Shown here piece by piece: positions 1 to 64,000 of a DNA stretch of 64,000 nucleotides. The position numbers and the translations under genes were made by a program. The notes below the pieces were generated by a model that saw nothing but the letters and a program-made list of their open reading frames with translations, ran no database searches and was not told where the DNA came from. Each line of letters begins with the position of its first letter. Positions within the stretch are counted from its first letter, which is position 1. Location: IMG/VR virus record IMGVR_UViG_3300019458_000020, positions 124,001 to 188,000 of that record. The stretch is one strand, 5' to 3'.

Positions 1-1344
1 TCTATATGCTTCGGAACCAGAATATTCAAAAATTACTCTATCTGTAGGCGCACCAACTACAGCAGTGTCTCCCCAAATACTAACGGAATATCCAAATGAA
101 TCAGTTCGAGAACTTGTATAGGATGCAGAAACTTGAGGATATACAGTGTCAAAATTTAATTGATATAGATTCAAGTCAGGATACAAAGTATATTTTAATT
201 CCCAACCAGAACCAGTTGTATATTCATAAACAAATGCTAATGATGCACTAGGTTTGAGTGAACCTATTATCATACTTCCAGTAAATGAACCTGTGGCCTT
301 ATTTAATTCAATAGAATGACCAAAGTAATCACGAGTACCTATTCCCAATACAGAACTTCCACTAATAACTTGCTGTAACGACCAACTAGCATCATTACCG
401 AATGGTCCTCCACTCTTCTTATACATGTAAACGGCGCCAAACTGATTAAGTTCGTAAATTGAGCCGATGGCTAACCACTCATCGTTTATAGATACCGAAT
501 ATCCGAATGAACCTGTTAATGTTGGATTTGGATTTTGTATTGTTACCAAATATGGATTGGTAGAAACTATTCCACTTACTCTAATATTCGGAGCAACATT
601 TGAGTCGGTATTAAGAGATGCCGTAACTATATATCCGATAGTAGTAGAATCAGAGGTTATAGTGAACACCACATTTCCACCATCACTGGTAACAGGAGTA
701 ATTTGCAATTTCTGATATGGATTGGATGATGTAATAAATCTACCTTCCAATAAAGCGAATCCAAATCCTTGTCCTCCGGGAACAAATGCGGTAATATTTG
801 CTACAGTGGCCGAAGACGTTGTTACGGAAGTTATGAATGGATTAGAAGTGACAGCAAATGGGTCAAGATTTAATTTAGCTAAATCAAATAAGCTCACTTC
901 TCCTGAACCACTAAATACAAACGATGCCGTGTCAATCAAAATTTCACTTCTAAAGTATCTATTTCCTACTGCTAACAAATTTCTATTTAAATCAATTGCA
1001 TGACCATAATCATCTTCTGATGCAGTGAAATATGTTCCGGGGTCGATAATAATATCTAAATCGGATGTAAGAGGAACCGTTCCGGTTAATTCGGTATGAA
1101 GAATTTGGTCGGTTTCCGTGGTCAACCAAACAAATTCTGCAGCAGAAATAGGTCTATAAATCGTTGTTTTTAAATCGTGACTATCTCTATTAAGATTATA
1201 TCTAAAAACTTCCAAAGAGCCTGTTTGAGATAAACTTGCTGAGGCTGCTAACCATCGAACGGTTGCCGGATTTCCTACCACAGCCCATCGGTCGTAACAT
1301 GTAACGGTCGAACCGTATCCTTCATTATGTATGTTCGATATCAT
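1..1344 (-). CDS. FG-GAP/beta-propeller-like repeat virion protein, 3'-truncated by window edge
   Basis: Manually translated open frame from ATG at 1344 (MISNIHNEGYGSTV...). Repeated blades such as EDDYGHAIDLNRNLLAVG, EWLAIGS...FGAVYMY and YFGHSIEL. Absent from the ORF track because its stop lies outside the window. Confidence 0.6.
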   Translation of the reverse strand, partial: MISNIHNEGYGSTVTCYDRWAVVGNPATVRWLAASASLSQTGSLEVFRYNLNRDSHDLKTTIYRPISAAEFVWLTTETDQILHTELTGTVPLTSDLDIIIDPGTYFTASEDDYGHAIDLNRNLLAVGNRYFRSEILIDTASFVFSGSGEVSLFDLAKLNLDPFAVTSNPFITSVTTSSATVANITAFVPGGQGFGFALLEGRFITSSNPYQKLQITPVTSDGGNVVFTITSDSTTIGYIVTASLNTDSNVAPNIRVSGIVSTNPYLVTIQNPNPTLTGSFGYSVSINDEWLAIGSIYELNQFGAVYMYKKSGGPFGNDASWSLQQVISGSSVLGIGTRDYFGHSIELNKATGSFTGSMIIGSLKPSASLAFVYEYTTGSGWELKYTLYPDLNLYQLNFDTVYPQVSASYTSSRTDSFGYSVSIWGDTAVVGAPTDRVIFEYSGSEAYR

Positions 1345-1402
1345 TCTATAAAATAAGTAGTATTTTTATTGGTTTGTTGGTTGTTATAATTGATATTCGT
1401 GG

Positions 1403-2797
1403 TTAATTTTCGTCTTCCCATAACACAGTCCAGCCACGGCCTTGAAGAGTTGCAATATTGGCTAAATCTTGTGCTGTCTCATTTTGGTCAAATGGTGTCA
1501 ATTGACCACGTACTACCACCAATCCGTTATTTACTCCATTATCTACCAATTGTTGTAAAATATCTCCTACATCCGTTGGACTAAAATTGTCAAATTCAAT
1601 ACTTATTTCATTAATTAATGGAGGTAATAATAGTGGACCGGTCAATCCACTGTTATTATTTAATGATAATACTAATAAATTAGTTAAGGTATGAACATCT
1701 GTAATAGAAGTAATTCCTTGGGATACTAGACTTACTGATGTCACACTTTCTGAATCAGTAGCATTTGCATAAAAATAATCCAAATCTCCAGAAAAGGGCC
1801 CAGCCACACCTTCAAACCACGTTATTATACCAGAGTCCGGTTCATAAGCAAAAGTAAAATTGCCTGGTTCGCTCGGAGTAAAATCAATAGATTGACTTGC
1901 ATAAGCAGAAATACCAAAAGTATTAAATGCATATACACGATAAAAATTGATAGTTTGTTCCGGCGTTGTATCAATATAAGTTCCAGTAGAACCACTGGGT
2001 CGAAGAGATAATAATTGATAATTTGTTTGATCTCCGATGCTTCGTTGAACGCCAAAGCCTTCTAATCTAATTCCTGGGCCTGAAGGCATATATGACCAAG
2101 ATAAGATGGCACTACCAGAAGAAACACTCAAACTGATTGGGGCATCTGGAACAGAAAAGTTAAAATAATTTGCACAAGTATTTATACTGCCAGAAACAAA
2201 TTCGTTAGTGAAATCCCCAACTTCCTGTTGTTTAGAAAACAAATCACTACCTGCAAAAAGATTATTATGTCCATCGTCAAATATGGCATAAGAATTATCC
2301 AAAGAATTATCCACTAATTCTACTGTTGTTTCTTGTAATTTTTCTCCAAATACTCTAGTCGGAATATGAAATACTTTTATTTTATCTGCCAAAAATTTAC
2401 TGGTCATAGATTTAGGAAAATCTATATTTTCTAATCCATAAATTTTTGTTGGGTCAGAATAATGATTATAAAACATTAATTTTGTTTGACTGTAAATTAC
2501 CCTTTTAAATGTTCCATCGGGATTCATAGGTTCTAAATCAGGATAGAAAATTCCTTTTCTATCTAAACCTTCTTGAATAACTGCTCGATCATTCGTTTGT
2601 TGTTCGAGAGCAATTAAGCAATCAGTATTTATTATTGGCAATCCACTACCATCTCCATAATCTGCATATTCTAATATAACTCCTTCATCCGCCTCAGTTA
2701 AGAGTAAATCATCGTTTTCTACGTTAGATAACGTTCTATCTTTGAACGTCAAAAACGGAGAAACGTATGTATTACTTTTCTTTAGCGATTTTAACAT
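1403..2797 (-). CDS. Virion-associated protein: conserved N-terminal domain, Fn3-like domain and short LRR-like C-terminus
   Basis: N-terminus paralogous to 3903-4892. Fn3-like LSWS...GFGVQRS...YIDTT...YRVYAFNTFG. LRR-like GITSITDVHTLTNLLVLSLNNN. Confidence 0.55.
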   Translation of the reverse strand: MLKSLKKSNTYVSPFLTFKDRTLSNVENDDLLLTEADEGVILEYADYGDGSGLPIINTDCLIALEQQTNDRAVIQEGLDRKGIFYPDLEPMNPDGTFKRVIYSQTKLMFYNHYSDPTKIYGLENIDFPKSMTSKFLADKIKVFHIPTRVFGEKLQETTVELVDNSLDNSYAIFDDGHNNLFAGSDLFSKQQEVGDFTNEFVSGSINTCANYFNFSVPDAPISLSVSSGSAILSWSYMPSGPGIRLEGFGVQRSIGDQTNYQLLSLRPSGSTGTYIDTTPEQTINFYRVYAFNTFGISAYASQSIDFTPSEPGNFTFAYEPDSGIITWFEGVAGPFSGDLDYFYANATDSESVTSVSLVSQGITSITDVHTLTNLLVLSLNNNSGLTGPLLLPPLINEISIEFDNFSPTDVGDILQQLVDNGVNNGLVVVRGQLTPFDQNETAQDLANIATLQGRGWTVLWEDEN

Positions 2798-2800
2798 AGT

Positions 2801-3937
2801 TTAATAAATTTTTCTAACGGCGAACGCGGCTAATTCTAGGGAAGAAGAATGTTGCCAGGAAAAATTAAATGTATCCAATTTACCATTCGATTGCTCAAAA
2901 GCAAATTGAGTCATTTGTGTTACGCCTCCTGCTCCGGATGGATTTATTATTCCTACAGAAAATCCACCTAATGTGGCTCCGGTTGGATTATCACCAACGG
3001 CATCCAATATTTGTGATTTTGCCATACTATATTCAACGCTTCCGGTATCAGACATTCTGAAAGATTGATTATAATTGACACTGGCCGAATCATTAACATA
3101 TAATACTCTAGCCATTTCAATCATTAATAATGAATAGAATCCAAGTCCCTGATTTCCAACTAAGGTTGATGCTGCCAATTTATTTCCAGCCGTCCCAGCT
3201 CCACTCCCTCTATCTGTAACAGTAGTTCCTCGTTTTGTACAAAAACGTGGAGCAGGATTAATATTGTAATTACCTGACCCACTTGGATTCGTTGCACTTC
3301 CAGAAGCAAAACTTCCAGATGACCATGTTGCAGTATTTGGTGACGCACCGTTATCACCCCATTGCCATCCGAAAAAGTTATCACAAGTTGCACTAGCAAC
3401 CATATTGGTTGTTCCTGAACAAATTCCAATTTTACCATCGACCGTCATTTGAGATGCGGTATTATTAACTCTCATCATGACACCTATGATTAATCGATTC
3501 CATGCATCACCAAAAGGCAACCGGCGGCCAAATTGGGCACCATTCGACAAAGCAAGACATTTACCAATATTTTGTCCTCTATCAAAACTTCTAGTAATAA
3601 TACTTGAGCCGGTAGAACATACTCCGACCGAAGTCCAACCGAATCCTCCATTCAAAGAAGTTATGGTTCCCATAGGATAAGATTCAAAATCATCCCACGC
3701 CCATCCCTTATTATATTTTCTAAATAATTCCGAAGCAAAACTCGCTGTAGAGGATACTAAACTAGCAGTTACGGCCACCCTACTTGCACTAGTATCCAAA
3801 AGTATCATATCAAAATTGATTATCGCAGAACCAGACCGTAAGGAATTTCCTGTTCCGTCATCGCCGGTTGAACCTGAATTTATTAGTAGAACATTCATAA
3901 TTTTATATATTGTCGAAAGTGAAAACGGTGCTATCAA
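2801..3937 (-). CDS. Ser/Gly/Thr-rich putative virion/tail protein (start probably near 3898)
   Basis: 378-aa ORF. Shares WDDFESY..G...GGFGW and FGRRLPFGDAWNRL motifs with 41519-43642. Confidence 0.5.
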   Translation of the reverse strand: MIAPFSLSTIYKIMNVLLINSGSTGDDGTGNSLRSGSAIINFDMILLDTSASRVAVTASLVSSTASFASELFRKYNKGWAWDDFESYPMGTITSLNGGFGWTSVGVCSTGSSIITRSFDRGQNIGKCLALSNGAQFGRRLPFGDAWNRLIIGVMMRVNNTASQMTVDGKIGICSGTTNMVASATCDNFFGWQWGDNGASPNTATWSSGSFASGSATNPSGSGNYNINPAPRFCTKRGTTVTDRGSGAGTAGNKLAASTLVGNQGLGFYSLLMIEMARVLYVNDSASVNYNQSFRMSDTGSVEYSMAKSQILDAVGDNPTGATLGGFSVGIINPSGAGGVTQMTQFAFEQSNGKLDTFNFSWQHSSSLELAAFAVRKIY

Positions 3938-4892
3938 ACGTTATAATGGTACTATCAAACGTAGGATTTTGAGTTATTATAATACTAGCAGTATTACTAT
4001 ATGAAGATGTGCCGAATGTATTGAAAGCAGCAACTCTATACCAATAGGTACTGCCTGTTACTACAGACGTGTCGTGAGAACCGGTAATGTTTGTACCAAC
4101 AATAATATGTGGTATATATGTTGAACCAGAATCCACAGACCGTTCTATTACGAAACCATCTTCATTAATTGATGTATCTACCCAAGTTATTAATACATCA
4201 CTAATACTAACTTGAAATAGACTTAAACTTATTGGGGCAGAAGGAACAGAAAAATCAAAATAATTTGAACAGTTATTAATGCTTCCTGTAGCAAATTCGT
4301 TTGTAAACTCTCCTATTTCCTGAACCCTAGAAAAAATATTTGTTCCCGCAAAAAGATTATTGTGACCATCATCAACAATATCGTAATTGTTATCTATTGA
4401 GTTGTCAGTAATATGAACCGAATTTTCAAGAATCTTTTCTCCCAACACACGAGGAACCACATCAAAAATTCTCATTTTATCTGTGATGAATTTTATTGTC
4501 TTAGAATTAGGAAAATCGATATTTTCCATTCCCCATAATTGGGCGGGATTTTTATAATTATTATAGAATAGAGTCTTGATTTGAGAATAGACGACTCTTT
4601 TAAATGTCCCATCTTGATTTACTGGTTCATCATCAGGATAGAATATTCCGGTTCGTTTCTGACCCTCTCGAAATTTTAATTTATCATCCTCTTGTTGTTC
4701 AAGAGCAATCAAACATTCGGTATTCAGTTCTGGTAATCCACTTCCATTACCATAATCTACATACTCCATTAAAATGCCTTCATCGGCTTCGGTCAAAACC
4801 AAGTCATCATTAATAACATTCGACAACTGCCAATCTTTGGTAGTTGTGAACGGTACAGTATTTATCTGATACTTTTTAAGTGACTTAATCAT
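3903..4892 (-). CDS. Virion-associated protein with Fn3-like domain (paralogue of 1403-2797)
   Basis: LITWVDTSINEDGFVIERS...YWYRVAAFNTFGTSSYSN is a typical Fn3 signature. N-terminal ~210 aa clearly similar to 1403-2797. Confidence 0.6.
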   Translation of the reverse strand: MIKSLKKYQINTVPFTTTKDWQLSNVINDDLVLTEADEGILMEYVDYGNGSGLPELNTECLIALEQQEDDKLKFREGQKRTGIFYPDDEPVNQDGTFKRVVYSQIKTLFYNNYKNPAQLWGMENIDFPNSKTIKFITDKMRIFDVVPRVLGEKILENSVHITDNSIDNNYDIVDDGHNNLFAGTNIFSRVQEIGEFTNEFATGSINNCSNYFDFSVPSAPISLSLFQVSISDVLITWVDTSINEDGFVIERSVDSGSTYIPHIIVGTNITGSHDTSVVTGSTYWYRVAAFNTFGTSSYSNTASIIITQNPTFDSTIITFDSTVFTFDNI

Positions 4893-4907
4893 CTTATAGA
4901 ATAAATA

Positions 4908-5742
4908 TTACTCTGTTAGGGTATTTAAAATAATCATTGGGTCTTTCTTTATATCCGATTCCCACAATCGTATAACTTTATAACCTTTCTTTTTTGCTAT
5001 ATCTTCTTTTAATTTGTCATTATCTTTTATTTCATTTACATATTTATAATAATGTTTTTTCTTTGGATTACCGTGCCAATAATCTCCATCAACTTCAATA
5101 ATAATTGGTTTGTTTTTGATTTTAAAATCATAAGATTTACAAACGCCGGTGTCATTTATAAAAAACTGAAAAAACATATTCTATTCCAGCAGAATCTAAA
5201 GCGTTTGCTACTATTTTTTCTAATTTATTCATTTTACGATGAGAAAATATTTTCTGTATTGTTTCTAGTGTATGAGTTTTTCCGTACATTGGGTTTTTAT
5301 TACCCAACAAAGACCCATTTTTCTTTTTTGTTAGTATTGCCTTATCTTTTACTTCTTTTTTATGCATAGGATTATTTTTTCCTTGAATAGATGGAACCTC
5401 TCTACCAAGATTAGAAATAGATATTTTTTGTTTTGTTTCTTCAGAAAGGGTTGTTCCATATCTGATAGAATTTTCTCCCGTCCACGTTTTTCTTAATTCC
5501 GTCAAACACTTTGTAGAACAAGTAGGTTGTTTATGTGACTTGGAATAAGACCTACAAATATTTTCACACATTACACATTTTACCCAATTAAACTGTTCAA
5601 ATTCTTTTAGATTTTCCTTTACATAATCTAAAAAATTAATAGAATGATGTGATTTTAAATGAATCGAAATAACTTTTGGATGAATAGGGAAGTGACAATA
5701 TTTACAAATGAGATGATTCATATCTAATAAATATGAATCCAC
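4908..5742 (-). pseudogene. Frameshifted DUF559/Vsr-like PD-(D/E)xK homing endonuclease with Zn-finger and NUMOD3-like repeats
   Basis: ORF 5152-5742 ends ...GIEYVFSVFYK* and ORF 4908-5177 continues FQFFIN..YDFKI..IEVDGDYWHG. Removing one base from the A6 run at 5169-5174 fuses them (EYVFQFFIN). Confidence 0.75.
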
Positions 5743-5781
5743 TATCTGAACAAAATTCCTAAATCACCTATAATTAGTGTA

Positions 5782-6942
5782 TTAAAAGTCTATCCTGACC
5801 TTAATTAGAAGTTCATTAGAAAAATCTTTCAAAGCTGGACGACTCAACTTAGCCACAGCCACCAATTCGTTGTTTTCGTTGTAAAGACCTATGGATGTTA
5901 TATATGTTCTTGGATCTGATATAAAATCCTCATTTCTTATTGTTCCCTTAGCATGAATATTATCTTCGGTTCCATCGAACACATAAGTTGGGTTATTTGA
6001 ATAATTGAAATCTCGGTTCTTGACACGAACGAAATAGTGCCGAGCAGGAACAAATTCCGTTTTTCTGACTTTGAAAAGTTGGCCGGAATTATTTAATGAC
6101 CAGAAAAATGCCTCATGGTTGGCCGTCGTTTGAATGGTTTGGTTAGCAACTTGAATTGCAGCGATGCTTCCTGTATTGTAATTAGCAAAACATACACTCA
6201 CACCACCATTAGAACCACTGATGTTATTTAATCCTACCAATTGATTAATCTTTGCAGCATTAAAGACAACTACGCCATCGGCTGGATAAAACAATCCTAT
6301 ACCTTGATATGAAGGTAAAACATCTGTTGGGTCATTAATAGAACCAGTAATCAGATTATATACCGCAGATTGTTGAGTAAGGAATGGAGAATCGTCTCGG
6401 AAAGTAAAATTGCCGTTAGAACCTGTAAGAGATATTTCAAGAATACCTTCATCAACTCTATCCTTCATCTTGTAAGATGAAAAGGATATTACAAAAATGT
6501 CATCGGCATTTACCGTTTCACTTGAACTTCCGGTTTTAAAGCTAAATTTACCATCTGTATCTGCTGTTCCTAACAAAAGATTTTTGTATTGAGTATAGAT
6601 AGTTTTCGTAGGAAATACCTTGATACTACCCGTATCCAAATTGAATGAACCACTTCCTAAATTCCCATAAAAATGACCATAAGAAATAGAAAAATATGGA
6701 TCATTGTTTGCTTTATAGGTGGTATCAGGAAAAACATCTACATAAAACATTGTTCTACGAACATCATAAATAGATGAACCGAACGAAGGTGATGGAGTAA
6801 CAGATGATTGCGTCAGAGAAAAGAAATTATCGACAAGGCTGCTGGCACTCCAGTTGGTGAACCCACCTGGCCAAAACCCACTAGCAACTCTGTTCGTCTT
6901 GCCAGCAACAATATCTGTCGTTTCAAATGCTTTGAATATCAT
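5782..6942 (-). CDS. Putative baseplate/tail structural protein
   Basis: C-terminal YITSIGLYNENNELVAVAKLSRP resembles tail-collar/baseplate motifs; lies in the structural module. Confidence 0.55.
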   Translation of the reverse strand: MIFKAFETTDIVAGKTNRVASGFWPGGFTNWSASSLVDNFFSLTQSSVTPSPSFGSSIYDVRRTMFYVDVFPDTTYKANNDPYFSISYGHFYGNLGSGSFNLDTGSIKVFPTKTIYTQYKNLLLGTADTDGKFSFKTGSSSETVNADDIFVISFSSYKMKDRVDEGILEISLTGSNGNFTFRDDSPFLTQQSAVYNLITGSINDPTDVLPSYQGIGLFYPADGVVVFNAAKINQLVGLNNISGSNGGVSVCFANYNTGSIAAIQVANQTIQTTANHEAFFWSLNNSGQLFKVRKTEFVPARHYFVRVKNRDFNYSNNPTYVFDGTEDNIHAKGTIRNEDFISDPRTYITSIGLYNENNELVAVAKLSRPALKDFSNELLIKVRIDF

Positions 6943-6952
6943 AAACTATACC

Positions 6953-7597
6953 TTATACCGTATTTGTAGGAACCACGACCGTCACTTCAATGCTGATGCT
7001 TCCTCCGCTTTCATTTCCAATAATAGTGAGTGTGGTGCTGGTCGTTTTTCCTAAGCTGCTGTTTGGTAAAAATCTAAATTTTCTACCTACCACTACTTGA
7101 GCGCTAGTCGTATTAATATCTCCTGCGAAAGTAGGAATCGTACTAGAAACCGAGTTAATAGAATTGGATTCTTCGACAACCAATACACCGACATTTTTAT
7201 TTCCAAGAATTGCCGTATAACCCAAACTAAGGTTATATGCTGGATTGGTACTAGGAGAAATAATAATGTCTCCCGTGAAGTCTCTGGAAACAGAAATTTT
7301 ATCTTGAGCGATAGAAATAACCGGAATAGATGTTACACCTTGATTCAATGTAACCAGTTTGTATTTCATGACCTGCGTTTCGTCCGAAACGGGTTCGAAA
7401 ACCGGAGTATTTCTGATAGCAATGTCATAAAATGCGCTACCGTTAGGATGATTTGGTTGGTAAAGAGTGTAATCAATTTCATCGTCAGCCAATGCAAACG
7501 ACGTGATGTTCAAATTTCCATTTTTTGCCAGCAATTCACGTCCTTTTTTGGTAAGAATTGCATCTACAGTGATGGTCTGGTTATCGATATAGCTCAT
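6953..7597 (-). CDS. Putative tail-collar/baseplate-associated structural protein
   Basis: N-terminal AILTKKGRELLAK...FALADDE resembles tail-fibre-attachment N-termini; structural context. Confidence 0.5.
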   Translation of the reverse strand: MSYIDNQTITVDAILTKKGRELLAKNGNLNITSFALADDEIDYTLYQPNHPNGSAFYDIAIRNTPVFEPVSDETQVMKYKLVTLNQGVTSIPVISIAQDKISVSRDFTGDIIISPSTNPAYNLSLGYTAILGNKNVGVLVVEESNSINSVSSTIPTFAGDINTTSAQVVVGRKFRFLPNSSLGKTTSTTLTIIGNESGGSISIEVTVVVPTNTV

Positions 7598-7598
7598 G

Positions 7599-8375
7599 TT
7601 ATTTCACTCCCATTTTTATTAGTAATCGGGCCATAGATGGTGGTGTCACGCCATACTTAAATGCCAATTTTCTCTGATTCATACTACCAGATAAATATAA
7701 TGATTTTATATTTTCGTATTCACTCTTTGGTACTTTGCCTTTTTTATATCGTCCCTCAAGAATGGCATTTCTGACTCCTATACGTATTTTTTGTAGTTCC
7801 GATTCATCAAATTTTTTGGGGTTTAAGAGTTTGCCCTTAGAAATGTTTTGTCCATGTTCCTTTGGATAAATTCTACCATCGTTCATTTTTTGTGCTTTTA
7901 CTATGCCAGTATAGACGAATTTGGGTCTATTTTTAAACTTTTTAATGGTTTCGGATGTATGTCTTCGACCCTTCCTATCAACGGACATTTGTATTTTCTG
8001 TTCTTCGGTCCAACGTGGAACGCCTTTTTGTGTATCAGAAATTTTCCGTTTAACTTCTTCGGACCTCTTTTCTCCTGGACTAACAGGACAAGTCGCCGAG
8101 GAACGAATGTTGTAACACTCTTCTTTTCCAACCCACATATCCAATTCTTTTTGTTCTTCGATTAAAAGTTTCGTCTCTTCACATAGTCTATAAATTTGAA
8201 ACATGAAATTTTGTTCACCATAAAGATTCCACGCATTCTGTAAATGTGGGTTGACGTGTTGGTTTCTATTCAAATCAAAAACATGGGCATACCATCTACG
8301 AGAAAAGTCATTGGTAGAACCAATATAGAATTTTCCATTCAGTTTGTTAATTATTTTATATAAGCCCTGGTTCAT
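7599..8375 (-). CDS. GIY-YIG homing endonuclease with NUMOD3-like repeats
   Basis: GLYKIINKLNGKFYIGST...RRW..H; RSEEVKRKIS and HTSETIKK repeats. Confidence 0.85.
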   Translation of the reverse strand: MNQGLYKIINKLNGKFYIGSTNDFSRRWYAHVFDLNRNQHVNPHLQNAWNLYGEQNFMFQIYRLCEETKLLIEEQKELDMWVGKEECYNIRSSATCPVSPGEKRSEEVKRKISDTQKGVPRWTEEQKIQMSVDRKGRRHTSETIKKFKNRPKFVYTGIVKAQKMNDGRIYPKEHGQNISKGKLLNPKKFDESELQKIRIGVRNAILEGRYKKGKVPKSEYENIKSLYLSGSMNQRKLAFKYGVTPPSMARLLIKMGVK

Positions 8376-8559
8376 TGTTAAGTATAAAATTTTTTCTTTC
8401 GAGTGTGAGTATAGTCTTCATATTCTCTTTTAATCTTAACTTATAAATTCCCGTTCGTGTTTGTGTGATTGTCATAATCATAAATTTCTCCCATACAAAA
8501 TGCTGATTTACCGATATGTTCTCCAATTAATATTGTAACTGTTAAATCAGTGGGATTCA

Positions 8560-11500
8560 TTATTGTTCCAGAACGTTGTCCGAGTTAACGATATTTACAT
8601 TGTTTACGTTGATTGTTTGAACAGGGAACGTTCCGTCATCAATACCATCTAATCCAATTGTGGTAGAAATAGTCTGTCTTCCCTTCACATATACGGAGCT
8701 GGAACCTTCTGAGGCAGCCGCTGAAGAATACTTGTCAGGAGTGAATTGTTGTCTCTTATGGATGTAATGGTTTCTTGGATAACCACTCACAATTTCAAAA
8801 AATGTATTATTATCAATTGGTACCAAATCAAATTGAGATGGGTCGAAAACATTGATGTTAATTGCCATCAACACATTAATCGTCTGATCAGGTGTATTTT
8901 TGAATGTGTTGATGCTATGGGTATATTGAAAACCAAAGAATGTAGGTGATGGGTCATTTACACCTGATGGGTCATTAGTCTTCATATAAACCATTCTATC
9001 CATGAATGGCTGGTCAACAGTAATATATTTATACAAATAGATAGAATTGGAAATATACGTGTTATCTGACATGACGTTGGAGTGTGTATATGGACCGACT
9101 AATTCGTATATATTTTTCTTTTCCCAAACTTTTAATAAATAGAAGGATTGGTTGACCTGTGGCGTGTCACCATTTTTCCTTCTACTTAATGAACCGTTTA
9201 TTACGTTACTGGAAGTAACTTCTGGATGTAAACAATTTTCATAATCAGGATACGTAGTAAATTGTATAGAATCATAAAAATCAGGAACTTGATTACCGTC
9301 CCAGTTTCTTGGAAATTCTCTGATAGGATTATTAATATAAGTCAAATCCAAAACCTTATTGTAGCTTGGAGGAAGACTATTTAATAATGTTTGTGACGAT
9401 TCCGAAAAATTAGTATTGAAATTTGCCCATTCCAAAGACATCGAAAGACGAGAAGCTCTTTCGGATACCCGTGTAGTATTAGCTTCAAATGTCAATGACC
9501 TAGCTACTGAAGATGTTATTGGTCGAGACTGATACTTTGGACGTTCCAACAACGTCGGTTCAACAACCACTCCAGCGACGATATTAGCACGGGCCGGAAT
9601 GGTATTCTTTATTGCTGAAAATACCGATTTATCAAAAAAGAATTTGTAAACCGTTATTAATTCGTTAAACAAAGTCTTTTTATTACCAAAGGCATGATAT
9701 TCCGAATTTTTATTCTTTAAGTTAGGATACCTATCACGATAAATATCTTCCGGGTCACCAATTATGTCGATGACTCCGGTACTTCCAATATATCTTGACA
9801 TGTCTTTATTCTTAGAATCTTGTGGATCTATGAATAATCCAAGTAAATTAGAATCGGGTGTAACTAAAGCATTAGGTAATGTGGTTGACCGTTCATTTAC
9901 ATCTAATCTAGCATCTAAATTCAATTCAATTTTTGTTATCTTATCATTCTTGAATTTATTTGGGCCATATTTTGATATATCTAATCCATTTTGAATTAAC
10001 AACTCTCGGAAACTAAATGGATAAGCAGAATCAGTCAAATATACACAACTGGATGAATCAAAAGAAGAAGTCCAATTTGGATCAATAATTCTCTGAAAAT
10101 TGAATGCCGTTAGTTGTGCAGAACCGCTTGGTAAATTTGTCCTCCATCGGTTATTTGTTATATCCACCGATGCAGAATAAAGTGAAGGAATCAATGAACT
10201 ACTCAAACTCTGACTCGAATAGAAATTAGGCAATGCATAATATGAAGAGCGATTATCTACCCACAATGAAGACGAGCCACTTAAATTAAAATACAACAAT
10301 TGTGGATAATCCCAAGATAATCTTACCCACAAGTGTTGATTAGCAATCGAACCACTGTAACTGTAAGAATTAAAATCATTGACGTGATTGTTGAAATCTA
10401 CGTCTGAAATAGGTTCATCCCATAACTGAACCTTATCTAGTGTTCCATTAAATTGATTTCCGGTCGGAAAGTATCCGTTACCTGTCTTGAATATACCGGG
10501 GTTAGAAAATACTCGGTTGTTGCCTGCTTCCATTATGATACTAGAGGTTGAGCAAAATATTTTTCTTCCATTTTCATTTCTCTGAACATACAAATCGTAT
10601 CTCAACGGGACGGCGTTTACATCCTCACTATTTTCAAATCTTTCAATTGGATTATTTCTTCGTAACATTACACTGAATACGTCACCATTGAATATTGGCA
10701 ATACACTACTAGTGATAGTTTGTCCGTTGGAGCCGGAACCCATCTCAAATATTATTTCTCCAAGAAATTCGCCGGCAACCTTCTTAAATCCTATTGCCCA
10801 AGAATGTGAAGGAAATTGATTATACGAATATGGATATTTGGTAAATAAAGGATTAAATTTTTGTTCAATGTAACCTTCTGGATTTTCTATTGAAAACTTA
10901 AACTCAACTGTTTCAATGTTATTTGGAAATGGGCCCTGAATATGGTCATTATTTCCGGAATACTTGGTCATGAAAACCTTTTCATCAACCACATACGTCT
11001 GTTTGAATTCTTCTGTAAAGTCTATTCCTCCAAATTCTCTAATACTTAATAAATTCGATGGAATTCCATAACAAGATAATAAGAATCTTACACATTCTTC
11101 CGAACCTTTTGTTTTGTATATTCCCGGAAGACTGATAAGAATTCTATTCCAAATTGTTCTCAATCTTTCTTCTGCTGATATGGCATTATATGTCGATGAG
11201 TCGAGACTATTTAGATAAACCTCATCCACATTCAAATCAGCCAAAACGTCATCAACATTCCATCCATAAGAAGTCAATATTTCTTGTAAAGTTTTCGTTG
11301 GGAGACTGGATGTAAGTTCGTTTTGAACCTGTCTTTCAATTGGGACGGAAGATATATAAGAATAGATGTTATCAAAATGATGGCCAGTCATCGATAAGAA
11401 TGTTAAATATTCATCGTTGTTTTCATCTAATTTGATAAAATCGGGTGTATTATTTATTAAACTGTCTCTATTCGATTTGTCATATTCTGCGGCTAATTCG

Positions 11501-13212
11501 TCTTGGTCTTCTACATAACTTGCACTCACAAAAGTTGCCGAACTTGTAGAATATTGATAAAATCCTTGTTTAAAAAGGTAAGACTCAAAACCATCAAAAG
11601 AATCTACTACTTCATCTATTTGAGTGGTTAATAGGTCTTTGTTATTCTGATAATATGGATAAACAGTAGAAGACGAAAGTGAATTTAAATACGAGATTTC
11701 TAATGATGCCAATGAACCACTGAATGTGTAATATTGTTTTATCTTATTTTTGAAAACATTTAGTCGGTCTGATATAGAAGAAAATACTATGAAGTTTGAA
11801 AAATCCGAATAATCAATATTCAACCTTGCAAGACGTTGATTAATGGTTATATCATGTGATATCTGTAAATTTGATTGTTCCAAATCTTCTATTGCAAATT
11901 GTTGATTGGTATTTTCTCTGTTTGTAAGAGTCTTATCCAAATTAAAATTTGCTGGAGAAATTTTTACTGTCCTGTATTTTGTTGGATTTCTTAATATTGC
12001 AGTGAAGACATAAGGAACCATGCTGAAGTTGGATACCCAACATGTATTTTTTTCTGCAATATCAGATGGCAATTCCGATGCTAACTTTATGACTAATGTT
12101 AATGGGTCGGTAGGTTCAACTCTTTCATCCAAGAAATCATGAACTAATATAGGAAAGTATCGGTTATTTCCAAAATTTAATACGTTCTTAAAGAAAGAAA
12201 GATATTTAATTCGATACGTTTCTTCGATTGGTTTTACTACATTTTCATAGAAATGAAGAACGAAAAATTCGTAAACAAACCGTCTGGCTCCTTTATAGTC
12301 ATCACCTTGTTGAACACTAAATTGACCGAATCTTTGATCTAATCTTCTATTTGTAAACTCTTTGAATTTATCTTCAATGGAAGTAAAATCCGAAATAGAG
12401 TTGTAATTCGTTAACAAATAATTGTTGAAATACGTTCTTATACCTTGAATTCTTAAAATTCTAGTAGGTTCGGAACCATCTAAAATTTCTTCTTCAGATA
12501 GACTGGTGTATTTGATAAAATCTTCATACACATTTCTAAGAAAGGTTAATACCGAACCATCATCAGGTAAAAAGAAAATAAACTTTAAAAATTCGATTTC
12601 ATCTTCATACTGGTCTTTTACTCTTTGATAAATTTGGTCGTATGGACATTGTTTCACCGCAGATATCAAAACCGGAGAAACATCGCTAACCGGAAATTTC
12701 TTTTGACAGAATGCACTATATTGAATAGAAGTTTCTTTAGATGGAACCAATTTAATTTCTTTTCGTGAAGGAGAAATTTGTTTGATAGAAAGAGTATTAG
12801 TTGAATCACCGGCCATGAACCGATTAAAAACATACGATACCTTATAACTTCCATCCATTATACCAATCGAATGTAAGTGATTAATTGGATTTACTAAAAT
12901 TCTATCATTCTTATAGGTTAAGAATTGATTTTGTAATTCTTGATACGAGAAAGTTTGAACTCGGTCTAAATCGTCAATATAACTTAATGTTACATCTTTG
13001 TAAATTTTCTTATTTTCTACTACACCCCAGGATACAAGAGAATCGTCTTGTGTGTTGTATGTAGAAATTTCGATGGTATCATTTGGAGAAAAACCGAACC
13101 ACAAATCACCCACATTGCTTCGAAATAATAAAGGAGTATCCGTCTCGCTCAGATAAGACCCTGAGAAGATGCTCCCCGTTACATTTCCTAAAACTTGGTA
13201 TGGTAGAGACAT
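8560..13212 (-). CDS. Large (1550 aa) putative baseplate wedge/tail structural protein with LamG-like region
   Basis: YKTKGSEECVRFLLSCYGIP resembles baseplate wedge proteins. FNGTLDKVQLWDEPIS is a LamG/concanavalin-like motif. Neighbours gp6/gp25-like genes. Confidence 0.5.
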   Translation of the reverse strand: MSLPYQVLGNVTGSIFSGSYLSETDTPLLFRSNVGDLWFGFSPNDTIEISTYNTQDDSLVSWGVVENKKIYKDVTLSYIDDLDRVQTFSYQELQNQFLTYKNDRILVNPINHLHSIGIMDGSYKVSYVFNRFMAGDSTNTLSIKQISPSRKEIKLVPSKETSIQYSAFCQKKFPVSDVSPVLISAVKQCPYDQIYQRVKDQYEDEIEFLKFIFFLPDDGSVLTFLRNVYEDFIKYTSLSEEEILDGSEPTRILRIQGIRTYFNNYLLTNYNSISDFTSIEDKFKEFTNRRLDQRFGQFSVQQGDDYKGARRFVYEFFVLHFYENVVKPIEETYRIKYLSFFKNVLNFGNNRYFPILVHDFLDERVEPTDPLTLVIKLASELPSDIAEKNTCWVSNFSMVPYVFTAILRNPTKYRTVKISPANFNLDKTLTNRENTNQQFAIEDLEQSNLQISHDITINQRLARLNIDYSDFSNFIVFSSISDRLNVFKNKIKQYYTFSGSLASLEISYLNSLSSSTVYPYYQNNKDLLTTQIDEVVDSFDGFESYLFKQGFYQYSTSSATFVSASYVEDQDELAAEYDKSNRDSLINNTPDFIKLDENNDEYLTFLSMTGHHFDNIYSYISSVPIERQVQNELTSSLPTKTLQEILTSYGWNVDDVLADLNVDEVYLNSLDSSTYNAISAEERLRTIWNRILISLPGIYKTKGSEECVRFLLSCYGIPSNLLSIREFGGIDFTEEFKQTYVVDEKVFMTKYSGNNDHIQGPFPNNIETVEFKFSIENPEGYIEQKFNPLFTKYPYSYNQFPSHSWAIGFKKVAGEFLGEIIFEMGSGSNGQTITSSVLPIFNGDVFSVMLRRNNPIERFENSEDVNAVPLRYDLYVQRNENGRKIFCSTSSIIMEAGNNRVFSNPGIFKTGNGYFPTGNQFNGTLDKVQLWDEPISDVDFNNHVNDFNSYSYSGSIANQHLWVRLSWDYPQLLYFNLSGSSSLWVDNRSSYYALPNFYSSQSLSSSLIPSLYSASVDITNNRWRTNLPSGSAQLTAFNFQRIIDPNWTSSFDSSSCVYLTDSAYPFSFRELLIQNGLDISKYGPNKFKNDKITKIELNLDARLDVNERSTTLPNALVTPDSNLLGLFIDPQDSKNKDMSRYIGSTGVIDIIGDPEDIYRDRYPNLKNKNSEYHAFGNKKTLFNELITVYKFFFDKSVFSAIKNTIPARANIVAGVVVEPTLLERPKYQSRPITSSVARSLTFEANTTRVSERASRLSMSLEWANFNTNFSESSQTLLNSLPPSYNKVLDLTYINNPIREFPRNWDGNQVPDFYDSIQFTTYPDYENCLHPEVTSSNVINGSLSRRKNGDTPQVNQSFYLLKVWEKKNIYELVGPYTHSNVMSDNTYISNSIYLYKYITVDQPFMDRMVYMKTNDPSGVNDPSPTFFGFQYTHSINTFKNTPDQTINVLMAININVFDPSQFDLVPIDNNTFFEIVSGYPRNHYIHKRQQFTPDKYSSAAASEGSSSVYVKGRQTISTTIGLDGIDDGTFPVQTINVNNVNIVNSDNVLEQ

Positions 13213-13214
13213 GA

Positions 13215-13679
13215 TTATTGAATAGTGTCAATGATATCTTTTGGTAAATATGGAAAATCCGGCTCGAAATCGGATTCCGTTTTTCCTTGTCCCAAGGATA
13301 TTCTCAATTCCAAAATAATATCTTTTATGGCCACTGCATCTGCCGTGTTTCCATTTTGTTCGCTTGTTTGAATTATCGAATCCAATTGAGTTCTTAGTGA
13401 TTCGTTTTCTTTCTTTATATTGTCCAACTCTATTTGAGTTTCTACTGCTGATTGTGCGGCTGCTTCTTCCACAGGCTTAACAAACTCTACAAATTCGGTA
13501 TTATAAAAAGTTTTCACTTTATTTTCATTATAAATCGCATTTCTTAGGTTAAATAATACATAATGTTCTTGAAATATGGATGAAGAGGGATTTAGAATGA
13601 CGTTACCAATTTCATCGAACTTATAGTCAAAAGTTCCATGAAAAACAAAGTCATTAATTTGTTCGGAAAAATCTATCAT
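13215..13679 (-). CDS. Hypothetical coiled-coil protein
   Basis: 154-aa ORF with heptad segment ELDNIKKENESLRTQLD. Confidence 0.6.
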   Translation of the reverse strand: MIDFSEQINDFVFHGTFDYKFDEIGNVILNPSSSIFQEHYVLFNLRNAIYNENKVKTFYNTEFVEFVKPVEEAAAQSAVETQIELDNIKKENESLRTQLDSIIQTSEQNGNTADAVAIKDIILELRISLGQGKTESDFEPDFPYLPKDIIDTIQ

Positions 13680-13760
13680 ATTATTTTATAAATATCAAAA
13701 TACCGATAAATTTGGATTAGTTTCTACATTATACAAACGACTTTCTTTTTCATAATCTTT

Positions 13761-13866
13761 GTGGCGGGGAAACCCCTATCCCTTTAGGGTAGGGGGAGGA
13801 ACCGCCACCAATACATATTGTCAAACTCTGGCAAGCACCGACCCTTTAGGGTCGTGTGTATTTGAC
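13761..13866 (-). mobile_element. Miniature IS200/IS605-family-like element (two end hairpins, no transposase or nuclease)
   Basis: Minus strand reads GTCAAATACACACGACCCTAAAGGGTCGGTGCTTG, a ~20-nt spacer, then GTGGCGGTTCCTCCCCCTACCCTAAAGGGATAGGGGTTTCCCCGCCAC. These GC-rich CTAAAG-loop hairpins are typical of IS200/IS605 subterminal ends. Confidence 0.7.
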
Positions 13867-13867
13867 A

Positions 13868-15970
13868 TTATCTCACTACTTTAAAAGTATTACCGTTGTC
13901 AAAAGTATAAACAGAAGAAGACATCTCGGTTTTTATTAATATTTTAAAATATCTTTCCTGTGGAAGACCGCTCGTATCTAATAAGAAATAATTTCCATTC
14001 AAATCACAACTTAATTTTGTATTGTTGTCAAAATCAATTATGAATCTTTCTGTCAAATTATCCTGTATTGCATAATATGACGATGTAGGCAAATAACTTG
14101 CCGTTATAAATTGTGAAAATTGTGTCAGTCTTTGAAAATTCTTCAATACAAATTCCGATTTAGCAAATACATCCACTCTTATAATATTACCACTTCTTAC
14201 TTCTGGTTTTAAATTCTGAATAGTAATTGTAAATGGATTGTGGAATTCAACCGGACGTAAACTACTTGAACCAATAATTGATGACGTAGTTGCGGAACTC
14301 GTCGAATATGACCCTGTTAAGCTGCCGGTTATAAATCTTCCCGGAAATATTCCGCCTTGTAGAACACCAGTAAATTGTCCACCGTTATATATTCCAACTA
14401 CACTGGAATCAAATAGACTTCCCGATAAAATCACACTCACTTGATTAGATGGATTTGAACTTCCACTTAATCTACTTCCACTCAATAAGAAACTGCCTGT
14501 AGTAACTATATTGAAAGAGCCTGTTCCATTAATACTTCCGGTAAAATATCTTCCTGCTAATTTTCCGGATAAAAATGTTCCTTCGATGGATTGTGTCACT
14601 GCACTTCCTGTTACTCTTCCATCAACTAGAGATCCACTTAACACAGTATCATAGAATACACCTTGAATACTTCCGGTCAAATTTGTTCCACTAATGTATG
14701 CCGATGAAGTGAATGACCCTGTTAAACTAGCTGATAATGGAGTGAATAGAATTTGTCCATCAGTGAAAAACGACAAGATACTTCCTGAAGCAACATATTG
14801 TTGAACACTAGAAGTATAAGTGCTTCCTGTAGTAAATGTTTGGTCGTCCCAACCGACATCCAAACGAGGAATGTAAATAGTATTAGTATCCTTACTAAAG
14901 AAAAATAATCCCATTTCAGAACCGGTAGATTCAAATTCATCACTACTTAATAACAAAAATCCTTCGTTTGCAAAACTTCCTGATAACCATCCATATACTA
15001 TTCTACTAACATCCATGTCAATGTCAGATGTTTGATAATTAAAGGATTGACTACATACCGATTGAGTGTACCAATTACCACCACCACGAGCAAACGATTC
15101 AGTGGCTTGTGAAGGATTGGATATAAAGTTGATAATATCGGTTCTTGACGACGTAATTGAATACCATCTTGACCCACTTACATAATCTCTAAAATTCCAA
15201 CTTGCACCTTTTATGTCCCCACCATCGTAAAAATATCCTCTACCCATTTCCCAACTTTGGCTAATAGGCAAGGCGTAGATTGTATAAGGTATAGGAAGAT
15301 TTTCTTCCCTAACCACATCAATTTTCAATCTAAAAGATGGACTTTCTATATCACCGGAAGCAATAGATGTTGAAATGGCAGTGATGTCAAATTTGACCAA
15401 CGAACGATTCAAAAACTTTCTTTGGTCAATGGATGTATTTGGAATATTTTTTACATCTATTCCATCTATAGAGCCTGAAATTATGGCTCCAGTAGAACCG
15501 GAGATGATTCCGTTGAATACCGAGAAAAATCCAGCGGTAGTAATCAACGAACCTGACACCACACCGATTAAATCGGTTGATACGATACTTCCACTAAAAT
15601 TTATTAAGCTTCCTGTGTGATTGTTGCTTGATGCTGGAGAGCCTGTTGCCCATCCATTATAACTTCCTGTGAAATTTCCAGAAAAATATGATGCAGTAAA
15701 TGCATTAGAACCGCTTTTTACTAAGGTTCCTGATACAAATGATGTCATTCCTGACAATGAACCAGAAACGATAGTGCCTGTAAAGTTATCAACCGGAAAG
15801 TTATTGACAACTACGTTGTCATAAAAGAAAGTTTTAGTCGAATTACGTGTTCTTATTTCTTGAACATTGGTTCCGATACGCAACATTTCATCCAAACCGA
15901 AATTTCGATTAACATAATCGAATCTATCGGTCAAGAACGTGTCTTTACTTGGAAAAATAATGTGATGCAT
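13868..15970 (-). CDS. Virion structural protein with DNRLRE-like domain interrupted by GS-rich repeats
   Basis: KDTFL...NFGLDEMLRIG...RSLVKFDITAIS...WEMGRG...W; long S/G/T-rich SGS repeats. Confidence 0.5.
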   Translation of the reverse strand: MHHIIFPSKDTFLTDRFDYVNRNFGLDEMLRIGTNVQEIRTRNSTKTFFYDNVVVNNFPVDNFTGTIVSGSLSGMTSFVSGTLVKSGSNAFTASYFSGNFTGSYNGWATGSPASSNNHTGSLINFSGSIVSTDLIGVVSGSLITTAGFFSVFNGIISGSTGAIISGSIDGIDVKNIPNTSIDQRKFLNRSLVKFDITAISTSIASGDIESPSFRLKIDVVREENLPIPYTIYALPISQSWEMGRGYFYDGGDIKGASWNFRDYVSGSRWYSITSSRTDIINFISNPSQATESFARGGGNWYTQSVCSQSFNYQTSDIDMDVSRIVYGWLSGSFANEGFLLLSSDEFESTGSEMGLFFFSKDTNTIYIPRLDVGWDDQTFTTGSTYTSSVQQYVASGSILSFFTDGQILFTPLSASLTGSFTSSAYISGTNLTGSIQGVFYDTVLSGSLVDGRVTGSAVTQSIEGTFLSGKLAGRYFTGSINGTGSFNIVTTGSFLLSGSRLSGSSNPSNQVSVILSGSLFDSSVVGIYNGGQFTGVLQGGIFPGRFITGSLTGSYSTSSATTSSIIGSSSLRPVEFHNPFTITIQNLKPEVRSGNIIRVDVFAKSEFVLKNFQRLTQFSQFITASYLPTSSYYAIQDNLTERFIIDFDNNTKLSCDLNGNYFLLDTSGLPQERYFKILIKTEMSSSVYTFDNGNTFKVVR

Positions 15971-15971
15971 A

Positions 15972-17957
15972 TTAAATTATAGACCCCTTAATATCTTTAT
16001 CTGGAAACTTTACTTCAAATATCGATGGGTCCAGAGAAGGATATATAATGTCATTCTGAGTGGCAGCCAATATATCGTATTCTACTTCCGAATAATCTTC
16101 GCCGTTTGTAGTAAGAGGGGTTAGATTCTTAATTTTTAACGAGGCAACTGATTGTACTCCTTCAACCTTTGCAATTTCCAATCTAAGTTGACTCAAATTG
16201 ATTGGTTGAGAAAATTCCCAACTATCGATATCAAAAAATTCCTTCACTACTGCTAGAACATTTCCTAATACTTCCTTTTTGTTGTATCCTTTGAATACAG
16301 TAATAGAAAATTCTACACCAATGTTGATTACATATCCATCTATTACATTGATTCCATCCGTTAACATTCTAAATTGTCGCAAATATGTTAGTATGTTGTT
16401 TACTAACGCTTCATTGGCTGGTGTAAGATTTTTATTTTCGTCATACGACAAAACATAAACATTGATAGAAAATGGATTTCCTCTATCATAAGTGATTTTT
16501 CGGAAGAAATTCTGAGTATTATCGTTGTTTATTGTTGCTTGATTCATCTCATTGACTGTTCCAGATAAGACTTGATTTACATTTACATCAAGACTGTTAT
16601 ATGGTATAATTTGAGCCTTTGCTATACTTCCATATTTAGGAGGCATAGCATATAATCTTGTTAAATAATCTGTTTGAGTAATGGTTCGGTTCTGTGCTGC
16701 AAAGGATGCTAATGCATTTTGTCTAATTTCCTCTACGGATTCCGGTCCTTTTCCTCCAGTTGTTGCATCAGGATTATTCACTCTCAGAGAAGTTTGAACG
16801 GTATTTAATAAATCCGACTCTTCAGGAGTCAACCCTTCAACCGAATTATCGATTGTTAAAGATTCGACATTAATTACCGAATTAGATGGGGAGTTTGACT
16901 CAATTCCGCCGCCGACAGTATAAGTTACAGTGATGGTTGTTTCAGATGGAGCCAATCCATAAGTATCATTCTTCAAAAAGTTAGATGGGTCTAGTGAAAC
17001 ATTTACACTGTTTAGATTGGATAATCCAACACCTACTTGTTCGGAACTTAAATTAATAATTTCATCGGTGGTACTGTTAATTCCTGCACCAAACTCAAGA
17101 TACGTCTGATTATCTGCATTAACATTCACTACGAATCTCCGAGACGTTCTCAAATATTTCAGAATTGTAGGAACGGTGGCTTTATATTGAGCAAGTGTTC
17201 CTTCGAATGATTCATTGTTTGGAGCACCGTAAAGAACTAATTCTTGAGCCAAGAAATCAACCTCATACCACTTGTTATTATCCGAATCCCGAACGTCTAT
17301 AATCTCCAAAACGTTTTCTTCATCCAAAAATAACTTTAAGAATGATTGAGCTTGTCCAACAGGAAAAGTTTTTGTTACAACTTTTCCAGATTTTATATTG
17401 GCTGTTTTTTTAAGTAAGAAAAACGTTGGAACGCCGGTCGAATCTCTGGAATAAACGGATAATTCTCTCTTAGAAAGGGGAGTATCTACAGCGAAATTGA
17501 TGGGTTCGGTTGTTAAAAATGATGTACCTACGTTATTAGAAACTTGCATACCTTCTCTGATATTCAAAGCAAATTTCTCGTCAGGAATATACTCCCCACC
17601 ATCGATTGTAGATGGAATAAGTTGAAAAACTTCAATTTTTCCGGTCGATCCACGAACAGGCTTTGTAACGTGACCCATAAATCTAGCCAATGGAATAATA
17701 TTTTTTCTTTCTTGGGTGTTAGCTATCAATCCTTCTTTGAAGTTATAATCGGTATAATAAGAAAGAACATCACCGACGTATGACGCCATTTCAATGAACA
17801 TCATACCTGGGTTAGCATCTGAAAAATCCTTATAAGTATTTGGAAAATAATACTTAGCAAAATTTATAAGTCCTTCTTTAAATTGAGAGAAGTCTCGATT
17901 TAAATACCTAACATCTCGACTATTAGGTTGAAATAATTTATTCGTATTCGTTGACAT
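15972..17957 (-). CDS. Baseplate wedge subunit, T4 gp6-like
   Basis: RDFSQFKEGLINF...YKDFSDANPGMMFIEMASYVGDVLSYY and GGKGPESVEEIRQNA..FAAQNRTIT..DY motifs. Confidence 0.85.
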   Translation of the reverse strand: MSTNTNKLFQPNSRDVRYLNRDFSQFKEGLINFAKYYFPNTYKDFSDANPGMMFIEMASYVGDVLSYYTDYNFKEGLIANTQERKNIIPLARFMGHVTKPVRGSTGKIEVFQLIPSTIDGGEYIPDEKFALNIREGMQVSNNVGTSFLTTEPINFAVDTPLSKRELSVYSRDSTGVPTFFLLKKTANIKSGKVVTKTFPVGQAQSFLKLFLDEENVLEIIDVRDSDNNKWYEVDFLAQELVLYGAPNNESFEGTLAQYKATVPTILKYLRTSRRFVVNVNADNQTYLEFGAGINSTTDEIINLSSEQVGVGLSNLNSVNVSLDPSNFLKNDTYGLAPSETTITVTYTVGGGIESNSPSNSVINVESLTIDNSVEGLTPEESDLLNTVQTSLRVNNPDATTGGKGPESVEEIRQNALASFAAQNRTITQTDYLTRLYAMPPKYGSIAKAQIIPYNSLDVNVNQVLSGTVNEMNQATINNDNTQNFFRKITYDRGNPFSINVYVLSYDENKNLTPANEALVNNILTYLRQFRMLTDGINVIDGYVINIGVEFSITVFKGYNKKEVLGNVLAVVKEFFDIDSWEFSQPINLSQLRLEIAKVEGVQSVASLKIKNLTPLTTNGEDYSEVEYDILAATQNDIIYPSLDPSIFEVKFPDKDIKGSII

Positions 17958-17958
17958 A

Positions 17959-18378
17959 TTATGTTGTCGTGTCTATTACTACCGTCACAGTATCCTTCTG
18001 TTTAGTAAGATTCAGCATAAAATCGACCTTTACGCTTAATCTATAAATATCGATATCATCTTGTCTTTCTTCATTTTTCAATAATGTAGGGGTTACATTG
18101 ATGACAGATACATTTGGAATCCATTGGGCAATGTCTTCTTTTATAATATTGGAAGCAATTTCTGGTAATATTTCCACATTTTGTTCAAAAACCAAAGAAT
18201 GAAGTCTTGAACCAAAGGTAGGCTGCATTCTACGTTCTCCGGGACGAGTATTTAGTAAATTATAAATATTAGAACGAACTTGAGTAATGGTATCAAATGA
18301 TTGTTCAAAATAACCATTATTCCCATCACGTATGGGCAATGTTATTCCTACAGGTTCTTTTAATGGTTTTGATGCCAT
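17959..18378 (-). CDS. Baseplate wedge subunit, gp25/GPW family
   Basis: NIYNLLNTRPGERRMQPTFGS.L signature. Confidence 0.9.
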   Translation of the reverse strand: MASKPLKEPVGITLPIRDGNNGYFEQSFDTITQVRSNIYNLLNTRPGERRMQPTFGSRLHSLVFEQNVEILPEIASNIIKEDIAQWIPNVSVINVTPTLLKNEERQDDIDIYRLSVKVDFMLNLTKQKDTVTVVIDTTT

Positions 18379-18384
18379 ATTGCG

Positions 18385-18990
18385 TTATCCCATCGTTACT
18401 CCGGGAACCATACCACTTCCACCATTTTTCTGTACTTCTTCGACTTTATTAAGAAGTTTTCTATAATCTTTCTTAAATACACTTTTTAATACATCAGGAA
18501 CGGCACCAGGAATTTCAGTAACCGAAGGCGGAACGGAATCGGTGACACCTACCATTGTTTTTAAATAATCTATTTTTGTTTCTGGACGTTTAGGTTGACC
18601 AGCTTCAAATGAAGTCTCAGTATCATTTACTCCGATTTTATCAAATCTTACTAAATCCTCATAATTAACCGATTCATCTCTTGGAATTCTTATACCCGAC
18701 GCAGCAGTTTCTTGTAAAACACTATCTAATGCCGGGTTTCCGGTATTTATTTTAACCGGAGTTCTAGCCACAACCGGTTGTTCTACAACTTCTTCTAAGG
18801 TTTCTTGTCTTTCTTTTTTGGTGATTTTACTAGCTGTTTCAGATAATACATCTCCTTTTGATAAAATAAGTTCAGCGATTACATTACCCATTGCTTTAGT
18901 CACTTCTTCTTTAACCAATTCTCTAACGGAACGGTTAACTTCTTCTTTTACAACCATTTTTATAAGTTTTGCTAATTCTTTAGTATTCAT
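18385..18990 (-). CDS. Hypothetical protein
   Basis: 201-aa ORF in the baseplate operon; no recognisable motif. Confidence 0.6.
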   Translation of the reverse strand: MNTKELAKLIKMVVKEEVNRSVRELVKEEVTKAMGNVIAELILSKGDVLSETASKITKKERQETLEEVVEQPVVARTPVKINTGNPALDSVLQETAASGIRIPRDESVNYEDLVRFDKIGVNDTETSFEAGQPKRPETKIDYLKTMVGVTDSVPPSVTEIPGAVPDVLKSVFKKDYRKLLNKVEEVQKNGGSGMVPGVTMG

Positions 18991-18993
18991 ATA

Positions 18994-20637
18994 TTATCTT
19001 TTACTTCTGCCTTTCCAACCACCAGGAACTCCTGTTCCGCTCGATACATTTATTTTTGTTGGCGCATTCAAGGTAGGAATATTCCCACCATCCGCACCTG
19101 GAGCAAAACCTCCACCTGTAATAAATACTCTCCGACTTAACAGAGTTTCAAGTTTCTCTCTCATAACTATGAGTTTAGCTACCTCAACAGGCGTTTGAGT
19201 TTTATCTGGTTTAGCTTGTCCGGCATCTGGGTGTTTGTGTTTGTACCAATGTGTGTGTTTTATTAACCAATCACACAAATCATATAACCAATTGACCGTC
19301 GTTTGTCCTAACAATGCCGGTTCATCCGTTACATCCGGTGAACCAAGATATATTACAGGAGAATTTATGACAGTTTTTGTATTGGTTGTTAAAATTATTT
19401 GATTATGAGCATCAACGGTATATTCATCATCTGTTACTACAGCATATCTCTTTTTAGAAAAGTGAAACGTTTCTCCCCTTTTTGAAGATACAATTACTCT
19501 ATCTGAATTCAATACTATCTGATCTCCATTTAGTATTGGATATGTAAATTTGGTTGGACCATTAAAAACGCCTTGTTCTTCGGAACCATTTCCCCACATT
19601 TTCTTTAAACAGTTAGTGACAAATCCACTAATAGTTGTACCAGATGTAATATGAATTGAACTTCCGTCGTTGTTTATATCTTCGGAGACATACCCACCAA
19701 CATTTTTTTCTTCTATTGTTCCCATTACAGGAGGAACATTTTCATATACTCTTGTTGATTTTCCTGGTTCTGTTAACGGTCGTTGACGATTACGAATTAA
19801 TATCATTGGATTTCCACCACCAGCTTCGTAAATTTTACCGTCAATATTTTTGTATTTTAAGCCAGACCCTTTATAATCTGCGTATCCACTGAAATTATCA
19901 TCATGTCCACGATCATTTAAACGATTATCATCGTATGCACCAAATCTAATAGATTGACCAAATCTACTTTCAACTATTAAATCTCCTTCTCTTCTCTTCA
20001 AACTCCTAATTCGATGATTCAGTATAAAATATCTTCCGGCTGCCCCATTAAATCCAGGTCCACCATCAACTCTTGTTCTTGATTCTGGCCCAATAAAATC
20101 AACATAACTGTTTCTTTTAATATCTCCCTCTATCGTTTCTCTGTTTCCCTTTTGTTGATTACTGGAAGGGTCAACGTATCCGCCGTTATTTAATTCTACT
20201 TGAAAATCTACGTTGTTATTAGGAAAATTATTTAGATTAATCTTTCTGGTATAGAAAAATTTTTCCAGATGTCTTATTACTCCCACTACTTCATTAACAA
20301 CAGGATATTCTGTCACATTAGATTCTAAGGGAAGTGCCCACACCAATTCTTCTTTTTCTACAGACCTATTAGAATGAAGTAATCGAATTTGAACTCTACC
20401 TACCCAAGACAAATCAATATCTTGTTCACTTGGTTTTTTTCCATTAATAGATGGCGGCCATACATCCAAATCAATGAGATTATTTTTTAATTTTGGATGA
20501 GTAGAATCTAAAATAACATCTAATACGACTGCCGGCTCAATTTCATAAAATTCAGCTTGTTGAAATGCCGTCGGATTATTACCCCCAAAATTATCCAAAG
20601 AAGCATCTGATGTAGTTCCTGTTCGTTTCCAATACAT
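18994..20637 (-). CDS. Putative baseplate central spike/hub (gp5/gpV-like)
   Basis: N-terminal OB-like GRVQIRL...WALPL..YPVVNEVV, GDLIVESRFGQSIRFG, beta-helix-like C-terminal repeats and a HTHWYKHKHP metal-tip motif. Confidence 0.6.
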   Translation of the reverse strand: MYWKRTGTTSDASLDNFGGNNPTAFQQAEFYEIEPAVVLDVILDSTHPKLKNNLIDLDVWPPSINGKKPSEQDIDLSWVGRVQIRLLHSNRSVEKEELVWALPLESNVTEYPVVNEVVGVIRHLEKFFYTRKINLNNFPNNNVDFQVELNNGGYVDPSSNQQKGNRETIEGDIKRNSYVDFIGPESRTRVDGGPGFNGAAGRYFILNHRIRSLKRREGDLIVESRFGQSIRFGAYDDNRLNDRGHDDNFSGYADYKGSGLKYKNIDGKIYEAGGGNPMILIRNRQRPLTEPGKSTRVYENVPPVMGTIEEKNVGGYVSEDINNDGSSIHITSGTTISGFVTNCLKKMWGNGSEEQGVFNGPTKFTYPILNGDQIVLNSDRVIVSSKRGETFHFSKKRYAVVTDDEYTVDAHNQIILTTNTKTVINSPVIYLGSPDVTDEPALLGQTTVNWLYDLCDWLIKHTHWYKHKHPDAGQAKPDKTQTPVEVAKLIVMREKLETLLSRRVFITGGGFAPGADGGNIPTLNAPTKINVSSGTGVPGGWKGRSKR

Positions 20638-20638
20638 G

Positions 20639-21058
20639 TTAATCTTTTTTAATGGATTTTATAGATATCGATGTAGCTTCTTGTTCTTTTTTCAAATCGG
20701 TGACAGAAGTTTCTACTTCTTTCATAATTTGATTTCGTTCTTCATCGGTTAACCACGATGAACCTTGTGGACCTTCGGTTTCTACTTTAGAAGACACCAA
20801 TCTTTGTATGATTGCGGCTAATTTTACAAGATGGTCATCGTTGTGAATACCCGCATCCAAGTATTGCTTAATAAGAGGAACTATCATCATTGCGTCGTTT
20901 GTGGTTTTTATAAGGGGACGCAATTCAGTAACTAAGGCATCAATCTGTGACTTCGTTTCATTTTGATTAGTAACGATGTCTTTACACAAGTCCTCGAAAG
21001 TCTTGCCGTCAAATATTTGAAACTTCATGTCCATACCTATAAATAGGTAGAAACGCAA
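20639..21058 (-). CDS. Hypothetical protein (start probably 21034, MDMKFQIFDG)
   Basis: ORF track; the TATTTAT motif lies just upstream of the 21034 ATG. Confidence 0.6.
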   Translation of the reverse strand: MRFYLFIGMDMKFQIFDGKTFEDLCKDIVTNQNETKSQIDALVTELRPLIKTTNDAMMIVPLIKQYLDAGIHNDDHLVKLAAIIQRLVSSKVETEGPQGSSWLTDEERNQIMKEVETSVTDLKKEQEATSISIKSIKKD

Positions 21059-21826
21059 TTAGTTTGAAGTCATTATAATAATATTTGTCCTCTTCTTTTT
21101 TCTATTTTTCCACAGATTTTCTCTGTGTTCTTTACTTTTAGGTTGATTTTTAAGTTTATTACTGATTTTCAATCTTCGGCTTATTTCAATCTCTTCTTTG
21201 GATATTCCTAGACTCCATCCTTTAACGGATTTTCTTTTTCCACTTATCATATAATGTACTGCGGAGGAATCCAGATTATATTTTTTCCTTAAATCATATT
21301 GTGTACATTCTTCAACCAAATTTAATTTGGCATTTATAAACTTGTATAATTGGTCGTCGTATCGAGCATTATTACTTCCAGTATGGGCTAATCGGTTTTT
21401 ATGTTTTTGTTCCTCGGTCTTAGGTGTACCGAACATATAAGACCTGTCTCCTTTTAAGGCGTAACTTTGTCTTTTTCTGGTTTTTTCTGACCGGAATGAA
21501 TTCCCACACCAACTCATTAAATAATTACATAGATTATCTATTCCATAGAAATCAATACATGCAGTTTCTAATGCCAACGATTCTAATTCCTCCATGTCTT
21601 CTTTTACTTTTTCGTATATAATGTGGTCACCAGAATCTATGATATTTTTGATTCTATAAAACAAGTCATAATTGGTTTTATTTGGGATTTTATTTAATAG
21701 AACATCCTTTTCGTGTTTATACATTCTACTTCCACAACCTTTACCAACATAAAAAACAGAACTATCCTTAGAATCCAATAACAAATATGTGTAATATTTA
21801 TTACTTTTCGATGTGGACATAACCAT
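21059..21826 (-). CDS. GIY-YIG (LEM-3-like) homing endonuclease with NUMOD3-like repeats
   Basis: YTYLLLD....VFYVGKGCGSRMYKH; KTEEQKHK and KSKEHRENL repeats. Confidence 0.8.
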   Translation of the reverse strand: MVMSTSKSNKYYTYLLLDSKDSSVFYVGKGCGSRMYKHEKDVLLNKIPNKTNYDLFYRIKNIIDSGDHIIYEKVKEDMEELESLALETACIDFYGIDNLCNYLMSWCGNSFRSEKTRKRQSYALKGDRSYMFGTPKTEEQKHKNRLAHTGSNNARYDDQLYKFINAKLNLVEECTQYDLRKKYNLDSSAVHYMISGKRKSVKGWSLGISKEEIEISRRLKISNKLKNQPKSKEHRENLWKNRKKKRTNIIIMTSN

Positions 21827-21832
21827 TTTACA

Positions 21833-22699
21833 TTATGATTTTATATAATTGTTAACGTTGACTTTTCCTTCATTCATATAAGACATAGAAACAGTATTTT
21901 GATATTGTTTCATTTTATTTATGACTTTTGTTATCTGCTGTGTTTTACACTCGGCAATTTCTCGTATGTAAAGATACAATGCTTTCTTATTATAAGCTTC
22001 TATTCGGTCGGAATTTCTAAAGAGTTCTATAACCGCGTTAGCAATATCTAAATCTCTTTGTTTGGTGAATATTTTGTTAACATTATTTTCCCAAAATTTT
22101 ACCATTAAATTCATGAATTCTGTATTCTCAGAATTTTTATAGTGTTTGTCTTCACTTTGAAGTTGGACGGTATTTTCATCCTTTTCTTCACTAATATCTA
22201 CGTGTTGATTGAATCTTTTATAATTTCCATTGTTCAGAGCAATAAGATAATGTTTTGCAACCACTGAAAAATAAGAATATGCTTTGCTTCCCTTGTTAGC
22301 ATCGAATTTATGTAACACAGACACTAAAAATCCTACGACATCTTTTTGTACATCAATTGGACTCGTATCAAAATAAGTAAATTTGAAAGTGTTAAATACA
22401 TTTTCTACCAATTTTTCGAACGCATATTTAATCTTCTCATTATAAATTGTATTTCTTTTTTCTTGGTCCTGTTCAAGATTATAATCGATGATAGCTTGTT
22501 CGGTTTCAGAAGTAAAATACATTTTATTGACTGAAGGTTTCTTTTCCTTTTCTACTGAAACAACAGGAGCAGTTTCTACGGTTGGAACTTTTTCAACTTT
22601 CTTTTCCACTACAGGAGTCAATCGCATTGATTTCTTTGAATGTTTCTTAACCTTCACGGATTTTAATTTCTTAGGCTTCATTTTCGACGTTTTTTTCAT
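21833..22699 (-). CDS. Phage sigma factor, T4 gp55-like (late transcription)
   Basis: YF...EQAIIDY...YAFEKLVEN...KFDANKGSKAYSYFSVVAKHY is a region-2-like motif of gp55-type sigma factors; Lys-rich N-terminal extension. Confidence 0.65.
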   Translation of the reverse strand: MKKTSKMKPKKLKSVKVKKHSKKSMRLTPVVEKKVEKVPTVETAPVVSVEKEKKPSVNKMYFTSETEQAIIDYNLEQDQEKRNTIYNEKIKYAFEKLVENVFNTFKFTYFDTSPIDVQKDVVGFLVSVLHKFDANKGSKAYSYFSVVAKHYLIALNNGNYKRFNQHVDISEEKDENTVQLQSEDKHYKNSENTEFMNLMVKFWENNVNKIFTKQRDLDIANAVIELFRNSDRIEAYNKKALYLYIREIAECKTQQITKVINKMKQYQNTVSMSYMNEGKVNVNNYIKS

Positions 22700-22991
22700 T
22701 TTGTTCTCCTTCTTCGGTTTCCAATCCTTGAGTTCGAATGTTTAGTCGTTCTATGAGTTCTAACATTTGTTGAAATATGACACCAACATCGTCATCCTTT
22801 TCAAACATTTGTTTCTTGTCTATTTCTTTTATATTTTGGTAGGTAGATAGAACGTCTTCAGAAAATTCTAGTATCCATCGTTCATATAACTCGGCCTTCA
22901 GCATTTGCCATTGGCCAGCTTTAAATAAATAAACATTCAATACTAAAGAAACAATCAATAGTACAGACAAAACAACAATTGTTAAAATCAT
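22671..22991 (-). CDS. Hypothetical membrane-anchored coiled-coil protein
   Basis: N-terminal hydrophobic helix MILTIVVLSVLLIVSLVLNVYLF. Confidence 0.6.
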   Translation of the reverse strand: MILTIVVLSVLLIVSLVLNVYLFKAGQWQMLKAELYERWILEFSEDVLSTYQNIKEIDKKQMFEKDDDVGVIFQQMLELIERLNIRTQGLETEEGEQNEKNVENEA

Positions 22992-22994
22992 ATA

Positions 22995-23132
22995 TTACTC
23001 ATCCACTTCATCGATAGGATTTTCGAGATACTCTTGAAGATAATCTAACGCTTCTTCAACACCATCCCAGTCTTCCGATCTTTTGGCATCCTTGAGTAAT
23101 TTTACTAAGTAATTAATATCAGATTGATTCAT
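22995..23132 (-). CDS. Small acidic hypothetical protein (45 aa)
   Basis: Manually read MNQSDINYLVKLLKDAKRSEDWDGVEEALDYLQEYLENPIDEVDE*; abuts the next gene. Confidence 0.5.
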   Translation of the reverse strand: MNQSDINYLVKLLKDAKRSEDWDGVEEALDYLQEYLENPIDEVDE

Positions 23133-23264
23133 GTTGGCTAAAATTTATTTCTATAACCAGACACATACATAGTAATATTTTTTCAATTCTGCCTTTAATA
23201 TTTGAAGTTACTATTAAAATGTACTTCTGGCAAGTACAATTAATAATTATAATTCATAATGTTT

Positions 23265-24272
23265 TTATTTAAAATAACCTTTAGCAAAAGTATCATAGTG
23301 ACCAGCGGAAGTAGATGGCGTGGCTGGTGGTTGTTCAGGTGCCGGAACGGGGGCAGGTGGTTCGACTGAAACAGGCTCTATTTTCTCTTGTATAATTTCT
23401 TTTACAGGCGGAGTCTCTGGTATAATTACATTTTTTGTAGTAGATGCGATTGGTAAGTCGTGAACAGAATCATCCTCTTTTCTATAAACTGACACGTTAT
23501 AAGCAAGTATTAAACATATAGCTAATGGGTCAAATACAACAATAATCATTAAAATGAACCATCTAGCAACAGAATCCAATGATATACCCAAAGCGTCGGC
23601 CACGAATTTAAAAGTTTGTATATCTTTCTTCTCAGAAGAACCCAATTTCATTTCATTGATTTTGCCATCTATTTTTATTAATTCGTCTGTTGCTCTGTTG
23701 ATTCTTCCGTTCTCATCTTTTATATTAATTTCAGTCTGTTGAATAATTTCTGCCGTTTGTTCCTGAATCTGTCTAAGTAATATCGGATTTCTATTAATAG
23801 TTGAATTCGTCAATACTTCACTCAGACGTGATTCCTGCATCGAACGTAATTTATTTAATTCTTCTATTCTAGTTTTGGCTGATTGGATTATACTCTCCTG
23901 ATTCGGTTTTTGTGCAACGAGTAATTCTATTCTTTCTTGAGAAACCTTGAACTCAATAGATGATTTTTGATATGCTGAAGAAAGATATCCAAATATTCCT
24001 AACGATGTTATTATCATTAAGAGAATAACCGATGCACAGAGATATGATTTCAAAAGTGTTTTGGTTTTTGTCCAGTATCTATAAAGATATGTTGTCGCAA
24101 CTATTTTTCCTATTTCTAATACTGATGCCATGACCATAGATGCAATAGCTGCTCCCGCAAACAGTGTGCCTACTCCATAAACCGAAAACGCAGCGGCACA
24201 TAATGCAATTAATAATGATGTACATCCCAATATAAATGGAAATTTTTTCATTGATAACAATATGTTTTTCAT
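23265..24272 (-). CDS. Multi-pass membrane protein with central coiled coil
   Basis: Three N-terminal TM helices, a coiled coil, C-terminal TM WFILMIIVVFDPLAICLILAY and a Pro-rich tail. Confidence 0.65.
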   Translation of the reverse strand: MKNILLSMKKFPFILGCTSLLIALCAAAFSVYGVGTLFAGAAIASMVMASVLEIGKIVATTYLYRYWTKTKTLLKSYLCASVILLMIITSLGIFGYLSSAYQKSSIEFKVSQERIELLVAQKPNQESIIQSAKTRIEELNKLRSMQESRLSEVLTNSTINRNPILLRQIQEQTAEIIQQTEINIKDENGRINRATDELIKIDGKINEMKLGSSEKKDIQTFKFVADALGISLDSVARWFILMIIVVFDPLAICLILAYNVSVYRKEDDSVHDLPIASTTKNVIIPETPPVKEIIQEKIEPVSVEPPAPVPAPEQPPATPSTSAGHYDTFAKGYFK

Positions 24273-24280
24273 AAATTATT

Positions 24281-25771
24281 TTAAGCAAATGGTATCCACG
24301 AACTTGATATATCTGTTCTAATAGGAACGGAAGATAGAGGAAATCCTTGAACAATAACCGATACCGTAAAGAAATTGGCTATAGCCGGCAAACTGACTGT
24401 AGTTGCATAGACTACATCCCCAACGGATAATCCTGATGTAGATGCTGAAAAGCTCGCACTCAAATATCTTGACCCGGACCAGAAATTACAAGATGCCGAT
24501 ACGTATCCTGCCGACAATGCACCTGCAGTCACCGAAAAAGGAAGAATATAATTTCTTCCGTGATTACCATTTTTATTTCCATGAAAATTATATACCGCAC
24601 CTACGTGATTCATTGACGATGTTGGAGCAACCATAATTCCCTGAACAACCTCTTTATCAGAATGAATGATAGCTTTTAATGATTCGCTAGCAGGATATAA
24701 CCATTTTTCATATTGATTATTATCTATCGATGCACTGAAATTTTCTGGAAGAAGATAAAGTCCTGTAGCTTGTCCAACATCTGTACTACTATCATTTCTG
24801 TGTGCTCTATCGGATAATAGTATCGTATCTCCCAAACTAGGTGGAATATACATTCTATTGACCACCCACATAATATAACTTCCTGCAGCAACATTATCTT
24901 TCTTGAACATTAAGTTGTGACAATAATTATGAACAAATGTTATGGCATTGTCCGTACCATTTACTGATCTATATCCTTGAAATAATTTATAGTCATCCGC
25001 AGTTCCTAATCTATCATTATATGAAGCCGTTCTATATATTCCAGGTGCAGAAGACTCGGTTATAGGCAACCATCTTACTTCTACGGTTGTAAATCCAACT
25101 GGAGGACTAGTTCCATCACATCCTAAAACAGCTCTCATAAAAACTACTATATCTGTGTCGTTTTCTGTTACAATAATAGGGACGCCTCTTTCTGTTGGAT
25201 CCGTCCAGCCCCACCTAGAACTTGTAAATCCACTTGCAGTAAATGGACCAAAAACTTGTTGAAAATTAATATCCGTTTCTGCCAAATTAATATATGATGC
25301 GGTGATTGCTAAATCCGACTCAAGTGTATAAGTTGATACAGGTGCGGAAGGAGTAAATAAAGCATAAGAAGTAGAAAATACATTACTTGTACTTATTGCC
25401 AATTGAGCAAATGACGCTGTATCTACTAGAGACGCTGTTATAGATGTTAATGCAAACCCACCCCCCAATGTATTTGATGAAGATATTGCAAATGATGCTG
25501 TACCGTTTGTTGGAGTTGTATTGTTTATAAATAATCCAACAGATGAAGTAAATACCGAACTAGCTGTAGCAACAAATGATGAAGATACAGAAAATAATGA
25601 AGAACTTGCCCAACTACCGGATGCAAACGAACCACTCAGAGATGTCCAATTATTAAATGTAAATATTGTAGCTTTTTTGGAAGTCAATGATCCACTATCC
25701 ACAACATACAAGAAATCATTTCCTGTTGATGAGGTTATAGAGGCCGTTAGTTGTGATATCGTCGTTGGCAT
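24281..25771 (-). CDS. Tail fibre/receptor-binding-like protein (paralogue 1 of 3)
   Basis: N-terminal ISQL..GNDFLYVVDSG, ASYA/ASFA repeats and FGPFTASG..WGWTDP..GVPI shared with neighbours. Confidence 0.55.
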   Translation of the reverse strand: MPTTISQLTASITSSTGNDFLYVVDSGSLTSKKATIFTFNNWTSLSGSFASGSWASSSLFSVSSSFVATASSVFTSSVGLFINNTTPTNGTASFAISSSNTLGGGFALTSITASLVDTASFAQLAISTSNVFSTSYALFTPSAPVSTYTLESDLAITASYINLAETDINFQQVFGPFTASGFTSSRWGWTDPTERGVPIIVTENDTDIVVFMRAVLGCDGTSPPVGFTTVEVRWLPITESSAPGIYRTASYNDRLGTADDYKLFQGYRSVNGTDNAITFVHNYCHNLMFKKDNVAAGSYIMWVVNRMYIPPSLGDTILLSDRAHRNDSSTDVGQATGLYLLPENFSASIDNNQYEKWLYPASESLKAIIHSDKEVVQGIMVAPTSSMNHVGAVYNFHGNKNGNHGRNYILPFSVTAGALSAGYVSASCNFWSGSRYLSASFSASTSGLSVGDVVYATTVSLPAIANFFTVSVIVQGFPLSSVPIRTDISSSWIPFA

Positions 25772-25774
25772 AAA

Positions 25775-27259
25775 TTATGGATTTCCTATAATTACAAATG
25801 AACAACTCTCATTCGTGCGTATAGGTACAGGAGACAAAGGTATTCCACTCACTACGACGGATGTAGTCCATCTATTTGCTACGGCTGGTAATCCATCCAT
25901 GAAAGCAACTGCAACATCTCCTAAAGATAATCCGGTTGTTGGAATACTTGCTGAAGCACTATGGCTAGCCGATAAAACATTAGAACCAGACATATACATA
26001 AATGATGCTGAACAAAATCCTAAACTTAAAGATTGACTATTGACTAAAAACGGAAATGCATATACTCTTCCGAATCTCCCGGCGTGCCTTCCACCAATCA
26101 AATTATTGTTTGATACAGATGACGTAGAAGCAAACATAATTCCTTGTTGAACTTCTTTATCAGCATAAATTAATGTACGAACGGAACCACTTGTATATTG
26201 AATCCATTGATGCAATGAATGGTCAGGAGTTTCATTTGGTAGGGCAGTATCTACTAATACATCCGGAAAAGATTCTCTGAACATACCACTTTCTAATGGA
26301 ACTTCGATTTCTTGTGCATTAGAATCTTCTGGAGAATCAACACGATATCCTTTATTTTCTATCCAAAGAATATGATTTCCTCTATTCAGTGTTTTTCTAA
26401 AATATAATTTTACAGAATCGGCGACTAAACGATTAACGTCATTTAAACATGGCATCAAAGGAACATAATCTTCCGAAGAATCTAATGATTCAGTATATGG
26501 CGAACGAGGAAAAATATAATCGCCAGCAGAAGAAGTAATATTTCTAAATCTGGCTTCAATCGTGTTAATTGAAAAATAACCACCTTCTCTATTATCTCCA
26601 CGTCCACTAATTTTAACTGTTATATCAAATAATACATTTGTTCCATCGTTTAATACCATAATAGGAACACCTTGAAATAATGGGTCTGTCCAAGACCAAG
26701 GAGAACCAGAATGAGCACTTGAAGTAAATGGTCCATACCAAAGTGGAATTCCTTGAGCTAAATCTAAATTAATATATGATGCAGTTTGTGCGTGCTTGGT
26801 ATAATTTGTAGTTGATGCGGTGATTGTATTTTTTGTTACTTGAGAGAATGAAGAAGATACAACATTGCTTGCTGTTTTTGCTAATTGAACGAACGATGCA
26901 GTATTTGCTAGAAATGAACTATTTGCTCGGTCTATTACGGAACCTGTTCTAGCATACGATGAAGTAATTGCCCACCATACTGTACCGTTATTATCCGTGC
27001 CATTATAATATAAAAATAATCCTACTCCTGCATTTATTGCATAACTGGCGGATGGGTTAAAGGATGTGGTGACAGCAGTAAATGATCTACTTACCCAACT
27101 TGCACTTAATGCCGAACCACTGTTTTGAAACCATGTATTAAATGCAGATAAAGACGTTCGGAATGTTTGCATTACCGAACCACTATCAACTACAACGATA
27201 AAATCGTTGGATGATATATTTACTATTTCATTTAGTTCGCTGACTTTTATATTTGCCAT
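25775..27259 (-). CDS. Tail fibre/receptor-binding-like protein (paralogue 2 of 3)
   Basis: MANIKVSEL..NDFIVVVDSG; YGPFTSS..WSWTDP..GVPI; ADKEVQQGIMFA. Confidence 0.55.
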   Translation of the reverse strand: MANIKVSELNEIVNISSNDFIVVVDSGSVMQTFRTSLSAFNTWFQNSGSALSASWVSRSFTAVTTSFNPSASYAINAGVGLFLYYNGTDNNGTVWWAITSSYARTGSVIDRANSSFLANTASFVQLAKTASNVVSSSFSQVTKNTITASTTNYTKHAQTASYINLDLAQGIPLWYGPFTSSAHSGSPWSWTDPLFQGVPIMVLNDGTNVLFDITVKISGRGDNREGGYFSINTIEARFRNITSSAGDYIFPRSPYTESLDSSEDYVPLMPCLNDVNRLVADSVKLYFRKTLNRGNHILWIENKGYRVDSPEDSNAQEIEVPLESGMFRESFPDVLVDTALPNETPDHSLHQWIQYTSGSVRTLIYADKEVQQGIMFASTSSVSNNNLIGGRHAGRFGRVYAFPFLVNSQSLSLGFCSASFMYMSGSNVLSASHSASASIPTTGLSLGDVAVAFMDGLPAVANRWTTSVVVSGIPLSPVPIRTNESCSFVIIGNP

Positions 27260-27262
27260 AAA

Positions 27263-28747
27263 TTACGTTGCTACCCAAGAACTACTTACATCTGTTCGAA
27301 TTGGTATTTGTGATAGTAATGCTCCTTGTGTAACAGATAATACTTTCCAATTTGTAGCCACACTCGGAATCGACCCTAAATATGCTACGACCATTGCATT
27401 TTCTGTCGAACCAGCAGACGCTGAAAAACTTGCTGTATAAATAGATGATGCACTTGTATAGGTAAATGATGCTCTACAATTTCCATTAGAAATTGCTCCA
27501 GCAGTAACTAAAAATGGTAAAGCATAAACTCTCCCAAATGACCCGGCAAACAATCTTCCTATAAAATCGTATCGTGGAGACGGACTGCTTCTAAATGAAA
27601 TTGACGCCGTTGGTGCAAACATAATTCCTTGTTTTACTTCATTGTTGGCGTAAACAAGAGCCTTTACAGAACCACTGGTAGGCCATATCCAACATTCCAA
27701 CTCTTCATCACTAGAAATAGATGGTGCTTGGTCATAAAGATAATATTGAGATGGTATGGCATCACCACTACCATTATAATATGCTCGATCGGTGACAATA
27801 TTTCCGATAGTTTTATTTGATATAAATGCTTTTCTCGTTACTCTCGAATAAAACCATAAAATATAACTACCTCTTTTTACTCCGGTTTTTTTAAATGTGC
27901 TTGTTAGTGTATGATTATACGAAAAATAAGAAGGACTCCAACTCATTATATACTGAAAATCGTCCGACGTTCCTACTACTTCCGATGTAGATGGAATATC
28001 ATATACTCCAACGTTTGTAGATGCTGAGATGGGTTTCAATCTTACCTGTAACGTATGTAATCCACCACTACTATCTGCATCATTCATTATATTGCATGTC
28101 GCCATTATTGTTATGTCTGTATCATCATGTAATACACAAATAGGAATTCCTCGTTCTATTGGATCCGTCCATCCCCATTTTGAACCAGAGTAACCACTTG
28201 CTGTAAATGGTCCATACCACTTAGGAATATTTGTTGAAAAAGTGCCCAAGTTAATATACGAAGCAGTTTCGGCAAAAGATGAAGTTTTAACGAATGAAGC
28301 AGTTTGTGCTAATAAGGTCAATAAAGAAAATGATGATGATAACACAAAACTTGCACTATTAGCATTTATTGCTAAAGATGCACTAGTTGCAATAGATGCA
28401 CTGACCGCATTAATAGCAACTGAACTTGTGTGTGCCCACGATGAAGATACGGCATTAGATGCTGTACCATTGAATCCACCATCATATTTTAAAAATTCTA
28501 TAAATGAGGATGTTTTTGCATAACTTGCCGACGGAATATAAGAAGCCGACGTGGAGTTTATAGCAAATTGAGCTAAACTTGCAGATAATACCGAACCACT
28601 CAGAGAAAAGAATCCATCATTTAAAGATTGAACCGATACTCTAAATGTTGTTAAAGAAGGCGCAGACCCGCTTTGAACAATTACTAAAAGGTCATCCCCA
28701 GTAATTGTTGTTAATGTCGCTAATTGACTTATTCTTATCTGAGCCAT
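27263..28747 (-). CDS. Tail fibre/receptor-binding-like protein (paralogue 3 of 3)
   Basis: MAQIRISQL..GDDLLVIVQSG; YGPFTASG..WGWTDP..GIPI; C-terminal PIRTDVSSSW. Confidence 0.55.
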   Translation of the reverse strand: MAQIRISQLATLTTITGDDLLVIVQSGSAPSLTTFRVSVQSLNDGFFSLSGSVLSASLAQFAINSTSASYIPSASYAKTSSFIEFLKYDGGFNGTASNAVSSSWAHTSSVAINAVSASIATSASLAINANSASFVLSSSFSLLTLLAQTASFVKTSSFAETASYINLGTFSTNIPKWYGPFTASGYSGSKWGWTDPIERGIPICVLHDDTDITIMATCNIMNDADSSGGLHTLQVRLKPISASTNVGVYDIPSTSEVVGTSDDFQYIMSWSPSYFSYNHTLTSTFKKTGVKRGSYILWFYSRVTRKAFISNKTIGNIVTDRAYYNGSGDAIPSQYYLYDQAPSISSDEELECWIWPTSGSVKALVYANNEVKQGIMFAPTASISFRSSPSPRYDFIGRLFAGSFGRVYALPFLVTAGAISNGNCRASFTYTSASSIYTASFSASAGSTENAMVVAYLGSIPSVATNWKVLSVTQGALLSQIPIRTDVSSSWVAT

Positions 28748-28764
28748 ACATAATTATTCATTCA

Positions 28765-30537
28765 TTAAATATACAATGGAATGTATGCGATTGTTCCTCC
28801 AACGTTCACCTGCATCCATCCTGAAGCCGTCGTCTGTAATGTTGGGCCTGTTGAAGAACTTTGTATTAATCTTAACATAGATGATGTCACTGCTTGACTA
28901 GCGGTACCATACAATGATGCCGATACAATACCTTCAAAGTAATTAATGTTATCAGCGCCTAATTGATAAATACCAAATTGATTTGCTGCTATAGATGCAG
29001 AATTTCTATTCAAATACAATCCGTATGAAGCCGAATTAGCAGTGATTGGGTCACTATAGAATGATGAACCACTTACTATAACACCACCACCACGATTTCT
29101 CAAAAGAGATCTAAAACCATAAGCATTCAATACTGTAGCAACACTAGAACCTGGGAATAGTGTATCAAAATTAGAATAGAAACTGACCGATGCTGTTACG
29201 CTACAGCTACTAGCAAATGTTGGTGTATAGGTAATTCCGGATGCAGTTGGATAAGTTTTTAATCCTGTAAGAGTATTGTATGCATTAATTGTAGTGATGT
29301 CATTTGTTATTTCGACTGTATTACCTACACCGACAACAGTTCCAATCGTCATTGCTTTAGCATCAGTATAACTTCCGGTTGTTCCGGCAGTAGATGTATC
29401 GGTTTCTATAAACAAAGTTCTTGGTAACAATGATTGAGAATTTTTCATCGTTATCTGATGAAAAGAATCAGGAGAAATAACACCAAGACCAATTCTTCCT
29501 GTGGAGTTGATAGTTGCCCATCGGTTTTGATTCGTTTTTATTGTGAAAGCATTACTATCATCCGTTCCAATGGTCGCTATTGCTCCAAAAGAATTACCGT
29601 TTTGTAAGAAAGCATTGGAATCCGAAGTAAGTTTACTTGCAGATACGGCATAAGATGAACTGAACGATGCAGAGGCCCACGATGCCGATGTTGCAGCAAA
29701 TGACCTAGATGCCCATGAGGCCGAAGTCGCAAAATCAGCAACAACAGCAAATACTGTATAAGAAGACGTGACGTTTATTTGAGAAAAAGATGCACTTCTG
29801 GCAAATAGAGCAAAGGATGAAGACAATGCATAAGACGAAGAAATTGCTAACGATGCGGTTCCATTTGGTGTTATTCCATCATAATTTAAAAAGTCTGCGG
29901 ACAAAGCCAGGGTTGCCACGTCAGAAGTATCGGAATCAAGAGCATGAAGTGCCTCATAAGCCCATGATGCAGTAGCAAATGATGCCGAACCTACAGCTGG
30001 ATTAAAATATGATGCAGTTACAGAATTAACTGCATTAGCAGCCTGAATAGCATAGGAAGCGGTTCCATTTCCTGTACCAGTGTAAATCAAAAATGAAGAA
30101 CTAAAAGCGTTTCTTGCCGTTGAAGCAGTCATTGCAAATGAAGCGGTTCCATTTGATGTTCCTGGAGTAAATACTAAAAATGATGCACTCGTTGCAAGTC
30201 CTGGAGTTGCCGCACCAATTACAAATGATGCAGTAACAGCAAATGATGCAGTTGTTGCTAATGGAGTAGTTAAAGCAAAACTAGCAGTCCTTGAAGTAAT
30301 TCCGTGAGATGCACTAGGAATTAAGCCGACATTATTTGGATCTATGTAAGAAGCTGTAGCAGCGGTTGTTGCAGTGGTGGCATTAAAACTTCCACTAGCT
30401 ACAATATAAGATAACAATTGACCGGCTTGAAGTTTCTTTGATTCTCTGGCACTCGAATCGACTATTAATAATAAATCGTTCGATGATACTTCTCCGGCAG
30501 TAAGTTCTACAAGTTGTGATACTCTTTTATTGGACAT
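28765..30537 (-). CDS. Tail fibre-like protein with extensive ATSASYA repeats
   Basis: MSNKRVSQLVEL..NDLLLIVDS N-terminus shared with the three neighbours; C-terminal region is different. Confidence 0.55.
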   Translation of the reverse strand: MSNKRVSQLVELTAGEVSSNDLLLIVDSSARESKKLQAGQLLSYIVASGSFNATTATTAATASYIDPNNVGLIPSASHGITSRTASFALTTPLATTASFAVTASFVIGAATPGLATSASFLVFTPGTSNGTASFAMTASTARNAFSSSFLIYTGTGNGTASYAIQAANAVNSVTASYFNPAVGSASFATASWAYEALHALDSDTSDVATLALSADFLNYDGITPNGTASLAISSSYALSSSFALFARSASFSQINVTSSYTVFAVVADFATSASWASRSFAATSASWASASFSSSYAVSASKLTSDSNAFLQNGNSFGAIATIGTDDSNAFTIKTNQNRWATINSTGRIGLGVISPDSFHQITMKNSQSLLPRTLFIETDTSTAGTTGSYTDAKAMTIGTVVGVGNTVEITNDITTINAYNTLTGLKTYPTASGITYTPTFASSCSVTASVSFYSNFDTLFPGSSVATVLNAYGFRSLLRNRGGGVIVSGSSFYSDPITANSASYGLYLNRNSASIAANQFGIYQLGADNINYFEGIVSASLYGTASQAVTSSMLRLIQSSSTGPTLQTTASGWMQVNVGGTIAYIPLYI

Positions 30538-30592
30538 AGTTATATCCTCTACTCCAATAAATATGTATGGGTTAAAATAACAGGACGAATAA

Positions 30593-31327
30593 TTACTTTA
30601 CCGAAGTCTTTCTGAGTCTATTTATTATAAATTGAACCAATCCACTACGTACAATATCCTCTTCCGTAAAGATAAAGGTTTTGATTCCTTGTGATTGACT
30701 TTCCTCATCATTGAATTTGTTCATCAACTTTGTGAATCCGCTTTTATCTCTTATATCCGATTGGTCCGGATCTCCCAAAACAAATACCTTACTAAATTCA
30801 CCAATACGAGTAATTAAGGTAGTTAATTCCTTTTCGGTAAGATTTTGAGCCTCGTCAGCGATAATAACTTTAGCATTCCAGTTCAATCCTCTTAAAAATC
30901 CAACAGGAACAGCAGTAATTCTATTATCCTTCATTAATTTATCAATATCTCCCTTTGGTAATAATTCTATTAATTTATCCAATAGAGGTTGAATGTATGG
31001 TGCCATTTTTTCGTCTGCTTCTCCTGGCAAGAATCCTAACTTGGAATCCGAACTCTCTACGGCACTTCTGATGTATATTAAGTCACTCACTCTTTTTTCG
31101 TTCATCATCATCAATGATACTAGAACGGAAAGATATGTTTTTGATGTACCTGCTGGACCGGAAACAAACATTAATTTTGTAGATTTATCCAACGCCATTT
31201 CCATGAACTTTTCTTGAATCGGTTTTAATTCCCTACGAAATATATTTAATGAATCATTAAGTTTATTCCTCTGTGGGATTACAGGACTGTTGTCCCGAAC
31301 TTCTCTGTTCTTTTTGTTCTTTTTCAT
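30593..31327 (-). CDS. phoH: PhoH-family ATPase
   Basis: GPAGTSKT Walker A; RSAVE...LGFLPG; GFLRG..W; IIADEAQN; GDPDQSD. Confidence 0.95.
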   Translation of the reverse strand: MKKNKKNREVRDNSPVIPQRNKLNDSLNIFRRELKPIQEKFMEMALDKSTKLMFVSGPAGTSKTYLSVLVSLMMMNEKRVSDLIYIRSAVESSDSKLGFLPGEADEKMAPYIQPLLDKLIELLPKGDIDKLMKDNRITAVPVGFLRGLNWNAKVIIADEAQNLTEKELTTLITRIGEFSKVFVLGDPDQSDIRDKSGFTKLMNKFNDEESQSQGIKTFIFTEEDIVRSGLVQFIINRLRKTSVK

Positions 31328-31646
31328 TATGGTTTGAGGTTTCCTTGAGAATGTTTTGTAATGTCACGACCCTTTTACAAAGTTCATACAATTCTTTATC
31401 CATGTAGAATTTGTATATATTATTTAAATTTGATAAATAATCTTTGGTGGATAGTGTGATTACAAACTTGGAATCTTTAAACTGAAAAACTTCAACTATT
31501 GGTAAGTTGTTTTCGATTGCAAATTGTATCGAATTAATAGTATGTTCCATCATCGGAACCTTATTACTCTTTACGAAGGACAATAATTCTGTATTTGCTG
31601 TTGGAAGAACATACTTAGCTAATCCTTTGGTGTTCTTATTAGCCAT
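31263..31646 (-). CDS. Hypothetical protein
   Basis: 127-aa ORF preceded by the ATATTTAT motif. Confidence 0.6.
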   Translation of the reverse strand: MANKNTKGLAKYVLPTANTELLSFVKSNKVPMMEHTINSIQFAIENNLPIVEVFQFKDSKFVITLSTKDYLSNLNNIYKFYMDKELYELCKRVVTLQNILKETSNHNEKEQKEQRSSGQQSCNPTEE

Positions 31647-31754
31647 AATTTTGTTGTACTAATAAATATTCCCAACAAATCCGATTGTTTAAAAAATAAA
31701 GCGTGCGTGGAAAGGAACACACCCTTATTATTTAACTAAAACGTATGAATGGAT

Positions 31755-32108
31755 TTACACACCAAATTCACGTAATTTTTGTTCAGCTAATCGTTCCCAT
31801 CTACGAACGGTGCTGGCAGAAGCATTCTTATAAGCTTTTCCAATGTCAAGAATAGACTTTATTTCATCAGTACTAGAAGCATTTTGTATTCTATCCTTTA
31901 TACTTTTCGATTCGTATTTATTGGGTCTTAACCAAGCTCTCTTTGGAACATAGAATGTGGGAACCGTTCCATACTTCATATATCGGTTCGACTCAATATT
32001 GACTTGTCTATTAATTTCGTCAATTTCTTGAGAAAGAGTATTCACACCTTCTGGTAATGGAGAATTATTTACCGCATTGGTGCTAAGGATTTCGTTTGAA
32101 TTATTCAT
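31755..32108 (-). CDS. Hypothetical protein
   Basis: ORF track; co-oriented operon. Confidence 0.55.
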   Translation of the reverse strand: MNNSNEILSTNAVNNSPLPEGVNTLSQEIDEINRQVNIESNRYMKYGTVPTFYVPKRAWLRPNKYESKSIKDRIQNASSTDEIKSILDIGKAYKNASASTVRRWERLAEQKLREFGV

Positions 32109-32114
32109 AACAAT

Positions 32115-32387
32115 TTACCAGATTCGATGAAGTTTTTTATTGAACGGTACAATTTCTACCTTTGTACCGTCTGGATGTTTATCTACAACTCTTTGCCAAA
32201 AATCCTTTTCTGTATAAGCGGCTGAGTCAATAACCACACCATTAACTGTGGTTTCGAGAGAATATTCTTTATCTGATACTCTATGTCCTCCACGAGTAAC
32301 AACATATTTTTCAGGTTGTTCCTCGGATATATTAGTTGCCGGATTCGGAACCACATCCGGAACAGTCTTCTTTGATGGTTTCGCCAT
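32115..32387 (-). CDS. Hypothetical protein
   Basis: ORF track; co-oriented operon. Confidence 0.55.
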   Translation of the reverse strand: MAKPSKKTVPDVVPNPATNISEEQPEKYVVTRGGHRVSDKEYSLETTVNGVVIDSAAYTEKDFWQRVVDKHPDGTKVEIVPFNKKLHRIW

Positions 32388-32390
32388 AAG

Positions 32391-32744
32391 TTATTTAGAC
32401 TTTTTTTGTTTTATTTGAGTTGTAATGAAATTAGCTAATTCTTTTGCTTTGTCATCGTTGATTATTACCATATCCGACCAAGGGTTTCCGGTTTTAATAA
32501 TATTCCAACACCATCGAATTCGTTCACGCCAACAAAGAGGACGATGACTACCCATAGTTTGCCAAACAGAAACCTCAAAACTTTTATTCGGCCCATCGAC
32601 CACTCTACAAACTTCAAGAATTTCACACCCACCATCACATTTAACATAATGTGACTTTGTAGTAAACTCGATGGGAGAAAATTTTATTTCTACGGTTTTC
32701 ATCTTTGGTATATTTACTATTCTCTTATTCTTCCGATTTGTCAA
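32391..32744 (-). CDS. Hypothetical protein
   Basis: ORF track; co-oriented operon. Confidence 0.55.
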   Translation of the reverse strand: MTNRKNKRIVNIPKMKTVEIKFSPIEFTTKSHYVKCDGGCEILEVCRVVDGPNKSFEVSVWQTMGSHRPLCWRERIRWCWNIIKTGNPWSDMVIINDDKAKELANFITTQIKQKKSK

Positions 32745-33216
32745 CTTCTAATTCCTGCTTAAAGTGATGAAACCGTTTTGTGCCGCCTTCGGGATGAATA
32801 GCAACGGAATCGTAATAAAATGCTTGAACTTGACCAAATGCTTCATTCCACACTCTCACTCCACCCAAAGGATACGATGGTTCTCCTATTTGATGATAGG
32901 AATAAAGATACATTTTATAAAAATCCGGATATCGAGCAACTAATACTCTTATTCCGATTGGAGTAGTAATATCAATTTTTTGATTATCTTTTACACCAAT
33001 AAAAACTTTATGAGTCGTTCCACTGTTTGAAAAGGTTTTTTCAACTCTATCGTAATAACTTTTTTCTTCTTCTGGTGTCTTGGGTTTTCTTCCTCGTTTT
33101 TTGGTATCAACGACTGGTTCTTCATTTAATTCCTCGGAAATCATTGATTTAAAGTCGTCAGTATTTTCTACGACGCCAGAAGATTTTTTTGTTGTTACGC
33201 TTTTCTTTTTCGACAT
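32725..33216 (-). CDS. Hypothetical protein
   Basis: ORF track; first gene after the sigma70-like promoter at 33226-33254. Confidence 0.6.
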   Translation of the reverse strand: MSKKKSVTTKKSSGVVENTDDFKSMISEELNEEPVVDTKKRGRKPKTPEEEKSYYDRVEKTFSNSGTTHKVFIGVKDNQKIDITTPIGIRVLVARYPDFYKMYLYSYHQIGEPSYPLGGVRVWNEAFGQVQAFYYDSVAIHPEGGTKRFHHFKQELEVDKSEE

Positions 33217-33225
33217 ATATGTTAT

Positions 33226-33254
33226 ATTGTAACATGGTTTAGATGTATTGTCAA
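33226..33254 (-). promoter_or_regulatory. Sigma70-like promoter TTGACA-17-TACAAT
   Basis: Direct read of both hexamers and the spacing. Confidence 0.75.
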
Positions 33255-33278
33255 GATGAATGATATTTATTAATTACC

Positions 33279-34637
33279 ATGAAATTATCAAAAATAGCAT
33301 CGCAAGTCATTAAGGAGAATGATGTTAAGTTGGATAGTTTGTCACAGGAGTTTGAAGTTTCTGAACCAACATTAGAGTCTCTAAAGGATGCCGTAGATAA
33401 ATTAAATGTCAAGGCAGCAAAATGGAAAGTTCCTCCACTGAAAATAGATGTGGTCAGCGAAAGAACCGAAAATACCACCGAAAAATCACCTTGGGGAGAC
33501 GATGAAGTAGTCGGCATAACCAAATTTCTAACCATCAAAATCGTTGGTGATGTTCCGAGAGTAGATGGATTTGAATTCGTTGGTAAAATAGAACATACCC
33601 CAACAGGAGAAAATATCTTAAATATTGCTCCCGGTTCGCCCGTCAAGAATCTTCCAGAATTATACAGAAATATCAAAGGCAAATGTGATGTCTGTCAATC
33701 GAATCGAGAAAGATTTAATACCTTCGTTTTACAATTGGAAAAAGAAAGCGAAAAGTTTCCTGACAAAAAAGCCGGAGACTTGATTCAGGTAGGAAGTGGT
33801 TGTTTGAAGAGATTTTTACCAAACATGAGTGTTGATTCTTTGGTAAATTATGCAAAAATGTTGTCTGGAATTCGTTTAATGAAGGATGAAGAACCTAAAG
33901 ATTCATTACGTGGAGATAAAAGTGCACCAGACCAATACAAAAATCATATACCAACGGATATTTTATTGAAATATGTGATTTTGGCATACGTTGGTACCGG
34001 AAAATTTGTATCAAAAAAGAAAGTAGATATCGCCAGCGGCGAAATTTCTACTGCTGAAGAAGCATTAAAGATGATGTTTGATAAGGATAGAGAAGAAAAT
34101 AACATTGTTAAAAGGTTGAAGGCGAATCCTCATTTATTAGACCACGCTAAGGATTTAGAAGGGAAGGTTAAAACGTGGATGGAGGCTACTAATTTTAACG
34201 ATTTTAGTAAAAGTAATCCTATTTTTTCTGACTATTACCACAACATAAACATTTTATCTAAATCACCAACTATTAACACTCGTAACGTCGGATATTTTGC
34301 GAGTATCTTATCAACTTATTTAAGAAATAATAAACCATCGAATGAAAAAACCGAAGATTCGGAAAAAACATTCGTGGGAAGAATCGGAGAAAGAATTAAC
34401 TTTCATGGAAAACTTTTAAGTATGAAGTCCTTTCCCAGTAAATTTGGATCTAACGTAACTTTGTATAAATTTGAAAATCTTGATGGTAACAGAATTGATT
34501 GGTGGTCTTCTCTCGACCCCGGATTCATTCAGGGAGAAATTTATTCTCTTTCTGGATTAGTTAAAGAACATAAAATCGACGGATATACGAAACTTCCGAC
34601 TACGATGGTCAAAAATGTCAAAATCAACAAAATGTAA
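33279..34637 (+). CDS. Hypothetical protein with CxxC and putative C-terminal OB-fold-like domain
   Basis: 452-aa plus-strand ORF; CDVC...R.; C-terminal FVGRIGERI...LYKFENLDGNRIDWWSS. Confidence 0.6.
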   Translation: MKLSKIASQVIKENDVKLDSLSQEFEVSEPTLESLKDAVDKLNVKAAKWKVPPLKIDVVSERTENTTEKSPWGDDEVVGITKFLTIKIVGDVPRVDGFEFVGKIEHTPTGENILNIAPGSPVKNLPELYRNIKGKCDVCQSNRERFNTFVLQLEKESEKFPDKKAGDLIQVGSGCLKRFLPNMSVDSLVNYAKMLSGIRLMKDEEPKDSLRGDKSAPDQYKNHIPTDILLKYVILAYVGTGKFVSKKKVDIASGEISTAEEALKMMFDKDREENNIVKRLKANPHLLDHAKDLEGKVKTWMEATNFNDFSKSNPIFSDYYHNINILSKSPTINTRNVGYFASILSTYLRNNKPSNEKTEDSEKTFVGRIGERINFHGKLLSMKSFPSKFGSNVTLYKFENLDGNRIDWWSSLDPGFIQGEIYSLSGLVKEHKIDGYTKLPTTMVKNVKINKM

Positions 34638-34722
34638 GAATGCCTTAACTCGTAGTGAACAAATAAAACTACATTATGGATGTTTATTGCGTCTTATTAA
34701 AGAACAATCTATTCCTAAAAAG

Positions 34723-34762
34723 AAAAAACCCGTTGGAATTTTGTTCCAACGGGCGTTTTTTT
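34723..34762. terminator. Bidirectional intrinsic terminator
   Basis: AAAAAA CCCGTTGGAA TTTTG TTCCAACGGG CG TTTTTT between convergent genes. Confidence 0.85.
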
Positions 34763-34774
34763 GTTTAAAAGGAA

Positions 34775-35491
34775 TTATACGTGCTCTACTTCTCCCTTAA
34801 CATCTCTATAATACCATTGGTCATATTCGGCACGACATGAAGTATAATCTGCTTGATGAATTACTCTTGGTAAGTTAGTTCTCAAATAATGGTCAGGATT
34901 ATATTGTTTCAAATATCTCTCTGCCGCTTCATTATACATTCCATCTGCTAACTTAATGCCAAGATATTCTTTCCAAGACATCGGAATTCCATTCTTCTGA
35001 AGAATGAAAACTGCACGGTCAGTAACTTCCATATATTGAATATTAGAATTCAACTTATAAAGTTCTCCCTTTCTTGCTTTCCAATCTTGGTCTTGTTGAA
35101 CATAGTATTCTCCTTGTTCCAAGTCTCCTAATTTTCCTAAATCATGATGCATGGCAGCAAAAACCATTTCTTCGTCGGTAAAATCAATGACACAACCCGC
35201 CATTTCAAATAGTTTTTTACATCCAAATGAAAGTTTAATAACGTGCATGATATGAATCAAATATCCGCCTGGTTGAGCCAAATGGAAGTGTTCACACACA
35301 GAAGCCGGAGACATCAATGCAGTCATTCCGTATTCTTCCGGTGAATAAAGTTTCAGAAGTTTTTTTCGTCTATCACCGGTAAAAGATGATTTTACACAGT
35401 CAATAAATTCTTCATAGTTTTGTTGAAGTTCTACTTCCGTTAATACAGGTTTTTCAATCATACACACATTATAATATGACATCAAATACAA
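34775..35491 (-). CDS. HD-domain phosphohydrolase, YhaM/Cbf1-like (no OB fold)
   Basis: H..QPGGYLIHIMHV; AAMHHDLGKLG; IHQADY. Confidence 0.8.
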   Translation of the reverse strand: MYLMSYYNVCMIEKPVLTEVELQQNYEEFIDCVKSSFTGDRRKKLLKLYSPEEYGMTALMSPASVCEHFHLAQPGGYLIHIMHVIKLSFGCKKLFEMAGCVIDFTDEEMVFAAMHHDLGKLGDLEQGEYYVQQDQDWKARKGELYKLNSNIQYMEVTDRAVFILQKNGIPMSWKEYLGIKLADGMYNEAAERYLKQYNPDHYLRTNLPRVIHQADYTSCRAEYDQWYYRDVKGEVEHV

Positions 35492-36078
35492 TTCAAATTA
35501 TAATAAATCTGTTACCTTCTTTTATTTATATTTATTTCATTATGAGTAACAACAATTCGCCATTTGGTCATTATAATGCTTGGAGATCGGGCCCTGCCCA
35601 TCGTTCTGAAATCGACGAAGAAGAAGCGTTGATGCAGAGAATTATTCAAGAGCAGGTTGCTGCTCAAAACGCCGCTGCTGCGGCAGCAGCAGCCGCTGGG
35701 GCTGGAGGAACTCCACCATACAGATTTTTTAATCCTGTTGCTCCTATTGCTCCTACGGCAACGTCAGCATCGCAAGTCAGCGGAACCTTGTCTGTAAGAA
35801 TTGCGTGGACAAGTGCAGATAATGACGGAGAAGGATTTGTATTACAACGTTCAACAAATAATGGAACTTCGTGGAATACATTACCCTCGACGGGTTCAAT
35901 TACAACAGGCTCATTTGCTGCTGGAACAGTTGTAACATACCTCGATAAGACTGTATTTACGCCAAGTACTTCTTCTTATAGAATTTTCGCTGTTAAATTG
36001 AACGTCGCTACGCCTTCTAGTTCGAGCTTCAGCGTTTCATCCAGCGTATTTGTATTAAGTGGTTCTATCGTTCCATAA
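35476..36078 (+). CDS. Fn3-like domain protein with poly-Ala linker (start probably 35542)
   Basis: IAWTS...GFVLQRS....W...YLD.....YRIFA Fn3 pattern; QNAAAAAAAAAGAGG. Confidence 0.55.
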   Translation: MTSNTIQIIINLLPSFIYIYFIMSNNNSPFGHYNAWRSGPAHRSEIDEEEALMQRIIQEQVAAQNAAAAAAAAAGAGGTPPYRFFNPVAPIAPTATSASQVSGTLSVRIAWTSADNDGEGFVLQRSTNNGTSWNTLPSTGSITTGSFAAGTVVTYLDKTVFTPSTSSYRIFAVKLNVATPSSSSFSVSSSVFVLSGSIVP

Positions 36079-36092
36079 TTAAATTATTGCAC

Positions 36093-36125
36093 AAAAAAGA
36101 GCCGGATTTTATTCCGGCTCTTTTT
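36093..36125. terminator. Bidirectional intrinsic terminator closing the tRNA island
   Basis: AAAAAA GAGCCGGA TTTTAT TCCGGCTC TTTTT. Confidence 0.85.
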
Positions 36126-36136
36126 GTTTTATAAAT

Positions 36137-36223
36137 TGGCGGATGGTGTAGGTCCCGCCCCCAAGACCCGTAGGCCCCATCTGATTTCGAATCAGTGATG
36201 AACACTCATTCATTTCACCATCC
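36137..36223 (-). tRNA. trnS: tRNA-Ser(CGA), atypical T-loop GGCGGGA
   Basis: Anticodon loop TT-CGA-AA, long variable arm, encoded CCA. Confidence 0.8.
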
Positions 36224-36229
36224 GTAAAG

Positions 36230-36317
36230 TGGCGGAGAGTAGAGGGATCGAACCCCTGCATCCCGAAGGATGGCCACAGATTTCCAATCTGGCTCATTGC
36301 CACTCTGACAACTCTCC
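36230..36317 (-). tRNA. trnS: tRNA-Ser(GGA)
   Basis: TT-GGA-AA loop, long variable arm, TTCGATC T-loop, CCA. Confidence 0.92.
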
Positions 36318-36496
36318 AATGGTGACGAAACTTATTACCTACTCCGAATCACGTCGTAGTGCGCATGTTCTGCTTTAGGTCAGCATCTACCTATACGATC
36401 TTCGATTGAACTAAACAATCTACTTATTACTCGTATTTACACCGTTAGTATAAAATACAGCGGCGATTGATATTAGGCGTCCATCACCTACGGATA

Positions 36497-36525
36497 AATA
36501 TATCACCAAAGAGAAAAATTGTCAA
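36497..36525 (-). promoter_or_regulatory. Sigma70-like promoter TTGACA-17-TATATT
   Basis: Direct read; drives the 36320-36490 leader and two Ser tRNAs. Confidence 0.7.
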
Positions 36526-36530
36526 TAAAA

Positions 36531-36890
36531 TTAACGAAACCAAAGTGATTCTTCTGGATTTAACTTACCGTCTTTGAATCTCTTTTCCCAGTCTATAGAT
36601 TTTTCTCCTAAAGCGAGTGATTCCATTATATGATGTTTGATTCGAAGACTTTTCTTATAGATAATTCTTTCTGCTTCAGATAGATATTCTTCTACACAAA
36701 CCTTACATTCATTAAAATCTTTTGCGTCTTGGTCATTAATACAAACATCGCACCCTCCGCCGTTACAAGAACCATTATGACATTCAGGACAAATGATTAT
36801 GGCAATGTCACACAGGTCACACCACACAATAGGATATTTTCCTCTCCACTTTTCAAGAAATGGGTCAACGATTAATTGATTGTTATTCAT
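36531..36890 (-). CDS. Hypothetical Cys-rich protein
   Basis: CDLC, CPEC..GSCNGGGCDVC motifs. Confidence 0.6.
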   Translation of the reverse strand: MNNNQLIVDPFLEKWRGKYPIVWCDLCDIAIIICPECHNGSCNGGGCDVCINDQDAKDFNECKVCVEEYLSEAERIIYKKSLRIKHHIMESLALGEKSIDWEKRFKDGKLNPEESLWFR

Positions 36891-37117
36891 TTTATGCCTA
36901 ATGCTTTTCTTTCTTGTAATATTCTCTGATGTTCACGATTACAATTGTCATGATGGGCTTTTAATCCACTTATTTTTGCACACACAATACACTCATATCC
37001 TGTATCCGAATCTCCACCAGCCCAGCCAGGATAATATATACAGTTTTCTTTTAAAGTCAGTTGACCACATTTCATACATGTGGCAGACTTGAACCAATTA
37101 ATAATTCGTTTAATCAT
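36887..37117 (-). CDS. Hypothetical Zn-ribbon protein
   Basis: CMKC...CIVC. Confidence 0.55.
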   Translation of the reverse strand: MIKRIINWFKSATCMKCGQLTLKENCIYYPGWAGGDSDTGYECIVCAKISGLKAHHDNCNREHQRILQERKALGIK

Positions 37118-37124
37118 ATTTTTA

Positions 37125-38207
37125 TCATTGTTTATAATCTACGTTTAAAATTTTGACCGATAGTTGTCTTCCAAGAACAGAAGAATAACGTGGTTTACAC
37201 GGTCGAAGAACGATTCCCTCTCCGTTATTTTTTCCATACTTAAAATTATTAGCAATTTCCTGTAGTCGTGCTACATTCCAAGTTTCATCTAAAATAAAAC
37301 AGTCTCCAATTTGGTCAACTGTTGGAATATCCAATATTGCACAAGTCAACACAATTTGTCCCCAATCGAGCCATGCGCCATTGTCCAAATCACGAATATT
37401 GAATACACGGAATGATTTTTCCGATATTTCCATTTTGTTTCCCTGAATGGTTGGTCCAACGGCCTCGGCCTGAATTGCAATATTTCGATTGAACTTGGTC
37501 AGTTTCTCAACCAAATTTAACTTATTCACGATTGACCAAAACCCCGTTCCTTCTTTTTGTTCTAGTTTTCGGCTACAAACACGAACCTTTCCATCTTGAT
37601 AAATGATAGTACAAGAACTACCATCGGCCTTGCCTGTGATATAACACAAATCGCCACGAAGTTCATTCAATACTTCATCACCATAATTTAATAGATTGTG
37701 TTCATCCGTCATTGGTATAAGATTTGTTGGAAAATTACCTACTGCTTCAGAACTAATTGGTTCTGGCTTTTCGTATTTGATGATACCAAGAATTTCAGTA
37801 ACGTCGTCGCCCTCCTTTAGATTAGCGATGTTTTTTTCAACTTGAAATACCTCATTACCAATTTCTTTTGAATTTTTAAGAAGAATATCACACGGACATA
37901 CCAATCCCTGAGATGGTGCCCCTTTGAATCTACAATTCCAGATCCGATACTTTTGACGTTCCAAAAAAGAAAAAAATGGATTGGTAGAAGGAACAATGGT
38001 GTCAATAGTAATAAAAACAACCAAATCACCTTCTTTGAATTCGCCTTTCTTGATAACGACCGGCCATTCTTTGATTTTGGCTACCTCTAATCTTTCAACC
38101 TCTTTATTAGGATGTGGTTGAATCAAGTGGATTCTTTGAATTGTTGCTAAATTTTTCATTAGATGTATAAAATTTCGTCGGTTTTTACTAAAAAATATTG
38201 ATAACAA
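37125..38207 (-). CDS. RNA ligase, DRB0094 (Rnl2-like) family; start probably MKNLATIQ
   Basis: LATIQRI...PHP..ERLEVAKI..W.VVIKKGEFKEGDLVVF; motif I ITGKADGSS; AEAVG..IQGN; GEGIVLRP; VKILN. Confidence 0.88.
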   Translation of the reverse strand: MLSIFFSKNRRNFIHLMKNLATIQRIHLIQPHPNKEVERLEVAKIKEWPVVIKKGEFKEGDLVVFITIDTIVPSTNPFFSFLERQKYRIWNCRFKGAPSQGLVCPCDILLKNSKEIGNEVFQVEKNIANLKEGDDVTEILGIIKYEKPEPISSEAVGNFPTNLIPMTDEHNLLNYGDEVLNELRGDLCYITGKADGSSCTIIYQDGKVRVCSRKLEQKEGTGFWSIVNKLNLVEKLTKFNRNIAIQAEAVGPTIQGNKMEISEKSFRVFNIRDLDNGAWLDWGQIVLTCAILDIPTVDQIGDCFILDETWNVARLQEIANNFKYGKNNGEGIVLRPCKPRYSSVLGRQLSVKILNVDYKQ

Positions 38208-38351
38208 GACCCACCATCTCGTCTCACATACGACATGCCGTTACAAAAGTGACAAACGAGTTCTAAAGAATGAGTTTTCCATTTTATTTGTTTCATGGGG
38301 ATTAATATACGAGATTTTTAGAAAAAGTCAAGAAGTTATGAGGAAGAAAAT

Positions 38352-38425
38352 TGGCTGGGGATGATGGAGTTGAACCACCGTCTTTCGATTCAGAGCCGAT
38401 TATAATACCGTTATACTAATCCCCA
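38352..38425 (-). tRNA. trnQ: tRNA-Gln(CTG)
   Basis: CT-CTG-AA loop; TGGGGAT acceptor; CCA. Confidence 0.9.
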
Positions 38426-38430
38426 ATAAA

Positions 38431-38586
38431 TTATGGCCAGTTGGTTACGTTAAACCAAGCCCGGCAACCTTGTCCATCGAATGTAGAATATCCTTCGATC
38501 CATCTTTGTTCTACTGGTTTCGGTTCCGCCACCTTAACCGTCTTTTTCTTGGACCTAATAACCTTGGATTTCTTTTTCGATTTCAT
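38431..38586 (-). CDS. Small basic hypothetical protein (51 aa)
   Basis: Manually read MKSKKKSKVIRSKKKTVKVAEPKPVEQRWIEGYSTFDGQGCRAWFNVTNWP*. Confidence 0.45.
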   Translation of the reverse strand: MKSKKKSKVIRSKKKTVKVAEPKPVEQRWIEGYSTFDGQGCRAWFNVTNWP

Positions 38587-38815
38587 AAAATTGGTGTTCC
38601 GTTTGGGAATTCAACCCATAGTTTCTTAATCCATTCAATTTCTTTGGATTCAAACACTCACGTAACTTCATGAAGGCGACAAACTCTTCAATCCACCACC
38701 CAAATACACGCTCTATGAACACCATCAGATTGTCATCCCTACTATGTTCGACAGCAGTGCATCCAGCAAGACCATATTGGTTTGGTGGTTTTTGTTTGTG
38801 TTTCCTTTGAAACAA
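38555..38815 (-). CDS. Hypothetical protein
   Basis: ORF track; co-oriented. Confidence 0.4.
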   Translation of the reverse strand: MFQRKHKQKPPNQYGLAGCTAVEHSRDDNLMVFIERVFGWWIEEFVAFMKLRECLNPKKLNGLRNYGLNSQTEHQFYEIEKEIQGY

Positions 38816-39100
38816 CCTAACACTAAAATCGTGAGAGTAGTTACCTACTCCCGAGCACCCCCTATGGTGCGCCGTTCCTGAGAGGCGTCGGAGGTTTATT
38901 AAAAAATTACAAGATGCCAGATTTACTCTTATCTGAGTGTAGAGTTTACAACTAACAACGTTGGATGACTTTTATTGTAACATCACCTACAACCTACCAT
39001 CGGTAGGATTTATGTGCCTCTCGGCTTTTCTTTTATAATAGTTTGCTGCTGTAACAGCATCTTATTTCATAATAATAATGTCATACATTACCATTACAAA

Positions 39101-39190
39101 TGGTTGCGGAGCGTTGGAGTTACACCAACCATAGAGACTTTCATCTCCCACCTTATGAGGGTGGCCAGCATCTTCCGGCTTGTGCCCGCG
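39101..39190 (-). tRNA. trnM: Atypical tRNA-Met(CAT): C1.A72 mismatch, bulged acceptor, long variable arm
   Basis: CCACC CTCATAA GGTGG anticodon arm; GAGATGAAAGTCTC extra arm; TGTAACT T-loop; CCA. Confidence 0.75.
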
Positions 39191-39208
39191 AAATCAAAGA
39201 ACAAAAAT

Positions 39209-39284
39209 TGGTAGCGGATAAAAGAATCGCACTTTTCTAAAAATGCTTATGAGACATTCCAGTTCACTAGAACTGTAATCCGCA
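39209..39284 (-). tRNA. trnM: tRNA-Met(CAT)
   Basis: AATGT CTCATAA GCATT; 1:72 mismatch; TGCGATT T-loop; CCA. Confidence 0.8.
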
Positions 39285-39302
39285 GTAAATTCATCTATAA
39301 AT

Positions 39303-39331
39303 ATAATACACTCGAACAAATCGATTGTCAA
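39303..39331 (-). promoter_or_regulatory. Sigma70-like promoter TTGACA-17-TATTAT
   Basis: Direct read; immediately upstream of two Met tRNAs. Confidence 0.7.
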
Positions 39332-39780
39332 ATCAAATTCCAGAGAGTTTTTAAAGATTCATCTGGTGTTTGACGGGTAGTGTTGATAGGTATAAAATTC
39401 TCCAAAGGTTCTTCGAACTCTTTGCAGTGGAAGGATTCACGGCCACGAACTTCGTTAGTATAAACATAAATTTCTTTTATACCAAATTGAGATTTCTTGA
39501 ATTTTTCTCTAACTTCTCTATAAGGATTTACTGTTGAAATGATGACACAAATACCTTGGTTATTAATATGTCTTACTAAATTTTGAAGTATTTCAGTTTG
39601 TTGAATTCTATATTCTTTGGTAAAATTTTCCTTATTGTAAGAATTACCAAATATTGTTCTAAGGTCGTCTCCATCGAGATGAAGAATCGTATCAGACCCT
39701 AACGCTTCGAATGCGTTTTTTAATTTTTTAGCTAATGTGGTCTTTCCACAACCAGGCTGACCTATGAACCAATATATCAT
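39328..39780 (-). CDS. cysC: Adenylyl-sulfate kinase (CysC)-like P-loop kinase
   Basis: IYWFIGQPGCGKTTLA; LDGDDLR; ISTVNPYREVR; FEEP. Confidence 0.75.
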   Translation of the reverse strand: MIYWFIGQPGCGKTTLAKKLKNAFEALGSDTILHLDGDDLRTIFGNSYNKENFTKEYRIQQTEILQNLVRHINNQGICVIISTVNPYREVREKFKKSQFGIKEIYVYTNEVRGRESFHCKEFEEPLENFIPINTTRQTPDESLKTLWNLI

Positions 39781-39804
39781 AAAATAATTGTTGATGTTTC
39801 TTTT

Positions 39805-40368
39805 TTATTTTTTTACAAAATCGATTTTATTCCAATCATCCATTCTTGCACTTAATCCATCACAAAGATGCAAAATCCAAGCAACTTTTGTGTTCGGAGA
39901 AACCGGACTTCCCCATTCTCTATGTCCGTGGTGAGCTAAAATTGCATGTAAAACCGAGTCGTGATATTTTGATTTTACTTCGGGGAAAGATTCTACAGCG
40001 TGACTCCACATTAAAGCCGAACGAGAGATATGATGAATCATTCGTTTATGAACTGTAGGGCCCCAAACGTTAAAATCTTTCTTTTCATAATCATGAATTT
40101 TTCCAACATCATGATACAAAGCAGCAAGAAACAATTCCACGTCATCTACATCTTTTAGCTTTAAAGTTTCTTTGGTAGAAAAACAAAGACGAATAACTTC
40201 TAATGTGTGTTCGGATAATCCATTATCACGATAATGATGATGGTCTGATTTTGCACTTCCCGACCATGTTTGGGGTCGATGGTCATGTAATACATGATGT
40301 ATTAAACTAATAACATCACTTGAAAAGTGAAATGTTTTTGCTAAGTCGTATATTTCATCTACAAACAT
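39805..40368 (-). CDS. HD-domain phosphohydrolase, YhaM/Cbf1-like (no OB fold)
   Basis: HHHY..GLSEHTLEV; LYHDVGKI; ILAHHG..EWGSPV.P; LHLCD.LSA. Start reset to 40368 because the longer ORF overlaps tRNA-Ala. Confidence 0.85.
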   Translation of the reverse strand: MFVDEIYDLAKTFHFSSDVISLIHHVLHDHRPQTWSGSAKSDHHHYRDNGLSEHTLEVIRLCFSTKETLKLKDVDDVELFLAALYHDVGKIHDYEKKDFNVWGPTVHKRMIHHISRSALMWSHAVESFPEVKSKYHDSVLHAILAHHGHREWGSPVSPNTKVAWILHLCDGLSARMDDWNKIDFVKK

Positions 40369-40380
40369 AAAATCAAATCT

Positions 40381-40454
40381 TGGTGGAGCCAAAGAGAATT
40401 GAACCCTTATCTATTCATTGCGAATGAATCATCCTCCCGTTGAACGATGACCCC
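40381..40454 (-). tRNA. trnA: tRNA-Ala(CGC)
   Basis: TT-CGC-AA loop; G3.U70 present; CCA. Confidence 0.92.
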
Positions 40455-40457
40455 ACA

Positions 40458-40748
40458 TTGATAAACTAAAAGTATAGCCGCGGTTCTGTTATTTCAATCA
40501 AACATTTATCTCAGATTTTCATCTGGTTTCTTACTAATAGAAACTGCTCCAACCTTGTCTTGATACCGAATAACTCACATTCTCAGACTTTTTAGGATTG
40601 CTGCGGATTTGTGGTAATAACGCAATTCAACTCTTTATAGACTCGGCCCGGACTCCGAATTGCTCCCAAACAACGAGTTAAGCAGCCACGAACTTCCTCT
40701 AATCACAGGTTTTACTGTGACCAGCGTTTGATTCTTTTAATCAATCAA
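40458..40748 (-). ncRNA. rnpB: Ribonuclease P RNA (compact bacterial-type)
   Basis: CR-I GAGGAAGUUCGUGG and CR-V AACAGAACCGCGGCUAUA form P4 with the bulged U. Also P2 AAUCAAAC/GUUUGAUU, P3 UGGUCACAG/CUGUGAUUA, P5 CUGC/GCAG, P18-like CAGAU-GAAA-AUCUG followed by AGAUAAAUG, and a terminal P1. Confidence 0.85.
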
Positions 40749-40932
40749 AATTACAAAGAACTTTATCTGTTCATCCATTTACAATAAACGGCTATAGGCC
40801 AAAATAGTAAATGAATAAAAAAACTACAAATCATAACATACCACGTCTTATCAAAACGATAAGTTTCATACATGGCAAATATACACCATAACATACCAAA
40901 AGTCAAATAGATTAATAATAAGTTCATAAAAT

Positions 40933-41007
40933 TGGAGCCTCAGGAGGGAGTCGAACCCTCTTTTCTTCATTACCAATGAAGTGTAATAGCCGTTATACTA
41001 CAGAGGC
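40933..41007 (-). tRNA. trnT: tRNA-Thr(GGT)
   Basis: TT-GGT-AA; GCC/GGC acceptor; CCA. Confidence 0.92.
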
Positions 41008-41013
41008 TTAAAA

Positions 41014-41268
41014 TTATTCGGATTTTTCTCCGAATCGTTGCACACCTTTTACGGTAGCTAATCCCAACGTTAAAGTAACGACATTCGTTGGAATGTCAAC
41101 TAATTCTTTTTTTCTAATACAAGTAATTGTCCACAATAAACACAAAATTACTATCCAAAGAGATAACACCATTCTAATAGTAGAAAATCCTCCTGTATTA
41201 TCTTCGAGAAAGGTCCACCACTTTACTTTTTGTTCAGTATCCGTTGAAGCTTCTTTTATGTCACTCAT
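41014..41268 (-). CDS. Small two-TM membrane protein (holin-like)
   Basis: GGFSTIRMVLSLWIVILCLLW...VVTLTLGLATVKGVQRF. Confidence 0.5.
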   Translation of the reverse strand: MSDIKEASTDTEQKVKWWTFLEDNTGGFSTIRMVLSLWIVILCLLWTITCIRKKELVDIPTNVVTLTLGLATVKGVQRFGEKSE

Positions 41269-41269
41269 A

Positions 41270-41434
41270 TTATTTAAGTATTTTCAAGACTAATTTTGAT
41301 TTTTTGAGTTTATTTTGTGTTTTTTCAAATTCTTCCTTACTCACATTCTTTTTAAAATTGTCACTATTTAAACGTTTTTCCAAAAAGGAAATATAATCTT
41401 CCTCATGTTTAATACGCTTTTCTTTTTCATTCAT
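41270..41434 (-). CDS. Small basic hypothetical protein (54 aa)
   Basis: Manually read MNEKEKRIKHEEDYISFLEKRL...KILK*. Confidence 0.45.
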   Translation of the reverse strand: MNEKEKRIKHEEDYISFLEKRLNSDNFKKNVSKEEFEKTQNKLKKSKLVLKILK

Positions 41435-41440
41435 AAATTT

Positions 41441-41518
41441 TGGTGGTCGTGGTGAGATTCGAACTCACACTGTCAACGTTCTCAACGTTGTGCCTGCTGC
41501 CAGTTGGGCTACACGACC
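41441..41518 (-). tRNA. trnL: tRNA-Leu(GAG) with short (5-nt) variable loop
   Basis: CAACG TTGAGAA CGTTG ACAGT; CCA. Confidence 0.88.
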
Positions 41519-42394
41519 TTAACTAATCTTAACAACATGTAAATCTCTTATAGCTAATTTCGCATTAACATTGCTACATGTCCAATAAAAATTAACGGTA
41601 TTCAATATTCCTAAAGTAGTTTCTAACATTGACCTCACTGTAGTTCCGGACTGTCCTCCCAAATTAATACTTGAAGTAGTATCTACAAACCATTTTTGCC
41701 ATGTAGTTTGAGGACTTCCTTGACCAGAAAATAATCCTGGAAATACTGTGACAGATTGAAGACCTGCTAAAAATATGCCGCGAGGAATATTAAATTCCGA
41801 ACCTGTTGCCGTTCCACCAACAACATCTCTCCATGCTACAACACTCATTGAATAATTATTCGTTCCTCCCTTTTTAATTTCTACTCCATGACATTTCCAA
41901 GGATATCCAGCTAAACTAGCCGATGGGTGAGACGGTGAATAAACAGTATCATATCTTGGTACGTATGTTGTTGTTCCTGAACCACCAACGAATGACCCTG
42001 TAATGACTGTTTGTGTCCATTGATTTGAAGTCCATGCTTGTGTACTTCCGGTCGGCACAGTGGTTCCAGCTTGTACTCTTGTGAGAGTTACACTTTCGGA
42101 ATTACTTGGGTCAGCAACAATTGATAAACCCATACAATGTGCATCGCCAGCCACCTTGTAACCTCTATTTTGACTAGAAATTCCTGCAAAATATTTAAAA
42201 TTTGTGAGACTTTCACTAAAATTTGTGCCAACGATTGTTTCTCTCCAATACATTCTAATGTGATTCCAACTAGCAGAATCAGGAATAGTAAACATTCTAT
42301 AAAATTGTTCTCCGGGGTCTAACAAGAGAACGTCAACCGACGAACTTACAGAATTCGTTAATTCGTTCATTGCAAATAATGTAGTAACTCTCAT
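41519..42394 (-). CDS. Ser/Thr/Gly-rich putative virion protein (related to 2801-3937)
   Basis: FYRMF..P.SASWNHI...W; beta-rich; VNFYW. Confidence 0.5.
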   Translation of the reverse strand: MRVTTLFAMNELTNSVSSSVDVLLLDPGEQFYRMFTIPDSASWNHIRMYWRETIVGTNFSESLTNFKYFAGISSQNRGYKVAGDAHCMGLSIVADPSNSESVTLTRVQAGTTVPTGSTQAWTSNQWTQTVITGSFVGGSGTTTYVPRYDTVYSPSHPSASLAGYPWKCHGVEIKKGGTNNYSMSVVAWRDVVGGTATGSEFNIPRGIFLAGLQSVTVFPGLFSGQGSPQTTWQKWFVDTTSSINLGGQSGTTVRSMLETTLGILNTVNFYWTCSNVNAKLAIRDLHVVKIS

Positions 42395-42397
42395 ATC

Positions 42398-43225
42398 TTA
42401 AATAAATTTCATAACAAAATCGCTCACGTCCAGTGTTTCATAATATCGTGGCCAAGAGATAAATGCTCCGTCAAAATATCCGTTTGACGACCTACTAAGA
42501 GGCAGAGAATTTACCGAAGACGATGCATATCCTCTTGATATTAAAAATCCTGCTGCTGCTTCCCACGTCGAAAAATTCATTGTACTTGCCAAATATACAG
42601 AGGAAGATACATCACTAATAGAATCGGCCGTTTGTGGTGCTAAACATTGAAATGTCCACAAATCAGGAACTACGCTTCCTGTTCTCATTCTCACTATAAA
42701 CATATTCCTACTACCTTGTGGATAAGGAGTTACTGGAATTTTTTCCACAAATCCAGTACCATCCAGTTGAGAAGAACTATGACTTCCTGTTACCATTACT
42801 CTGATTGTGAACCTATTTTGAATATATGATTCCGTTATCGATGAACCAATACTTTGTGTTTGTTGCATCGACCAAGTATTTTCTCCGAATTGATTCTGAG
42901 CAGAAAATCCTACGGCAGCATAATGTTGTGGCTGTGCAGAACTACTAACACTTCCCGTTTGTCCAAATACAAACCCATCCGTTCTACAAACTCCTGCTAA
43001 AAATCTTGTAAAATCATTAGGAAATCCATTTGAATTGACTCTATTCCAGTTCCAAGCAGTAGTTATTCTCCATCTAAAACCGATCCACACTTCATTCCAT
43101 GAACCACTAGGAAAGAGAGAATCATTAAATTTTCTGACTAAAACCGATTGACCACATTTTAGGTAGGTATCATCAATAGAATTAACGGTTCTAGTATTTA
43201 CAGACGTAATGGATGAAGTAATCAT
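42398..43225 (-). CDS. Ser/Thr/Gly-rich putative virion protein (related to 2801-3937)
   Basis: LVRKF...SGSWNEVWIGFRWRI; FLAGVC..DGFVFG; DGAFISW. Confidence 0.5.
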   Translation of the reverse strand: MITSSITSVNTRTVNSIDDTYLKCGQSVLVRKFNDSLFPSGSWNEVWIGFRWRITTAWNWNRVNSNGFPNDFTRFLAGVCRTDGFVFGQTGSVSSSAQPQHYAAVGFSAQNQFGENTWSMQQTQSIGSSITESYIQNRFTIRVMVTGSHSSSQLDGTGFVEKIPVTPYPQGSRNMFIVRMRTGSVVPDLWTFQCLAPQTADSISDVSSSVYLASTMNFSTWEAAAGFLISRGYASSSVNSLPLSRSSNGYFDGAFISWPRYYETLDVSDFVMKFI

Positions 43226-43228
43226 ATA

Positions 43229-43642
43229 TTAATTTCCTCCCAGCGATTCTCCCCAACCCCAACCACCAAATGTTCCAACAGGATTACTTCCACTGCCATA
43301 AAAACTAAAATCATCTACGGCGATAATTAAAGGAAAATCTTCATTGGATGTAGGAATTCTGATTTGCCAAGCCGATTCCCAACCATATCCTCGGTTTGCT
43401 GGATCGGAACCAGATGTGTAAGCCTGAAAAGTATCGTATGGTCCGCCAACGTATGTAGAACCACTTAAATCGATTAATGAATCATCAATTACAGGAGCGG
43501 AACCTGTTTCTACTGAAGATGTTCCGGCACTAGCAACGTCACCGCCTGCCATTGCACCAGCATCATTAAAATCAGAATAACTAGGTATATTTACAAGATA
43601 CCTTTTCCCGTTCTGGATCTTTACCATTCGTATCACGAACAA
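43229..43642 (-). CDS. Small protein with two D-F-x-x-Y-x-SGS...G-x-GW motifs
   Basis: YDTFQAYTSGS...GYGW and DDFSFYGSGS...GGWGW; the same motif occurs in 2801-3937. Confidence 0.5.
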   Translation of the reverse strand: MFVIRMVKIQNGKRYLVNIPSYSDFNDAGAMAGGDVASAGTSSVETGSAPVIDDSLIDLSGSTYVGGPYDTFQAYTSGSDPANRGYGWESAWQIRIPTSNEDFPLIIAVDDFSFYGSGSNPVGTFGGWGWGESLGGN

Positions 43643-43682
43643 TACATATAAGAAGTGAAACGATTTGGAGTTTAAAAAAAAG

Positions 43683-43757
43683 TGGTACGGGTAGAAGGAT
43701 TTGAACCTCCGGCCTTTTCCGTGTAAAGGAACTGCTCTTCCACTGAGCTATACCCGC
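43683..43757 (-). tRNA. trnV: tRNA-Val(TAC)
   Basis: TT-TAC-AC; canonical arms; CCA. Confidence 0.93.
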
Positions 43758-43763
43758 ATAAAA

Positions 43764-43841
43764 TGGTCGGAAAGACAGGATTCGAACCTGCGACATCTTG
43801 CTCCCAAAGCAAGCGCTCTAGCCAAGCTGAGCTACTTTCCG
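43764..43841 (-). tRNA. trnP: tRNA-Pro(TGG)
   Basis: TT-TGG-GA; CGG acceptor; CCA. Confidence 0.93.
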
Positions 43842-43850
43842 ATATTAATA

Positions 43851-43879
43851 ACTATAGTTGGGTTACACGTAAATGTCAA
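43851..43879 (-). promoter_or_regulatory. Sigma70-like promoter TTGACA-17-TATAGT
   Basis: Direct read; just upstream of tRNA-Pro. Confidence 0.75.
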
Positions 43880-43992
43880 TCAAACATTTTTACTTGCCTT
43901 GTACTTTGGCAAACGCACTCACTCTCCATCATTCTTATTGGTGATCAATCCAATAGTTGTTCAGCATCGTGAGCCTGCTGACTATAGTTAAA

Positions 43993-44727
43993 TTAGAAAA
44001 AGTTTTTAGGAAATTTATGTGTTCTAGCGTAACGAAGAATAGTTAATCGAAATTTTTCCTTATCCTTTTCTTCTACTTGACCACAACCACAAGCGACTTC
44101 AGCATTAGACCAAGAATTAGATTCTAAAGAATTTCCATTATATTTCTTATCACGATAAATTTGTTCTCCATATTGAACAACCAATTTTTCGTCGAATCCA
44201 AGCGAACGTCTTCCTTCATTTTTTCTTTTTCTTGAAAGAGTTTGAAATCGTTTGATACGAGCTTCATAAGACCGGCATGTATCAAGAAGAGTATTGATTG
44301 TTTTTTCCTTTTCTTGACATTCTACACAACGATTCTTATAAATTTCTTTACAATCCTTACAATCCGCCGTTGGTGGGCGAATCGCTTTATATGTTGGGTG
44401 TTTCTGACACGTATTTATGTGCTCCTCGTCATTCAATTCATGAAGATTCTTCACCAAGACTTGTAACCATTGTTCATCTTCTTTAGAAATCGGTGCATCG
44501 GATAAGTATGTTACTCCGTATGGAACATTTTCACCACGTTTCCATGTATCCAAAACCATTTTACGAAATTTTGGTTTGACCTTCTTTAAATCTTTTTGTT
44601 GTAAACATTTTTTAACTGTAGTCGTGTCAGTATGACTATCCAACACTTCTTCCAAATGTTTTTTAGCATCCTCCATCCGATTCAATGCAAGTTGAATGTA
44701 ACCTTTATTCAAATCTACGTTTTTCAT
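43993..44727 (-). CDS. Hypothetical protein
   Basis: 244-aa ORF with C/H-rich segment C.KHPTY..IRPP...C..C. Confidence 0.6.
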   Translation of the reverse strand: MKNVDLNKGYIQLALNRMEDAKKHLEEVLDSHTDTTTVKKCLQQKDLKKVKPKFRKMVLDTWKRGENVPYGVTYLSDAPISKEDEQWLQVLVKNLHELNDEEHINTCQKHPTYKAIRPPTADCKDCKEIYKNRCVECQEKEKTINTLLDTCRSYEARIKRFQTLSRKRKNEGRRSLGFDEKLVVQYGEQIYRDKKYNGNSLESNSWSNAEVACGCGQVEEKDKEKFRLTILRYARTHKFPKNFF

Positions 44728-44990
44728 AATCTATTTTTTGGAAAATGTGTGTAAAATAATACAACTAACCAAGACAATCCTTCTACACCATAAACCGCAG
44801 CAATAATTGGGTCAAATCCGTGACTTAAAAATAAGTAACAATACAATAATATTACTCCCATGAATATTGGCCAAGAAGTAAGTTTTGGAATATAGGTGAA
44901 TCCCTGTTTCATTGCTTGAACAGCACTAGGTATTCCGGCCACAGCGAAACAACCACCCCCTAAAATTCCTAGTATAGATATTGTATTCAT
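44724..44990 (-). CDS. PQ-loop/SemiSWEET-like three-TM membrane protein
   Basis: LGILGGGCFAVAGIPSAVQAMK (PQ-like P-S), three hydrophobic segments. Confidence 0.55.
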   Translation of the reverse strand: MNTISILGILGGGCFAVAGIPSAVQAMKQGFTYIPKLTSWPIFMGVILLYCYLFLSHGFDPIIAAVYGVEGLSWLVVLFYTHFPKNRL

Positions 44991-44994
44991 AATT

Positions 44995-45465
44995 TCACCA
45001 CGTAAATTCTACGTATGTTAGATTTTCCATCCAACTACAATATTCAATACTATTACTTTCACTGTAGAGATATTCACCCATATTATCAGTCTTCATTCCT
45101 TTAACGAAGATTCTTGGAGAGAATTTTTTAAGTTCATCAACAATGGCTTTCATGTGTATAACATTGTCAGTAGAATATTCAGAGAGAAATGTCTTGTTGA
45201 ACTTCCCTCTATTATAAACGTTGCCGGTGAAATCTTTAGGATTATGGTAAAGACAAATTCGGTATCTATTTCTTCCTCTTCTAGCTGCCTCTTTGATTTG
45301 ATCCACATAAAACGAAACATCTTTCAGTTCTTTGATTTGTTCTCTCCTTGCGTTTCGTTCTTTAACTAAAGATTCTTTTTTCTTCTTAATAAGATTTAAT
45401 GTGATTCGTTTCTTGGAAGACGCGGTCAGATCTTGAATATCATTTAAGTTTGGTATTGTTTTCAT
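44995..45465 (-). CDS. Hypothetical protein
   Basis: ORF track; co-oriented. Confidence 0.6.
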   Translation of the reverse strand: MKTIPNLNDIQDLTASSKKRITLNLIKKKKESLVKERNARREQIKELKDVSFYVDQIKEAARRGRNRYRICLYHNPKDFTGNVYNRGKFNKTFLSEYSTDNVIHMKAIVDELKKFSPRIFVKGMKTDNMGEYLYSESNSIEYCSWMENLTYVEFTW

Positions 45466-45920
45466 ACTAAATCTTTCAATATGTCAGATAATTCTTCTTC
45501 TAAATCCACATATCTTTGAAATTCGTATTCACCGAAACCAAAACGTCGTTCTCTATCATCAGAAGACAGTGACAGACCGGGGGTTTTCAAAACTGCTCGC
45601 TGAGAATAATATTCTTCCTCAGGCGATTCATCAGAACCTCTCCACGTTCCGAACCAATCATCATATTTTAGAGAAAATACGAATATATCATTATGACCAT
45701 CTTTTCTTTTAATAGACACAACTCCCTTATTTACAGTGAGTGTTCCTAGTTTTACTGGTTGACCGTCAAGAGGAGATAAAATCTTGTTGATTGCGTGGCG
45801 AATTCGTTTTTCAAGTTCATTTCTACTTTTTTGAATTCGTTTCGACCTATTACGTTCTTCATCCATTGCATCTTGTTCCTTTTTGGATTTTTCTTTGGCT
45901 TTATCGAGAATGCTTTTCAT
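45462..45920 (-). CDS. Hypothetical protein
   Basis: ORF track; co-oriented. Confidence 0.6.
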   Translation of the reverse strand: MKSILDKAKEKSKKEQDAMDEERNRSKRIQKSRNELEKRIRHAINKILSPLDGQPVKLGTLTVNKGVVSIKRKDGHNDIFVFSLKYDDWFGTWRGSDESPEEEYYSQRAVLKTPGLSLSSDDRERRFGFGEYEFQRYVDLEEELSDILKDLV

Positions 45921-45965
45921 GTCCAGAAGATAATATAGAAATAGGGAAGGTCAAATTATAAAAAG

Positions 45966-46039
45966 TGGTGGGCAATAATGGATTCGAGCCAGTTTCTTGA
46001 GTATGTGACACTCACGTTTTGCCATTAAACTAATTGCCC
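45966..46039 (-). tRNA. trnV: tRNA-Val(CAC)
   Basis: TGAGT GTCACAT ACTCA; CCA. Confidence 0.82.
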
Positions 46040-46148
46040 ATGATTGTTGTGACGGAATTCCGTTATGTCACCGTCTCCTGCCTCGAATCTTATTAGACTT
46101 GCTATGGAACCGTGCTATTTTACGTCTTTTACACTAAACAACAAATTA

Positions 46149-46496
46149 TTAACATTTCAAACCATCGAAGTCATCCATTGCTTTCCAAAAAAGTTTTACG
46201 GATTCTTCGGTTTGATGTTTATCGATATATGCCGACCAACAATAATAACAATCATTATTGGGAGGATTTATCATATCATATTCATTATGTTTTTGGCAAT
46301 GAGCATTTTCACGTCGTAATCTTTTACAAGTTTCAAATTGTTGATGAACTTCTTCAGGAGTAGGTGGAGGAAGTTTTCTAAGAGCTTCCATTCTTTCAAT
46401 ATACCATTGTGGAGGTCCAATAACCTTTTTATCATCAAACATCGTATGGATTTCTCTTCCGTCTTCGGTGAATTCTCTTGGTTTTTGTTCACTCAT
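46149..46496 (-). CDS. Hypothetical protein (start reset to MSEQKPREF)
   Basis: The longer ORF overlaps tRNA-Ser(GCT); C..H and CYYC motifs. Confidence 0.5.
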   Translation of the reverse strand: MSEQKPREFTEDGREIHTMFDDKKVIGPPQWYIERMEALRKLPPPTPEEVHQQFETCKRLRRENAHCQKHNEYDMINPPNNDCYYCWSAYIDKHQTEESVKLFWKAMDDFDGLKC

Positions 46497-46508
46497 AACA
46501 TTAAAAAG

Positions 46509-46599
46509 TGGCGGAAGGCAGAGGTCCCGACCCTCAAGCTCAATTAAGGCTCCCACAGTTTAGCAAACTGGTCCGGTTCCCCGACACGGTTTACCTTCC
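46509..46599 (-). tRNA. trnS: tRNA-Ser(GCT), T-loop GTCGGGA
   Basis: TT-GCT-AA; long variable arm; CCA. Confidence 0.85.
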
Positions 46600-46604
46600 A
46601 TAAA

Positions 46605-46707
46605 TTTTGTTACCTACCGAGATTTGAACCTCGCCCAATGTTCGACGACATTATTTTTATACCGTTACTCTTCCCTTCGGAGTCTTTACGGGCCCTTATC
46701 GGTAACA
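46605..46707 (-). ncRNA. tRNA-like structured element (T-loop, 6-nt pseudo-anticodon loop, non-tRNA closing stem)
   Basis: TGTTACC/GGTAACA closing stem; AATGT-CGTCGA-ACATT; CGAG-GTTCAAAT-CTCG. Confidence 0.45.
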
Positions 46708-46713
46708 TTAAAA

Positions 46714-46801
46714 TGGCGGAAGAGTGAGGTCCCGCCCCTCACACCCGAAGGTGCATACTGATTTCAAGTCAGTTCCGGCACGCTTGTCCGGTTACTCTTC
46801 C
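46714..46801 (-). tRNA. trnS: tRNA-Ser(TGA), T-loop GGCGGGA
   Basis: CT-TGA-AA; long variable arm; CCA. Confidence 0.85.
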
Positions 46802-47049
46802 ATAGGACCGTATGGTCCAAAAAAATCTTTAGCAAAATTAACACCAAAACTACTCTTTGTCAATCCACCTTCTGGAGAAATAGCAATTAAATCGAATGGA
46901 AGATGTTCGGATAGAGGCAAAGCAATCTTTACATCTTTCTCAGTTAAGTCGGCAATGATCTGAGTCAATCCGATATCTCCTTTATCCTTAGTAATTACGT
47001 TCTTCACAAATTCAAAATCCAGAAATTTCCCAAGCATTATACAAACCAT
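46792..47049 (-). pseudogene. Truncated PD-(D/E)xK homing-endonuclease fragment (PDDEXK_5/I-Ssp6803I-like N-terminus)
   Basis: TKDKGDIG..IIADL......PLSEHLPFDLI; lacks the downstream Q-x-K catalytic motif. Confidence 0.55.
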
Positions 47050-47172
47050 CCATTGATTCTTGTTCTGCTTGTCTTATTTCATCAAGTTCTTCTTCCGACA
47101 TATTACATCGGCAAGAACCGTGTTCAAATCCACAATCATTACAAATAATTGGAGACTCAACATAAAAATCAC

Positions 47173-47370
47173 TCATAATTTTACCAAATTTCCATTACAG
47201 AGTTCATACAACCAAGGAACTCCATCGTTTGTCTTTCCTGACGGTAAATATGCTTTATGTTTATAATAAATTTTACCACAAGTTTCACAAACACAATCAC
47301 CGGAAGTTCTATATGACTTCAATATTCTTTCATCTTCTTCTGGTGTCAACTCTTCAAAATTATCCATCAT
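47173..47370 (-). CDS. Small Cys-containing hypothetical protein
   Basis: CVCETCGK...LCNG; ATATTTAT motif upstream. Confidence 0.55.
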   Translation of the reverse strand: MMDNFEELTPEEDERILKSYRTSGDCVCETCGKIYYKHKAYLPSGKTNDGVPWLYELCNGNLVKL

Positions 47371-47490
47371 AGATAAATATCAATTAAAAACCATTTTACA
47401 AACACAGTTGATACACAAAATCCAGAAAATTGATAAAACAATCAAAACTAATGCGATGCTCATTCCGATTATAAAATTTCTCATGACTTA

Positions 47491-47519
47491 ATTATAATCT
47501 TGATTCATCCGTTTGTCAA
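47491..47519 (-). promoter_or_regulatory. Consensus sigma70 promoter TTGACA-17-TATAAT
   Basis: Direct read. Confidence 0.85.
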
Positions 47520-47851
47520 CTTCCTATTTTTATACTGTCTTCTCTGGCTTGGTCAATTGATGAATTAATTAACATATAAAGATTGACAGGGTGGAAACCA
47601 TCCAACCAAGTCTTGCCGCCACTTATATGGAATTGTTCTGCGCTCCAGTGATGAACTTCACAAAGAGTTATGCCGTTTGATAAAACGTAACCACCATTAG
47701 GCATTTCTTTACGGTCTGTAATGTGATGGGCATCCAAATTTTCGGTCTTACCACATATTATACATTTATGGCCGTCTCTTTTGAAGACTGCCTTATTAAA
47801 CTTCTTTCGAAGTTCTTTATGTAGTTGTTTGTTTGACATACTCCATCTCAA
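47516..47851 (-). CDS. HNH endonuclease
   Basis: VFKRDGHKCIICG...LDAHHI...NGITLCEVHH. Confidence 0.85.
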   Translation of the reverse strand: MRWSMSNKQLHKELRKKFNKAVFKRDGHKCIICGKTENLDAHHITDRKEMPNGGYVLSNGITLCEVHHWSAEQFHISGGKTWLDGFHPVNLYMLINSSIDQAREDSIKIGS

Positions 47852-47997
47852 ATTCTTTCATTTTTTCTAAAACCATCTTTTCAGGCAATCCAACCAAGGA
47901 CATCATTTGTTCGTATGATACAATAGACATCCAAGGATGATATTTGGCAAATGCCGGTCTAAGGTTTTTATAATATTTCTCTTCGTTACTCATAAAT

Positions 47998-48073
47998 TGG
48001 TGCTCCCAGTAGGATTCGAACCTACAACCTTCTCGTTAGGACCGAGATGTTCCTCCAATTGAACTATGAGAGC
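47998..48073 (-). tRNA. trnR: tRNA-Arg(CCT)
   Basis: TCTCG GTCCTAA CGAGA; CCA. Confidence 0.88.
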
Positions 48074-48204
48074 ATTTTCAGTAACAGTTTAGCTTTTGTT
48101 TAACTGGTGTAATCTCCGTGTGTCAACCTCTGTTACCCGATAGTAAACTTTTCCTTCCTACTTCATTACGCTTCAGTCGGCCATATTTTGAACTACCGTT
48201 GAAA

Positions 48205-49071
48205 TTATTGAACAAACATTCCACACGATGCTTTAACATCAAATCCAACACGAGGAATAACTTGAACTTTTGTATTAAATAAAAATCTATTTTGAATCAT
48301 TCGAATATTTCGTTCAATGACATTTGCTGAACTTTCTTTTCCCTGTTCTGCTGAAGCTGGATTGTAACGGACCAAATTAAATTCGCAAACAAGGTCATGT
48401 AAATGAATAGCATTACAAATGTTATCAATGTCTTCCTCAGAATCGTTTTCTCCAGCAATAAACGGAAAATGTATTTTCACAACCTTTTTTGAAAAATCTT
48501 GATATTCTCGGAGCATTTCCAATGCTATATATGGTTCCATTGCTGATGGCATCCATTTCTTTCTCCACGCCGGGTTTGTTGAATATAATGAGTAATAAAT
48601 CGTAGGAGTGACATAGTTAAAAATCTTATTCAATGGTTTATTCAATGTCATTGGCATAATAGTTGATACATTGAATTTGGCAGGAAGACCTTCATCTTTA
48701 GCAATCTGACCAAGTTTGGAGAGTAATTCATCTCCATGATTCAAAATGGTGTCGTTTGCTAAAGCTTCACCCCGAGCCATAAAATTATAATGCATGTATT
48801 TAGCAGGTTTCTTTTGCTTTCTGTAATGCTTGAATACTTGAATGGCTTGTGCCATGAAATCATTATGACTGGAATCAACGAAAGAAGTCTGACCCGTTGC
48901 GGTCAAGTGACAGAATGCACACCCTCGATTACATCCGGTTTGAGAAGAAAGATAAGCAATGAAATAATCATCCGTTTTACGGACAAATCTTGATTCAAGA
49001 AACCCAACTAATTGTTCTTCAACAAAATTGACAGAAGAATCTATCTGGGAATTTAATTGATTGATAGTCAT
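48205..49071 (-). CDS. RlmN/Cfr-like radical-SAM RNA methyltransferase lacking the N-terminal domain
   Basis: LSSQTGCNRGCAFC; FMARGEA (cf. MGMGEP); GENDS; NLVRYNP; DVKASCGM (cf. DIxAACGQL). Confidence 0.8.
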   Translation of the reverse strand: MTINQLNSQIDSSVNFVEEQLVGFLESRFVRKTDDYFIAYLSSQTGCNRGCAFCHLTATGQTSFVDSSHNDFMAQAIQVFKHYRKQKKPAKYMHYNFMARGEALANDTILNHGDELLSKLGQIAKDEGLPAKFNVSTIMPMTLNKPLNKIFNYVTPTIYYSLYSTNPAWRKKWMPSAMEPYIALEMLREYQDFSKKVVKIHFPFIAGENDSEEDIDNICNAIHLHDLVCEFNLVRYNPASAEQGKESSANVIERNIRMIQNRFLFNTKVQVIPRVGFDVKASCGMFVQ

Positions 49072-49077
49072 CCTTAT

Positions 49078-49106
49078 ATTCTACCTTATAAATACTTTTT
49101 TGTCAA
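49078..49106 (-). promoter_or_regulatory. Sigma70-like promoter TTGACA-17-TAGAAT
   Basis: Direct read; upstream of the RlmN-like gene. Confidence 0.75.
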
Positions 49107-49116
49107 AGTAATAAAA

Positions 49117-49192
49117 TGGAGCCAGTTTCGGGAGTCGAACCCGATACGGAAATAAAACCGTGTCACCGTAGGTTTTAGCGTCACCAGACTCC
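49117..49192 (-). pseudogene. tRNA-like 3' half (T-arm plus CCA) without canonical D/anticodon arms
   Basis: TCGGG TTCGACT CCCGA AACTGGCTCCA. Confidence 0.5.
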
Positions 49193-49389
49193 CCCCTCCA
49201 GTCTTTTTCTTAACCTTTTTATATTGGATGTTTGGGGTGAAATGTCTATTTGTTTAAGAATTTGAGCGTAGGATATAGAGTCATTAACCAATCGTTTTAA
49301 TTCTTCTTTATTTATCTGGTAAATTTTCCCATTCATATCAATACATATATTCATATCGATAAAAACTTCGGAGGAGTTTATTCAAATAC

Positions 49390-49467
49390 TGGCGCTCACG
49401 GTAGGATTCGAACCTACATAATCCTGATTAGAAGTCAGGTGCCTGTTCCATTTCGAGCCACGGGAGC
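49390..49467 (-). tRNA. trnR: tRNA-Arg(TCT)
   Basis: CCTGA CTTCTAA TCAGG; CCA. Confidence 0.92.
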
Positions 49468-49524
49468 ATTAAATTTTTTCGGAGCAACTCTTTCGAATCA
49501 CTCCATCGTCTTTCGACGAGAAGA

Positions 49525-49605
49525 TGGTCACGGTCCGTGGACTTAAACCACGTAATTGCCGGCTCCATGAGATGCCGGTGACTCGTAAACTTTGTCTTAA
49601 CCGCG
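49525..49605 (-). tRNA. Atypical tRNA-Met-like (CAT) with extended, bulged anticodon stem
   Basis: CGCGGTT/GACCGTG acceptor, A73, CCA; CCGGC-ATCTCATGGA-GCCGG; T-arm CGTGG TTTAAGT CCACG. Confidence 0.6.
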
Positions 49606-49611
49606 ATAAAA

Positions 49612-49812
49612 TTACTTACCCTTACCACTCAATTCCTTCGTTAATTCAGCAAGTCTTTGAGTTTTCATACTTCTTTGTTCCGAAGTAAGTTCCTTGTCTG
49701 ACAAACGACGATTGAGACGGTTCAATCTATTTCTCTTTTTTCCTAAAATGTGTGCATCATTCATAATATTTGATTGTATAATTTTTAAATAACATTGTAT
49801 TGTTTTGCCCAT
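49612..49812 (-). CDS. Small basic hypothetical protein
   Basis: ORF track. Confidence 0.4.
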   Translation of the reverse strand: MGKTIQCYLKIIQSNIMNDAHILGKKRNRLNRLNRRLSDKELTSEQRSMKTQRLAELTKELSGKGK

Positions 49813-50366
49813 TTTCTAATTGAATTATCAGTTACTCCATAAATTCTTGAAATAGATAATATAGAATTTTCCTTTATTAACTTAATCAATTCTTTTTTAG
49901 ATGGTCTTTCACACTTTCTGTAACTCATATCTCTACAATTAGTAGAACAAAACTTTTGTTTACCTCTGGCATCAAAATCCTTTTTACAATGTCCACAAAT
50001 CTTCATATTCTTCTGAGTAATATGTATTTTATTTTTCCACGGAATAGTAGATATAATTAAATCTCTTCCACCGTATTCTTCTACATCTTTAAGAAATTGT
50101 TCATTTTCATAATCAGAATGATGTATTGAATGACAATTAGAACATAATAAATCACATTTTTCTACTTCTTTCCAATATTTTTCCCAGTTTGTTGTTACCA
50201 TATTAGATATACCAAATTCTTTTCCCCTCGGGTCTCTATGATGAAAATCGAAGGCCGCTATGTTTCCACTCCAACCACAATTTTTACATTTTCCACCTTT
50301 AAGCCTGACAGCTTCTCTTTTTAATCTAAACCTTCTTATTTTTGTTAAATATGCTTGTTTTGTCAT
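49785..50366 (-). CDS. HNH endonuclease with Zn-ribbon and HTH tail
   Basis: KGGKCKNCG...FDFHHRDP...EVEKCDLLCSNCH..HH. Confidence 0.88.
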   Translation of the reverse strand: MTKQAYLTKIRRFRLKREAVRLKGGKCKNCGWSGNIAAFDFHHRDPRGKEFGISNMVTTNWEKYWKEVEKCDLLCSNCHSIHHSDYENEQFLKDVEEYGGRDLIISTIPWKNKIHITQKNMKICGHCKKDFDARGKQKFCSTNCRDMSYRKCERPSKKELIKLIKENSILSISRIYGVTDNSIRKWAKQYNVI

Positions 50367-50422
50367 ACCAATACATATTGGTAATCACATCATGATTATT
50401 ACTTTATACAAGGGTTCAAAAT

Positions 50423-50496
50423 TGGTGCTCAGAGCCAGAATCGCACTGGCAAAACACACTTATCGGGTGTGCAGTTTACTATTAACTTATCCGAGC
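50423..50496 (-). tRNA. trnI: tRNA-Ile(GAT), T-loop TGCGATT
   Basis: CACAC CCGATAA GTGTG; CCA. Confidence 0.82.
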
Positions 50497-50503
50497 AAAA
50501 AAT

Positions 50504-50577
50504 TGGAGCCGAATGTCGGTACTGCCCCGACGCATTTAGTTTACGAAACTAACAGGCTGCTTTTACATCAATTCGGC
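50504..50577 (-). tRNA. trnT: tRNA-Thr(CGT), T-loop GGCAGTA
   Basis: TTAGT TTCGTAA ACTAA; CCA. Confidence 0.82.
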
Positions 50578-50624
50578 AAAATTTTAAAACATTTTATAAT
50601 CCTTACGAAGATATTTATAATTAT

Positions 50625-51185
50625 ATGATTTCTCTAATAATTTTGATTCTCATATCCATCGTTTATCTTTCATTTTTCGAATGGACTCTACATCGTTATG
50701 TCATGCATCGTCCGTTTTGGTTAACGAATTATCCATTCAAACATCATGTTCAAATTCATCATCATATTTTCAATGTCGATGAAACATATCATCTTATAAA
50801 CGAAAAGGATAAATTCACAATTCCTATGGCATGGTGGAACGGACCAGTATTGATATCCATTGCATCACTTCCATTCTTATTAATAAGTTTGTTAACAGGA
50901 TTATGGAGTGTATTCTTTACATTTTCCATTGTTGGATATTTGTATTATGCAACCTATGAATATATTCATTGGTGTATGCATCTTCCAAAAAATAGAAACG
51001 TTGAACGTTCTGGATTATTCTTTCGTTTGAACGGCCATCATTTACTTCATCATCGTTACATGCACAAGAACTTTAATGTTGTATGTCCTATAGCAGACTT
51101 TTGCTTGGGAACGTTATTATTACGTTCAAAAGTTAAGTTTGCTCAAGCTAGAGGAAATTCTGTTCCAGACGTTCAACCCAAGTAA
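50625..51185 (+). CDS. Fatty-acid hydroxylase/sterol desaturase superfamily membrane protein
   Basis: His boxes EWTLHRYVMH, HHVQIHHH, EYIHWCMH, HHLLHH; TM segments. Confidence 0.85.
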   Translation: MISLIILILISIVYLSFFEWTLHRYVMHRPFWLTNYPFKHHVQIHHHIFNVDETYHLINEKDKFTIPMAWWNGPVLISIASLPFLLISLLTGLWSVFFTFSIVGYLYYATYEYIHWCMHLPKNRNVERSGLFFRLNGHHLLHHRYMHKNFNVVCPIADFCLGTLLLRSKVKFAQARGNSVPDVQPK

Positions 51186-51192
51186 ATTAATT

Positions 51193-51288
51193 CGATAAAT
51201 TGAGGGATTCGAACCCCAGTTGTGACCAACAACATTTCTCATCAGCTACTAACTGACTTTGCCATGACTTGTACTTCATCATTTATCG
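51193..51288 (-). ncRNA. Expanded tRNA-like cloverleaf without CCA (loop TT-AGT-AG)
   Basis: CGATAAAT/ATTTATCG stem; three internal hairpins; GGGG TTCGAAT CCCT T-arm. Confidence 0.5.
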
Positions 51289-51292
51289 AAAT

Positions 51293-51368
51293 TGGCAGCC
51301 CCATTCGGAGTCGAACCGAATTCTACAGATTGAGAATCTATAATCCTTTCCTATTAGACGATGGGGCC
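51293..51368 (-). tRNA. trnE: tRNA-Glu(CTC)
   Basis: TT-CTC-AA; CCA. Confidence 0.88.
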
Positions 51369-51373
51369 TTAAA

Positions 51374-51832
51374 TTACGAAACGACTTCTTTTAATTCTGC
51401 AATCAATTCACTCTTATCGAAGAAAATATTCGTTGCAAATTGATACATTACATCCCATCGTTCAGGTTCTTTATCAAAGAGAATGTATCCCCTTTTTCCT
51501 TGACCTAACATATAACCTAATTCCAAATGTCCGGATTTTCCAGCAGGCATATAAAGAACGCCAATGGATAATCTATCAATGTGATGTTTGTCAAATTCAA
51601 ATACATGCTTTCCAGCATAATTGTTGAGAGCTTGTTTGTATGTACTTCCTCTCAATTTTTCATAGTCTCTCCAGTAATCGTCAGCTTTTGGGCCGGGTGA
51701 AAACCAATCATCGAATATTTCGATGTTAAGATGTTCTCGAAGTTCTTTCGCCAACATAGGAACGTTTTCGTTTCTTAGGCTTCCAATTAGATAAATTCCG
51801 TTTTCGGTAGATTTTGCTTTTGTGGTATTCAT
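51374..51832 (-). CDS. Nucleoside 2-deoxyribosyltransferase-like protein
   Basis: IYLIGS..N; FD...ID; PAGKSGHLELGYM.GQGK. Confidence 0.7.
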   Translation of the reverse strand: MNTTKAKSTENGIYLIGSLRNENVPMLAKELREHLNIEIFDDWFSPGPKADDYWRDYEKLRGSTYKQALNNYAGKHVFEFDKHHIDRLSIGVLYMPAGKSGHLELGYMLGQGKRGYILFDKEPERWDVMYQFATNIFFDKSELIAELKEVVS

Positions 51833-51903
51833 AATTTTTCTGTTTTAAACAACGAATATTATGAATCTACCTCGATAAGAGGAATGTATCAATTTATTTT
51901 AAA

Positions 51904-51979
51904 TGGTAGTCACATCCGGACTCGAACCGGAAACTTAACCTTCGTAGGGTTTTATGATATCCAATTTCACCATGCGACC
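51904..51979 (-). tRNA. trnR: tRNA-Arg(ACG)
   Basis: CT-ACG-AA; CCA. Confidence 0.9.
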
Positions 51980-52077
51980 ATAAAAATCTGGCATCTCCTT
52001 TCAGATTGTCAATCTTCGGATCTGAGGGTTGGAACCCCTGCTTCCTGACGGAACGATTTGCCGTTTGTTTCACAAAT

Positions 52078-52154
52078 TGGAGCAACATGTGGGTAACGCT
52101 CCCACTCGGTATTCTGCTTGGAAGGCAGACGCCTCACTTCTCGGCCAATGTTGC
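52078..52154 (-). tRNA. trnG: tRNA-Gly(TCC), T-loop AGCGTTA
   Basis: TCTGC CTTCCAA GCAGA; CCA. Confidence 0.85.
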
Positions 52155-52163
52155 AATTTAAAA

Positions 52164-52242
52164 TGGTATCGGTAGGGGGAGTCGAACCCACCATGTCTTC
52201 TGGTTGAAAGCCAGATGTGTTAGCCAATTACACCATACCGAC
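52164..52242 (-). tRNA. trnE: tRNA-Glu(TTC)
   Basis: TCTGG CTTTCAA CCAGA; CCA. Confidence 0.9.
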
Positions 52243-52250
52243 ATAAAATT

Positions 52251-53015
52251 TTATTCTTTTGAAACATCGAATGTTTCATTGAAAGTTTTTATGGCATTTT
52301 TATACCCGGCCTTCGATTCATCGAATTTGTCGGCAGTATATTGCCAATTCCAATATAAATCTTTTGGAGTTTGGAATCCATAAAAATGATGAACTTGTTT
52401 TTGGGTTTCCAAAACATCTTTTCCGTTCCAATTCTGTCCAATCAAAATCATTCCGGAGTCAATATCCTTTAGAAGATTCGATTCGCCTAATGTTGAGTGA
52501 CGATTTTCTAACCAACAGAGTCTTTCAATTAATTTTTGATAAATGCTGTTTGTCTGTCCCCAACGAACAGAGACAAAAAATACTATTGCATCCGATTCAA
52601 ATAAAGGTTTTGAAATTTTCCAAAGTTCATCGGACTTATTATTGATATTACACCAACATCTATGATGTCCGGAAGGATTTTTTTCTTTATCTTTTAATAC
52701 AGAATCTTTAGTTCCACAGTGATTTCCATATTTACTTGAAACATTTCCTTCACAAACAAAAATACTTAACTTGCTTACATCAATAAATTGAGATTTGTCT
52801 TTTCCTAATCGTTCATGAACTAATTTAGCCAATTTAGTAGATTTGGCTTCATCATCTTTATGTCCTTCAAATCTATTAGATGTTGAAATCAACAAAACTT
52901 GTTTTTTGTTTTTGAGATAATCGATGGTTTTTTCCAAAAGAAGTGAATTCTTTTCTGCATCTTTATCACTGGATGCTAGTTTTCTTTCTATTAATAGGTC
53001 TTTTAGAAAAATCAT
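52251..53015 (-). CDS. Flavodoxin-like / NADPH-dependent FMN reductase family protein
   Basis: VLLISTSNR..S.KL; I..CEGNVS; DELWKI...LFESDAIVF..SVRWG...KLIERL. Confidence 0.75.
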   Translation of the reverse strand: MIFLKDLLIERKLASSDKDAEKNSLLLEKTIDYLKNKKQVLLISTSNRFEGHKDDEAKSTKLAKLVHERLGKDKSQFIDVSKLSIFVCEGNVSSKYGNHCGTKDSVLKDKEKNPSGHHRCWCNINNKSDELWKISKPLFESDAIVFFVSVRWGQTNSIYQKLIERLCWLENRHSTLGESNLLKDIDSGMILIGQNWNGKDVLETQKQVHHFYGFQTPKDLYWNWQYTADKFDESKAGYKNAIKTFNETFDVSKE

Positions 53016-53059
53016 ACAGATATAAATATCAAACAGATTTTATAATTATTGATTTAAAT

Positions 53060-53134
53060 TGGCCCGGACAGTCGGTAACGCTCCGACCTATATGGGGTTT
53101 CAATCTATCACTAATCTATCTCAGTTATGTCCTG
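53060..53134 (-). tRNA. trnF: Degenerate tRNA-Phe(GAA) (mismatched anticodon stem)
   Basis: TT-GAA-AC loop; two A.C mismatches in the stem; AGCGTTA T-loop; CCA. Confidence 0.55.
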
Positions 53135-53138
53135 AAAA

Positions 53139-53214
53139 TGGTCCCCATACCCGGATTCGAACCGGGCTCTCTCGGTCTTCATCCGAGGGCTATCACCAGA
53201 TTAGCTAAATGGGG
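53139..53214 (-). tRNA. trnF: tRNA-Phe(GAA)
   Basis: CTCGG ATGAAGA CCGAG; CCA. Confidence 0.8.
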
Positions 53215-53223
53215 ATAATTAAA

Positions 53224-53298
53224 TGGCGAACGTGAAGGGAATCGAACCCTCCTAATCGCAGAGACAGTGCGATCGATGACCCAGCCTCTTCCACGTCC
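53224..53298 (-). tRNA. trnD: tRNA-Asp(GTC)
   Basis: TCGCA CTGTCTC TGCGA; G73; CCA. Confidence 0.85.
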
Positions 53299-53410
53299 AT
53301 TAAATTAAATTTCTGGATTTCACAAAGAGTAATTAAACGTAGTACTCCATCTAATTACTGGTTCCGCACGTTGGCGTCTATCAGGTTCTTGTAGTATTAC
53401 CTTACTTCAT

Positions 53411-53481
53411 CAACTCTTTGGAATCGAACCAAATCCTCAACGGCAAATCGTTGACCAATGCTACCATTACACTATTAATTG
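53411..53481 (-). pseudogene. Pseudo-tRNA (D- and T-arms intact, 6-nt anticodon loop, decayed acceptor)
   Basis: TAGTGTAATGGTAGCAT; CAACG ATTTGC CGTTG; TTTGG TTCGATT CCAAA; no CCA. Confidence 0.6.
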
Positions 53482-53681
53482 CCTTCGGTATAATACACAA
53501 TAAAAATCATCCCAGAGTATCGTTGCAACTAGCTTTAAGAAAGTCGAATTTGACACCGTTACAAGTCGCCATTCAAAAGGAGTAATGAATGTCTGAACAG
53601 AGTTTAGCTCCACGTTCTCCGGGGGAAAATTTACAAGGATTTCACTACGATTCTAATGATCACTCGAATCTTAATATTCCA

Positions 53682-53756
53682 TAACAACGACCGGAGTTGC
53701 ACTCGGTACTGTCGGCACTGGGCCGATATGCTTACTACATTACACCACAGTTGTTA
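53682..53756 (-). pseudogene. Pseudo-tRNA (Trp/Leu-like, collapsed anticodon loop)
   Basis: TCGGC CCAGT GCCGA; TGCAACT T-loop; no CCA. Confidence 0.55.
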
Positions 53757-53775
53757 ATGTCTATCTTGTATAAAT

Positions 53776-53850
53776 TGGAGGCCCGTGTTGGAATCGAACC
53801 AACATATATCGTTTTGCAGACGACCGCTTGGGCCACTCAGCCAACGAGCC
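53776..53850 (-). tRNA. trnC: tRNA-Cys(GCA)
   Basis: CT-GCA-AA; U73; CCA. Confidence 0.93.
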
Positions 53851-53857
53851 TTAAAAA

Positions 53858-53931
53858 TGGCGAGCGTAAACGGTTCTGCCCCGTTGCATTCCGATAGACA
53901 GTCGGATAGGCTTCTATTACATCATACGCCC
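53858..53931 (-). tRNA. trnD: tRNA-Asp(GTC), T-loop GGCAGAA
   Basis: TCCGA CTGTCTA TCGGA; CCA. Confidence 0.82.
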
Positions 53932-54246
53932 GTTATTATAAATTTTATCTATAAGATATTTGAACCGTTCCACAGTGAAATCCCACTTCATTAAATTGAC
54001 ATGTTTATGAAGCCATTGAACATTCTCTCTGGTATATCCCTTAGAACTATCAATTCTATCCATCGAGTCGGTTCTATCAAACTTATGAACTTTTGAACTA
54101 AATTGTATGGGTTCTCCGGATAATGCACACTTTCTATCTTGTTTTAAGAAGAGATTCCACAAAAATTTTGTATCAAGGTTTTTGGAAAAAGGAATATTGA
54201 CACAATATATTCTTTTAAATTGATTAATTTTTTCTTTATTGTTCAA
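53917..54246 (-). CDS. His-Me finger (HNH-like) endonuclease, possibly N-terminally truncated
   Basis: KQDRKCALSG...SMDRIDSSKGY...NVQWLHKHVNLMK. Confidence 0.7.
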   Translation of the reverse strand: MNNKEKINQFKRIYCVNIPFSKNLDTKFLWNLFLKQDRKCALSGEPIQFSSKVHKFDRTDSMDRIDSSKGYTRENVQWLHKHVNLMKWDFTVERFKYLIDKIYNNGRMM

Positions 54247-54282
54247 GTGTGACTTGAACTATTCATCTGAATCTAAACAAAA

Positions 54283-54361
54283 TGGTGCGTGTGGAAGGAC
54301 TTTCACCGACACTCTTTCCTCCATTACAGGGAGGCGCCTCTTATATTTGGGCTACACACGG
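54283..54361 (-). tRNA. trnY: Atypical tRNA-Tyr(GTA), short variable loop, weak T-stem
   Basis: CCTCC CTGTAAT GGAGG; TGAAAGT T-loop; CCA. Confidence 0.65.
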
Positions 54362-54506
54362 CATAAATTTCATTTTCACATCGTATCGTCAGACGATTCA
54401 ATGTGAAAACGTAAAAATCCGTCAAGGCTGCTAGTATTCAGCAATATTAACCAAATACTTGCCTTATTTAAAGTGTCCTACACTCACCTTGAGTTTTACG
54501 TAAAAT

Positions 54507-54580
54507 TGGTAGGAGAGGCCGGTTACGCTCCAGCGCCAAGACTTTGTAAGAGTCCCAATCTACTATTAATATACTCCCCC
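54507..54580 (-). tRNA. trnV: tRNA-Val(TAC), T-loop AGCGTAA
   Basis: GGACT CTTACAA AGTCT; CCA. Confidence 0.8.
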
Positions 54581-54589
54581 ATTGAAAAC

Positions 54590-54654
54590 AAGAATCAGAA
54601 ATGACTCCATATCTCATACGACTATCAGGAACTAAACCTGTTCCACTGATTCTT
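54590..54654 (-). repeat. Repeated structured element, copy A (YGGAA-hairpin-TAGTCGTATGAG-N5-GAGTCAT)
   Basis: Closing stem AAGAATCAG/CTGATTCTT; same core as 56791-56849. Confidence 0.7.
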
Positions 54655-54662
54655 TAACAAAT

Positions 54663-54740
54663 TGGTAGCACCTGACGGATTCGAACCCTCACTATCTAGT
54701 TTCTGAGACTAGCGACTCCTACCAGTTGGTCTAAGGTGCC
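54663..54740 (-). tRNA. trnL: tRNA-Leu(CAG), short variable loop
   Basis: CTAGT CTCAGAA ACTAG ATAGT; CCA. Confidence 0.88.
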
Positions 54741-54747
54741 ATGAAAT

Positions 54748-54832
54748 TGGTAGTCGTGGTCCGATTCGAACGGGCAAAGAATACTACATTTTGAGTGTAG
54801 CGGTTGTTCCAGTTTCCCTTATCCACACGACC
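54748..54832 (-). tRNA. trnL: tRNA-Leu(CAA), enlarged D-loop, 8-nt variable loop
   Basis: CTACA CTCAAAA TGTAG; CCA. Confidence 0.8.
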
Positions 54833-54900
54833 ATAATGTTCAGGATATTGACTATGTACACGAATACGTGAACATGACTGGTTTCCTGAACATGAAAAAT

Positions 54901-54978
54901 TGGTACCTGCAGTGGGATTCGAACCTACACTACACAAATTTTAAGTTTGTTGACTGCTTCCAATTGGTCTATACAGGC
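54901..54978 (-). tRNA. trnL: tRNA-Leu(TAA), short variable loop
   Basis: ACAAA CTTAAAA TTTGT GTAGT; CCA. Confidence 0.88.
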
Positions 54979-54985
54979 ATTAAAT

Positions 54986-55071
54986 TGGTCCCCCATGTAG
55001 GTATCGATCCTACCCTGCCCGTAGGCGTTTGTTTTACAGACAAACCTTCGTCCTTAGAAGTATAATGAGGG
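54986..55071 (-). tRNA. trnY: tRNA-Tyr(GTA), T-loop ATCGATA
   Basis: TTTGT CTGTAAA ACAAA; GCCTACGGGC variable arm; CCA. Confidence 0.85.
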
Positions 55072-55072
55072 G

Positions 55073-55264
55073 TTAACCTCTGCATTTTTTACAGAGAAAT
55101 TGTTTTCCATTAAATTCCATAAAATCTTTTCCATCATGTTCATTAATGATTGGTTTGTAATCATGACAACAATCACATTCTTCAACGAGTGAATAATTGG
55201 CATAATATATGAATTCCGCGTCGGTCAAACCTTCTGCTAATTTTTCGTGTGTGTTTATTATCAT
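55073..55264 (-). CDS. Small Zn-ribbon hypothetical protein
   Basis: CDCC...CKKC. Confidence 0.5.
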   Translation of the reverse strand: MIINTHEKLAEGLTDAEFIYYANYSLVEECDCCHDYKPIINEHDGKDFMEFNGKQFLCKKCRG

Positions 55265-55464
55265 AAATCGGCGCCGTTGAATCTTATTTCAGAATCGTCT
55301 CCTTCTTTTATTATCTATGGATGAGCCACAATCACCACAGACTCACAGACATGGAGCAATAACTATGTCCACCTTACAACGAGCAGTGACGCCCTAATTG
55401 CTATATGCTTACGATTGATTACGTAATACCGTAAAGGCCCAGAAACATAGTCCACGGCATAAAT

Positions 55465-55554
55465 TGGTGCGCCGGGTGGGATTTGAACCCACAGTGGAGG
55501 ATTTCCCTCATTAGGTTAAAAGCCTAATAGTTTCAGCCGTTTACTTACCGACAT
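55465..55554 (-). tRNA. trnK: tRNA-Lys(TTT) with long variable arm
   Basis: TTAGG CTTTTAA CCTAA; GAGG-GAAAT-CCTC extra arm; CCA. Confidence 0.82.
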
Positions 55555-55953
55555 GAAAAAACTGACTGGCCCACAAGATAGCAGGCACTTAGGTTGACTC
55601 ACGAATTGTCTTAACCTGTCTTAGAAATGATAATTACGGGTAAAGGCATTTCACCTTTACATCTTCTCTATTAAATGAAATATGCATCTTCCAAATAACT
55701 TTGATTTACTATCCACCATCATCCGGCGGGACTCGAACCCAGCTGTTATTCCGGCGCAATGCGGAACGGCACTCCCTTAGCCATCGGAGCTTTTAGGATA
55801 ACATGACTCTCTTGCATCACCATCAACACTATCATTTTTTAAATTGGTCAACATCATCACCGCCTGAGAGCATGAACCTTATACGGTCTAAGAGGGTCAC
55901 TGACATGCCTCGAATGTTACTCATACTACTTCTGCCGCAGCTGTTGACTAAAT

Positions 55954-56028
55954 TGGTCAGGTAGATGGGACTTGCACCCATACAGTTTCCTTCACAGGGA
56001 AAGATGCTACTATTACATCACGTACCTG
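55954..56028 (-). tRNA. trnH: tRNA-His(GTG) lacking G-1:C73
   Basis: TTTCC CTGTGAA GGAAA; A73 with T encoded at -1; TGCAAGT T-loop; CCA. Confidence 0.8.
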
Positions 56029-56388
56029 ATTTAAGATAAAAATGATATGGGTCGATACCTGACATGAATCTCCACCATCCTAAGATGGATATTTAATGAG
56101 TGAGTCATTTCTTAGATTACCATATCCTACTCGTAACTGCGTAGTTTATCCTAAAAATACAAGATACCGTTTTGGTTTGTTCATTAGACAAGTTTTTTTG
56201 GTTGCTGTTTGGTATCTTAAATCTTTATAGTTTCAAACCAATAATTTAAATTTTCAATTTCTTTTTTCTTAACTATTAAAAGTTTTTTTGGAAATTGTTT
56301 CCATTTTGCATCATCTTTAGGAGTTTGATACCCCTTTACTTCAATGTATATTTCTAGTAGAGCAAACAATTGATTTTTCTTAGGAATT

Positions 56389-56465
56389 TGGTGGTAGATG
56401 CAGGATTCGAACCTGCTACCTCAATCTTATCAAGATTTTGCTCTACCATGATGAGCTAATCTACC
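56389..56465 (-). tRNA. trnI: tRNA-Ile(GAT)
   Basis: TT-GAT-AA; canonical; CCA. Confidence 0.92.
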
Positions 56466-56601
56466 ATTAAAATTGCCGGTTACTCTCTCCCGGAAGTCAT
56501 ACCACTTTCCTTTGAATCGCCACGGCGACTTTTTTCACCGAATGTTTAGGAACTGACAGCACCCCCGTCACAAACATTGATTGGTTGTAGGTATCACAAA
56601 T

Positions 56602-56676
56602 TGGTGGAGCCACGGGGAATCGAACCCCGATCTATGGATTGCAAATCTACCGTATTACCATTATACAGATGACCCC
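56602..56676 (-). tRNA. trnA: tRNA-Ala(TGC)
   Basis: TT-TGC-AA; G3.U70; CCA. Confidence 0.9.
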
Positions 56677-56710
56677 ATGAAAAATTGGCTGTTCATATAT
56701 GAACAATAAA

Positions 56711-56787
56711 TGGTTGGGTAGGGGAGAATCGAACTCCCGACCTCTACAATGTCAATGTAGCATTCTTCCGTGCTGAACTACCACCCA
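56711..56787 (-). tRNA. trnV: tRNA-Val(GAC)
   Basis: CTACA TTGACAT TGTAG; CCA. Confidence 0.9.
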
Positions 56788-56790
56788 ATA

Positions 56791-56849
56791 AATGACAACA
56801 TGACTCTATCACTCATACGACTAGCGGGAATGAACCCGTTCCGGTCATT
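56791..56849 (-). repeat. Repeated structured element, copy B
   Basis: AATGAC CGGAA CGGG TTCATT CCCG C TAGTCGTATGAG TGATA GAGTCAT GTT GTCATT. Confidence 0.7.
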
Positions 56850-56856
56850 TTTAAAC

Positions 56857-56932
56857 TGGCTCCCTCTGATGGAATCGAACCACCGCTTTCAGGTTCAAAG
56901 CCTGAGTTGCTGCCATTACAAACCAAGAGGGA
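56857..56932 (-). tRNA. trnQ: tRNA-Gln(TTG)
   Basis: TCAGG CTTTGAA CCTGA; CCA. Confidence 0.9.
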
Positions 56933-57100
56933 ATAAATTAATGTTCTGAGATTTCACAAACGTTCCATCCTACTTTGCTAGCAATTTTGGATGTCTTTTC
57001 AGTAAACCGTCGGCACCATCATCTCCGGAGCGAAACCCGGTGTTCTTTATTTAAACTATTCAGTCCTTGAGACTGACGATGTTCTCCTGGTTATTTAAAA

Positions 57101-57191
57101 TGGTCGGAGTGGTGGGATTCGAACCCACAAGGTCATAAAAGACGCCGAGTTCCAAGCTCGGGTGGCTACCAAGTTACCTCCCTACACTCTG
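57101..57191 (-). tRNA. trnP: tRNA-Pro(TGG) with long variable arm and enlarged D-loop
   Basis: CCGAG CTTGGAA CTCGG; GTC-TTTTAT-GAC extra arm; CCA. Confidence 0.75.
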
Positions 57192-57198
57192 AAAAATC

Positions 57199-57276
57199 TG
57201 GTCTCCCCGGTCGGATTTGAACCGACATTATTCTTGACCCCAAATCAAGTGCCATACCAAGTTAGGCGACGAAGAG
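57199..57276 (-). tRNA. trnP: tRNA-Pro(TGG)
   Basis: CTTGA TTTGGGG TCAAG; CCA. Confidence 0.8.
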
Positions 57277-57286
57277 AATTAAAAAT

Positions 57287-57447
57287 TGGCTCCAGCATCG
57301 GGACTCGAACCCAAACTAACAGCTATAAGGCCGTCGTGCTGCCTACTAGAAATGCGGAATCTCAACGGTTACTACATCATTTTTATTACGTATTCAAAAC
57401 GCCTTCATCCGTTTACTACACCCGACTAGCAATTACACTATACCGGA
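57287..57447 (-). tRNA. Interrupted tRNA (Asn/Gln-like body) with ~87-nt D-loop insertion and 6-nt anticodon loop
   Basis: TCCGGTA/TGCTGGA-G-CCA acceptor; GTGTAATT[insert]GGCAGCAC; ACGGC CTTATA GCTGT; TTGGG TTCGAGT CCCGA. Confidence 0.65.
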
Positions 57448-57456
57448 ATTTAAAAT

Positions 57457-57530
57457 TGGCTGGGACGGCTCGAATCGCACGAGCATCATGCGGGTAACAG
57501 CCGCAGGTCCTACTGTTGAACGACATCCCA
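57457..57530 (-). tRNA. trnN: tRNA-Asn(GTT), T-loop TGCGATT
   Basis: TGCGG CTGTTAC CCGCA; CCA. Confidence 0.85.
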
Positions 57531-57531
57531 A

Positions 57532-57963
57532 TTAAATTGTAATTAATCCTGCATGAACTTCTCCGTGACAATTCGAACACAGAAGAGAACATTTATTTAC
57601 TTCTTTCTTTAAGGATTCAAAAGATTTTGATTTTGAAGTAATTCCAAAACTTTTCTGTTTAGGATCACGATGATGGAAAATTAGACTGGCCATACATCGG
57701 CTGTAACCACATTTTTCACATTTACCTCCTTTATATGTTACTAATCTAATTTTTATTTTACGTCTCCACGTCACCACTTTTCCGCTTCTTCGTTGTCTTC
57801 TTTCTTCATCAGATAATCTAGCTCTACGAACATGAAGAACTTTAATTAATGTTCTTTTACACCAGCCAAACTTTTTGGTAATATCATCTAAAGTATTACC
57901 TTTATTGTAAAAAGATTGGAGAATTTTTATTTCGTTTTCAGTAGGTGGTACACTTCTTTTCAT
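57532..57963 (-). CDS. HNH endonuclease with N-terminal HTH (paralogue of 49785-50366)
   Basis: YKGGKCEKCGY...FHHRDP...KEVNKCSLLCSNCHGEVH. Confidence 0.88.
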   Translation of the reverse strand: MKRSVPPTENEIKILQSFYNKGNTLDDITKKFGWCKRTLIKVLHVRRARLSDEERRQRRSGKVVTWRRKIKIRLVTYKGGKCEKCGYSRCMASLIFHHRDPKQKSFGITSKSKSFESLKKEVNKCSLLCSNCHGEVHAGLITI

Positions 57964-58005
57964 TTATCTAATATACCACAAAAGTTGATTAAATCAACTA
58001 GAAAT

Positions 58006-58093
58006 TGGCTCCAGGAGATGGATTCGAACCACCGGCGGGCTATTCACCTACAGATTAACAGTCTGTCGTCTGCTACCACTCGACTACCCTGGA
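58006..58093 (-). tRNA. trnN: tRNA-Asn(GTT) with long variable region
   Basis: ACAGA CTGTTAA TCTGT; 16-nt extra region; TCC/GGA-G-CCA. Confidence 0.85.
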
Positions 58094-58106
58094 ATAAAAA
58101 ATTGAA

Positions 58107-58169
58107 TTGATGGAATAGGAATTGAACCTATATGTCGGGGCCCCAACGTTTACCAAAATCACCCATCAA
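58107..58169 (-). pseudogene. Anticodon-less tRNA-like element
   Basis: TTGATGG/CCATCAA stem; ATAGG TTCAATT CCTAT; anticodon arm collapsed to GTTGG-GGCC-CCGAC. Confidence 0.5.
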
Positions 58170-58248
58170 ATTTAATGGAGGTAGCGATCCTAATATGGGG
58201 ACTAATCAAACGGACTATATTCCATACTCACGCTGATTCCTCTAAAAT

Positions 58249-58337
58249 TGGTGGTGCCGGTGGGAGTCGAACCCACGGTGGATTATTAATCGTCGGATTA
58301 AAAGTCCGGTGCTTTCGGCCTCTAAGCAAACGACACC
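58249..58337 (-). tRNA. trnK: tRNA-Lys(TTT) with long variable arm
   Basis: CCGGA CTTTTAA TCCGA; GATT-AAT-AATC extra arm; CCA. Confidence 0.85.
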
Positions 58338-58351
58338 ATTAATTAAAAAAT

Positions 58352-58430
58352 TGGTGCGCCGAGTGGGAGTTGAACCCACACGAATATTCCGATTAAGAGT
58401 CGGATGCCCGTCCACTGTAGCTTTCGACGC
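58352..58430 (-). tRNA. trnK: tRNA-Lys(CTT)
   Basis: TCCGA CTCTTAA TCGGA; CCA. Confidence 0.88.
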
Positions 58431-58436
58431 GTAAAT

Positions 58437-58522
58437 TGGTGTTATTAGGAGAATTGAACTCGTATCAAGATCAACCTTCGTAGAAGGATGCCATACCGTC
58501 CGGCATTACGATACAAACAACA
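58437..58522 (-). ncRNA. tRNA-like element with CCA end and non-canonical internal arms
   Basis: TGTTGTT/AATAACA-CCA; ATGCC-GGACGGTAT-GGCAT; CCTT-CTACG-AAGG; GAG TTCAATT CTC. Confidence 0.5.
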
Positions 58523-58529
58523 TATAAAT

Positions 58530-58606
58530 TGGTACCCCAGGTAGGAATTGCACCCACTATTCTCTACGTTCGAAGCGTAGCATGATTCTATTATCACCAC
58601 TGAGGC
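58530..58606 (-). tRNA. trnR: tRNA-Arg(TCG), T-loop TGCAATT
   Basis: CTACG CTTCGAA CGTAG; CCA. Confidence 0.85.
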
Positions 58607-58619
58607 ATTATACTAAAAA

Positions 58620-58694
58620 TGGAGCCTGTTGTCGGAATCGAACCGACTCTTCAGCTTTACAAGGGCCGAGTGCTACCGTTATCACCAAACAGGC
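58620..58694 (-). tRNA. trnT: tRNA-Thr(TGT)
   Basis: CT-TGT-AA; GCC/GGC acceptor; CCA. Confidence 0.88.
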
Positions 58695-58703
58695 ATTAAA
58701 AAT

Positions 58704-58777
58704 TGGCAAGCGCCGTCAGAATCGAACTGACATCTTTCGTTTTGGAGACGAAGGTAATACCATTATACAAGACGCCT
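58704..58777 (-). tRNA. trnW: tRNA-Trp(CCA)
   Basis: TTCGT CTCCAAA ACGAA; G73; CCA. Confidence 0.92.
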
Positions 58778-59204
58778 AATAATAAAAAAATTTCCGAGAA
58801 GAAATTTCTAAATAATCTTCTCCTATCAACCCCTTCGCTTTTAATAACGAAGTTAATTCCAAAAGGTTCATGTTTACCATTTTTGCTACACGTTTCAAAC
58901 AACGTCTTCTAAGACGTTTTCGATAACGAAAATCTTCTTTTTTAGACTCTTCATTCTTTTCTTTGTCTAATTTTAGATGAATCTTTTTATGACATCCACG
59001 ACAAAGAACAATTAAATCTCTTAATGAGACATCATACAAATTTTTATATCTTTTATGATGAACATCTAAAACATGAATAGAATTACATCTTTGACAACAA
59101 GGATTGTATAGAAATTTTTTCTTCTTTAATTCTTTCCAATGGTCGCTTTTAAGATAATCATTTCTATAATACTCTCGTTTGTCGTTAATTTTCTTCATTG
59201 ACAA
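58776..59204 (-). CDS. HNH endonuclease
   Basis: YLKSDHWKE...CQRC...LDVHHKRY...LIVLCRGCHKKIH. Confidence 0.85.
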   Translation of the reverse strand: MSMKKINDKREYYRNDYLKSDHWKELKKKKFLYNPCCQRCNSIHVLDVHHKRYKNLYDVSLRDLIVLCRGCHKKIHLKLDKEKNEESKKEDFRYRKRLRRRCLKRVAKMVNMNLLELTSLLKAKGLIGEDYLEISSRKFFYY

Positions 59205-59402
59205 TAATATATAACAAAATTCTATTTTGTCAATGAATCAATTACGTTCCTATATCGTGGGAACTCTCACGCTTGACCTATCGTTGGTGATATCAGTTCC
59301 GCGCTCTCGACTGCCTGATACCGGCCCTACAGCTTTTACTGTTCCGCCTCTACGCCTCATTCCATGAGGATTTTTAACTAACTATCTAACAAATCTTTCC
59401 AA

Positions 59403-59436
59403 CAAAAAACCACCGAACTTTTCAGTTTCGGTGGTT
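59403..59436 (-). terminator. Intrinsic terminator of the putative attenuator
   Basis: AACCACCGAA ACTGAAAAG TTCGGTGGTT TTTTG. Confidence 0.8.
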
Positions 59437-59460
59437 GTCAAATCGTAATATTCTTTCTGG

Positions 59461-59601
59461 TTACGTTTGGCAACCTCCGATAGCATAATTTCTTGGTTGA
59501 CGATTATGCCATAGGCAGCCTTTCTCTGCCTTCGAATCAAACGGGAGGCAGCTTCCGGCTGTCAATACCGTCGATTTAATCTGTTCAAATGATAATTTCA
59601 T
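59461..59601 (-). CDS. Putative leader peptide (46 aa)
   Basis: MKLSFEQIKSTVLTAGSCLPFDSKAEKGCLWHNRQPRNYAIGGCQT*, starting ~10 nt after the promoter -10 box and ending 24 nt before the terminator. Confidence 0.55.
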   Translation of the reverse strand: MKLSFEQIKSTVLTAGSCLPFDSKAEKGCLWHNRQPRNYAIGGCQT

Positions 59602-59611
59602 GTTACCTATA

Positions 59612-59639
59612 AGTATATCTCAACTTTTCTTTTTGTCAA
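59612..59639 (-). promoter_or_regulatory. Sigma70-like promoter TTGACA-16-TATACT heading the dense tRNA array
   Basis: Direct read. Confidence 0.7.
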
Positions 59640-59847
59640 ATCTTTTTTAACTTTTTCAGTGATATCCGATTATACGGTCGTCACTATGAATCACATTACC
59701 ATTCTTCTTTTCGATTGGCAAATCTTTTTTGACATTGTTTGTATCATCCACCAAATCAACACGAAACGACTCCTTATTCAACCAACCTGCCAACGTACCA
59801 TCTTCGTAAAATAATGGAATTCTGTCATTCATTGTCTTATATCCATG

Positions 59848-60459
59848 TTATTTACCTTGTTTCTTGAAGAGATCATCTTTACTTCTCTTCTTCAATTCTT
59901 TAGAAACTTGATTTTTGAATTCTAAAAAGGTAACAGGCTCAAATTCATCGGTATCTAAATGAACGAATCCTAACATTTTACCTGTTTCATCATAAACTGC
60001 TGGCATTTTTGCCACCAAACCATCAAATTTTCGAAGAACTTTCTTACTACAATTGATATCTATCAACATATCTCTGACCGAACTATATCTTTTACCAGTC
60101 GATTTTGGTTCAACATAAGATTTCGTTTTTTCCGGAATAACTTTCAACGCTTCTTCAGCATATTGAACCACGAAATCCACATCGAATCCTTTTAGTGACT
60201 TTCTTGCACAATTAGAATTCAATAACCAAACACATCTTTGAAGTGCATCCCGCATACGGTCTTTAGGAGGTAAAGTTGGAACAACTCCTGTTTCAATAAA
60301 ATCATTCAATTGTAATTCTTGAAGATGTTTTCTCTTTTCAACTTCTTTTAACAATTTTTCTTTAGATGTTTTATCTAAATATTTTTTCAATTTACGTTTC
60401 ATCGATTTTACGTTCGGCTTTTTCATAATTAAACTCTCGTTTTGTAACTTCGTATCCAT
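59848..60459 (-). CDS. Hypothetical protein
   Basis: ORF track. Confidence 0.55.
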   Translation of the reverse strand: MDTKLQNESLIMKKPNVKSMKRKLKKYLDKTSKEKLLKEVEKRKHLQELQLNDFIETGVVPTLPPKDRMRDALQRCVWLLNSNCARKSLKGFDVDFVVQYAEEALKVIPEKTKSYVEPKSTGKRYSSVRDMLIDINCSKKVLRKFDGLVAKMPAVYDETGKMLGFVHLDTDEFEPVTFLEFKNQVSKELKKRSKDDLFKKQGK

Positions 60460-60475
60460 TACCTAAATAAATCAT

Positions 60476-60814
60476 TTATCCCATTCCAAAAGAAATCACA
60501 CCCAACATTGATTTTGGTTCAAGACAAGGAACCCACTTATTTAATTCATAATCTCGTTTGAACCACCATTCCGTTTGTTTTTCTTTATCTCTACAGCCAG
60601 GATATAATCCTTCGGTAAATCTTTCAATTACTAAATGACTATAATAGCCAAACTCATTTAAATCGCCCCAATCTTCCTCAACGCACTGTTTGGCTTTTTT
60701 CAAACTGAAAAAGAATCCGACACACCTATCTCTATATTCTCTGAAATCAACTTCGTCAAGTCTTGTTGCACGTTTTGTTATATTCAAAGTCGTAATAGTA
60801 TAAATTTCTTCCAT
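60476..60814 (-). CDS. Hypothetical protein
   Basis: ORF track; RCVGFF...A.......D..E..YY...IE...EG.Y pattern. Confidence 0.6.
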   Translation of the reverse strand: MEEIYTITTLNITKRATRLDEVDFREYRDRCVGFFFSLKKAKQCVEEDWGDLNEFGYYSHLVIERFTEGLYPGCRDKEKQTEWWFKRDYELNKWVPCLEPKSMLGVISFGMG

Positions 60815-60816
60815 AT

Positions 60817-61065
60817 TTAAAAGTGTTTTTTAATCAATTTAACAAGTTCATTTCGGAATTTTCGGGGATTTTTCAATGAAGCAATAGGATAGCAATCGTA
60901 TTTAACTTGTCCGGCAAAAAAATTATGTTCTACCCATTTTACATCTCTAAAATGGATGCCACAAGAATCGATGGAAATAACCACACGTTTTTTCCCTTTA
61001 ACACGTCTAAGAATTTCTTTATTGGACGATTTGGTTTTAATTGCCATACGATTAGAATATACCAT
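60817..61065 (-). CDS. Hypothetical protein
   Basis: ORF track. Confidence 0.5.
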   Translation of the reverse strand: MVYSNRMAIKTKSSNKEILRRVKGKKRVVISIDSCGIHFRDVKWVEHNFFAGQVKYDCYPIASLKNPRKFRNELVKLIKKHF

Positions 61066-61178
61066 TCATTACATTTCCTGGCAACCCATCATTCATCATA
61101 AATCTATCGTCTTGTAATCCATATCCGTGTGTGCCTATTATTTCATTACGACGTTCTTTTCGCCGACTTTTTTTGGAT

Positions 61179-61436
61179 TTATTCTTCATTGAGATTGTGT
61201 CTTTTTTCTTTTTCACTTTGTTTTATTATTTTAACAATCTCTTTGGAAGAAATCAGTTGACATTTATTGGTGATTTCTTCTATCCTTCTTTTAGGAATGT
61301 CGTAGTGATTTTTATGAAACCAACAACGGCAGATATCAAGCTCGTCGGCCATTTTATGTAGATTTTCTTTGGAATAAGGAAGACATATTAAATGTCGTTT
61401 CGTATCACAGAGAAATTTCATACATCCTCCAACCAA
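61179..61436 (-). CDS. DUF4031-like small protein
   Basis: HLI.....ENLHKMADELDI.R.WFH..HYDIP. Confidence 0.65.
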   Translation of the reverse strand: MVGGCMKFLCDTKRHLICLPYSKENLHKMADELDICRCWFHKNHYDIPKRRIEEITNKCQLISSKEIVKIIKQSEKEKRHNLNEE

Positions 61437-61627
61437 TCAACCGGCACGACATCATTCATTTGAACATCCACCAGTTTCGGACTCATGGTGGCTCGTTTTT
61501 CCATCCAAATGATTCCAACCCACGTTTTATTTTTATAAAATTGGGTAGTGGTTATTATTTGAGGGTCTTTATCAGGCCAAACACAACGATACGTTTGATT
61601 AATCTTTACAGATTTGGTTGGATTCAT
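61418..61627 (-). CDS. Hypothetical protein
   Basis: ORF track. Confidence 0.45.
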   Translation of the reverse strand: MNPTKSVKINQTYRCVWPDKDPQIITTTQFYKNKTWVGIIWMEKRATMSPKLVDVQMNDVVPVDWLEDV

Positions 61628-61737
61628 GGCATCAAGTTACATGTTCTCACCAAGATAGCTATCAGAAGTAATGAAGCAATCCAAATTATACTAGAAAGAA
61701 TACATTCTTTTAGGCTCATATTATAACTTATTAAAAA

Positions 61738-61812
61738 TGGTAGCTGTAGAGAGAATCGAACTCGTCATTTTGTCCTTATGAGAGACCTGTCTTACCATTG
61801 GACGATACAGCC
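61738..61812 (-). tRNA. trnM: tRNA-Met(CAT), elongator-like (Met or Ile2)
   Basis: CT-CAT-AA; GGCTGTA/TACAGCT; CCA. Confidence 0.88.
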
Positions 61813-61823
61813 ATTCATGTATA

Positions 61824-61852
61824 ATTATACTACATCATAAAGAAAATGTCAA
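61824..61852 (-). promoter_or_regulatory. Consensus sigma70 promoter TTGACA-17-TATAAT
   Basis: Direct read; immediately upstream of tRNA-Met. Confidence 0.85.
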
Positions 61853-61884
61853 AAGAAATTTTGAAAATTCTTTCTCTACAAACT

Positions 61885-62480
61885 CTTTATTCACTTATCC
61901 TCAATGACATAGGGAGTGTATCCCGATTTCTTAATACACTCTATTTTGATTCTATCTCTATTCTGAACTTGTTCTACGGAGTGATTGTGTTTTATTTTTT
62001 AAAATGCCATACACCGTTCCACAATACAGTAACTTTTATATCATCGACAATTATATATGCATCCCATCCATCAAACATTCTTTCATTTGTTTTTACGGAT
62101 TGAAATCGATTTAGACATAAATTTGCAAATTGTATTTCGTTTAGGCTTCTTTTTATATTCTTTTGTTTTTCTACAGAAATTCTTCCTCCTAAACTCACTC
62201 TATGAATCTTACACGATTTACTACAACACCGCCTTCTTTTTTTGGAATGAAATATTTTTGAACAATGATTACAAATTTTTTTCGAAGAACTTCTTTTAAA
62301 TATTCCATCCGCCCATTGTTTTCGTGTTCTATCCGAACAGTTCTTTCGGTTGGATGAAGACTTATTATCATTTACAGAACATTGAATTTTACAATAAAAT
62401 TTTTTCTATAATTTCTTTTTTAGATAATTGTATCTCTTTAATGAAGATAAAAAATTAGCTTTACAAAATGAACATTTTAA
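61885..62480 (-). pseudogene. Degenerate Zn-finger plus PD-(D/E)xK (DUF559-like) endonuclease
   Basis: Fragments KRSLNEIQFANLC..GWDA..II...LWNGVWHFK, then out-of-frame HSVEQVQNRDRIK..GYTPYVIED; upstream C..C...CCS.SC fragments in shifting frames. Confidence 0.55.
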
Positions 62481-62502
62481 AGTTACAAGTGTTATCACAC
62501 AT

Positions 62503-62748
62503 TTATACTCTATCAACTTCTGGAGTCTCGTCTTTGAATTCTACAATACTCTGACATTCTTGAATATATCTTCTTCTAATACGATTATTTGAACAATCAC
62601 AATGGTCTTCTGGACTCCAAAAATTATTCATATTACATCCATCGGCGTGAGGATTTTTATTCATAAATTCTCTAGCTAAACTTAATAGTTCTTCTGTAAC
62701 AATATATTTTTTCATAATTCTTCGAGATAAAATCCAGCCGAAGGCCAA
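62503..62748 (-). CDS. Hypothetical protein
   Basis: ORF track. Confidence 0.45.
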   Translation of the reverse strand: MAFGWILSRRIMKKYIVTEELLSLAREFMNKNPHADGCNMNNFWSPEDHCDCSNNRIRRRYIQECQSIVEFKDETPEVDRV

Positions 62749-62825
62749 GTTTTAAAATTAACTATAGCATTTTGACGGTCCGTTTCACTCATAATCATTG
62801 TAGGGAAAATGGATACACATATTCC

Positions 62826-63284
62826 TTACCTAATAGATACCATTTTGACCACTCCATTTTTCATTCTCATGAATACAGGCAAAGCCTTATATCCTTCCAA
62901 TACACTAGAATTTTTATCCACTCTTGCTAAAGAATTCACCAATTCTTTTAAATCATTTAGACGCATTTGTGATTCCATATATTTGTTCATTTTTTCGGAT
63001 ACGAGAAATATTTTCTCCATGTGAGTCAATTGTTTAATCTGATGTTCTCTTTTCATGGCTTCCGACTTTGTAGGAAATTCTTCTTGATACAATAATACAA
63101 CAGGCAACCTTCCTCGTGTATATTTTGCCCCTTTGCCAGCATTATGTTTCAAAACTCTGGCATCAACGTCATTTGTGTATCCGGTATATAATGTATTATC
63201 CGAACAAATGACTATATAAACGTAAAATTTCGTTCTTATCTGAATACGATTTTTACGATTTTGGTTGCGTCGTCGGTTGTCCAT
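62826..63284 (-). CDS. GIY-YIG nuclease, UPF0213/YhbQ-like
   Basis: [47 protein letters not shown]....SEAMKRE..IK. Confidence 0.88.
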
Positions 63285-63430
63285 GTATTACTTTCTGGAA
63301 TGTAATTAGAAAACTTTAATAAATATGGTTCCATTGTTCGGCTTAATTCACACGTACCTTCATGGGGAGTAATAGAAACCATACCATCTATTATGGTCTT
63401 CATGTGATTTAATTTTTCTGTTTCATTCAT
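63236..63430 (-). CDS. Hypothetical protein
   Basis: ORF track. Confidence 0.4.
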
Positions 63431-63693
63431 AATTTTCTTACTTTATTCAACCATTTATTGAAATTATCGTCGTATTCTCCCAATTTACAATTAGGTTCTG
63501 GCTTCAAATTCTCACCGTTCAATAAATACTTATAAACTTCGTGAAAAAATTCCGCACCAAATCTTGTAGAAAAAATAAAAGGAGACTGAAATCTAATATA
63601 AAATTCTCTCTTTAATTTTACGTAATCGACTGCATATTGTTGTGATTGTGACAACAATTTCATGGCATCAGAACAAAATATTATATCATTCAT
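63427..63693 (-). CDS. Hypothetical protein
   Basis: ORF track. Confidence 0.5.
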   Translation of the reverse strand: MNDIIFCSDAMKLLSQSQQYAVDYVKLKREFYIRFQSPFIFSTRFGAEFFHEVYKYLLNGENLKPEPNCKLGEYDDNFNKWLNKVRKL

Positions 63694-63934
63694 TGGAATT
63701 TTTATTTAATGAATCTACCATGAATTTTAAAAATGGTAAAGTATTCATATCTACTGCACCATCTCTTTCTAATACTACTCCTTCTCCTAAATTCCAAGGA
63801 TGTCCTTCACGACTCATTAAATTTGACCAAATTCCCATCCTTTTAACCGATTCTTGCCATTCTTCTTTTGAATAAATAAAATTTCTTTTGAATAGTTGCC
63901 ACGTTAATGGGTCTTTTTCTTCCCACCTACTCAA
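63686..63934 (-). CDS. Hypothetical protein
   Basis: ORF track. Confidence 0.5.
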   Translation of the reverse strand: MSRWEEKDPLTWQLFKRNFIYSKEEWQESVKRMGIWSNLMSREGHPWNLGEGVVLERDGAVDMNTLPFLKFMVDSLNKNSNE

Positions 63935-64000
63935 TTCTATAAAGTATAGTGGTTTATCATCACTATCTTTATATTCCGGATAAATTTCAAATGTATGTCT

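What the first reader, a model, noticed from the sequence alone, without database searches (positions are those of the whole stretch)
54590..56849. Undescribed repeated structured RNA motif interspersed among tRNAs
Seen: two full copies (54590-54654, 56791-56849) share a closing stem, YGGAA, a T-loop-like hairpin, TAGTCGTATGAG, N5 and GAGTCAT. They show covariation (CAGG/CCTG versus CGGG/CCCG) and have entirely different but complementary closing stems. Partial cores recur at 55845-55948 (AGTAGTATGAG..GAGGCATG and GACCGTATAAGGTTCATG, inside a GTCAACA/TGTTGAC-CA stem), at 55797-55836 and at 56044-56114. Inference: a conserved small-RNA module excised from the polycistron; candidates are a T-arm-first tRNA mimic (Y-RNA/YrlA-like order), a protein-binding processing signal or a small ribozyme. 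I do not recognise it as a known family.
Basis: partly seen in the sequence, partly recalled or inferred. Interest (0 to 1): 0.68.

Follow-up and report, generated by a model that had tools for sequence, protein, structure and literature searches.

The report
New small RNA in phage tRNA arrays
Two copies of a ~60-nucleotide, three-helix RNA with an almost invariant core sit between tRNA genes of this giant phage; the same RNA recurs in unrelated uncultured phages, matches no known RNA family, and its function is still unknown.

Summary
The two full copies are real. They read on the minus strand, the sense strand of all tRNAs here, at 54590-54654 and 56790-56850. Pattern scans plus a covariance model found 17 distinct versions in other phage contigs. 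Three helices are kept by compensatory changes: 98.7% of cells pair, 14 of 18 pairs change on both sides, and 0 of 500 shuffles reach this. The core hardly varies: CGGAAC, a 4-bp hairpin, then CUAGUCGU.

Rfam 15 gives no match. There were no real copies in 185,579 prokaryote genomes or 50,697 GenBank phages, and I found no paper describing it.

Most copies lie tightly between a tRNA CCA end and the next tRNA. One fills the excised segment of a two-piece tmRNA gene. Three distinct versions, in two settings, lie away from tRNAs.

Best reading (inferred, about 0.4): a stand-alone small RNA cut out by tRNA-processing enzymes, acting through its conserved internal loop and P3 loop. A new self-cleaving ribozyme remains possible (about 0.2). 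No RNA data exist.

The parts
56790..56850 (-). Motif copy 2, 61 nt. P1 56850-56844 pairs with 56796-56790. P1b (CGG/UCG) 56843-56841 pairs with 56820-56818. The internal loop is AA 56840-56839 opposite CUAG 56824-56821. P2 56838-56835 pairs with 56828-56825, with loop 56834-56829. U is at 56817. P3 56816-56813 pairs with 56803-56800, with loop G-N5-GAG 56812-56804. The junction GUU is 56799-56797.
   Evidence: Covariance models score it 78.4 and 76.3 bits. Exact core pattern. Pair counts.
54590..54654 (-). Motif copy 1, 65 nt. P1 54654-54646 pairs with 54598-54590. P1b (UGG/UCG) 54645-54643 pairs with 54621-54619. The internal loop is AA 54642-54641 opposite AUAG 54625-54622. P2 54640-54637 pairs with 54629-54626, with loop 54636-54630. 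P3 54617-54614 pairs with 54604-54601, with loop 54613-54605. The junction UU is 54600-54599. It departs from the consensus at three places: U8, A28, and no G before UU.
   Evidence: Covariance models score it 73.8 and 74.5 bits. In the near-identical contig behind L097, position 34 is A, which turns U8.G34 into U8-A34.
56857..56932 (-). tRNA-Gln(UUG), upstream neighbour of copy 2. Its encoded CCA ends 6 nt before P1.
   Evidence: ARAGORN and Rfam; spacing.
56711..56787 (-). tRNA-Val(GAC), downstream neighbour of copy 2. It starts 2 nt after P1'.
54663..54740 (-). tRNA-Leu(CAG), upstream neighbour of copy 1. CCA is followed by an A/U-rich linker of about 8 nt before P1.
54510..54580 (-). tRNA called by Rfam only, downstream neighbour of copy 1, about 9 nt after P1'.
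   Evidence: Rfam tRNA model, 39.7 bits.
55904..55926 (-). P3-like hairpin (GUAUGAG-N8-GAGGCAUG) inside a 104-nt element (55845-55948) closed by a 7-bp stem. It has sequence kinship to P3 only and lacks the GGAAC/CUAGUCGU core. It may be a decayed or divergent relative.
   Evidence: One of only two hits of the P3 pattern in the genome. No covariance-model hit. Fold z of -0.4. The element is 94.7% identical in L067.

Best explanation
This is an undescribed family of small phage RNAs, about 60-90 nt long. The fold is a clamp helix P1 of 7-19 bp with any sequence. P1 stacks on a short helix (C8-G34, G9-C33, G10.U32). That helix leads through an invariant asymmetric internal loop (AA opposite N-U-A-G) into a 4-bp hairpin, P2. 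A second hairpin, P3, branches off beside it and usually carries a G...RGAG loop. This fold is shown. The mechanism is inferred. The RNA is transcribed as part of the tRNA polycistron. RNase P cutting at the next tRNA's 5' end frees its 3' side. Endonucleolytic cutting in the A/U-rich linker after the upstream CCA frees its 5' side. The P1 clamp then protects both ends, so it accumulates as a discrete stable small RNA. It acts in trans through the invariant internal loop and the P3 loop, most likely as a docking site for a protein or another RNA. The partner and the biological effect are unknown.
For: The family and fold are real. There are 17 distinct sequences with 98.7% of cells paired and 14 of 18 pairs changed on both sides. 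None of 500 shuffles reaches this, and slid controls give 25-46%. RNAalifold independently returns the same helices, including 8-34, 9-33 and 10-32. G.U pairs occur on the tRNA-sense strand, so it is an RNA on that strand. In every locus with same-strand tRNAs the motif has the tRNAs' orientation. The gaps measured from the trimmed 7-bp P1 are often only 1-10 nt from the upstream tRNA 3' end and 2-25 nt to the next tRNA, with no fixed spacing; some measured gaps are far larger because ARAGORN misses tRNAs. In L074 the motif fills the intervening segment of a permuted two-piece tmRNA gene. That is the one stretch of that precursor which must be excised. Each genome has 1-2 copies among about 22-42 tRNAs, placed mid-array. 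This looks like a gene, not a general processing signal. The motif also occurs without tRNAs, in G005 and in L080/L125, so its role is not tied to a neighbouring tRNA. There is precedent: ROOL and GOLLD RNAs are phage ncRNAs often encoded near tRNA islands (PMC12286853).
Against: There is no RNA-level evidence. Only two DNA runs from cave metagenomes hold the sequence. Excision, stability and trans action are therefore inferred from anatomy. No candidate partner protein emerged: unrelated carriers share no ORFs, or only multi-copy ORFs whose identity I did not check. Strong conservation of junction and internal-loop nucleotides in so small an RNA is equally typical of ribozymes and aptamers.
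Confidence: 0.4

Rival explanations
1. It is a new class of small self-cleaving (or otherwise catalytic) RNA. The invariant internal loop and P3 loop form an active site, and cleavage breaks the spacer.
For: About 25 near-invariant nucleotides sit at an internal loop and junction, framed by freely covarying helices. The distribution is sporadic across unrelated phages and contexts, as for twister, pistol and hatchet (my own knowledge). The loop letters GGAA opposite AGUC, in the order helix-loop-helix, recall loop A of the hairpin ribozyme (AGAA/AGUC; recalled, not tested). Theta HDV-like ribozymes next to phage tRNAs are a precedent (PMC10879173).
Against: No Rfam ribozyme model matches, even at E<=10 on the motif alone. 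There is no hammerhead core. There is no upstream partner for an HDV-like P1 and no conserved C in the last junction. There is no loop B equivalent for a hairpin ribozyme. The spacing to tRNA ends varies, so cleavage could not create mature tRNA ends. Cleavage inside the tmRNA spacer would leave a trailer ending in a cyclic phosphate (inference).
Confidence: 0.2
2. It is a cis-acting element for its neighbours: a folding insulator or an RNase recognition site that helps mature the flanking tRNA or tmRNA ends.
For: It sits tightly between a CCA end and the next tRNA 5' end, and in the tmRNA intervening segment. Linkers are A/U-rich, and CCA-AUUU recurs after tRNAs in this array.
Against: Only 1-2 of about 40 spacers carry it, and the flanking tRNA identities differ between phages. 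An insulator would not need an invariant core. Copies exist in a phage with no tRNA at all and after an ORF.
Confidence: 0.15
3. It is a cis-acting transcription element, for example a put-like RNA that binds RNA polymerase for processive antitermination, or some other leader regulator.
For: In G005 it lies in a divergent intergenic leader about 1.1 kb upstream of the terminase large subunit gene. In L080 it lies between two co-oriented ORFs. tRNA arrays are long untranslated transcripts.
Against: It sits mid-array, with 4-25 tRNAs upstream, not at operon starts. Its place inside a tmRNA intervening segment is hard to fit. I compared it with no known antitermination RNA.
Confidence: 0.08
4. 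It is a ligand-binding aptamer (riboswitch).
For: It is a three-helix fold with conserved junction nucleotides. The letters ACGGAA also occur in the glutamine riboswitch consensus.
Against: Most copies have no downstream ORF or expression platform. The glutamine model (RF01739) does not hit it, although it scores 52.8 bits on its positive control in phage Melnitz. The order of elements differs, and my model finds nothing in Melnitz.
Confidence: 0.05
5. It is a tRNA mimic or Y-RNA-like (YrlA) module that works with a Ro60-type protein.
For: It has a tRNA-array context, and P1 is often 7 bp like an acceptor stem.
Against: There is no T-loop signature, no CCA and no tRNA or YrlA model hit on the motif. 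No TROVE gene is present in the 250 kb record, which is 74% complete.
Confidence: 0.03

Closest known systems
ROOL and GOLLD RNAs (phage/prophage ncRNAs near tRNA islands)
   Same: Both are phage-encoded structured non-coding RNAs of unknown function that tend to lie in or beside tRNA arrays (PMC12286853).
   Different: Those are 500-800+ nt RNAs that assemble into cages. This one is about 60 nt with three short helices. No Rfam match to either.
Stable 'species 1/2' (RNA C/D) small RNAs of the phage T4 tRNA cluster
   Same: Both are non-tRNA small RNAs co-transcribed and processed with phage tRNAs, with function still unknown. This is from my own knowledge and was not tested here.
   Different: Those are larger RNAs with tRNA-like 3' ends. 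I made no sequence comparison, and no GenBank phage holds this motif.
Hairpin ribozyme, loop A
   Same: The internal loop letters GGAA opposite AGUC lie between two helices in the same strand order as AGAA/AGUC. This is recalled, not tested.
   Different: There are two extra loop nucleotides and only a 2-3 bp 'helix 1'. There is no loop B internal loop with its conserved C and A. The Rfam hairpin model gives no hit.
Sarcin-ricin / loop E (bulged-G) module
   Same: It has GGAAC on one strand and UAGU on the other, letters shared with the eukaryotic sarcin-ricin loop. This is recalled.
   Different: The strand order is permuted. The A of AGUA that makes the sheared A.G pair is missing. The loop is 2x4 rather than 3x4, so it is not a textbook S-turn.
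HDV-like theta ribozymes next to phage tRNAs
   Same: Both are small structured RNAs directly downstream of phage tRNAs (PMC10879173).
   Different: There is no nested double pseudoknot. No upstream complement exists for the 7-nt strand after P2. No Rfam HDV hit.
Glutamine riboswitch (RF01739) beside the two-piece tmRNA of phage Melnitz
   Same: Both are small three-helix RNAs containing ACGGAA, found beside a phage two-piece tmRNA (PMC9004378).
   Different: The order of helices and junctions differs. It lies downstream of the tmRNA, not in its intervening segment. The models do not cross-hit.

Membership tests
YrlA / bacterial Y RNA (RF02553) | Match to the family covariance model | tested here: not met
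   No YrlA hit on either copy at E<=10. The only YrlA hit in the region is 20.6 bits at 57219-57337, elsewhere. There were zero hits on the motif alone.
YrlA / bacterial Y RNA (RF02553) | tRNA-like module with a T-loop | tested here: not met
   The P2 loop is 6-7 nt, UUYNRUY, with no conserved A at the position-58 equivalent.
YrlA / bacterial Y RNA (RF02553) | Ro60/TROVE partner encoded nearby | tested here: not met
   PF05731 finds nothing in the 250,813-bp record, and the controls ring. The record is only 74% complete.
tRNA / tRNA-like | Cloverleaf recognised by ARAGORN or Rfam tRNA, and a 3' CCA | tested here: not met
   Neither tool calls the motif. P1' is followed by 2-6 nt and then the next tRNA, with no CCA.
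Hammerhead ribozyme | CUGANGA and GAAA cores at a three-way junction | tested here: not met
   The junction letters are CGGAA, CUAGUCGU and GUU. No Rfam hit.
HDV-like / theta ribozyme | P1 formed between the 5' end and the strand after P3, and a catalytic C in J4/2 | tested here: not met
   No consistent upstream complement to UAGUCG in 16 copies. The last junction is GUU, GGU or UU, without a conserved C.
Hairpin ribozyme (RF00173) | Loop A and loop B internal loops, and a match to the family model | tested here: not met
   There is a loop A-like letter resemblance only. P3 carries a hairpin loop without a conserved C, and there is no model hit.
Glutamine riboswitch (RF01739) | Match to the family model, with the order P1-P2-CGGAAGUA-P3-GAAG | tested here: not met
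   No hit on the motif. The positive control in Melnitz scores 52.8 bits, and my model R2 finds nothing there.
Permuted (two-piece) tmRNA (RF04321) | The motif aligns to consensus columns of the family | tested here: not met
   In L074 the motif falls in the insert between acceptor piece and coding piece, not in model positions. In the window only weak hits of 13-20 bits lie elsewhere.
Sarcin-ricin / loop E module | AGUA opposite GAA, flanked by helices | tested here: inconclusive
   The sequence shows AA opposite N-U-A-G, with G10.U32 beside it. The 3D geometry cannot be tested with these tools.
The new motif itself (working definition) | P1, P1b, P2 and P3 kept by covariation, plus the invariant GGAAC...UAGUC core | tested here: met
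Both window copies score 74-78 bits.

The most novel reading that the evidence does not exclude
The motif is a new class of small catalytic RNA, most simply a self-cleaving ribozyme. Its active site would be built from the invariant AA/NUAG internal loop and the G...RGAG loop of P3. It would be embedded in phage tRNA operons and in a two-piece tmRNA precursor.
Probability: 0.2. Interest if true: 0.9.

Novelty: categorically new. Interest (0 to 1): 0.68.

Why it matters
What the non-tRNA RNAs in phage tRNA clusters do is, to my knowledge, a question that goes back to the T4 stable RNAs, and it is still open for ROOL and GOLLD. This motif is small, sharply defined and supported by strong covariation. 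It is shared by unrelated phages from lakes, sediments and a cave. That makes it an easy object for bench work: a 60-nt transcript can be tested for cleavage, probing, pull-down and structure. If it is catalytic, it adds a ribozyme class. If it binds a host or phage protein, it points to a new way phages use their tRNA operons. Its presence in the excised segment of a phage two-piece tmRNA shows that such spacers can carry cargo.

Tried and rejected
- **Near and distant BLAST against 50,697 GenBank phages:** no match.
- **Relaxed 3'-half patterns:** these gave only coding noise.
- **Metagenome scan:** about 45 identical hits came from microbial contigs of human-gut metagenomes, the same sequence as a Blautia contig. 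Together with all 13 prokaryote-genome hits, they lack P1 and P2 complementarity. The representatives I ran through model R2 score at most 26.5 bits. I read them only far enough to class them as noise.
- **Alternative hairpin GGAAC/GUUCC:** the single-sequence minimum-energy fold prefers it. I rejected it because it is broken in L115 and L059, while the competing P2 covaries.
- **Kissing of the P2 and P3 loops, and pairing of GUU with AAC:** no covariation.
- **Partner protein by shared ORFs:** nothing useful.
- **RNA-seq:** no RNA run holds the sequence.
- **Whole-record search of the metagenome contigs behind L097, L115, L074 and L069:** these records are not held.
- **IMG/VR structured-RNA catalogue (PMC10690425):** its supplement is not held, so I could not check whether the motif is listed there under a number.
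- **Literature searches:** none of the seven searches turned up a description of the motif.

Full report
**Setting**

The window is bases 124001-188000 of a 250,813-bp IMG/VR virus record, judged 74% complete. The record has 35.8% G+C. It carries 42 tRNA/tmRNA genes. A near-identical metagenome contig of 340,880 bp exists. The only sequencing runs that hold the DNA are two cave-metagenome DNA runs. Every tRNA in the window lies on the minus strand, so I read the finding on that strand.

**Observation**

On the minus strand both copies read as follows:
- a closing stem P1;
- YGGAA;
- a hairpin CNGG-loop-CCNG;
- N-UAGUCGUAUGAG, N5, GAGUCAU;
- (G)UU;
- the P1 partner strand.

The 24-nt core pattern occurs exactly twice in the window, against 0.02 expected. 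It occurs twice in the whole record. The coordinates are 54590-54654 and 56790-56850.

**Homologues**

I ran exact and degenerate pattern scans of 2.9 million viral contigs, the metagenome collection and 185,579 prokaryote genomes. I followed these with covariance models R1 and R2.
- True copies turned up in seven further viral contigs: L003, L004, L006, L033, L035, L036 and L222.
- About 17 metagenome loci also carry it. They include L059, L067, L069, L074, L080, L125, L115 and the L033-type group.
- Everything else that the patterns pulled in scores at most 26.5 bits and lacks the helices.
- No real copy was found in prokaryote genomes or in GenBank phages.

**Structure**

On 17 distinct sequences, 98.7% of cells form standard pairs and 14 of 18 pairs show changes on both sides. 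None of 500 shuffles reaches these values. Sliding the partners drops pairing to 25-46%.
- **P1:** all seven aligned pairs covary, and its length ranges from 7 to 19 bp.
- **P2:** pair 14-26 appears as A-U, G-C and C-G. L222 turns pair 15-25 into A-U.
- **P3:** all four core pairs covary (AUGA/UCAU, GUGA/UCAC, GCCA/UGGU, CCGG/CCGG and others).
- **P1b:** RNAalifold, run without my structure, returns the same helices. It adds C8-G34, G9-C33 and G10.U32. Pair 8-34 is C-G in 15 sequences and U.G in window copy 1. It is U-A in the near-identical relative, where G34 has become A.

This leaves an invariant 2x4 internal loop, AA opposite N-U-A-G, between P1b and P2. P3 carries a loop that usually reads G...AUR-GAG, and a short (G)UU junction follows.

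G.U pairs lie on the tRNA-sense strand, so the element is an RNA of that strand.

L036 inserts two extra hairpins next to P1 but keeps the P2 arm and P3. The conserved working part is therefore the P2 arm plus P3.

**Context**

In every locus with tRNAs the motif shares their strand. It typically sits a few nucleotides after an encoded CCA, with an A/U-rich linker of 1-9 nt. It then lies 2-6 nt before the next tRNA, with no fixed spacing.

It lies mid-array, with 4-25 tRNAs upstream, at one or two copies per genome. The flanking tRNA species differ between phages.

In L074 it fills the intervening segment of a permuted two-piece tmRNA gene. It sits between the acceptor piece's CCA and the GGGG start of the coding piece. 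The tmRNA_permuted model scores 87.2 bits there, and the motif falls in insert columns.

Three distinct versions, in two settings, lie away from tRNAs.
- L080 and L125 are near-identical loci. The motif lies 6 nt after an ORF stop, and a U-rich run follows P1.
- G005 is a 36-kb phage with no tRNA at all. The motif lies in a divergent intergenic leader about 1.1 kb upstream of the terminase large subunit gene.

The carriers span several unrelated lineages. G000, G001, G002 and G003 share 14-33 ORFs with each other, while G005 shares none with any of them.

**What it is not**

- Rfam 15 gives no family at E<=10, either in the 3.4-kb region or on the motif alone.
- There is no T-loop, no CCA and no TROVE gene, so the tRNA-mimic/YrlA idea fails.
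- There is no hammerhead core.
- There is no upstream partner for an HDV-like P1.
- The glutamine riboswitch model does not hit the motif, although it works on its control in phage Melnitz. My model finds nothing in Melnitz.

Only 55904-55926 is a specific P3-like hairpin. The surrounding regions are not unusually stable and give no covariance-model hit with filters off. In one case the stretch is not conserved in a 94%-identical relative.

**Mechanism**

The shown facts are the fold, the conservation, the placement and the copy number. The rest is inferred.

The placement means RNase P at the downstream tRNA, plus a cut in the A/U-rich linker after the CCA, would release a clamp-closed RNA of about 60-70 nt. 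The tmRNA case and the tRNA-free cases argue that it is cargo with its own role rather than a helper of its neighbours. The low copy number argues against a general processing signal. I rate this stand-alone small-RNA model at 0.4.

The rivals are:
- a new self-cleaving ribozyme, at 0.2;
- a cis processing or insulator element, at 0.15;
- a transcription or leader element, at 0.08;
- an aptamer, at 0.05;
- a tRNA or Y-RNA mimic, at 0.03.

**Novelty**

I found no description in seven literature searches. One large catalogue of unnamed phage RNA candidates, built from IMG/VR, could not be checked. The closest analogues by habit are ROOL and GOLLD, which are often encoded near phage tRNA islands. 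They are unrelated in size and sequence.

The contigs from human-gut metagenomes were microbial and were read only far enough to dismiss them as noise.

Noticed in passing
L074:7379-7659 (-): A phage-like freshwater contig encodes a permuted two-piece tmRNA (87.2 bits). Its intervening segment consists of the motif. tRNAs follow on the same strand.
   Followed up: yes
window 54833-54900 (-): This is another inter-tRNA spacer, lying between tRNA-Leu(UAA) and a tRNA-Leu(CAA). It folds into a very stable clamp-closed hairpin (-21.2 kcal/mol, z -5.4) with two AGUC words. It is not hit by the motif model and may be a different or decayed spacer RNA.
   Followed up: partly
window 54748-54832 (-): This is an 85-nt tRNA-Leu(CAA)-like gene that ARAGORN reports with a 9-nt insert. 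Default ARAGORN and Rfam miss it, and it is found only at a relaxed ARAGORN threshold.
   Followed up: partly
window 54362-54509 (-): This 148-nt spacer has an unusually stable fold (-43.7 kcal/mol, z -4.9 against mononucleotide shuffles). No tRNA call and no Rfam hit.
   Followed up: no
window 55845-55948 (-): This 104-nt element is closed by the 7-bp stem GUCAACA/UGUUGAC. It is 94.7% identical in relative L067. The apparent CCA after it is not conserved there (CCAAUUU versus CGAUUUU), so it is not a tRNA end.
   Followed up: partly
window 55465-55554, 57101-57191, 58006-58093, 58249-58337 (-): Four tRNAs called Lys, Pro, Asn and Lys are 88-91 nt long, unusually long for these types. They may carry inserts or long variable arms.
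   Followed up: no
window 37125-38207 (-) and 48205-49071 (-): ORFs inside the tRNA array hit Pfam families. One is an RNA ligase (PF09414 plus the PHA02142 OB domain). The other is a weak radical-SAM hit, below the family cut-off.
   Followed up: partly
G000:C1:197242-197649 (-), outside the window: ARAGORN calls a tmRNA in the window's own phage genome, about 9 kb beyond the window end.
   Followed up: no
window, after most tRNAs (e.g. 54655-54662, 55950-55957): Many tRNAs here end in an encoded CCA followed by AUUU. This recurring A/U-rich trailer would suit an RNase E-type cut. That is inference only.
   Followed up: no
L097 (contig Ga0187893_10000017, 340,880 bp): A metagenome contig carries both motif copies, with copy 2 identical and copy 1 differing by one compensating base. 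The phage genome is probably about 340 kb rather than the 250 kb of the held record.
   Followed up: partly

What the first reader, a model, noticed from the sequence alone, without database searches (positions are those of the whole stretch)
57287..57447. tRNA split by an 87-nt D-loop insertion
Seen: removing 57344-57430 leaves a 74-nt tRNA with an intact acceptor (TCCGGTA/TGCTGGA, G73, CCA), D-arm GTGTAATT-GGCAGCAC and T-arm, but a 6-nt anticodon loop (CTTATA). The insert is closed by GCTAG/CTAGT and contains a near-direct repeat, TGTAGTAAACG / TGTAGTAACCG. It is too small for a group I intron and lies at a non-canonical intron position. Inference: either a protein-spliced intron (needing an endonuclease plus a ligase; an RNA ligase is encoded in the island), or a tRNA-scaffolded ncRNA/decoy.
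Basis: partly seen in the sequence, partly recalled or inferred. Interest (0 to 1): 0.65.

Follow-up and report, generated by a model that had tools for sequence, protein, structure and literature searches.

The report
Phage tRNA gene with D-loop insert
In the tRNA gene array of a large uncultured cave phage, an isoleucine-type tRNA gene is split in its D-loop by a unique 87-base hairpin-forming insert and has a one-base-short anticodon loop; it fits no known intron type, and whether it is an extra-armed RNA, a spliced tRNA or a dying gene needs RNA data.

Summary
On the minus strand, 57447-57431 plus 57343-57287 form a 74-nt cloverleaf with all the usual tertiary nucleotides, G73 and an encoded CCA. 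An 87-nt insert (57430-57344) lies between U17 and G18. The anticodon loop has 6 nt (CUUAUA).

The junction restores a D-arm that is 19/19 identical to uninterrupted phage tRNAs. The exons are 56/74 identical to a phage tRNA-Ile(UAU). Three assemblies from at least two cave samples carry the same locus, so it is not a chimera.

The insert is unique in the genome. It matches no Rfam family and has no bulge-helix-bulge in any register. It cannot satisfy both group I terminal rules. The 250-kb record has no EndA or RtcB.

The insert leaves cloverleaf folding almost undisturbed: only 2 of 399 random 87-mers from the same genome do as well. Most of this comes from its GCUAG/CUAGU closing helix.

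My best reading (about 0.35) is a 161-nt tRNA-like RNA that keeps the insert as an extra arm and no longer decodes. Rivals are a recent pseudogene (0.30), a non-canonical spliced intron (0.13) and excision without ligation (0.07). No orthologue and no RNA run exist, so this stays open. The closest precedent is the "enigmatic" tRNA introns of Lak megaphages.

The parts
57431..57447 (-). 5' segment of the tRNA: acceptor 5' strand UCCGGUA (57447-57441), U8 A9, D-stem 5' strand GUGU (57438-57435), D-loop A14 A15 U16 U17 (57434-57431)
   Evidence: Sequence. ARAGORN cloverleaf after removal of the insert. The preceding spacer matches the spacer after the gene (repeat D1).
57344..57430 (-). 87-nt insert between U17 and G18, 38% G+C. 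The register is ambiguous by 1 nt. It forms an irregular rod-like hairpin.
   Evidence: Unique in the 250-kb genome. No Rfam family at E<=10. Fold energy no better than shuffles, z = +0.37.
57426..57430 (-). 5' arm of the closing helix (GCUAG). In the MFE fold it extends to U16 and U17.
   Evidence: Keeping these 5 nt plus the last 6 nt of the insert while shuffling the interior keeps most of the cloverleaf compatibility.
57344..57349 (-). 3' arm of the closing helix (CUAGU) plus A
57410..57420 (-). First copy of the near-direct repeat, TGTAGTAAACG
   Evidence: family D2, 10/11 identical, spacing 44..
57366..57376 (-). Second copy of the near-direct repeat, TGTAGTAACCG
57287..57343 (-). 3' segment: G18 G19 C A (57343-57340), D-stem 3' strand GCAC (57339-57336), G26, anticodon arm, variable loop UAGU, T-arm, acceptor 3' strand, G73, CCA
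   Evidence: Local Rfam tRNA match 57290-57350, 16.6 bits.
57324..57329 (-). 6-nt anticodon loop CUUAUA. Related phage tRNA-Ile(UAU) genes have the 7-nt loop CUUAUAA.
   Evidence: No indel in any of the three assemblies.
57336..57336 (-). The only polymorphism in the gene: C25 to U25 in the second strain, turning G10-C25 into G10.U25
57532..57963 (-). Free-standing HNH endonuclease gene, one tRNA gene upstream of the split tRNA (context, a possible source of DNA breaks)
   Evidence: PHROG 2255 and others, E 6.5e-27. The family recurs in tRNA islands of 70 viral contigs.

Best explanation
This was a normal AUA-reading tRNA-Ile(UAU) gene of a roughly 340-kb phage. It has acquired two changes: an 87-nt AU-rich insert, closed on itself, between U17 and G18 of the D-loop, and the loss of one base from the anticodon loop.

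Inferred: it is transcribed with its neighbours in the minus-strand tRNA array. It is cut at the same 5' and 3' spacer signals as they are, giving a 161-nt RNA. In that RNA the acceptor, T and anticodon arms and the D-stem still form, and the insert projects from the D-arm as a long irregular extra arm.

The first G of the G18-G19 pair is drawn into the closing helix and the anticodon loop has only 6 nt. The RNA therefore most likely no longer decodes. I take it to persist as a tRNA-shaped, non-decoding RNA, a scaffold or decoy, like the other acceptor/T-arm RNAs of this genome.

Shown here: the anatomy, that the DNA is real, the absence of known intron or ribozyme signatures, and the fold compatibility. 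Inferred: transcription, end processing, retention of the insert and any function.
For: - Anatomy and identity. The exons are 56/74 identical to a phage tRNA-Ile(UAU).
- Same spacer at both ends as the neighbouring tRNAs: AGCCAATTTT(T/A)AATTC.
- Same locus in three assemblies.
- The ensemble probability of the cloverleaf is 0.153 with the native insert and 0.132 with no insert. The median is 0.0025 for dinucleotide shuffles (1/400 reach the native value) and 0.0017 for random 87-mers of the same genome (2/399).
- The single SNP keeps the D-stem pair.
- No ribozyme or intron family matches, no BHB exists, and EndA and RtcB are absent.
- The same genome encodes other RNAs with a perfect 7-bp acceptor stem, T-arm and CCA around non-tRNA cores of 55, 124 and 186 nt.
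- Extra arms are common in this island and in related phage tRNA-Ile(UAU) genes.
Against: - No transcript data of any kind exist.
- No orthologue exists, so there is no covariation or conservation test.
- The insert's own fold is no more stable than shuffles.
- Most of the compatibility signal comes from a 5-bp terminal helix built on a CTAG palindrome. That helix could be a by-product of how the DNA was inserted. With the helix kept, 9.7% of interior shuffles do as well as the native insert.
- Two lesions in one gene is what a pseudogene looks like, and the island holds at least one clearly decayed tRNA (53406-53547).
Confidence: 0.35

Rival explanations
1. A recently inactivated pseudogene. 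A DNA-level event put 87 nt of junk into the D-loop, for example faulty repair of a break made by one of the homing endonucleases that riddle the island. A 1-nt deletion hit the anticodon loop. The gene has no function and simply has not decayed yet.
For: - Two independent lesions in one gene.
- The insert has no homologue, no significant structure and intergenic-like composition.
- HNH genes at 57532-57963 and 58776-59204 flank the sub-cluster.
- Homing endonucleases of phage tRNA arrays are known to cut inside tRNA genes (PMC13096335).
- Another decayed tRNA with a 6-nt loop, a broken acceptor stem and no CCA lies at 53406-53547.
- The phage has four CAU-anticodon tRNA genes, and any of them might read AUA after lysidine modification. 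That reading is inference.
Against: - All 26 helix pairs, every tertiary nucleotide, G73 and CCA are intact.
- The insert spares the cloverleaf better than 99.5% of random genomic 87-mers.
- The only SNP preserves a pair.
- AUA is a heavily used codon: 23.4 per 1000, a third of Ile codons. Loss of a dedicated decoder should therefore cost something.
Confidence: 0.3
2. A true intervening sequence of a new kind. The insert is cut out and the halves are joined by a phage or host endonuclease together with the island's kinase, HD phosphohydrolase and RNA ligase, giving a 74-nt tRNA.
For: - The junction restores a canonical D-arm exactly.
- A healing-and-sealing enzyme set is encoded 17-20 kb away in the same island.
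- The insert keeps the tRNA body folded, as a structure-guided processing reaction would need.
- Lak megaphages carry unexplained, conserved tRNA introns (PMC6784885).
Against: - No BHB exists.
- No EndA or RtcB is present.
- No ribozyme family matches.
- At 87 nt it is too short for group I. No single register gives both a 5' exon ending in U and an intron ending in G (sequence).
- The product would still carry a 6-nt anticodon loop.
- No spliced form appears in any data. Only DNA contigs were available.
Confidence: 0.13
3. Excision without ligation, as with the intervening sequences of bacterial 23S rRNA. Host RNases cut the AU-rich insert and trim it. The result is a two-piece tRNA (about 17-25 nt plus about 57-65 nt) held together by the acceptor stem, the D-stem and the closing helix.
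For: - The interior of the insert is AU-rich and weakly paired.
- The two halves share 7 + 4 + 5-7 base pairs.
- Nicked tRNAs can remain stable in cells (PMC9942843, title and abstract only).
Against: - There is no long perfect duplex for RNase III.
- No data exist.
- The 6-nt loop would still impair decoding.
Confidence: 0.07
4. The insert exists because of selection at the DNA level. It splits a conserved D-arm sequence that a homing endonuclease recognises, so the insert-bearing allele is immune. It was tolerated because it folds away from the tRNA body. This concerns origin and is compatible with any of the RNA fates above.
For: - The split 19-mer is identical in tRNAs of unrelated phages, so it would make a good endonuclease target.
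- The HNH gene lies 85-190 bp upstream.
- Its family sits beside tRNA-Asn genes in most of the 70 viral loci. In 14 of them the adjacent tRNA-Asn is abnormally long (82-91 nt).
- In some loci an aberrant tRNA-like gene follows the HNH gene directly.
- SegB of T-even phages cuts within tRNA genes.
Against: This is purely circumstantial. The target of this HNH family is unknown, and the family associates with tRNA-Asn rather than tRNA-Ile.
Confidence: 0.1

Closest known systems
"Enigmatic" tRNA introns of Lak megaphages (Devoto et al. 2019, PMC6784885)
   Same: Short insertions of unknown mechanism inside tRNA genes of very large phages. They are unclassifiable by Rfam, and the genes are otherwise intact.
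   Different: The Lak introns were predicted with tRNAscan's eukaryote settings, and one excision point was adjusted from alignments with insert-free alleles. That setting places introns in the anticodon loop (my knowledge). They are conserved across cohorts and show presence/absence alleles. This insert is in the D-loop, is known from one phage only, has no insert-free allele, and comes with a 6-nt anticodon loop.
Archaeal non-canonical tRNA introns, including D-loop positions, cut at a bulge-helix-bulge by EndA (e.g. PMC3241643, title and abstract only)
   Same: An intervening sequence at a non-37/38 position. Removing it restores the cloverleaf exactly.
   Different: No BHB exists in any register. 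No EndA or RtcB is in the record. The setting is bacterial-virus-like: myovirus-type baseplate and terminase.
Group I introns in bacterial and phage tRNA genes (PMC3984707, title and abstract only)
   Same: An insertion in a conserved tRNA site in a region rich in homing endonuclease genes.
   Different: At 87 nt it is far below group I size (size limit from my knowledge). No RF00028 match at E<=10. It lies in the D-loop rather than the anticodon loop. The U(-1) and terminal-G rules cannot both hold.
Intervening sequences of bacterial 23S rRNA, removed by RNase III without religation (from my own knowledge)
   Same: A hairpin insertion in a loop of a structured RNA that leaves the surrounding fold intact.
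   Different: Those occur in rRNA and have long regular stems. Nothing comparable is known for tRNA.
tRNA-like scaffold RNAs: the tRNA-like domain of YrlA/Y RNA, the tRNA-like domain of tmRNA, and the stable RNAs C and D of the T4 tRNA cluster (the T4 RNAs from memory)
   Same: An acceptor/T-arm module carrying a non-tRNA domain. The T4 RNAs are encoded inside a phage tRNA cluster.
   Different: Rfam YrlA scores only 20.6 bits against a cut-off of 69, and over a different stretch. Here a complete four-arm cloverleaf is kept.
Phage tRNAs with altered loops that escape host tRNA nucleases (PMC10264068, title and abstract only; T5 tRNA-Tyr variable loop as described in PMC13096335)
   Same: A phage-encoded tRNA with non-standard loops in an island that also carries RNA-repair genes.
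   Different: The known cases are point changes or small loop differences in tRNAs that still decode. This one has an 87-nt insert and a shortened anticodon loop.

Membership tests
tRNA (RF00005 / ARAGORN) | Contiguous cloverleaf scoring above the family threshold | tested here: not met
   ARAGORN finds nothing on the 176-nt stretch at default settings. Rfam gives only a local 16.6-bit match against a cut-off of 29.
tRNA (RF00005 / ARAGORN) | Cloverleaf with the conserved tertiary nucleotides after removal of the insert | tested here: met
   A 74-nt tRNA is called. U8, A14, A15, G18, G19, A21, U54-U55-C56, A58, G73 and CCA can be read from the sequence.
tRNA (RF00005 / ARAGORN) | 7-nt anticodon loop with U33 and a purine at 37 | tested here: not met
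   The loop is CUUAUA, 6 nt, in all three assemblies.
tRNA-Ile(UAU) | Sequence kinship with tRNA-Ile(UAU) genes and a UAU anticodon | tested here: inconclusive
   56/74 and 51/74 identity to two phage tRNA-Ile(UAU) genes that share the ...CUUAUA motif. With a 6-nt loop the anticodon cannot be assigned with certainty.
Archaeal-type (BHB) tRNA intron | Two 3-nt bulges separated by a 4-bp helix, carrying the two splice sites | tested here: not met
   All registers were enumerated. The best has 3/4 central pairs with flanks of 1/3 and 2/3. In the MFE fold both junctions lie in a continuous helix.
Archaeal-type (BHB) tRNA intron | Splicing endonuclease (EndA) and RtcB-type ligase available | tested here: not met
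   PF01974 and PF01139 are absent from the 250-kb record at E<=1. The record is about 74% complete and the host is unknown.
Group I intron | Conserved catalytic core (Rfam RF00028) | tested here: not met
   No match at E<=10 in 57200-57540. The insert is only 87 nt.
Group I intron | 5' exon ends in U and the intron ends in G | tested here: not met
   Register 1 gives U(-1) but the intron ends in A. Register 2 ends the intron in G but gives G(-1).
Small self-cleaving ribozymes (hammerhead, twister, pistol, hatchet, HDV-like) | Match to the family covariance model | tested here: not met
   No such family appears at E<=10.
Repeated mobile element (MITE/REP-like) | Further copies in the genome or elsewhere | tested here: not met
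   Only chance matches of 14 nt or less in the 250-kb genome. No match in INPHARED phages. The repeat-pattern scan of IMG/VR returned only coding tandem repeats.
Lak-type phage tRNA intron | Conserved across related phages, with insert-free alleles that define the excision points | not testable with these tools
   No relative with a tRNA island was found. The only other contig is the same phage.
Expressed stable RNA | Transcript detected | not testable with these tools
   No RNA run holds the locus.

The most novel reading that the evidence does not exclude
The insert is a new kind of tRNA intervening element in bacterial viruses. It is a short, self-insulating hairpin placed in a conserved D-arm sequence. 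It protects the gene from a tRNA-array homing endonuclease. It is either tolerated as an extra arm or removed by the phage's own RNA healing-and-sealing enzymes without a BHB or a ribozyme core.
Probability: 0.12. Interest if true: 0.8.

Novelty: new variant of a known kind. Interest (0 to 1): 0.5.

Why it matters
Outside Archaea, tRNA genes interrupted anywhere but the anticodon loop are essentially unknown. Bacterial and phage tRNA introns described so far are group I ribozymes or the unexplained Lak-phage inserts.

A D-loop insert that leaves the cloverleaf foldable is a compact test case for three questions:
- Do large phages have a non-canonical way to process tRNA?
- Do they make tRNA-shaped non-decoding RNAs, as decoys for tRNA-targeting defences or as scaffolds?
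- Do homing endonucleases in tRNA arrays drive structural insertions in tRNA genes?

If it is only a fresh pseudogene, it still documents how tRNA genes die in these arrays.

Tried and rejected
- **Known RNA families.** Rfam at gathering and at E<=10 gave nothing but tRNA and noise. The YrlA hit (20.6 bits) lies over a different stretch.
- **BHB.** Enumerating every register found none.
- **Partial duplication of the 5' end.** ARAGORN at a relaxed threshold offers a contiguous 73-nt reading that starts inside the insert (acceptor TTCCGCA). It has an acceptor mismatch and only 2 of 3 D-stem pairs. The resemblance of the insert's 3' end to the spacer plus 5' exon is not significant: local alignment p = 0.62, and repeat D3 is only 9/11. 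Rejected.
- **Mobile or repeated element.** No other copy in the genome. No phage match by megablast or blastn.
- **Shared motif with the genome's other odd tRNA-like RNAs.** An 11-mer shared with the 186-nt element is not significant: 91 of 1348 genome windows score as high.
- **IMG/VR scan for the paired TGTAGTAANCG repeat.** It returned only tandem repeats in coding genes.
- **Orthologues.**
  - The exact 3'-end pattern was not found.
  - The D-arm plus loop pattern found only two distant tRNA-Ile(UAU) genes.
  - The neighbouring 203-aa ORF has no relatives.
  - Terminase relatives are 50-60% identical (one partial match 67%), and the five longest records I searched have no tRNA island.
  - The first metagenome scan was blank. 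The second found only the same phage.
- **ARAGORN on all possible deletions of orphan T-arm loci.** It was too permissive to be useful. I replaced it with an explicit D-loop-split scan. Its other hits were tandem tRNA pairs.
- **Stop-codon recoding.** Reading TAG as sense adds little open frame. The standard code was kept throughout.
- **** was a mis-specified alignment and carries no information.
- **Reads.** Only Logan contigs were available, so the absence of a spliced or insert-free form is weak evidence.

Full report
**Setting.** The window is bases 124001-188000 of a 250.8-kb IMG/VR virus record, estimated 74% complete. The same phage occurs as a 340.9-kb JGI contig. G+C is 35.8%. A baseplate wedge protein and a large terminase mark it as a tailed jumbo phage. 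Its terminase relatives are mostly 50-60% identical.

From 36 to 62 kb the minus strand carries a tRNA island. ARAGORN genes there, and Rfam adds at least six near-normal ones. Other genes are interspersed:
- HNH endonucleases at 47516-47851, 57532-57963 and 58776-59204, plus a weak HNH match (below the Pfam cut-off) at 49785-50366
- a GIY-YIG gene at 62826-63284
- a radical-SAM gene
- an RNA-repair set: RNA ligase 37125-38207, P-loop kinase 39328-39780 and HD phosphohydrolase 39805-40392

**Checking the observation.** Read on the minus strand, 57447-57431 and 57343-57287 together make a 74-nt cloverleaf. Its parts are:
- a 7-bp acceptor stem (two G.U pairs)
- U8 A9
- D-stem GUGU/GCAC
- D-loop AAUU|GGCA
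- a 5-bp anticodon stem
- a 4-nt variable loop
- a canonical T-arm
- G73 and an encoded CCA

ARAGORN accepts the joined sequence as tRNA-?(Stop|Ile)(ta), meaning a 6-nt anticodon loop CUUAUA. It finds nothing in the unjoined sequence at default settings. Rfam's tRNA model matches only the 3' part locally, at 16.6 bits. The 87 nt between the two segments (57430-57344, or one base further 3') begin GCUAG and end CUAGUA.

Three lines of evidence show this is not a chance arrangement.
- The 19-mer across the junction is identical to the D-arm of an uninterrupted tRNA-Gly(UCC) in four other viral contigs. Shorter stretches of it match tRNA-Gln and tRNA-Trp genes in the same contigs.
- The joined exons are 56/74 and 51/74 identical to two phage tRNA-Ile(UAU) genes. 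Those genes have the 7-nt loop CUUAUAA.
- The 16-nt spacer that precedes the gene (AGCCAATTTTAAATTC) recurs, with one change, after it. The 161-nt unit therefore sits in the array exactly as a tRNA gene would.

I also ran my own scan for a 5' acceptor plus D-stem module displaced upstream of an otherwise canonical 3' part. It covered the genome and about 1.1 Mb of other phage sequence fetched up to that point, most of it tRNA-island loci. This locus was the only real case. The other hits were tandem tRNA pairs, one internal D-arm duplication, and odd tRNA-like genes.

**Is the DNA real?** Two cave-metagenome runs from two studies hold the locus. One Logan contig of 166 kb spans it with no difference. 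An independent 10.7-kb contig from the second run differs at one base. The JGI contig Ga0187893_10000017 carries that same variant. None shows an indel, an insert-free form or a 7-nt loop.

The single difference, 57336 G>A on the plus strand, changes C25 to U25. That turns G10-C25 into G10.U25. Over the 5,090 nt shared with the JGI contig there are only three differences, so the population data have no statistical power.

**What the insert is not.**
- No Rfam family reaches E<=10 in 57200-57540. That excludes group I and II introns, hammerhead, twister, pistol, hatchet and HDV-like ribozymes.
- It is too short for a group I intron. No register gives both a 5' exon ending in U and an intron ending in G.
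- No register gives a bulge-helix-bulge. In the MFE fold the two junctions lie one base pair apart within a continuous 7-bp helix.
- The record contains no EndA-type endonuclease and no RtcB.
- The insert has no second copy in the genome, no relative among deposited phages, and no detectable kin in IMG/VR through its internal repeat.
- Its apparent resemblance to the spacer plus 5' exon, and to another odd RNA of the genome, is not significant.
- Its own fold is no more stable than that of shuffled sequences, z = +0.37.

**What the insert does do.** In the full 161-nt RNA the minimum-energy and centroid structures both keep all four tRNA helices. The insert forms a separate irregular rod.

I measured this as the ensemble probability of the four cloverleaf helices:

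| Insert | Probability of cloverleaf | Reaching the native value |
|---|---|---|
| Native insert | 0.153 | n/a |
| No insert | 0.132 | n/a |
| Dinucleotide shuffles of the insert | median 0.0025 | 1 of 400 |
| Random 87-mers of the same genome | median 0.0017 | 2 of 399 |
| First 5 and last 6 nt kept, interior shuffled | median 0.07 | 9.7% |

The insulation is therefore mostly the work of the terminal GCUAG/CUAGU helix, with a modest contribution from the interior. This is the only positive evidence that the RNA, and not just the DNA, matters. It fits either a retained extra arm or an intervening sequence whose removal depends on the tRNA body. It is weaker than it looks, because a CTAG-based terminal palindrome could also be a footprint of the insertion event.

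In the predicted fold the closing helix recruits U16, U17 and the first G of the G18-G19 pair. The D-loop/T-loop contact of a normal tRNA elbow would probably be lost (inference).

**Context that bears on the interpretation.**
1. The same genome holds other RNAs with a perfect acceptor stem, T-arm and CCA but non-tRNA cores. These are elements of 124, 186 and 55 nt in a tight array beside a tRNA(CUA) at genome 194.4-195.0 kb, outside the window. The phage therefore either makes a set of tRNA-shaped non-decoding RNAs or keeps a set of decayed genes whose top halves are preserved.
2. One clearly decayed tRNA lies at 53406-53547. It has a D-arm, a 6-nt loop, a broken acceptor stem and no CCA.
3. 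Extra arms are frequent.
   - Pro(UGG), Lys(UUU) twice and Asn(GUU) genes of 88-91 nt with long variable arms lie within 2 kb of the finding.
   - 43 of 769 tRNAs in the fetched sequences (the genome plus other phage loci) are 85 nt or longer without being Ser, Leu or Tyr.
   - The two tRNA-Ile(UAU) relatives carry an extra variable arm of about 20 nt.
4. AUA is a heavily used codon in this phage, at 23.4 per 1000. No other UAU-anticodon tRNA is present. There are four CAU genes.
5. The HNH gene one tRNA upstream belongs to a family found in tRNA islands of 70 viral contigs. It is usually next to tRNA-Asn, and in 14 of those contigs the tRNA-Asn is abnormally long. In some contigs an aberrant tRNA-like gene follows directly.
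6. Published work shows that the homing endonuclease SegB cuts inside tRNA genes of T-even phage arrays. It also shows that phage tRNAs with distinctive loops escape host tRNA nucleases (PMC13096335; PMC10264068, title and abstract).

**Weighing the explanations.** Canonical splicing mechanisms are excluded as far as sequence can exclude them. A spliced product would still have a 6-nt loop, which removes the main reason to expect splicing.

The choice is then between an RNA that keeps its insert and a dead gene. For the retained-insert RNA:
- all helices and tertiary nucleotides are intact
- the insert is insulated from the tRNA fold
- the only SNP preserves a pair
- the genome encodes other tRNA-scaffold RNAs

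For the dead gene:
- there are two lesions in one gene
- the insert has no homologue and no intrinsic structure
- endonuclease genes lie nearby
- there is a decayed neighbour

I put the retained-insert, non-decoding tRNA-like RNA first at 0.35 and the recent pseudogene at 0.30. A new kind of spliced intervening sequence gets 0.13 and excision without ligation 0.07. The idea that the insert was selected as protection against a homing endonuclease concerns origin and can combine with any of these; taken on its own I give it 0.10.

**Comparison with known systems.** The closest published parallel is the set of "enigmatic" tRNA introns of Lak megaphages (PMC6784885). Those are also short, also unclassifiable, and also in huge phages. 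They differ in three ways:
- they were predicted with tRNAscan's eukaryote settings, which place introns in the anticodon loop (my knowledge)
- they are conserved across cohorts
- they have insert-free alleles

Archaeal D-loop introns work differently, through a BHB and EndA, and both features were tested here and not met. rRNA intervening sequences and tRNA-like scaffold RNAs are functional analogies only. I therefore rate this a new variant of a known kind, with moderate interest. The anatomy is unusual and well established, but its function cannot be decided without RNA data.

Noticed in passing
window 57101-57191, 55465-55554, 58006-58093, 58249-58337 (all minus strand): tRNA-Pro(UGG), tRNA-Lys(UUU) (two genes) and tRNA-Asn(GUU) genes of 88-91 nt with long, class-II-like variable arms. 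Normal-length Pro(UGG) and Asn(GUU) genes and a Lys(CUU) gene lie beside them. In the fetched sequences (this genome plus other phage loci), 43 of 769 tRNAs are 85 nt or longer without being Ser, Leu or Tyr.
   Followed up: partly
window 57532-57963 (-); loci L002-L071: This HNH endonuclease family recurs in tRNA islands of 70 viral contigs. It is usually next to tRNA-Asn(GUU): upstream within 400 nt in 19 loci and downstream in 9. In 14 loci the adjacent tRNA-Asn is 82-91 nt long. In this window the gene lies between a long and a normal tRNA-Asn.
   Followed up: partly
L013:6391-6471, and about the first 100 nt after the HNH gene in L012 (from 6373) and L036 (from 6277): Directly downstream of the HNH gene lies a tRNA-like gene. 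It has an Ile-type anticodon loop (CUGAUAA in L013 and L036, CUGAUAC in L012) and no normal D-arm. A hairpin with a D-loop-like sequence sits in the variable region. Rfam matches the L013 copy only as a tmRNA-type tRNA-like domain.
   Followed up: partly
genome 194455-195024 (minus strand; outside the window, about 70.4-71.0 kb in window numbering): A tight array sits next to a tRNA with anticodon CUA. Its elements are 124, 55, 186 and 55 nt long. Each has a 7-bp acceptor stem, a T-arm and a CCA end but a non-tRNA core.
   Followed up: partly
window 53406-53547 (-): A decayed tRNA: a recognisable D-arm (TAGTGTAATGGTAGCAT), an anticodon stem with a 6-nt loop, a T-arm, a mismatched acceptor stem and no CCA.
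   Followed up: partly
window 58104-58168 (-): A 65-nt element with a 7-bp terminal stem and a T-arm but no CCA, lying between tRNA-Asn (long) and tRNA-Lys (long).
   Followed up: no
window 37125-38207, 39328-39780, 39805-40392 (all minus strand): An RNA ligase (PF09414 plus the PHA02142 OB domain), a P-loop kinase and an HD phosphohydrolase, interleaved with tRNA genes. This looks like an RNA healing-and-sealing set.
   Followed up: no
window 62700-62907 and 62826-63284 (-): A weak GIR1 branching-ribozyme-like match (20.4 bits, E 0.85) overlaps the 3' part of a GIY-YIG endonuclease ORF. It may be a remnant of a group I intron and homing-endonuclease unit, or it may be noise.
   Followed up: no
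whole genome: TAG ends only 3 of 133 long ORFs, and a tRNA(CUA) is encoded. Reading TAG as sense adds little open frame, so there is no sign of recoding.
   Followed up: partly
L008:12204-12302: A tRNA-Met(CAU)-like gene in another phage whose D-arm region (CTGTAGCTCAAGTGGTTAGAGC) is tandemly duplicated inside the gene.
   Followed up: no
L078 and L092 (tRNA-Ile(UAU), 92 nt); L060: Phage tRNA-Ile(UAU) genes related to the exons of the finding carry an extra variable arm of about 20 nt. L060 also has a 93-nt Ile(UAU).
   Followed up: partly
window 55553: In the second strain, nucleotide 2 of the long tRNA-Lys(UUU) changes U to C. This turns the U2.G71 pair into C2-G71. One of the only three differences in 5,090 nt is therefore again pair-preserving, and again in an aberrant tRNA.
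   Followed up: no

What the first reader, a model, noticed from the sequence alone, without database searches (positions are those of the whole stretch)
59403..59639. Translation-sensing attenuator at the head of the tRNA array
Seen, on the minus strand: a sigma70 promoter (59612-59639), a 46-codon ORF (59601-59461), then an intrinsic terminator (59436-59403). The last codons of the ORF (ATC GGA GGT TGC) contain TCGGAGGTTG (59480-59471), which is 9/10 complementary to the terminator's left arm CAACCACCGA, giving a mutually exclusive antiterminator. Further GC hairpins lie inside the ORF (GGCATAAT/ATTATGCT, GGCAG/CTGCC). Established: this geometry defines ribosome-mediated attenuation. Inference: when ribosomes reach the stop they mask the antiterminator and transcription ends. 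When translation is stalled (e.g. host tRNA cleavage or starvation) the antiterminator forms and the phage tRNA array is transcribed. That would be an on-demand tRNA rescue switch.
Basis: partly seen in the sequence, partly recalled or inferred. Interest (0 to 1): 0.8.

Follow-up and report, generated by a model that had tools for sequence, protein, structure and literature searches.

The report
Terminator/antiterminator switch before phage tRNA array
An uncultured giant phage carries, just upstream of its dense tRNA gene cluster, a strong promoter, a short reading frame and two equally strong, mutually exclusive RNA hairpins (stop or go), the layout of a translation-sensing attenuator. No such control was found described for phage tRNA genes, but it rests on two sequences and no experiment.

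Summary
It shares 9 nt with the terminator hairpin (59436-59408, -16.2 kcal/mol). This is one of only three canonical terminators on that strand in 64 kb, and the other two have no such competitor.

Only one relative carrying the element could be found (L002, a 35-kb Logan contig; neighbouring proteins 48-83 % identical). It keeps the promoter, start, frame, stop position, both hairpins and the following tRNA order. Helix positions differ at 8 % and loops at 31 %. Indels inside the ORF are in frame (33, 3, 3 nt); the first one after the stop is 2 nt. The phage's genes mostly lack Shine-Dalgarno sequences, and several start 6-9 nt after a -10 box, so a leaderless start is plausible.

The attenuator architecture is supported; ribosome control is likely but unproven. 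There is no run of regulatory codons, covariation is minimal (n=2), and predicted AT-to-T refolding barriers are low. In the window, an inserted HNH gene with its own promoter bypasses the switch. The "on-demand tRNA rescue" idea remains inference.

The parts
59612..59639 (-). Sigma-70-type promoter: -35 TTGACA at 59639-59634, 16-nt spacer, -10 TATACT at 59617-59612. An A-rich stretch lies just upstream (59655-59641).
   Evidence: 11/12 match; the stretch from the stop of the upstream gene to the -10 box is nearly identical in L002, where the promoter hexamers and spacing are the same; such sites are enriched on the gene strand.
59461..59601 (-). Leader ORF of 46 codons plus TAA. The ATG lies 10 nt after the -10 box, which predicts a leaderless or near-leaderless message.
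   Evidence: L002 has a 35-codon ORF with the same start, frame and stop. Indels within the ORF are 33, 3 and 3 nt. Only 3 of 23 identical-residue codons differ synonymously, against 125 of 337 in neighbouring genes (p=0.023). There is no family or homologue beyond itself.
59514..59530 (-). Conserved small hairpin inside the ORF: GGCAG, a 7-nt loop, CTGCC.
   Evidence: The stems are identical in L002 and the loop has 1 change.
59482..59510 (-). Conserved hairpin inside the ORF: GGCATAAT / ATTATGCT. Its 5' arm carries the conserved Trp-His-Asn codons.
   Evidence: In L002 the stem is kept (G-U becomes G-C) while the loop is 3 nt shorter and changed.
59428..59480 (-). Antiterminator hairpin of 18 bp. 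The 5' strand is 59480-59461, which is the last 7 codons plus the stop codon UAA (paired at the apex). The loop is 59460-59449 and the 3' strand is 59448-59428. It shares 59436-59428 with the terminator's left arm.
   Evidence: -18.0 kcal/mol, z -5.8, 0/200 shuffles; L002 -20.0, z -5.4; it is the MFE fold of transcripts that end before the terminator's 3' arm, in both phages; 16 of 19 pairs are invariant, one goes C-G to U-G, and one goes from an A.A mismatch to U.G.
59401..59436 (-). Intrinsic terminator: a 10-bp stem (59436-59427 with 59417-59408), a 9-nt loop, and a U-tract (59407-59401).
   Evidence: -16.2 kcal/mol, z -4.4; one compensatory A-U to G-C change in L002. It is one of three canonical terminators on this strand in 64 kb.
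59564..59579 (-). Window-only segment (codons 8-13) that pairs long-range with 59453-59438, the upper 3' strand of the antiterminator. It is a possible anti-antiterminator.
   Evidence: part of the full-length MFE (-65.9 against -58.6 kcal/mol for the antiterminator form); masking it with a modelled ribosome at codons 14-16 shifts the equilibrium to the antiterminator (P up to 0.85). It is not conserved: most of it lies in the 33-nt stretch absent from L002.
59373..59400 (-). Block directly after the terminator that is almost invariant between the two phages. Its role is unknown.
   Evidence: 1 difference in L002, whereas the sequence beyond it is unalignable. It is unique in the window.
59206..59233 (-). 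Second strong promoter (TTGACA-16-TATATT), belonging to the inserted HNH endonuclease gene (ATG 59198, stop at 58776). That gene abuts tRNA-Trp (58777-58704). In this phage the promoter bypasses the switch.
   Evidence: ATG 7 nt after the -10 box; HNH families; tRNA-Trp. L002 has neither the gene nor a promoter of at least 9/12 between the terminator and tRNA-Trp.

Best explanation
This is a transcription attenuator. A strong host-type promoter starts a roughly 200-nt leader RNA. Its 3' half can fold in two ways: as an 18-bp antiterminator hairpin, or as an intrinsic terminator that uses 9 of the same nucleotides.

The antiterminator is transcribed first and is at least as stable as the terminator, so a bare transcript tends to read through into the tRNA cluster. 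The leader also carries a short ORF, probably translated from a leaderless 5' AUG. The last seven codons and stop codon of that ORF are the 5' strand of the antiterminator.

A ribosome that keeps pace with RNA polymerase and reaches the end of the ORF holds that strand single-stranded. The terminator then forms and transcription stops at about 59401. A ribosome that lags or stalls before about codon 36 (in or before the conserved Trp-His-Asn-Arg-Gln block) leaves the antiterminator intact, and transcription continues into tRNA-Trp, Thr, Arg, Lys, Lys, Asn and onward.

Shown: the two competing structures, their stability, their overlap with the ORF, and their conservation. Inferred: translation of the ORF, kinetic control by the ribosome, and any physiological signal.
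For: - Structures and energies. The antiterminator folds at -18.0 (window) and -20.0 (L002) kcal/mol, against -16.2 and -17.7 for the terminator.
- Transcripts truncated before the terminator's 3' arm fold into the antiterminator in both phages.
- The feature is specific: the two control terminators have no competitor.
- L002, full-length RNA: antiterminator form -45.1, terminator form -44.1. Letting the left arm pair upstream gains -11.6 kcal/mol, with 0 of 200 shuffles as good.
- Conservation pattern: helices differ at 6 of 74 positions and loops at 16 of 52, p=0.0016. The terminator has one compensatory change, and antiterminator changes keep or gain pairing.
- ORF: same start, frame and stop in both phages. 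In-frame indels lie inside it and a 2-nt indel lies right after the stop. The other two frames are not conserved.
- Leaderless plausibility: genes here mostly lack Shine-Dalgarno sequences, and ORFs of 76, 140, 288 and 163 aa start 6-9 nt after a -10 box. The 5' 16-30 nt are unpaired in both MFE folds.
- A ribosome modelled at the last 9-10 codons gives P(antiterminator)=0.00 in both phages.
- In L002 no promoter of at least 9/12 separates the terminator from tRNA-Trp.
- Leaderless leader peptides for attenuation have been predicted in Deinococcus deserti (PMC4007540).
Against: - Only two sequences exist, so covariation is negligible, and shared ancestry or recombination could explain much of the identity.
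- There is no run of regulatory codons and no obvious cognate amino acid.
- In the window's full-length RNA the terminator form wins by 7.3 kcal/mol. Letting the left arm pair upstream gains only -1.8 kcal/mol, and 61 of 200 shuffles do as well, because of a competing long-range helix.
- The equilibrium model gives a high terminator probability for most ribosome positions.
- The predicted AT-to-T barrier is only 5-6.6 kcal/mol, so the terminator could displace the antiterminator without a ribosome.
- The ATG is 10 nt (window) or 13 nt (L002) after the -10 box. That is slightly further than in the clear leaderless genes, and the transcription start is unknown.
- In the window the HNH promoter at 59233 feeds the tRNAs anyway.
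- No RNA data could be listed.
Confidence: 0.45

Rival explanations
1. A self-contained small gene, coding for a 46-aa protein, a roughly 200-nt small RNA, or both, with its own promoter and terminator. The terminator also closes the upstream run of genes. The 18-bp hairpin is a structural or stability element of this RNA and does not regulate read-through.
For: - Other short ORFs follow strong promoters in this phage: a 34-aa hydrophobic one and a 45-aa Cys-rich one.
- The unit is GC-rich like the tRNA genes and strongly structured.
- Two Cys residues and a WHNRQ block are conserved.
- A gene caller did call the ORF (P0004).
- The low refolding barrier means the terminator may always win.
- The tRNAs have other promoters (59233 and 43879).
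Against: - It does not explain why the hairpin shares exactly the terminator's left arm, at matched stability, in both phages.
- It does not explain why the stop codon sits at the hairpin's apex.
- The peptide evolves without third-position bias, with few synonymous changes and loose residue conservation. That is unlike the neighbouring genes.
- No protein relatives or recognisable features were found, and no Rfam family matched.
- In L002 the next tRNAs have no promoter of their own.
Confidence: 0.27
2. A real terminator/antiterminator switch, but set by a trans-acting factor rather than by the ribosome. Candidates are an RNA-binding protein, a tRNA or another RNA, or a small ligand. On this view the ORF is incidental or has a separate role.
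For: - The terminator loop and the 28-35 nt after the terminator are nearly invariant, although pairing does not require that. This suggests sequence-specific recognition.
- The conserved hairpins in the 5' half could form a binding domain.
- There is no regulatory codon run.
Against: - No T-box, riboswitch or protein-binding leader family matched, even at E up to 10.
- The antiterminator has no T-box-type bulge.
- The pattern of in-frame indels inside the ORF and an out-of-frame indel outside it is not expected for a purely non-coding sensor.
Confidence: 0.18
3. Chance: an ordinary operon-end terminator that happens to lie next to an unrelated hairpin and an open frame.
For: - Open frames of this length are not rare at this composition (P about 0.05-0.08 per frame).
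- With two related sequences, conservation is weak evidence.
Against: - The hairpin z-scores are -5.8 and -5.4 with 0 of 200 shuffles as good, and the control terminators show nothing similar.
- Helices are conserved far better than loops and better than synonymous sites of neighbouring genes.
Confidence: 0.07

Closest known systems
Leader-peptide transcription attenuators of amino-acid operons (E. coli trpL, and the hisL/pheL/leuL/thrL/ilvL class)
   Same: A promoter-proximal short ORF is followed by an intrinsic terminator, with an antiterminator that competes for the terminator's left arm. A ribosome reaching the end of the ORF removes the antiterminator, and a ribosome stalled earlier allows it. 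The window copy even has an upstream segment that can sequester part of the antiterminator, analogous to region 1.
   Different: - There is no run of codons for one amino acid.
- The ORF is longer, at 46 or 35 codons.
- The start is probably leaderless.
- The possible "region 1" pairs with the 3' rather than the 5' strand of the antiterminator, and it is missing in the relative.
- The genes downstream are tRNA genes of a phage, not biosynthetic enzymes.
Predicted leaderless leader peptides in Deinococcus deserti (PMC4007540)
   Same: Leader peptides whose AUG sits at or next to the transcription start, proposed to act in transcription attenuation.
   Different: [quoted passage not shown] They are bacterial, not viral.
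pyrBI-type attenuation (coupling of ribosome to RNA polymerase)
   Same: A roughly 44-codon leader ORF, with the outcome decided by how closely the ribosome follows the polymerase.
   Different: In pyrBI (from my own knowledge) the ORF runs through the terminator, so a close ribosome prevents termination. Here the ORF stops 24 nt before the terminator, and a close ribosome should favour termination.
T-box riboswitches
   Same: A leader of about 200 nt with terminator/antiterminator competition, linked to tRNA status.
   Different: There is no match to the Rfam T-box model and no specifier loop or bulged antiterminator. T-boxes control synthetase or amino-acid genes, not tRNA genes.
Attenuator-derived small RNA rnTrpL of Sinorhizobium (PMC6614838)
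   Same: The terminated leader is itself a stable, structured RNA that could act in trans and also encodes a peptide.
   Different: There is no evidence here for any trans target.
Phage tRNAs as counter-defence (PMC11464382, PMC11555353)
   Same: These papers give a selective reason for a phage to control a large tRNA set: tRNA-cleaving host defences.
   Different: They describe the tRNAs, not any sensing switch in front of them. Nothing here links the switch to defence.

Membership tests
Ribosome-mediated (leader-peptide) transcription attenuator | Short ORF close to the transcription start of the leader | tested here: met
   The ATG at 59601 is 10 nt after the -10 box. L002 has the same arrangement, at 13 nt.
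Ribosome-mediated (leader-peptide) transcription attenuator | The ORF is actually translated | not testable with these tools
   Support is indirect only. The frame and stop are kept across in-frame indels. A leaderless design is common in this phage. The 5' end is unpaired. No RNA runs were listed.
Ribosome-mediated (leader-peptide) transcription attenuator | Intrinsic terminator between the ORF and the regulated genes | tested here: met
   A 10-bp stem plus U-tract at 59436-59401, -16.2 kcal/mol, z -4.4, with a compensatory change in L002.
Ribosome-mediated (leader-peptide) transcription attenuator | Antiterminator mutually exclusive with the terminator | tested here: met
   An 18-bp hairpin at 59480-59428 that shares 59436-59428 with the terminator: -18.0 kcal/mol, z -5.8. 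L002: -20.0, z -5.4.
Ribosome-mediated (leader-peptide) transcription attenuator | The ORF overlaps the antiterminator so that ribosome position selects the fold | tested here: met
   The last 7 codons plus the stop are the 5' strand. A ribosome modelled at the last 9-10 codons gives P(antiterminator)=0.00.
Ribosome-mediated (leader-peptide) transcription attenuator | Run of regulatory codons cognate to the regulated product | tested here: not met
   No repeated codon was found. There is only a conserved single-copy block, Trp-His-Asn-Arg-Gln, just upstream of the antiterminator.
Ribosome-mediated (leader-peptide) transcription attenuator | Upstream segment or pause hairpin (the 1:2 equivalent) that sets the default state | tested here: inconclusive
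   The window has a long-range helix, 59579-59564 with 59453-59438, but it is absent from L002. The two small hairpins inside the ORF are conserved.
Ribosome-mediated (leader-peptide) transcription attenuator | No independent promoter between the terminator and the regulated genes | tested here: inconclusive
   Not met in the window, where an 11/12 promoter at 59233-59206 belongs to the inserted HNH gene. Met in L002, which has no site of at least 9/12 in the 220 nt before tRNA-Trp.
Ribosome-mediated (leader-peptide) transcription attenuator | Conservation and covariation in relatives | tested here: inconclusive
   There is one relative only. Helices differ at 8 % and loops at 31 %. There is one compensatory pair in the terminator and none in the antiterminator.
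T-box riboswitch or any Rfam cis-regulatory or sRNA family | Match to the family covariance model | tested here: not met
   Nothing above noise was found in 59180-59680 at E up to 10, nor in L002 10730-11360.
Known small-protein family | Sequence or feature similarity of the 46-aa product to any family | tested here: not met
   Pfam and PHROGs gave 0 hits. A profile search of 1.84 billion proteins found only itself. The best Atlas score was 0.64.

The most novel reading that the evidence does not exclude
A phage-encoded sensor of translation that gates transcription of its own tRNA array. When leader translation slows, because host tRNAs are scarce, cleaved by a defence nuclease or poorly matched to phage codons, the antiterminator persists and the array is switched on. 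When translation is fluent, the array's extra transcription is shut off. That would be feedback control of tRNA supply by a virus, using a leaderless leader peptide without a classical codon run.
Probability: 0.2. Interest if true: 0.85.

Novelty: new variant of a known kind. Interest (0 to 1): 0.62.

Why it matters
Large phage tRNA arrays are now seen as tools for codon supply and for surviving tRNA-cleaving host defences (PMC11464382, PMC11555353). How their expression is controlled is little known. Five full-text searches found no described attenuator in front of phage tRNA genes.

If this switch works as its anatomy suggests, it would extend the classical leader-peptide mechanism in three ways: to a virus, to RNA genes as the regulated product, and to a leaderless leader without a codon run. 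It would also give a compact, testable part of about 240 nt that reports on translation status.

If instead it is only a small gene with a terminator, it is ordinary.

Tried and rejected
**Searches for relatives**
- DNA searches of GenBank phages, near and distant: no match.
- Protein-mode searches of GenBank phages with two window proteins: none.
- IMG/VR, by protein, by protein alignments and by DNA pattern: only the source contig itself plus one chance hit.
- JGI metagenome pattern scan: the source contig (340,880 bp) plus three chance hits.
- GTDB genome scan: five chance hits.
- Peptide profile against 1.84 billion proteins: only itself plus repetitive false hits.
- Cluster look-ups: singletons.
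- Search with the upstream 58-aa neighbour protein: only itself.
- A third relative of the upstream genes (L011, 3.3 kb) ends before the element.
- No RNA sequencing run could be listed.

**Alternatives considered and rejected**
- The overlapping 52-aa TTG ORF (59540-59382): its frame is broken in L002.
- T-box or any other Rfam family: no match.
- Sequence paralogues of the element elsewhere in the window: none.
- A repeated motif role for the conserved block after the terminator: it is unique in the window.

**Analyses that proved uninformative**
- The energy-gain test over the whole upstream region was not significant for the window, because a competing long-range helix absorbs the difference. 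The local hairpin test is the informative one.
- Equilibrium ribosome-mask modelling cannot settle a decision that is kinetic.
- I did not build a covariance model. With two nearly identical helices and no further sequence to search, it could add nothing.

Full report
**What the window is.** The window comes from an uncultured giant phage. It matches IMG/VR contig UViG_3300019458_000020 at 100 %. The same sequence sits on a 340,880-bp JGI contig, from cave metagenomes. The window encodes a baseplate wedge protein and an RNA ligase, 33 tRNA genes on the minus strand and several HNH endonucleases. No GenBank phage matches at DNA level or with the proteins I tried.

**The observation.**
- Promoter: TTGACA-16-TATACT at 59639-59612.
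- ORF: 46 codons, 59601-59461.
- Terminator: a 10-bp stem (59436-59427 with 59417-59408), a 9-nt loop and a U-tract.
- The 10-mer at 59480-59471 is complementary to the terminator's left arm.
- Two small hairpins lie inside the ORF.

The tool's terminator scan missed the terminator only because its loop limit is 8 nt. With my own scan (stem at least 6 bp with 4 or more G-C pairs, loop 3-10 nt, at least 6 T in the next 8), there are just three canonical terminators on this strand in 64 kb. Promoter-like sites scoring at least 11/12 number 9 on the gene strand, against 2.4 +/- 1.6 in block shuffles.

The alternative pairing is an 18-bp hairpin, not 10 nt.
- Its 5' strand is 59480-59461, its loop 59460-59449 and its 3' strand 59448-59428.
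- The stop codon UAA is paired at the apex.
- Folded alone it gives -18.0 kcal/mol, z -5.8, with 0 of 200 shuffles as good. The terminator alone gives -16.2, z -4.4.
- The two hairpins share 59436-59428, so they cannot coexist.
- Transcripts cut before the terminator's 3' arm fold into the antiterminator.
- The left arms of the other two terminators stay unpaired in the same test (z +0.4 and +1.4).
- The whole unit has z -5.4. It is as GC-rich as the tRNA genes (0.45-0.53), within coding DNA at 0.25-0.35.

**The one relative.** Many searches (listed under tried and rejected) produced a single second copy. It is L002, a 35-kb Logan contig found through the neighbouring 203-aa protein. Its upstream genes are syntenic and 48-83 % identical at protein level.

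L002 keeps all of the following:
- the promoter, with the same hexamers and spacing;
- an ATG-initiated ORF of 35 codons, in the same frame and with the same stop;
- the two internal hairpins;
- the antiterminator (-20.0 kcal/mol, z -5.4) and the terminator (-17.7);
- the following tRNA order, Trp, Thr, Arg, Lys.

Between the two phages, helix positions differ at 6 of 74 sites and loops or linkers at 16 of 52 (p=0.0016). For scale, 37 % of identical-residue codons in neighbouring genes carry a synonymous change. The terminator has one compensatory A-U to G-C change. In the antiterminator, a C-G pair becomes U-G and the A.A mismatch becomes U.G. With two sequences, formal covariation is essentially nil, and I do not claim it.

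**Is the ORF translated?** There is no direct evidence. The indirect evidence is as follows.
- Start, frame and stop are shared. The other two frames, including the overlapping 52-aa TTG ORF, are not conserved.
- Indels inside the ORF are 33, 3 and 3 nt. The first indel after the stop, in the antiterminator loop, is 2 nt.
- This phage's genes mostly lack Shine-Dalgarno sequences.
- ORFs of 76, 140, 288 and 163 aa begin 6-9 nt after a strong -10 box. The leader ATG is 10 nt (L002: 13 nt) after its -10 box. The 5' end is unpaired in both folds.
- Leaderless leader peptides have been predicted in Deinococcus deserti (PMC4007540).

On the other hand, the peptide does not evolve like a normal protein. 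Differences are spread evenly over codon positions (7, 6, 8). Only 3 of 23 identical-residue codons differ synonymously, against 125 of 337 in neighbouring genes (p=0.023). It has no relatives or family. That pattern fits a leader whose frame and RNA structure matter more than its residues. It equally fits a structured RNA with an incidental frame.

**Mechanism and its weak points.** The geometry gives a clear prediction. A ribosome within the last 9-10 codons covers the antiterminator's 5' strand (modelled P(antiterminator)=0.00) and does not reach the terminator, which begins 24 nt after the stop. Termination should follow. A ribosome that is absent, or held before about codon 36 (window) or codon 25 (L002), leaves the antiterminator free. 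The conserved Trp-His-Asn-Arg-Gln codons lie just before that boundary.

Four cautions apply.
- In the window the full-length RNA prefers the terminator form by 7.3 kcal/mol. A window-specific segment (59579-59564) pairs with the upper 3' strand of the antiterminator. At equilibrium, only a ribosome at codons 14-16 tips the balance. In L002 that segment is missing and the two forms are isoenergetic (-45.1 against -44.1).
- The predicted barrier from antiterminator to terminator is 5-6.6 kcal/mol. The terminator may therefore displace the antiterminator even without a ribosome.
- There is no run of regulatory codons.
- In the window an HNH endonuclease gene, with its own 11/12 promoter (59233-59206), sits between the switch and tRNA-Trp. 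It ends at the first base of that tRNA, so the array is fed independently. L002 has neither the gene nor a good promoter in that gap. L002 is therefore probably the ancestral state, and the one in which the switch would matter.

Two further points on context. Three tRNA genes lie 8-12 kb further upstream in both phages. At least one internal promoter directly precedes a tRNA, at 43879.

**Comparison with known systems.** The element works like a leader-peptide attenuator of the trp/his/phe class. It meets the structural criteria but fails the regulatory-codon criterion. Translation is untested. It is not a T-box or any other Rfam family. Five full-text searches found no described attenuator in front of phage tRNA genes. 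Recent work on phage tRNAs as counter-defence (PMC11464382, PMC11555353) gives a possible rationale, but nothing here links the switch to defence. An RNA ligase in the tRNA region and a peptidyl-tRNA hydrolase gene in L002 are only suggestive.

**Verdict.**
- Observation: confirmed, and stronger than stated.
- Interpretation: partly supported.
- A regulated terminator/antiterminator switch of some kind: about 0.65.
- Ribosome-mediated control, as stated in the best explanation: about 0.45.
- The tRNA-rescue reading: about 0.2.
- Novelty: a new variant of a known kind.

Noticed in passing
window 58533-58606 (-): A tRNA gene that ARAGORN did not report. Rfam scores it at 41 bits, and its anticodon loop reads UCG (tRNA-Arg). 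The dense array therefore starts Trp, Thr, Arg, Lys, Lys, Asn, the same order as in L002.
   Followed up: yes
L010 1695-1770, 4598-4681, 4785-4860 (same contig, 8-12 kb upstream of the element, outside the window); L002 295-371, 3082-3165, 3261-3336: Three further tRNA genes lie upstream of the element in both phages. One has a CUA anticodon (amber-suppressor-like; ARAGORN calls it Pyl), one is Leu-UAG and one is Ala-UGC. The CUA tRNA has its own terminator-promoter pair just upstream (L010 1547-1611).
   Followed up: partly
window 58776-59204 (-) and promoter 59233-59206: An HNH endonuclease gene has been inserted between the switch and tRNA-Trp. It has its own consensus promoter, a leaderless start (ATG 7 nt after the -10 box) and a stop that abuts the tRNA. 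It is absent at this site in L002, which instead carries a PDDEXK_5 gene further into the array.
   Followed up: partly
window 59373-59400 (-): The 28 nt directly after the terminator, and the terminator's 9-nt loop, are almost invariant between the two phages, although pairing does not require that. The block is unique in the window. Possible roles are a processing or binding site, but this is unexplained.
   Followed up: partly
window 59240-59370 (both strands): This is a GC-rich stretch (0.53) between the terminator and the HNH promoter. It has no Rfam hit, an insignificant fold z-score (-1.4 and -1.9), and no alignable counterpart in the equally long L002 spacer. On the plus strand, a hairpin with a T-run at 59355-59369 looks like a terminator.
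   Followed up: partly
whole window, e.g. 61084, 49106, 33254, 59233, 57997: Genes of this phage mostly lack Shine-Dalgarno sequences, and several start 6-9 nt after a TTGACA/TATAAT-type promoter. Leaderless messages therefore seem to be a regular design here, which may be a clue to the unknown host.
   Followed up: partly
window about 47485-47381 (-) and about 38305-38168 (-): Two more short ORFs lie directly behind strong promoters. One is a 34-aa hydrophobic (membrane-like) peptide after a 12/12 promoter at 47519. The other is a 45-aa Cys-rich peptide after the promoter at 38331, next to tRNA-Gln. Neither is followed by a canonical terminator.
   Followed up: no
window 37125-38207 (-); L002 841-1164: An RNA ligase (phrog_968, E 1e-43) lies within the tRNA region. 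The relative L002 carries a peptidyl-tRNA hydrolase (PTH2) gene upstream. Both hint at tRNA repair or rescue functions in this phage group.
   Followed up: no
window 43879-43851 (-): An 11/12 promoter sits immediately in front of tRNA-Pro (43841-43764), so parts of the array have their own promoters.
   Followed up: no
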